Shown here piece after piece: positions 1-10,544 of a DNA stretch of 10,544 bases. Within the stretch, counting starts at the first letter, position 1. Each line of letters starts with the position of its first letter. Where the stretch lies: positions 1 through 10,544 of the forward strand of contig JAJRZD010000075.1 of NCBI GenBank assembly GCA_024275415.1. Direction: 5' to 3'. Below the pieces are notes generated by a model. That model made no database searches. It was given only the letters and a program-made list of their open reading frames with translations, and was not told the DNA's origin. The position numbers were made by a program, and so were the translations under genes. This DNA comes from an archaeon. Its GTDB lineage: Archaea; Asgardarchaeota; Thorarchaeia; Thorarchaeales; Thorarchaeaceae.

Positions 1-1245
1 CTCAACTGCGTATGTCACTACTGGTTCTGTTGGATACTGAAGTCCCTTCATTGGTATCATGTCACTATTGTCCAAGTCTACTAGTGTGTCCCCTGTCACA
101 AGGTTTCTTATCCCTGTAACGAATGCAAGGTTTCCCGCTGGGATCTTGTCGTGTGGCACACGAGTCTTGGACATGAACAGACCAATCTGCAGAGTCTTTC
201 CCTCACGCAAAGTTCTGAGATTGAATAGAGGTCTTCCCCGTTGCAGTGTTCCTGAAAATATCCGTACTGCTGCAACCTGCCCTGCATGTCTGTCTGGTTG
301 GACATTTCCTACCAGCAATAACAGGGGTCCTGAAGCATCGCATTCGATAAGTGCCCTGCCAGCTTTAGACTCGGTGCTACCCTCCCATATGACCGGAATC
401 CTATACTGTTGAGCAGTCACTGGGTCCGGAACCGTCCTTCCTACTGCATTAAGGATTCGACCTGCTATCGCGAAATCCTCAGCAAGACTCTTCTCTTGTT
501 CTTCTCTGTATCTGTCCACAATGCCGGTGAGCAACTGCAAGAATGCCATTGACAACGCAGTAGAATCAGCTTCATCTCCTGTTAGAGCCTCAATGTCTTC
601 AATCCCAATCGCCCATTTGTCCAGTGCAGAGCCCACACATAGGGAGCCTCGTAGAAATGATACCTCCCATTCCCCTAGGAGTTCATCGTCCAAGTACTTT
701 CCTAACATCGCGTTGAACTCTCTTACTATCCTTGAGATTTCTTTTGCGACTTTTTGGGCATCCATCCGTTTCTCATTTATCAACCGGTCTATCTTATTGA
801 TGAACAGAACTGGCCTGACTAGCTCTCTCATCGCTTGTCGTGTTACAGTTTCAGTCTGAACCATCAGCCCTTCAATCGCGTCGATGACGATAATTGCCCC
901 ATCCGTAAGCCTTAGTCCTCTAGTCACATGGCTTGAGAAATCAATATGCCCTGGCGTGTCTATCAGATGGATCAGGAGCTCCTCTTCTTCATATCTATGA
1001 ATAAGCGAAATCCCAGATGCTTTTATCGTGATCCCTCTTTCCTGCTCGATCATGTCATAGTCAAGAAGTCTTGCAGTTGCTGCCACCTCTTTCGAGAGAA
1101 GGCCGGATGATGCGATTAGAGAGTCGGTCATCGTGGTCTTGCCATGATCGATGTGAGCTATGACTGTGCAATTCCGGATGTTCCTTGGGTTTGAGATAAG
1201 CGAGATGACACGTTCATTCACGAACTTCTTGTAAAGATGCGACAC
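1..1245 (-). CDS. Elongation factor 2-family translational GTPase, N-terminal 415 codons (continues beyond window start); probably the divergent aEF-2 paralogue
   Basis: Manual translation: no stop from GTG at 1245 to position 1, and an in-frame TAG 5 codons upstream fixes the start region. Motifs: G1 AHIDHGKTT, switch I ERGITIKAS, G3 DTPGHIDF, G4 NKID, G5 GSA, then AQQYRIPVIWEG, RIFSGTL and YPTEPVVTYAVE typical of archaeal EF-2 domains G, II and III. Absent from the ORF track because it has no stop within the window. Confidence 0.93.
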   Translation of the reverse strand, partial: MSHLYKKFVNERVISLISNPRNIRNCTVIAHIDHGKTTMTDSLIASSGLLSKEVAATARLLDYDMIEQERGITIKASGISLIHRYEEEELLIHLIDTPGHIDFSSHVTRGLRLTDGAIIVIDAIEGLMVQTETVTRQAMRELVRPVLFINKIDRLINEKRMDAQKVAKEISRIVREFNAMLGKYLDDELLGEWEVSFLRGSLCVGSALDKWAIGIEDIEALTGDEADSTALSMAFLQLLTGIVDRYREEQEKSLAEDFAIAGRILNAVGRTVPDPVTAQQYRIPVIWEGSTESKAGRALIECDASGPLLLLVGNVQPDRHAGQVAAVRIFSGTLQRGRPLFNLRTLREGKTLQIGLFMSKTRVPHDKIPAGNLAFVTGIRNLVTGDTLVDLDNSDMIPMKGLQYPTEPVVTYAVE

Positions 1246-1252
1246 GATGTGA

Positions 1253-1852
1253 CTACCCTACCTTCATATCATATACATCCGCGGCGATGGTGGTTTTCTC
1301 ATTACATACCTCACATTTGAACACGACCGACTGCCTATCTCTTGAGATCTCGTTTCTCACTGGATGCCCACACATGCAGACAAAGCCGATGATTTTTGCA
1401 GGATTGCCAACTACCAGACAATGGTCGGGTACATCCTTTGTCACTACTGCTCCAGATCCGACCATACAGTATTTGCCTAGAGTGGTATCGCAGACGATTA
1501 CTGCATGTGCTCCTATGGACGCTCCCTTCCTGACTAAAGTCTTTGAAACCTCGAAAGAGTCACCAAACGCTCTGGGATACATGTCATTGGTGAATGTCAT
1601 ATGCGGGCCACAGAACACATCATCTTCGATGGTGACACCGTGATACACCGATACGCCATTTTGTATTTTCACGTTATTCCCAATTGTCACATCAGCATCG
1701 ATGTACACTCCCTTGCCGATGTTGCAATTGCTTCCTATCTTTGCCGAGCCTCTGATATGGGCGAAATGCCAGACGCGTGTCCCTTCTCCAATATCAGCAC
1801 CTTCATCAACCACAGCTTTCTCATGAATGAAAACATCGGTCATTTCCTTCAC
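1253..1852 (-). CDS. Hexapeptide-repeat (left-handed beta-helix) N-acyltransferase, WbpD/WlbB-like, with a C-terminal CxCG...CxxC motif
   Basis: Repeats such as IGEGTRVWHFAHIRGSAKIGSNCNIGKGVYI, the FTND motif, VVTKDVPDHCLVVGNPAK, and tail CMCGH...CEVC. Start is GTG 1852 or ATG 1843. Confidence 0.88.
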   Translation of the reverse strand: MKEMTDVFIHEKAVVDEGADIGEGTRVWHFAHIRGSAKIGSNCNIGKGVYIDADVTIGNNVKIQNGVSVYHGVTIEDDVFCGPHMTFTNDMYPRAFGDSFEVSKTLVRKGASIGAHAVIVCDTTLGKYCMVGSGAVVTKDVPDHCLVVGNPAKIIGFVCMCGHPVRNEISRDRQSVVFKCEVCNEKTTIAADVYDMKVG

Positions 1853-1877
1853 GAGTCTGCATCTACAGGTTCACGAG

Positions 1878-2525
1878 TTAACCTTTTCTCTGTCCCCCGC
1901 GTTTTTGTTCAGTTGCTCTCGATGCATATATCGTACCTTTATACACAGTAGAGGTAGGACAACCCACACACTTCCCACTGGCATATCGTCTGCAATCAGC
2001 GCATGTCCTAGCACAGGTTGCCTTGTGTTTCTTATCAGGGCTCAGGTTGACCGGCATGTACTCGGGATATGCCGGAGAGTTACCAAACCATGTTTCTGAG
2101 CGTCTGACTCCTTCCTCGGTTCGTATCGAACAGGTTCCCAATATCGACTCAAGTGAGAATGTGTCCTCAGCGATCATAACCGCAAATAAATTGTATCTTC
2201 CTGTGACAGGTGCTATCATAAGCATCCTTGGGCAATCCTTGTACTTCTTCAGAATCTTATCTGTGACTTCGAAACTCTCGGTTTCCAGTGCCATGAACAG
2301 GATTTTCATGCCCATTCGTTCCAAATTGACCCCTGCACTGATCTTCACCAAGGGTTTCTCATTATCCTTCCCCTTGACCAGCTTGTCGAGGCGTTTGCTA
2401 ACTGCAACATGGGACATTCCCCCCTTGACGATGCTTCTCCCAATCTCAGATAGACTCTTTCGTCCATCCTCCATCAAGATTGATATCAGTTTCTTGTCGA
2501 CATTATCCAAGTTCTTCCACTCCAC
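1878..2525 (-). CDS. Lrp/AsnC-family transcriptional regulator with a C-terminal Cys-rich extension
   Basis: N-terminal HTH LDNVDKKLISILMEDGRKSLSEIG...VSKRLDKL; RAM-like domain (VTGRYNLF); tail CARTCADCRRYASGKCVGCP. GTG start. Confidence 0.88.
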   Translation of the reverse strand: MEWKNLDNVDKKLISILMEDGRKSLSEIGRSIVKGGMSHVAVSKRLDKLVKGKDNEKPLVKISAGVNLERMGMKILFMALETESFEVTDKILKKYKDCPRMLMIAPVTGRYNLFAVMIAEDTFSLESILGTCSIRTEEGVRRSETWFGNSPAYPEYMPVNLSPDKKHKATCARTCADCRRYASGKCVGCPTSTVYKGTIYASRATEQKRGGQRKG

Positions 2526-2531
2526 TATAGT

Positions 2532-2559
2532 AGATACCTTTCCACCTGAAAAGGTTTCT
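2532..2559. promoter_or_regulatory. Inverted repeat just upstream of the Lrp gene (candidate operator or 5'UTR hairpin)
   Basis: AGATACCTTT-CCACCTGA-AAAGGTTTCT: 10-bp arms with one mismatch and an 8-nt spacer, ending 6 nt before the GTG at 2525. Confidence 0.45.
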
Positions 2560-2584
2560 GAGTGTAACTGTTATCAATTCCCCG

Positions 2585-2602
2585 TTTAAAGGTCTATATA
2601 AA
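2585..2602 (-). promoter_or_regulatory. TATA-box candidates for the Lrp operon
   Basis: Minus strand reads TTTATATA (2602-2595) and TTTAAA (2590-2585) in the short thyA-Lrp intergenic region. Confidence 0.5.
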
Positions 2603-2620
2603 GTGCTCCAATTATGCTTA

Positions 2621-3244
2621 CTAAACCTCGGATGCCTGTTCCCAGTCATGACTGTAAATGTGAGCATTGACCGATAGTGTCGTGATGCGTCCAGGCCGCA
2701 TCGTGGTCTTCTCCGCTATGAATCCAAGGAGTTCTGCTATCCCATATACATTCGCAAGCCATGCACCATACATGTCATTCGATCGGATCATCACTGACAA
2801 GTCAATGGTGTTATCTCTGCTCATGAAGACGAAATGGTTCAAGCACGGCACTTCATCACACACAGTGTCCTTTCTTGGATCCCAGGTCGTAGCGACCGCT
2901 CGTCTGGTCTTCGGACTTGTCTTGAGCTTCTCAATTACATAATCGATTTGGTTGACCTCACCGTCGCCCCATGCATTAAGGCGTTCCCCGTACGTATAGT
3001 CAAACTCCATGCGGTCTGGATTTAGGAGCTGGGTGGCGTACTTCTCTTTCAAGACCTTCTCACTGAACGGATAAGGGTCTGACACTCTATTCACGTAGGG
3101 ATTGCAGATATGGATCATGACGTTATCGCACCAGCGTGTTTCAACGTCCCGCTCATCGACACGCAGCATCCCATTCTGCATGATGTTACGTACTGCCCTT
3201 TTCCAACCATCTACGGGATTCTTAGCTTTAATGTATATAGGCAT
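2621..3244 (-). CDS. thyA: Thymidylate synthase, short archaeal ThyA type
   Basis: RRA phosphate-binding arginines, catalytic VPCL, RSND, dUMP-specifying Asn in WLANVYG, and AHIY. ATG at 3244 is preferred over TTG at 3250. Confidence 0.9.
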   Translation of the reverse strand: MPIYIKAKNPVDGWKRAVRNIMQNGMLRVDERDVETRWCDNVMIHICNPYVNRVSDPYPFSEKVLKEKYATQLLNPDRMEFDYTYGERLNAWGDGEVNQIDYVIEKLKTSPKTRRAVATTWDPRKDTVCDEVPCLNHFVFMSRDNTIDLSVMIRSNDMYGAWLANVYGIAELLGFIAEKTTMRPGRITTLSVNAHIYSHDWEQASEV

Positions 3245-3560
3245 GGTCAATCATCTAGAGACTCTATTCAGGACTCGATTATTGCTCTCTACCTTCGCCT
3301 TTTCTAACTTTGTACTATTCGAATTAATATATCCATCAAGTATTGTTCATTCTGTAACTATCTATTCCACTATTTATTCGGCGCTAATCAGACTCTCAAT
3401 TTGGATGATCACAGGTCGCTCCTGTTTTAGCCAGTGCTGACGATTTTTCATCTTTTGAGAGGTTTTACTAGAACTTCGGGGTGCTTGACAGCGTACACCT
3501 GTACATCGAATATCGATAACAGAATAGGAGTATAAGTAGCAAATTCCAGTACGAGAGCCC

Positions 3561-3716
3561 ATGTCCGGCAGAATACGTTTACCGTTAGAGTTCGGTATTT
3601 TCGAGGCAGACGGCTTCTCCGAACGGGACAATTATTTTATACTTCTGCCCCAGACTGTATCAAGCCCCTTTGAGGAACACGTGTGTTGGGTCATAACAAG
3701 TCGCCGGGAGGACTAG
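3561..3716 (+). CDS. Possible 51-aa small ORF upstream of the redoxin (unsupported by homology)
   Basis: ATG 3561 to TAG 3716 (MSGRIRLPLEFGIFEADG...TSRRED). TATAAG lies at 3531-3536, about 25 nt upstream. No recognisable motif. Confidence 0.2.
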   Translation: MSGRIRLPLEFGIFEADGFSERDNYFILLPQTVSSPFEEHVCWVITSRRED

Positions 3717-4000
3717 CGATTTCACAGAAAACATTGTACCTCGTAACACAAGAGAACTGCGCGAACTGCCCTGCTGCCAAAGCCGTCGTCCAAGAGGCAT
3801 TGGAAGGGAGTTCCGTACAACTGAAGACCATTGACCTACAGGACATGGATCCTGATCTCGAGTTCAAACTCCTCGAGCATCAGGTGTTCATCGCGTCCAC
3901 ACCCAGCATCATCCTCGAACATAACGGCTCCGTGAGATTGCTCTACAGCGGAACCGTCCCATCAGTCGATGAGGTGCGTCATCACTTGGAGTTAAGCTAG
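3683..4000 (+). CDS. Thioredoxin/glutaredoxin-like redoxin (NrdH-like), likely electron donor to NrdD
   Basis: LYLVTQENCANCPAAK (CxxC) and cis-Pro motif ASTPSII; stop 2 nt before the nrdD ATG. Start uncertain: GTG 3683 (GAGGA at 3672-3676) or in-frame ATT 3719 (GGAGGA at 3707-3712). Confidence 0.85.
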   Translation: MLGHNKSPGGLAISQKTLYLVTQENCANCPAAKAVVQEALEGSSVQLKTIDLQDMDPDLEFKLLEHQVFIASTPSIILEHNGSVRLLYSGTVPSVDEVRHHLELS

Positions 4001-4002
4001 AC

Positions 4003-6147
4003 ATGACAGATATCAGACCTTCCATAACAACTGAGAACGAGGACATTCAAGCTCGTGAGAAGAAGCTGCCCAAGGTCCGTTCGACTTCAGGCACAATGAT
4101 GCCTTTCAAGGCCGAACGGATAATCACCAGTCTTCAAAAGGAAGCCGATCTCACGTATGCAGATGCTCATCTGGTAGCGATGAAGGTTATGGATCGCATC
4201 GCAGCTTCTGGGATCAAGTTCCTATCGGGTCCTCTCATTCGTGAGATGTGTAACAGTGTCCTTGCAGAGTTCGGCATGGAGGTAGAACGCATCAGATACA
4301 CTCGTGTCGGTGTTCCCATGTACGATCTTGATTTGCTTATCAACACTCCATCTGATTTCACATCCAACGCCAACCTCATGCGCAATCCTGAAACCATAGC
4401 AAAGCTGGTTCATGATCAGGTCATGGAACAGCATACATTCCTTTCAATCCCACCCCACCTTGCAGACGCACATCTGCGCGGGGACATCTACATCAAAGAC
4501 CGTGAGTACTTTTCCACTCGGGACTACTGTGCGACTTGGGATTTACGTCAGGTACTCAAGCTTGGCATCGCCCCTGATGGTCTGGGAGGAATGCACTCGA
4601 GTGCCGCTGGACCTGCAAAACACCTTCATGTAGCTGTGAACCACTCTGCTATCTGGCTGGCTGCTGCACAGAGTTCCTTTGCCGGAGGACAAGGTTTCTT
4701 CTTCTACAACACATTCATTGCTCCGTTCCTACAGGGTCTCCCCTACAAGAAGATCCGACAAGCAGCCCAGCAACTTATCTTCACTCTCACCCAACAATAT
4801 GTCGCCCGTGGTGGACAGGTCATCTTCTCAAGCGTTGACTTGACACCCGGCATCCCGAATATCATGAAGGATGTGCCGGCAGTGCTACCCGGTGGCAAAG
4901 AAACCGAGATGACCTACGGTGACTTCGAGGACGAGGCGAATAAGTTCTTTGATGCCTTCATGGATGTCATGATTCAAGGCGATGTGAAAGGCAAAGGGTT
5001 CAATTTCCCGAAGCCTAACATAGTCCTGAAAAAGGAGTTCATGAAGCCCGAGTTCGATGAGTCTTGGCATAAGGTCGCCGAGCTGACCGCGAAATTCGGC
5101 TCACCGTATTTCGAGAACTACCTCAACTGGCGGTCAACTATCGAGGCAGGTTGCAGCAGCTGTTGCTCACACCTCTGGACTGCAAGCACTGATGAGGAAC
5201 TGGAGGAGTTCCTGACAGGGAACATGGTCTTCGGAGCTTCTCAGATGGTCACGCCTAACTTCGGGCGTGCCGCGTACATCGGACGCTCAGACGAAGATCA
5301 CTTCTTCGCAAAGCTGGACGAGTACATCGAGCTGAGCAAGGAGGTCATCATTGAGAAGAAGCGACTCATGGACAAGCTCATCGAGTCGGGTTCAGTTCCA
5401 TTCTACACGCAACCGAAACCAAACGGTGACCCACTCATCGACATGAACAAGCGTGAGTTTCTACTTGGTACCGTCGGCTTTGAAGAGATGGCACTGATCA
5501 TGACGGGCAGCCACCTTCATGAGAGGGAAGGCACTCGTTTCGGGATAAAGGTTCTGAAGCATCTGAAAGCGAAAGCAGACGAGTTTGAGGAGGAAACCGG
5601 ACTCCACTTCGGTGTGACCCGAACTCCAGCGGAGAGCGCAGCCGGACGACTTGCGGCGAAGGACTACCGCTCCTATCCTGGCATCCGAAAATACCTCAAG
5701 GGCAGTGCACCCAATGTGTACTATACGAATAGCACCACCATCGATGTCAGCGCAGATCTCTCCCTGAGTTCGCGCATCAAGAAGGAAGGTATGTTCCATC
5801 CCTACATGGACGGCGGGGCACTCACGCACATCTATCTGGGTGAGGCAAACCCCGACCCCGATGCCCTCTGGAACCTGACTCTGAAGATTGCCAAGGAAAC
5901 CCTGAGCAGCTACTGGTCATTCACAAAAGATGTACTCTATTGCAGTTCATGCGGATATCAGACTGGCATCGATTGGCGGCAGGCACGCTTTGCCTCGATC
6001 GAGGATCTCGACCACATCCAGTGTCCAAAATGCGGGTTCGTAGGCTGTGATGTTGTGAGCAGGATTACTGGATATCTACAAAATTTGAGTTCGTTCAACT
6101 TGTCCAAACGCCAAGAGTTCTTGGATCGCCATCGCTACATGATATGA
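4003..6147 (+). CDS. nrdD: Anaerobic (class III) ribonucleoside-triphosphate reductase with N-terminal ATP cone
   Basis: ATP cone (KVRSTSGTMMPFKAERI...REMCNSVL), HLRGDIYI, DYC, finger-loop CSSCC, RTPAES, YYTNST, GGALTHI, Zn site CSSC...CPKC, and glycyl-radical motif SRITGY. Confidence 0.96.
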   Translation: MTDIRPSITTENEDIQAREKKLPKVRSTSGTMMPFKAERIITSLQKEADLTYADAHLVAMKVMDRIAASGIKFLSGPLIREMCNSVLAEFGMEVERIRYTRVGVPMYDLDLLINTPSDFTSNANLMRNPETIAKLVHDQVMEQHTFLSIPPHLADAHLRGDIYIKDREYFSTRDYCATWDLRQVLKLGIAPDGLGGMHSSAAGPAKHLHVAVNHSAIWLAAAQSSFAGGQGFFFYNTFIAPFLQGLPYKKIRQAAQQLIFTLTQQYVARGGQVIFSSVDLTPGIPNIMKDVPAVLPGGKETEMTYGDFEDEANKFFDAFMDVMIQGDVKGKGFNFPKPNIVLKKEFMKPEFDESWHKVAELTAKFGSPYFENYLNWRSTIEAGCSSCCSHLWTASTDEELEEFLTGNMVFGASQMVTPNFGRAAYIGRSDEDHFFAKLDEYIELSKEVIIEKKRLMDKLIESGSVPFYTQPKPNGDPLIDMNKREFLLGTVGFEEMALIMTGSHLHEREGTRFGIKVLKHLKAKADEFEEETGLHFGVTRTPAESAAGRLAAKDYRSYPGIRKYLKGSAPNVYYTNSTTIDVSADLSLSSRIKKEGMFHPYMDGGALTHIYLGEANPDPDALWNLTLKIAKETLSSYWSFTKDVLYCSSCGYQTGIDWRQARFASIEDLDHIQCPKCGFVGCDVVSRITGYLQNLSSFNLSKRQEFLDRHRYMI

Positions 6148-6901
6148 TTCATCCAATATTGAACACCCATTTGGTGCTCGTACAATTGTTGCAGACTGGG
6201 TTGCAAACAGCTGCGCTACACGTACTCAAACATGGACATCCCTTAGATGGACATTCGAAGTAAATTATAGGGCTTTATAGACTCGACCACTCCCACAGGA
6301 GTATGAGGTTATACATGGCTTACAAACGGTTTCGCAGAGTCTACCCAGTGCCGTTATCTGGGAGTACAACACTATGGTGTCAAAGATTGCACAACTAAAA
6401 ATGAACGGTATAATTCAGAATTAGCCATGAACCTTGTAGTTCGGTCAATTCTTGACAATCGAAATCTTAATGTCACACGAATCCTTTGGTTATGCCGGAG
6501 TGAACACATCGTATGACAAGATATCGTCGAGTGTTCTTGGGGCTCGTAATCATACTTCTAGTTGTTGCGAGCTTAGCCTATGTGCTCATGCCAACAGAGC
6601 GAGTTCTTGTCGAAAAGGATTTCTCTGCAATAGGAACCTACCCCGCGTACTACTATGCCAACTTCACAGTTGACAAATCAGACAGCAATGCAGCATTGAA
6701 AATACGTTTTAATGTGAACTCCTCTGAATCGCTAGATTTCATTTTCATTTGGGCATTGTATAATGCAACTGTTGAGCAATTCGAGCAGTCATTCAACATC
6801 ACACTGGCTGAGGAACTTGCGAACCAAGGTGATTGGGATAAGGAAGACTGGATCTGGTATGGCTGGATGTACAGTAGCGTTTCTTTTCTCTACGCATACT
6901 A

Positions 6902-7033
6902 TTGAACTTGTCCAAACTTTTCACCTCCGCAAGGAGAAGCCTGGATTGAGCCCTGGTATGCGGACAGGGCTCGGTCAGCATAGGTCATGACAGCATTGGT
7001 GTGACGGTCCACAGCTTGTCCGCAGGACCTGCA
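6902..7033 (-). pseudogene. tnpB: 3' stub of TnpB (second Zn-finger CxxC plus degenerate RuvC-III)
   Basis: CRSCG-QAV-DRHTNAVMTYADRAL has the exact spacing of the TnpB motif CxxCG-x3-DRDxNAAxNI. H, V and T are each one base change from D, A and N. An in-frame TAG lies immediately upstream. Confidence 0.7.
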
Positions 7034-7040
7034 CTATTGT
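6902..7040 (-). ncRNA. Candidate omegaRNA/reRNA scaffold of the IS607-TnpB element
   Basis: Overlaps the tnpB 3' end. Contains a perfect 8-bp stem GAGCCCTG-9nt-CAGGGCTC (6948-6972) and a CTCC-TTGC-GGAG hairpin (6925-6936), and ends in TTCAA at 6906-6902. The 5' limit is unknown. Confidence 0.55.
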
Positions 7041-7061
7041 TCCGCTACGGGGTATATATGC

Positions 7062-7139
7062 CCCTTTGCGTTCCCACCTCCTCAAGGTGGAAGGTGACAC
7101 CCCAAGACGTTTTGCCATAATTCCGGTCCTGACTACCAT
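7062..7139 (-). pseudogene. tnpA: 5' stub of an IS607-type serine-recombinase transposase (MerR-like HTH)
   Basis: ATG 7139: MVVRTGIMAKRLGVSPSTLRRWERKG, continuing as HIYPVA after one extra G in a G-run. This matches the A-x-x-LGVS-x-x-TLRRW-x-x-x-G-x-I-x-P pattern of IS607 TnpA N-termini. The catalytic domain is absent. Confidence 0.78.
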
Positions 7140-7571
7140 GCCTGATGACAAGATTGGTAAGTTTTTTACTTTCTGCTAGTACGGTTGACACCCAATCTCT
7201 CCCGGCAACTATGTTTTCGTCTTCTGGATTGATCAAGAAGACCCGCCCTTCGATTGGTCTGGCACTCTTCACATCAGATTGAGGACTAGCTTGCTGCCAG
7301 CAGCTGAATAATACTGACCTGCAACCTGGAAGTCTTTTCCACGACTGTCGATTTACATCGGTGTTTTTTAGACGATTTTCGTTTGAACACTATTCCCTGC
7401 ACGCCTAATCTGACAATCTCAGGAGTTTCTTTGAACTCAGCCTAACGTAAACTAATTCTCTTTTTACATACACAAGAATCAAAAGACTGCATGAGCGTTA
7501 TTCCTATTTGACTTGGGAAGTACTACCTTTTTAGTGCTGTTTAGACCAATTCGCTAAGGGCTGGGAACAAC

Positions 7572-8288
7572 ATGACATCAATTGATGAAATGACTGCGGA
7601 TGAGCTGATTAGGAAGGTAAAAGGTCTAAGAAACTTAGGACGTTTTCGTACTTCGGCAAAAGGCCCTACTGGCGTCGGTGATACGCTAGAGGGATTACTA
7701 GGATTGCCCCGAACGAATATTTCACTCCCAGATTGGGGATCAATCGAAGTAAAAGCACACCGAAAAGGCAGTGGGAGCAAAATAAGTCTCATCTCACTGA
7801 AACCCATAATCCTAGGCGATGGAGAAAGAAGTACCATAATCAAGGAATATGGTCAAGAAAGCAGTACCTCTGGCAGAATTAATCTCTATATCACAATCTC
7901 TGCGAAATGTGAAAATAAGAATGGTTGGAAACTGAACATTGATTCTAAAAAGGGATACATCCTAATTCAATGCCGTGGGAAATCAATTGCTGAAACAAAT
8001 CTCAATGAACTTTATGAGAAACTAGAGCAAAAGGCAAAGAACCTTATCATTGTATATGCCAAGTCATTCAAGGAATCAAATACGGAATTCTTCGAATATC
8101 GTGCCGCTACGTTGTATAAGGATCTTCGCGCTGAGAGAATTCCAAGACTATTGACGATGGGAACAATGGTCTTTGAATGGCGTATGCATCTGAAATCAAA
8201 TGGCACTGTTCGTGATCATGGTCCTGCTTATAGGATATCTCCGAAAGACATGCACAGGCTATATGCCCATGTGGAGAAGATGTTCTAA
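7572..8288 (+). CDS. MvaI/BcnI-family type II restriction endonuclease
   Basis: GPTGVGDTLEGLLGL, NISLPD...EVK (PD-(D/E)xK), and RDHG near the C-terminus; convergent with an m4C methyltransferase. Confidence 0.85.
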   Translation: MTSIDEMTADELIRKVKGLRNLGRFRTSAKGPTGVGDTLEGLLGLPRTNISLPDWGSIEVKAHRKGSGSKISLISLKPIILGDGERSTIIKEYGQESSTSGRINLYITISAKCENKNGWKLNIDSKKGYILIQCRGKSIAETNLNELYEKLEQKAKNLIIVYAKSFKESNTEFFEYRAATLYKDLRAERIPRLLTMGTMVFEWRMHLKSNGTVRDHGPAYRISPKDMHRLYAHVEKMF

Positions 8289-8289
8289 G

Positions 8290-9597
8290 TCATCTCTTCT
8301 GTAAGATGATGATGTGTTCGTTGTGCATCGTGTCAGCCGAATATCCCTCTACATTTTCAGGTGCATTCTGCCAAGGCATACGCTTGGTAGGGATATCTCT
8401 CCCGATTGTCGTAATGTGTGCAAAGCCGATGTTTTGACCTAGCTCGACAATGATAGCATCCGTGGGTATTCTTATTCTGCTCATCAATCGATTGCCCACA
8501 ACGATACATGCATGGCTTCCGTTTTTTAAAGCATGATACATTGCAAGTAGCGATCCATTAAGGTCAAGAAAGAAGTTGAAGAACTGTTTGGCTCTTTTTT
8601 CACTATTCTTTAGTATTTTCTGGTAAGTTGTATCTAGTAAGGTGCTATTCAGAATCTCGGAGGAGTAATTTGAGTGGCTTCGACCGCCAAGACCAATCCT
8701 ATCCACCGATTTGAGCTTATCTTCTTCGATACCTGCCCATATGCCCGGATATCTGGAGAATTGACCATATGCAACTGTCGTTGAATGATCCCCATATGGA
8801 GGCGATGTAACCACAACATCGATTGAATTTTCTTCCAAAGCAAGCTCCCTGTTATCAATTGTATATATCTCTGCTGAGGGGTTTTCTCCCTCAAGTTTTC
8901 GAACGAATGACTCCATGAGACGTATGCATCGTTCTACGTGATTCCCAAAGGTTACTTGTACGTCTGGCTTGAAATCTTCCACTTTTGCTTGTCCCATATG
9001 TACGATTTTGAATTCGTTCTTCTTTAGATTCGAAACATCTCTTGCAGTGGATGCCAAACATAGACGCAGAAAGTCCCTGATATCCCCATCTGAAACCGCA
9101 AATACCTCATCTTTGATTTCTGCTAGATCGAGAATCACATCCTCTTTGAAATAGTATGTGGGGTTGTGCATGACCGGAATCTCTGCATCCTTTGTAGCCT
9201 TTTGCAATCGTTCGCGTGTTGCTTTCAGTACGTTATCACTGACTTTTCGTAGTTTCGCGATGTCCAATGGGGTCGTTTTCACCTTTGATAGGAAGGTGGC
9301 GAAAGGGTTGAGGTCCGTTCCTATAGAATTCCTCCCCATAATCATCGCCTCCACAAGAGTCGAGCCTGACCCGCAAAACGGATCCCATACCGGTTCCTTG
9401 CCCCTTGCATAGATTGTTACGAGTCTTCTTGCTATCTGAGGAATCATTCTTGCTGGATATGGGTGCAGGCCATGTGTCATGTATTTTGTGTCCACTCCAT
9501 TGAATGTCCAATCATCCAGTTGCTCTTTGTCGTGGGTGGTCAAGTAGTCATGCAGATTTCCTTGTTTCGCATCCATTGTTACCAGCATTCTTTCCAA
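8290..9597 (-). CDS. N4-cytosine DNA methyltransferase, alpha class, M.MvaI-like
   Basis: THGLHPYPARMIPQI, motif I DPFCGSGSTL placed before motif IV TSPPY, followed by GDHSTTVAYGQFSR. Start is TTG 9597, ATG 9588 or ATG 9576. The stop is 1 nt from the REase stop. Confidence 0.9.
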   Translation of the reverse strand: MERMLVTMDAKQGNLHDYLTTHDKEQLDDWTFNGVDTKYMTHGLHPYPARMIPQIARRLVTIYARGKEPVWDPFCGSGSTLVEAMIMGRNSIGTDLNPFATFLSKVKTTPLDIAKLRKVSDNVLKATRERLQKATKDAEIPVMHNPTYYFKEDVILDLAEIKDEVFAVSDGDIRDFLRLCLASTARDVSNLKKNEFKIVHMGQAKVEDFKPDVQVTFGNHVERCIRLMESFVRKLEGENPSAEIYTIDNRELALEENSIDVVVTSPPYGDHSTTVAYGQFSRYPGIWAGIEEDKLKSVDRIGLGGRSHSNYSSEILNSTLLDTTYQKILKNSEKRAKQFFNFFLDLNGSLLAMYHALKNGSHACIVVGNRLMSRIRIPTDAIIVELGQNIGFAHITTIGRDIPTKRMPWQNAPENVEGYSADTMHNEHIIILQKR

Positions 9598-9631
9598 GCA
9601 TCTTCGCTTTATGTACCTTCATTTCTCCTTA

Positions 9632-9666
9632 AAAGCACATGCAGAATGTCATTCTACGTGTGATTT
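9632..9666. promoter_or_regulatory. Long palindrome abutting the TATA-like box of the methyltransferase gene (candidate operator)
   Basis: AAAG-CACATGCAGAATG-T-CATTCTACGTGTG-ATTT: a 27-bp core (9636-9662) with 11 of 13 pairs complementary and a 1-nt centre, extendable to 35 bp. Minus-strand TTTTAA at 9634-9629. Confidence 0.55.
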
Positions 9667-9783
9667 CCTCATAACCAATTAGCGATAACGCGGATCCAAT
9701 TTGATGCTATGTGTATTATTTCGAATGCCAAATCATATATTCAAAACTATCAGATTCTCAAAATCGCCAATTGTCCGAAGCAG

Positions 9784-10544
9784 TCATTTTGTTACCATTT
9801 CTTTGGCAATCTCTCGTTCTCGCTTCTGTTTCGCTTTTTCCGCATCCTTTATCCGTTTCGACTGTCCATCGATTCGCTTTTGTGCTTCAGCAATCTCCTT
9901 CTTCATCCGCCGCTCCGCGTTCTGAAGTTCCTTTCTTGCCTCATTGAATTCGTTCTTGGCTTTTTTCAGATCTTCTTCCAACGAATCGACACGAATTCGC
10001 TTTGTTTCAGCGACTGTGCTGAGCCACCTTCTCTCACCTTCATGGTCTGCTTTCAGTGCTTCAAGCTCGGCTTCGAGTTGCTGCATCTGCTGTTTGTAGT
10101 GAGATATATCTGCGGTCAATTCACGGATGATGCTGTCTTCTTCCGGTGTTCCGCTCCGTTTTGGGGGCGACTCCAACAGGTCAGGTTGTTCTGATACAGC
10201 GGCATCTACTCCATCATCAGGACTCTTCTGAGAAGGCTGTTCCGTAGGTATAGACGATGGCATCTCAGGTGGAGAGGATCGAGCTCCCGGAGGAGTTGCA
10301 GCACCTTGAGGATGTGGCTGTTCCGTTTTCTCTAATTGTTCTATCTGACCACTTTCTGTTACCATACCTGTATGTGGCACATCATCAGCTGGCGTGCTCT
10401 CCGACCCGAGTGGTTCAGGACTCTCCTTTAAAGGGGATGGTTGGAAAGGAGGTTTTTCCACTGCTTCATCGCTCAAAGGCTCTGTTATCGCAATTGGATG
10501 TTGTCTGATTTCGTTAGGAGTGGTTGGTGCAGGAGGCGTTTCAG
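9784..10544 (-). CDS. Hypothetical protein, 3' part: Pro/Glu/Ser-rich disordered region followed by a ~110-aa coiled coil
   Basis: The frame stays open upstream of the track's TTG 10476 to the window edge (ETPPAPTTPNEIRQHPIAITEPL), so the true start lies outside the window. Heptad-rich C-terminus ELTADISHYKQQMQQLEAELEALK...EKAKQKRERE. Confidence 0.8.
   Translation of the reverse strand, partial: ETPPAPTTPNEIRQHPIAITEPLSDEAVEKPPFQPSPLKESPEPLGSESTPADDVPHTGMVTESGQIEQLEKTEQPHPQGAATPPGARSSPPEMPSSIPTEQPSQKSPDDGVDAAVSEQPDLLESPPKRSGTPEEDSIIRELTADISHYKQQMQQLEAELEALKADHEGERRWLSTVAETKRIRVDSLEEDLKKAKNEFNEARKELQNAERRMKKEIAEAQKRIDGQSKRIKDAEKAKQKREREIAKEMVTK

What the first reader, a model, noticed from the sequence alone, without database searches (positions are those of the whole stretch)
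6882..7040. Orphan omegaRNA whose guide would target the empty allele of the host gene
Seen: a perfect 8-bp stem (6948-6972), a second hairpin (6925-6936, extendable by G-U), and a TTCAA end followed by the flank 5'-TAGTATGCGTAGAGAAAAGA (6901-6882). The reconstructed empty site reads ...GATTGGG|TAGTATGCG.... Established: TnpB guide RNAs come from the element's right end with the 3' flank as guide, the TAM equals the left-flank target motif, and TTCAA is the ISDra2 right cleavage site. From memory, and needing verification, a TGGG-type TAM was reported for an IS607-associated TnpB. Inference: this RNA-only cassette could program a TnpB encoded elsewhere to cut excised or uninterrupted alleles and so lock in the knockout. 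The guide is also antisense to the host mRNA. Point decay in the tnpB stub means the scaffold may be damaged.
Basis: partly seen in the sequence, partly recalled or inferred. Interest (0 to 1): 0.75.

Follow-up and report, generated by a model that had tools for sequence, protein, structure and literature searches.

The report
Guide-RNA end of a mini-transposon

Summary
The two hairpins are real and conserved. The TTCAA boundary and the proposed guide are wrong.

- **What the element is.** It is one of at least 7 copies of an IS607-derived MITE in this Thorarchaeota MAG. It splits a small membrane-protein gene.
- **Where it ends.** All copies, and five independent full-length relatives, share 10 more bases after TTCAA. 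The right end is therefore at 6892. This is a pseudoknot next to the guide, as in solved TnpB omegaRNAs.
- **Support for the fold.** On 18 sequences, 11 of 26 pairs show compensatory changes, and the G-U pairs fit only the element's sense strand.
- **Corrected guide and empty site.** The guide would be 6891-6872. The in-frame empty site is ...TTGGGT|AGAGAAAAG..., from a 298-nt excision with GT at both junctions.
- **The parent nuclease.** It is a 526-708 aa protein with no significant Pfam hit of its own (best E 0.005, below cut-off). It has a TnpB/Cas12f fold and a D-E-H RuvC site.
- **What is missing here.** Neither this nuclease nor its serine recombinase is in this assembly. Intact nuclease genes occur in other Thorarchaeota.

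Verdict: an omegaRNA-type module on a non-autonomous element, a known kind of thing, and probably inactive here.

The parts
6892..7189 (-). Non-autonomous IS607-family element (MITE), 298 bp by the frame-restoring excision. The conserved core runs from ACCGT (7185) to GCGT (6892).
   Evidence: 7 near-full copies at 78-94% identity, plus fragments, in the same genome. The right boundary is shared with 5 independent full-length relatives. The left boundary comes from G003 vs L042 vs L045 vs the MITEs.
7034..7189 (-). Left-end part. It holds an A-rich box (about 7171-7160) that could be the tnpA promoter, and the first ~28 codons of a MerR-HTH serine-recombinase gene (ATG at 7116).
   Evidence: Pfam MerR hit, E = 4.9e-9, on the 6975-7151 ORF. 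It is homologous to the start of the G003 tnpA, which has a Resolvase domain (E = 6.7e-16). The promoter reading is inference only.
6899..7033 (-). Stub of the last 44 codons plus the stop (TAG, 6901-6899) of a long TnpB-like gene. It contains the second CxxC of the zinc finger and the RuvC-III motif DRHTNAV.
   Evidence: tblastn with the G007 526-aa protein gives 74% identity over 42 aa at 7033-6908. Alignment.
6948..6972 (-). Stem 1: 8 bp (GAGCCCTG/CAGGGCTC) with a 9-nt loop.
   Evidence: 92.7% of cells are paired across 18 sequences, and 3 pairs show compensatory changes.
6893..6899 (-). 3' arm of the pseudoknot (GUAUGCG). It pairs with loop bases 6962-6956 (CGCAUAC), and one base (6892) separates it from the element boundary.
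   Evidence: Inverted repeat I3. 87.3% of cells are paired. Compensatory C-G to U-A changes occur at two different pairs, in the P0004 locus and in the G013:C18 relic. The pseudoknot was not part of model R1, so the alignment is not fitted to it.
6911..6945 (-). Stem 3 (6945-6940 with 6916-6911) enclosing hairpin 2 (6937-6933 with 6928-6924, loop UUGC).
   Evidence: Hairpin 2 keeps its pairing with different stems and loops in relatives: CUCC/GGAG, CCC/GGG, UUC/GAA, GUCCU/AGGAC, CCAU/AUGG. The G-U and U-G pairs work only on this strand.
6872..6891 (-). Host flank that would act as the guide if the scaffold is read through: AGAGAAAAGAAACGCTACTG.
   Evidence: Its position directly 3' of the shared right-end boundary. 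It is the only site in the genome matching its first 16 nt with at most 1 mismatch.
7190..7195 (-). Left flank TTGGGT, a candidate TAM or target motif. Its GT (7191-7190) matches the GT at the right end (6893-6892).
   Evidence: GGGT or TGGT lies 4-5 nt upstream of ACCGT in 3 of 10 independent insertions: this one, L042 and L045. This is weak evidence.
6513..6891 (+). 5' part of the interrupted host gene, a small N-terminally anchored protein.
   Evidence: Homologues of 168-200 aa in related genomes.
7190..7311 (+). 3' part of the interrupted host gene. Its conserved PISPGNYVFVFWI motif is in frame after the 298-nt excision.
   Evidence: Alignment with L021, L022, L023 and L025.

Best explanation
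The finding lies in the right-end module of a 298-bp non-autonomous IS607-family element (MITE) inserted, antisense, in a small membrane-protein gene.

The MITE arose by an internal deletion. That deletion joined the left end, with the first ~28 codons of a MerR-HTH serine recombinase, to the last 44 codons of a long TnpB-like gene plus the right end.

The retained right end encodes an omegaRNA-type scaffold on the element's sense strand:
- Stem 1.
- A pseudoknot between the loop of stem 1 and the seven bases 6899-6893, with one further base (6892) before the boundary.
- Stem 3, which encloses hairpin 2.

If the scaffold were transcribed through the boundary and bound by its cognate nuclease, the guide would be 6891-6872. 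It would match only the empty site ...TTGGGT|AGAGAAAAG.... This is the ordinary transposon-retention mechanism of TnpB.

Shown: the element's boundaries, its multi-copy nature, the conserved and covarying structure, and the TnpB/Cas12 fold of the parent protein.

Inferred: transcription, nuclease binding, the TAM and cleavage.

Neither the cognate nuclease gene nor the cognate recombinase gene is in this assembly, and several sister copies have broken helices. The module is therefore most likely a well-preserved relic that is inactive now.
For: - **Multi-copy element with defined ends.**
- **Origin of the two stubs.** The tnpA stub hits MerR. The related full-length tnpA has a Resolvase domain. 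The tnpB stub matches the C-terminus of 526-708 aa proteins.
- **The parent proteins belong to the TnpB/Cas12 superfamily.** A profile search finds 179 relatives, several of them over the PF07282 cut-off. The AF2 model (pLDDT 77) hits Cas12f, ISFba1 IS607 TnpB, ISDra2 TnpB and Fanzor2 at probability 1.00.
- **Structure.** 90.7% of cells are paired, against 24-51% for slid controls. 11 of 26 pairs have double changes, against 4.0 +/- 1.6 in shuffles (reached in 1 of 500). The pseudoknot has two compensatory pairs although it was not in the model.
- **Strand.** The wobble pairs G87-U113 and U91-G104 would be mismatches on the other strand.
- **Precedent.** A pseudoknot formed by the bases next to the guide is described for the ISDra2 omegaRNA and for Cas12 guides (PMC10097598) and for an IS607 TnpB reRNA (PMC11061315).
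- **Excision.** The 298-nt excision restores the conserved host frame.
- **No cognate genes here.** No cognate nuclease or recombinase gene is found in the genome.
Against: - No transcript evidence could be sought: no sequencing run was listed.
- No Rfam family matches, and the single-sequence fold is not unusually stable.
- In full-length elements most of the scaffold overlaps the coding region, so part of the conservation is due to the protein.
- The last 10 nt could also be conserved as a recombinase site.
- The sequences are related, so the shuffle counts are not probabilities. Alignment A5 was also fitted to the nested helices.
- No left-flank motif is shared by all insertions, so the TAM is not established.
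- The left junction is uncertain by about 4 nt. The conserved core is 294 nt, but the host frame demands 298.
- The MAG is 92.9% complete, and insertion sequences often fail to assemble, so absence of the nuclease is not proven.
Confidence: 0.68

Rival explanations
1. The element ends at TTCAA (6902), the guide is 6901-6882, and the empty site is ...GATTGGG|TAGTATGCG... with TGGG directly as the TAM.
For: Excising 289 nt is also in frame. TGGG is present at 7194-7191. TGGG is a documented IS607 TnpB TAM.
Against: TAGTATGCGT follows the same position in the other MITE copies and in 5 independent full-length elements with unrelated flanks. TTCAA is missing from 4 of those. 6899-6893 pair with the loop of stem 1, with compensatory changes. 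The TTCAA cleavage-site rule belongs to Y1-transposase IS200/IS605 elements, not to serine-recombinase elements.
Confidence: 0.03
2. The conserved right end is only a recombinase recognition site plus the remains of a coding sequence. The helices are DNA-level or accidental, and no guide RNA is made by this family.
For: A minimal IS607 element needs about 60 bp of right end for excision, so a MITE must keep its ends in any case. There is no Rfam hit and no RNA data. The loop of stem 1 codes for the conserved ALSAYQG.
Against: Hairpin 2 keeps its pairing while both its sequence and the peptide it encodes change freely. The compensatory changes include the non-coding 3' arm of the pseudoknot. 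The wobble pairs are strand-specific. The parent protein has the fold of RNA-guided nucleases. Serine recombinases are not known to need hairpins in their sites (general knowledge).
Confidence: 0.2
3. The module is active now. A cognate long TnpB, encoded on unassembled DNA or in other cells of the population, uses this transcript to cut empty alleles, so the gene knockout is actively maintained.
For: All four helices are intact in this copy. Both halves of the host gene are still open. The flank carries GGGT, as in two other insertions. The guide-equivalent flank is unique in the genome. A congeneric MAG (G007) carries an intact cognate gene with 82% nucleotide identity at the right end. TnpB works with an omegaRNA supplied in trans from a mini-element in the Cbo system.
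Against: No fragment of the cognate gene beyond the MITE stubs is in the assembly. Nor is the cognate recombinase there that would create the empty sites to be cut. Sister copies C8, C24, C29 and C89 have lost pairs, as expected without selection. Copies differ by 6-22%, so the burst is old.
Confidence: 0.1

Closest known systems
IS607-family IStron/TnpB system of Clostridium botulinum (CboTnpA_S, CboTnpB, omegaRNA; 10.1101/2023.11.20.567912)
   Same: Both have a serine recombinase with an N-terminal HTH followed by tnpB, and an omegaRNA scaffold that ends at the right-end boundary. The same dinucleotide sits at both junctions: GG there, apparently GT here. The flank motif is G-rich (TGGG there, TGGGT here) and resembles the right end but differs at one base (TCGG there, TGCGT here). 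Mini-elements without genes are mobilised, and guide, in trans.
   Different: There is no group I intron here. The nuclease is 526-708 aa with a D-E-H RuvC site, not about 400 aa with D-E-D. The scaffold lies almost wholly inside the 3' coding region. The host is archaeal (Thorarchaeota). The TAM and activity are untested.
ISDra2 TnpB omegaRNA (PMC10097598)
   Same: The guide RNA is taken from the 3' end of tnpB and the right end. A pseudoknot is formed by the bases just 5' of the guide with an upstream segment. The guide is the flank.
   Different: ISDra2 is an IS200/IS605 element moved by a Y1 transposase with a TTCAA-type cleavage site. That rule does not apply here. The sequences and helices are unrelated.
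PATEs/MITEs of IS200/IS605 and IStrons (gene-less elements keeping the transposon ends)
   Same: They are short, multi-copy and without intact genes. Both ends are kept, including the guide-RNA region.
   Different: This one derives from a serine-recombinase (IS607-type) element. It has no terminal palindromes. It keeps recognisable stubs of both genes, fused in frame in two copies.
RuvC-III-rearranged TnpB clades (RIIIr, Asp to His; PMC10691335)
   Same: The parent protein has His at the RuvC-III Asp position (HxNAA), nearly invariant in its clade. Some such branches are reported as archaeal and as linked to serine recombinases.
   Different: The largest described clade (RIIIr-4) lacks the zinc finger, whereas this family keeps it. 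I could not map this family onto a named branch.

Membership tests
IS607 family (non-autonomous derivative) | Serine recombinase TnpA with an N-terminal MerR-like HTH | tested here: met
   The stub in the window hits MerR at E = 4.9e-9. The homologous full-length tnpA in G003 has a Resolvase domain at E = 6.7e-16.
IS607 family (non-autonomous derivative) | tnpB downstream of tnpA on the same strand, within shared ends | tested here: met
   G003 and L045 show left end, tnpA (decayed), long tnpB-like gene and right end. The MITE keeps stubs of both genes in that order.
IS607 family (non-autonomous derivative) | No terminal inverted repeats and no target-site duplication; the same core dinucleotide at both junctions | tested here: inconclusive
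   No TIR or TSD was seen. GT is at both junctions here and in L042 and L045, but not in the other 7 insertions.
MITE | Short, multi-copy, both ends kept, no intact transposase | tested here: met
   7 copies of about 290 bp plus fragments. No full-length parent is in the genome.
TnpB/Cas12 superfamily (parent protein) | RuvC-containing TnpB fold with a zinc finger (TNB domain) | tested here: met
   Foldseek gives probability 1.00 to Cas12f, ISFba1 TnpB, ISDra2 TnpB and Fanzor2. Relatives found with the family profile pass the PF07282 cut-off. The family itself is below the Pfam cut-off.
TnpB/Cas12 superfamily (parent protein) | Canonical D-E-D catalytic triad | tested here: not met
   D307 and E410 are conserved, but the RuvC-III position is His494 (HxNAA) across the clade. 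This is a rearranged site of a kind described as probably active.
omegaRNA (TnpB guide RNA) | Encoded at the 3' end of tnpB, with the scaffold ending at the right-end boundary | tested here: met
   The structured region spans 6972-6893 and the boundary is at 6892.
omegaRNA (TnpB guide RNA) | Pseudoknot formed by the bases adjacent to the guide | tested here: met
   6962-6956 pairs with 6899-6893 over 7 bp, with two compensatory pairs.
omegaRNA (TnpB guide RNA) | Transcribed, bound by the nuclease, and directing cleavage next to a TAM | not testable with these tools
   No sequencing run was listed.
Rfam RNA families (all 4227 covariance models of release 15) | Match to a curated covariance model | tested here: not met
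   No match at E <= 1 anywhere in the window.

The most novel reading that the evidence does not exclude
The MITE family is a dispersed set of guide-only cassettes for a long, D-E-H (RuvC-III His) TnpB of Thorarchaeota that is carried by only some genomes of the population. When that nuclease arrives, each MITE is protected from loss. Gene knockouts such as this one are then enforced in trans, across cells, by a nuclease clade whose activity has never been tested.
Probability: 0.1. Interest if true: 0.55.

Novelty: new member of a known kind. Interest (0 to 1): 0.3.

Why it matters
The finding gives a clean, boundary-resolved example of an omegaRNA-type scaffold, with a covarying guide-adjacent pseudoknot, for a rare archaeal clade of long TnpB-like proteins. 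This clade has no significant Pfam hit of its own and carries His in place of the third RuvC carboxylate. It also shows that IS607-type elements in Asgard archaea leave gene-less copies that keep the guide module.

For anyone testing this nuclease clade, the scaffold limits (about 6972-6892), the guide start and a candidate G-rich TAM are now explicit. For genome annotation, it explains a split gene and about ten unannotated repeats in this MAG. It does not reveal a new mechanism.

Tried and rejected
- **Rfam scan** of the whole window at E <= 1 found nothing.
- **tRNA scan** found nothing.
- **Public sequencing runs** for 6300-7600: none was listed, and no RNA holder was listed.
- **Closer homologues of the host protein**, wanted to fix the empty site: the word-indexed search returned only the window's own protein. 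Family homologues at 21-40% identity are length-variable at the junction and cannot separate the 289-nt from the 298-nt excision.
- **Bacterial promoter and terminator scan** is not informative for an archaeon.
- **Other MITE copies as a source of empty sites:** they are mostly intergenic.
- **Other TnpB genes in the genome as a trans partner** (C57 411 aa, C120 360 aa, C82 563 aa): they show no similarity to the stub or to the MITE ends, so this was rejected.
- **My early worry that the intact relatives are nuclease-dead** (N or G in place of the first D of DRD) was rejected. The catalytic position is two residues before NAA, and it is His throughout the clade.
- **First off-target scan:** the first guide scan (up to 4 mismatches) was too loose and its output was cut. 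It was replaced.

Full report
**Setting.** The window is contig C55 of a 3.5-Mb, 127-contig MAG that is 92.9% complete. Its close relatives are labelled Candidatus Thorarchaeota. The finding (6882-7040) lies inside a short insertion. That insertion interrupts a small + strand gene (6513-6905) whose conserved C-terminal part resumes at about 7190.

**The insertion is a MITE derived from an IS607-type element.**
- Read on the minus strand, it starts with an A-rich box and the first ~28 codons of a MerR-type HTH protein (Pfam MerR, E = 4.9e-9).
- At about 7034/7033 it jumps to the last 44 codons of a large gene and then ends.
- The same ~290-bp unit occurs at least 7 times in the genome, on C55, C37, C5, C119, C8, C89 and C29, at 78-94% identity. 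There are also fragments on C24, C23, C43, C78, C21 and C118/C91.
- Relatives carry the full-length parent. In G003 and L045 the homologous left end is followed by a serine-recombinase gene (Resolvase domain, E = 6.7e-16). That gene is decayed in L045, and may also be in G003, where a 0.76-kb gap follows it. A 707/708-aa gene follows, whose last codons match the stub.
- In L042 the recombinase gene is deleted. In L041 no recombinase gene lies upstream and no left end was found, so there the large gene appears to stand alone.

- Seven MITE copies share TAGTATGCGT (or a near variant) after TTCAA.
- Five independent full-length loci with unrelated flanks (G007, G003, P0004/L041, P0003/L042, P0005/L044), plus L045, end homology exactly after ...TGCGT.
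- Four of these lack TTCAA altogether.
- The element therefore ends at 6892. ISDra2 uses a Y1 transposase, whereas this family uses a serine recombinase.

**The left boundary and the empty site.**
- Homology among G003, L042, L045 and the MITEs begins at ACCGT (7185).
- Removing the 294-nt core does not restore the host frame, and 295-nt variants create an in-frame stop (my reading).
- Removing 298 nt (6892-7189) gives ...SVSFLY-PISPGNYVFVFWI..., in frame with the homologues.
- It also leaves GT at both junctions (7191-7190 and 6893-6892). This is the signature expected of a serine recombinase that crosses over at a core dinucleotide, as shown for GG in the C. botulinum element.
- The empty site would read ...TTGGGT|AGAGAAAAG....
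- GGGT or TGGT sits at the same offset, 4-5 nt before ACCGT, in L042 and L045, but not in the other seven insertions. A G-rich target or TAM is therefore suggested, not shown.
- The right end (TGCGT) differs from the flank motif (TGGGT) by one base. This parallels TCGG versus TGGG in the Cbo system, where that difference prevents self-cleavage. The parallel is my inference.

**The right end is a structured RNA of the omegaRNA type.**
- A third helix (6945-6940/6916-6911) encloses the hairpin.
- The loop of the 8-bp stem (6962-6956, CGCAUAC) is complementary to 6899-6893 (GUAUGCG). These are the seven bases that end one base (6892) short of the boundary.
- On 12 sequences, 93.6% of cells pair and 5 pairs carry double changes.
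- A covariance model built from the nested helices found more diverged copies in G013 and on C78 and C118.
- On the resulting 18 sequences, 90.7% of cells pair, against 24-51% when partners are slid. 11 of 26 pairs have changes on both sides, against 4.0 +/- 1.6 in shuffles (reached in 1 of 500).
- The pseudoknot was not in the model, yet it shows C-G to U-A at one pair in the P0004 locus and at another pair in the G013:C18 relic.
- Hairpin 2 keeps its pairing while its stem, its loop and the peptide it encodes all change.
- The frequent G-U and U-G pairs would be mismatches on the opposite strand, so the fold belongs to the sense transcript.
- A pseudoknot made by the bases next to the guide is the conserved core of the ISDra2 omegaRNA and of Cas12 guide RNAs (PMC10097598). 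Pseudoknots are also essential in an IS607 TnpB reRNA (PMC11061315).
- Caveats: the sequences are related, much of the scaffold is also coding, the single-sequence fold energy is ordinary (z = -1.55), and Rfam has no match.

**The parent nuclease.**
- The 526-708 aa proteins have no significant Pfam hit. The best is PF07282 at E = 0.005, below the cut-off. They are rare: 5 clusters in the word-indexed search.
- A profile search of 1.84 billion representatives finds 179 relatives. Several of these pass the PF07282 (Cas12f1-like TNB) cut-off.
- An AlphaFold2 model (mean pLDDT 77) matches Cas12f, ISFba1 IS607 TnpB, ISDra2 TnpB and Fanzor2 at probability 1.00.
- The clade keeps the RuvC-I Asp and RuvC-II Glu. 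It has a nearly invariant His at the RuvC-III Asp position (HxNAA). Altae-Tran et al. describe this rearrangement for some TnpB branches and judge it probably still active (PMC10691335).

**Is the module usable here?**
- tblastn with the G007 and G003 proteins finds only the C-terminal stubs in this genome. The cognate recombinase is also absent.
- The genome's other TnpB genes are unrelated to the stub and the ends. These are a canonical IS607 on C57 that splits galT, and others on C120 and C82.
- Copies C8, C24, C29 and C89 have lost pairs, which fits neutral decay.
- The C55 copy keeps every helix. Its flank is unique in the genome. A congeneric MAG carries an intact cognate gene. Activity in trans therefore cannot be excluded, and TnpB does accept an omegaRNA from a mini-element in trans in the Cbo system.

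**Verdict.**
- This is the omegaRNA-bearing right end of a non-autonomous IS607-type element, which is a known kind of thing. The corrected guide is 6891-6872, and the corrected empty site is ...TTGGGT|AGAGAAAAG....
- It is most likely a relic here.
- The scan's own notes on this window (e1-5445439, e1-5445441) describe the same element with the 289-nt boundaries, which I revise.

Noticed in passing
G000 contig C57, about 14320-16125 (L015:1363-3164): An intact canonical IS607 element: TnpA of 192 aa with a Resolvase domain, and TnpB of 411 aa with HTH_OrfB, OrfB_IS605 and TNB domains. It appears to split a galactose-1-phosphate uridylyltransferase-like gene. That gene identification rests on sequence motifs only and no domain search was run on the two halves. 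The left flank ends in GAGGG, one of the TAMs reported for IS607 TnpBs.
   Followed up: partly
G000 C37:6852-7130 and C8:12988-13257 (MITE copies): In two of the seven MITE copies the HTH stub of tnpA is fused in frame to the C-terminal stub of the TnpB-like gene. This gives open frames of 93 and 90 codons. In the window's copy a 5-nt deletion near 7030 breaks this frame.
   Followed up: no
G000 C119:5028-5060 (MITE copy): This copy has a 12-nt tandem duplication (ACAAGTTCAATA, twice) just before the terminal TAGTATGCGT.
   Followed up: no
L051 (G013:C18:86076-86203): A diverged stand-alone relic of the same right end, with no large gene upstream. It keeps stem 1, stem 3, hairpin 2 and the pseudoknot through compensatory changes.
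   Followed up: partly
L040, L042, L045: The 707/708-aa forms of the TnpB-like protein carry an extension of about 180 aa with a low-complexity P/Q/T/N-rich start. Their tnpA is decayed (L045), possibly decayed (G003) or deleted (L042), while the large gene stays open.
   Followed up: no
window 7572-9597: A restriction-modification pair lies 0.4 kb from the MITE. It consists of an MvaI/BcnI-family endonuclease (7572-8288, +) and a DNA methyltransferase (8290-9597, -).
   Followed up: no
G000 C118:46784-46908 and C91:52-176: The same decayed right-end relic of a related element sits at the end of one contig and the start of another. These two contigs probably join there.
   Followed up: no

Follow-up and report, generated by a model that had tools for sequence, protein, structure and literature searches.

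The locus considered here lies in the window, the whole 10,544-nucleotide stretch of thorarchaeal DNA analysed, where the coding sequence of a small protein is split into two parts read in different frames, which raises the question of what separates them:

6513-6891 (+): N-terminal part of the host gene, a signal-anchored protein with homologues in genomes G004, G031 and G063
7189-7311 (+): C-terminal part of the host gene (HPISPGNYVFVFWIDQEDPPFDWSGTLHIRLRTSLL...), matching the C-termini of the G004, G031 and G063 homologues

The plus-strand open reading frame (ORF) 6513-6905 ends in YAYY*, four codons supplied by the intervening DNA, while the homologues continue as ...P(I/V)xxxxYVFVFWIExxxP..., which the window encodes from 7189 in another frame. 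The intervening segment, 7183-6892 on the minus strand, is very probably a gene-less, non-autonomous deletion derivative of a Thorarchaeota IS607-family insertion sequence, with the following parts:

6892-7183 (-): whole element, 292 bp with both CGTs and a net insert of 289 bp, delimited by copy alignment, junction tables and per-segment identity
7184-7185 (-): target-derived A-C immediately before the left CGT
7181-7183 (-): left junction triplet CGT, containing the crossover dinucleotide CG or GT
7140-7180 (-): non-coding left end with the conserved block GCAGAAAGTAAAAAACTTACCAATCTTGTCATCAGG
7053-7139 (-): tnpA stub, the N-terminal MerR-type helix-turn-helix (HTH) of an IS607 serine recombinase, assigned with Pfam and NCBIfam
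7034-7052 (-): internal deletion junction, with the same sequence in all seven copies
6899-7033 (-): C-terminal stub of a large TnpB-like gene, 44 codons and TAG
6892-6894 (-): right junction triplet CGT, from the junction tables and the empty-site comparison

In the element about 130 bp remain on the left side and about 145 bp on the right, and both genes are reduced to stubs. On the minus strand an ATG at 7139, with a second at 7118, opens MVVRTGIMAKRLGVSPSTLRRWERKGAY in a frame translating as MVVRTGIMAKRLGVSPSTLRRWERKGAYIPR, and this 29-aa product (7139..7053; the stub spans 26-29 codons) matches Pfam MerR PF00376 (E=1.1e-8, 35.2 bits vs a cut-off of 28.2) and weakly matches positions 3-22 of the NCBIfam IS607 transposase model NF033518 (E=0.029). 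The MerR-HTH remnant that the earlier note had read from the letters alone is thereby supported above the Pfam cut-off. About 20-30 nt further on, in a different frame, the second stub starts at 7033 (CRSCGQAVDRHTNAVMTYADRALSAYQG...FGQVQ*; complete translation CRSCGQAVDRHTNAVMTYADRALSAYQGSIQASPCGGEKFGQVQ*) and contains the second CxxC of a zinc finger and a RuvC-III motif reading DRHTNA. Its identification as a tnpB C-terminus also stands, with 74% identity (tblastn, E=7.5e-13) to residues 484-525, the C-terminus, of a 526+ aa protein in the same-genus genome G006. The profile search proposed for both stubs thus succeeded for tnpA, whereas the TnpB-like stub alone has no Pfam match.

The segment is one of a repeat family. 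The genome of origin is a 3.5-Mb metagenome-assembled genome (MAG), 92.9% complete, in which the window is contig C55, and at least seven near-full copies of a repeat of about 290 bp were observed in it, 78-94% identical to the window copy:

C55 7185-6891: the window copy
C37 6842-7141: near-full copy, closest to the window copy
C5 10551-10833: near-full copy
C119 5312-5040: near-full copy
C8 13261-12978: near-full copy
C89 19600-19315: near-full copy
C29 6652-6397: near-full copy

At least seven solo-end fragments accompany them, left ends on C23, C43 (two) and C21 and right ends on C24 and C78 (two). Mean pairwise identity is 0.65-0.88 within the element and 0.22-0.26, the random level, in the flanks, so that the recurrence of the segment with unrelated flanks, the check that the earlier note had named first, is far beyond chance. 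Identity between copies is never complete and peaks at 94%, and the stubs are broken variably among copies; the internal junction is identical in all seven, indicating that one deletion founded the family, and the window copy carries an additional 5-nt gap at that junction. The copies are mostly intergenic, such as that on C37, and the left-end block is conserved in 11 left ends of the genome and can also be recognised in two parents described below, G009 and L031. Scans of the genome and metagenome collections with the motif of hairpin 1 (see below) returned full-length relatives only and no additional copies of the short form.

Parents were found in related genomes. The right-hand 110 nt of the element also match G006 and G009, the latter of the same family, where the matching right ends form the 3' ends of the 526+ aa ORF and of a 707-aa ORF, respectively; compared with G009, the right end is 83% identical and the left end recognisably related. 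In G009 a TnpA gene lies upstream of the large gene on the same strand, scoring 125 bits with NF033518 (IS607 family transposase), for which the cut-off is 110 bits, and also matching Resolvase PF00239; this TnpA gave no recognisable HTH match, the model being covered from position 40 only, and the region upstream of it aligns with the left end of the short element. An intermediate with tnpA deleted is present on metagenome contigs L031 and L032, where the same left end and a tnpA stub of 28 codons precede the large gene, which is complete, and the right end, and among other loci L029 is 5'-truncated and L100 has a frameshifted and truncated tnpA. Of 26 Asgard loci with family members, 5 (G009 and four more) have an IS607 TnpA directly upstream, and the parents in related Thorarchaeota combine an IS607 serine-recombinase TnpA with a TnpB/Cas12f-fold protein of 630-707 aa. 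Copies with different flanks, full-length parents and the tnpA-deleted intermediate together uphold the proposal of an IS607-type non-autonomous derivative with both genes as stubs; the full-length tnpA+tnpB parent that had been asked for was found in related genomes and is missing from the MAG itself, and no intact autonomous parent close to the short element was found. Full-length Thorarchaeota relatives, such as L021 7770-8393 (-) and L100 7368-7650, look decayed, and the HTH is better preserved in the stub than in any parent found.

The ends were set at nucleotide level from G009, and the boundaries of the window copy were transferred by alignment from the empty site of this full-length relative. 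The empty site in G024 and G033, sisters of G009, reads TTTCAC-CGT-CAGTGG, and the filled site in G009 runs from TTTCAC-CGT-TGCATT... to ...AGTATG-CGT-CAGTGG; a single CGT in the empty site and a CGT at both filled junctions indicate that no target was duplicated, as the earlier note had stated for IS607 elements in general, a result carried over from the parent to the window copy by alignment. The 3-nt stretch shared by both G009 junctions places the 2-bp serine-recombinase crossover (CG or GT) within it. Twelve left-end junctions show CGT (8), CGC (2), TGT (1) or CTT (1), preceded by A (11/12) and then C or T (12/12), while family right ends finish ...GTATGCGT and pass into unrelated sequence. 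The family target accordingly reads, from these junctions, as A-Y-CGT, and the GG preference ascribed to the element gives way to CGT junctions with A-Y upstream. GG is a trait of particular IS607 members and not of the recombinase mechanism.

These junctions move the element from 7190-6902, where it had first been placed, to 7183-6892. Its supposed terminus TTCAA (6906-6902) is internal, since conservation among copies and the right end of the parent both extend past it by 10 nt, up to ...AGTATGCGT at 6892. On the other side the other copies do not share the proposed left end TGTCAACC (7190-7183), which is mostly flank, the family junction being the CGT at 7183-7181, and the ATTGGG given as left flank does not abut the end defined for the family. 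Of the proposed direct repeat, TGTCATC belongs to the conserved left-end block, whereas its supposed partner is flank. The two sizes offered, 289 and 292 bp, were right as the net insert and as the element with both CGTs, but for the new position. A repeat search found no end-to-end terminal inverted repeat in the element. Repeats of 13-14 nt common to its left-end and right-end halves are conserved within the short family but not in G009, and were not counted as TnpA sites. [quoted passage not shown] For the window, C37 and C5 copies no clean empty site was found in same-genus genomes, because the flanking sequence is either repetitive or, at about 70-80% identity, too diverged. At L068 4411-4481 (-) and at L069, L071, L072, L074 and L082 nearly the same sequence directly follows the pseudoknot tip, and at L068 a tRNA gene occupies it on the opposite strand, which suggests that several Heimdall elements insert beside tRNA genes.

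The window copy appears from its two flanking halves to have inserted into, and killed, a small membrane-protein gene. The halves fall into one frame after removal of either 289 or 298 bp. Removal of 289 bp leaves an in-frame TGA two codons from the joint and a linker of 18 aa, whereas removal of 298 bp (7189-6892, GT on both sides) restores an uninterrupted ORF of 169 aa with a linker of 15 aa, compared with 19-20 aa in the homologues; the TGA of the one and the clean ORF of the other leave the left boundary of this copy uncertain by 9 nt. A 298-bp insert, from 7189/7190 to 6892/6893, is therefore a possible though clearly less probable reading of the window copy, one in which GT would stand at both junctions and TGTCAACC would be the right left end for this copy, whether through a shifted crossover or through a left end 9 nt longer and common with C37, which has a loosely similar TGACAC before its CGT. 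Yet the 9 nt are not conserved in the 11 other left-end junctions, the G009 empty site sets the junction at CGT, the 15-aa linker fits the homologues worse and a dead gene can acquire a stop. The family-level junction evidence and the better linker length favour 289 bp, so that a 289-bp insert followed by a later nonsense mutation in the dead gene would be the preferred history. The two readings predict different empty-site alleles: ...ATTGGGTAGAG... is expected for 298 bp, and ...GTCAACCGTAGAG... would contradict it. ORF scans across the junctions found several frames open, and a homologue search with the N-terminal part of the interrupted gene returned only that gene itself.

Two further features of the neighbourhood were observed. 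A gene for an MvaI/BcnI-type restriction endonuclease (7572-8288, +) adjoins a DNA methyltransferase gene (8290-9597, -), and the two beside the interrupted gene are likely a type II restriction-modification pair; an exact look-up of the endonuclease protein gave no record. Directly after nrdD lies an unrelated repeat of about 213 bp (6198-6410, +) without an Rfam match, which has at least 15 near-full copies (79-89% identical) in the same genome, at least 24 partial copies, mostly of the 3' ~78 nt (6332-6409), and further occurrences in the same-genus genomes G006, G003 and G001.

The present activity of the 289-bp family can be judged from the gene content of the MAG. No cognate TnpA and no full-length His-type TnpB-like gene (the type defined below) were found in the 92.9%-complete assembly; the only IS607 TnpA in the genome, on contig C57, is 33% identical to the family TnpA, from which its N-terminal HTH differs, and that element and the short family have no end sequence in common. 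The C57 element (~16160-14160, -; locus L085) is a canonical IS607 with a TnpA of 192 aa and a TnpB of 411 aa carrying DRD at RuvC-III, and it separates the N- and C-terminal halves of a galT-like gene, with no Rfam intron detected. On C120 (~7874-8107, -) an open frame of 360 aa fuses a TnpA-like fragment (…VTHRDRLARF…) to a TnpB with HADVNAA and is probably a frameshifted or fused IS607 remnant. Continued activity of the family, mobilised by the resident C57 element or by an unassembled cognate one, is improbable: a full IS607 does occur in the genome, 7% of the MAG is missing and repeats are often lost in assembly, and one pair of copies is 94% identical, but the C57 TnpA and its ends are as distant as described, many solo ends are truncated and no copies are identical. 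The absence of a matching TnpA or TnpB from a 93%-complete MAG makes present mobility doubtful, and together with the divergence of the copies (6-22%) and the many fragments it indicates that the family is probably stranded in this genome now.

The deletion had been said to spare the ends and an RNA scaffold, and the right end does retain a conserved, covarying hairpin and pseudoknot module:

6948-6972 (-): hairpin 1 ("nexus"), an 8-bp stem GAGCCCTG/CAGGGCTC with loop TCCGCATAC
6924-6937 (-): hairpin 2, CTCC-TTGC-GGAG, with compensatory changes in G009, L031, L029 and L030
6893-6899 (-): pseudoknot 3' strand GTATGCG, pairing with loop CGCATAC at 6962-6956 and forming the right-end tip
6872-6891 (-): flank directly 3' of the right end, a would-be omega-type guide by analogy with IS607 TnpB systems

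Both hairpins already marked by the earlier note (6972-6948 and 6937-6924) are real. The stem of hairpin 1 covaries across the family (CCCTG/CAGGG, CCCTC/GAGGG, TCCTC/GAGGA), and the pairing of hairpin 2 is kept by double changes in the Thor parents (CTCC/GGAG; CCC/GGG; TTC/GAA; GTCCT/AGGAC). A hairpin of 5-8 bp with a 9-nt loop and a perfect 7-nt complement of that loop 46-59 nt later was observed in 22-23 of 31 Asgard family loci. The scoring gave nine types of pseudoknot pair, eight after removal of a spurious pick at L075 (whose true pair is the common CGCATAC/GTATGCG), and at least six are genuine, distinct and covarying, such as CACACGT/ACGTGTG, TGCACGT/ACGTGCA, ACGCATG/CATGCGT and CACATAC/GTATGTG; a C-G to T-A change was found in L029. 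Loops pair 7/7 with their own partners vs a mean of 3.96/7 with swapped ones, and shuffled sequences gave a complement of at least 7 nt in 32 of 720 trials, at no fixed distance. The conserved loop is read in different frames across lineages, yielding C-terminal tails with SAYQG or with SPHTR or STHVRG, which points to selection on the nucleic acid and not on the protein. Because the single-sequence folding-energy z-score is modest (-1.67), support for the RNA comes instead from covariation; Rfam gave no relevant family, either in E-value mode over 6500-7600 or in gathering mode over the whole window and the parental loci. In TnpB omega RNA the nexus loop pseudoknots with the scaffold 3' end (bioRxiv 10.1101/2023.11.20.567912), and here too the module sits at the tnpB 3' end and right end with its nexus loop pseudoknotted to the 3' end of the scaffold, so the right end is predicted to encode an omega-RNA-like module. 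The 3' flanks, the would-be guides, differ between copies. Since one deletion founded the family, retention of the module may be accidental. A reading of the repeat as a small-RNA or regulatory element recruited by the host, and not as a transposon remnant, which its conserved structured RNA and mostly intergenic placement (e.g. C37) might suggest, is very hard to credit given the coding stubs of two transposon genes in parental order, ends common with autonomous elements, an empty site showing insertion, a gene destroyed by the window copy and a genome with no partner TnpB-like protein.

The transposon origin leads to the second gene of the parents, which is barely matched by sequence models (PF07282, E=0.005-0.009; NF040570, E=0.9). 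An exhaustive search yielded 132 cluster representatives of the large protein, the members in the genome collection all belonging to Thor-, Heimdall- and Hodarchaeota; in the collections searched, the IS607 lineage with this partner is confined to Asgard archaea. The AlphaFold model of the 707-aa G009 protein (65-sequence alignment; pLDDT 86.5, pTM 0.80) has as its top fold matches in the PDB Cas12f, ISFba1 TnpB, ISDra2 TnpB, Fanzor2 and other Cas12 proteins, and the family profile matches ISFba1 TnpB (E=6e-9) with a His aligned to the catalytic Asp. The RuvC-I Asp (D490) and RuvC-II Glu (E593) are conserved, whereas the canonical Asp-Glu-Asp triad of TnpB RuvC is broken at its third position, where His (H677) occurs in 96 of 102 proteins with a motif match, in at least 90% of the rows of family alignment A1 and in the window stub. 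The zinc finger, which precedes RuvC-III, is of the HCCC type. Across the whole Asgard family, as noticed at the Heimdall- and Hodarchaeota loci L061-L084, the TnpB-like proteins of 600-1700 aa have NTHxNAA, with His at the position of the RuvC-III Asp, and an HCCC zinc finger.

Comparison with known systems places the element among IS607 relatives with differences of its own. As in H. pylori IS607 and the C. botulinum IStron, a MerR-HTH serine-recombinase TnpA (seen in the stub, the G009 TnpA having no HTH match of its own) is followed on the same strand by a TnpB-type gene (in G009 and four other Asgard loci); as in the IS607 family, terminal inverted repeats and target duplication are absent, the same short core stands at both junctions (in the G009 parent), and a guide-RNA module overlaps the tnpB 3' end and right end. 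In place of the GG of H. pylori IS607 and CboIStron stands a core of CG or GT within CGT with A-Y upstream, and unlike IS607 relatives the partner has 630-707 aa with a RuvC-III His, the host is an Asgard archaeon and the window copy is gene-less. In CboIStron the TnpA target is also the TnpB TAM (TGGG), and the inner right end reads TCGG, one position different (10.1101/2023.11.20.567912); the target motif may be partly mirrored inside the right end in the same way here, ACCGT vs TGCGT. IS607 TnpA moves a gene-less mini-element in trans, and for the Cbo mini-IS the requirement is about 40 bp on the left and about 60 bp on the right (10.1101/2023.11.20.567912). The window element resembles this engineered mini-IS (CboIStron without tnpA and tnpB) and the PATEs of IS200/IS605 in being gene-less, with ends only and a transposase in trans; it differs from the mini-IS in being natural and multi-copy and in keeping about 145 bp of right end with the whole hairpin and pseudoknot module, more than the Cbo minimum, and from PATEs, which use Y1 transposases and hairpin ends. 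The parental protein shares with ISFba1 TnpB-reRNA (PDB 8IAZ), ISDra2 TnpB and Cas12f, its best profile and fold matches, the RuvC-I Asp, the RuvC-II Glu and a zinc finger before RuvC-III, and is set apart from them by about 300 extra N-terminal residues, the HCCC form of the zinc finger and the His at RuvC-III. A change of the RuvC-III Asp to His is described for TnpB branch RIIIr-4, where it is read as a rearranged and not a dead site (Altae-Tran et al. 2023, PMC10691335); RIIIr-4 is without a zinc finger and goes with RHH/MazE genes, whereas the Asgard family keeps the zinc finger and goes with IS607 TnpA. Archaea-restricted, serine-recombinase-linked TnpB branches have been catalogued as Ser-6 and RIIIr-6 (PMC10691335), and the Asgard family might correspond to one of these.

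In the most probable history the parent coded for two proteins, a serine recombinase (TnpA) whose N-terminus is a MerR-type HTH and a TnpB/Cas12f-fold protein of 630-707 aa with His at RuvC-III, and a single internal deletion fused tnpA, at codon ~26-29, to the final 44 codons of the TnpB-like gene. By analogy with the Cbo mini-element, mobilisation would take place in trans: a cognate TnpA would excise the derivative as a circle and insert it at A-Y-CGT, with a crossover of 2 bp inside the CGT and no duplication of the target. Through the RNA that was kept, vacated sites could in addition become open to a cognate TnpB-like protein, and such an element would be a "double parasite" whose ends and guide-RNA module borrow TnpA for movement and the His-type TnpB-like protein for copying back into the vacated A-Y-CGT, an extension that is speculative and rather unlikely.

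In kind, such an element is expected; its added value lies in the defined ends, the A-Y-CGT target motif and the covariation-supported guide-RNA fold that it provides, at nucleotide level for the ends, for an Asgard-restricted IS607 lineage with a His-type partner. For annotation, the element accounts for a broken membrane-protein gene and for several ORF-free gaps in the MAG. The engineered IS607 mini-element has in it a natural counterpart, with the RNA module kept, which offers a compact substrate for two questions, whether TnpB-like proteins of this unusual type act on DNA by cutting or by binding, and whether TnpB homing is exploited by elements without genes; if the borrowing of both proteins were true, the Asgard-specific proteins with His at RuvC-III would be active RNA-guided enzymes.
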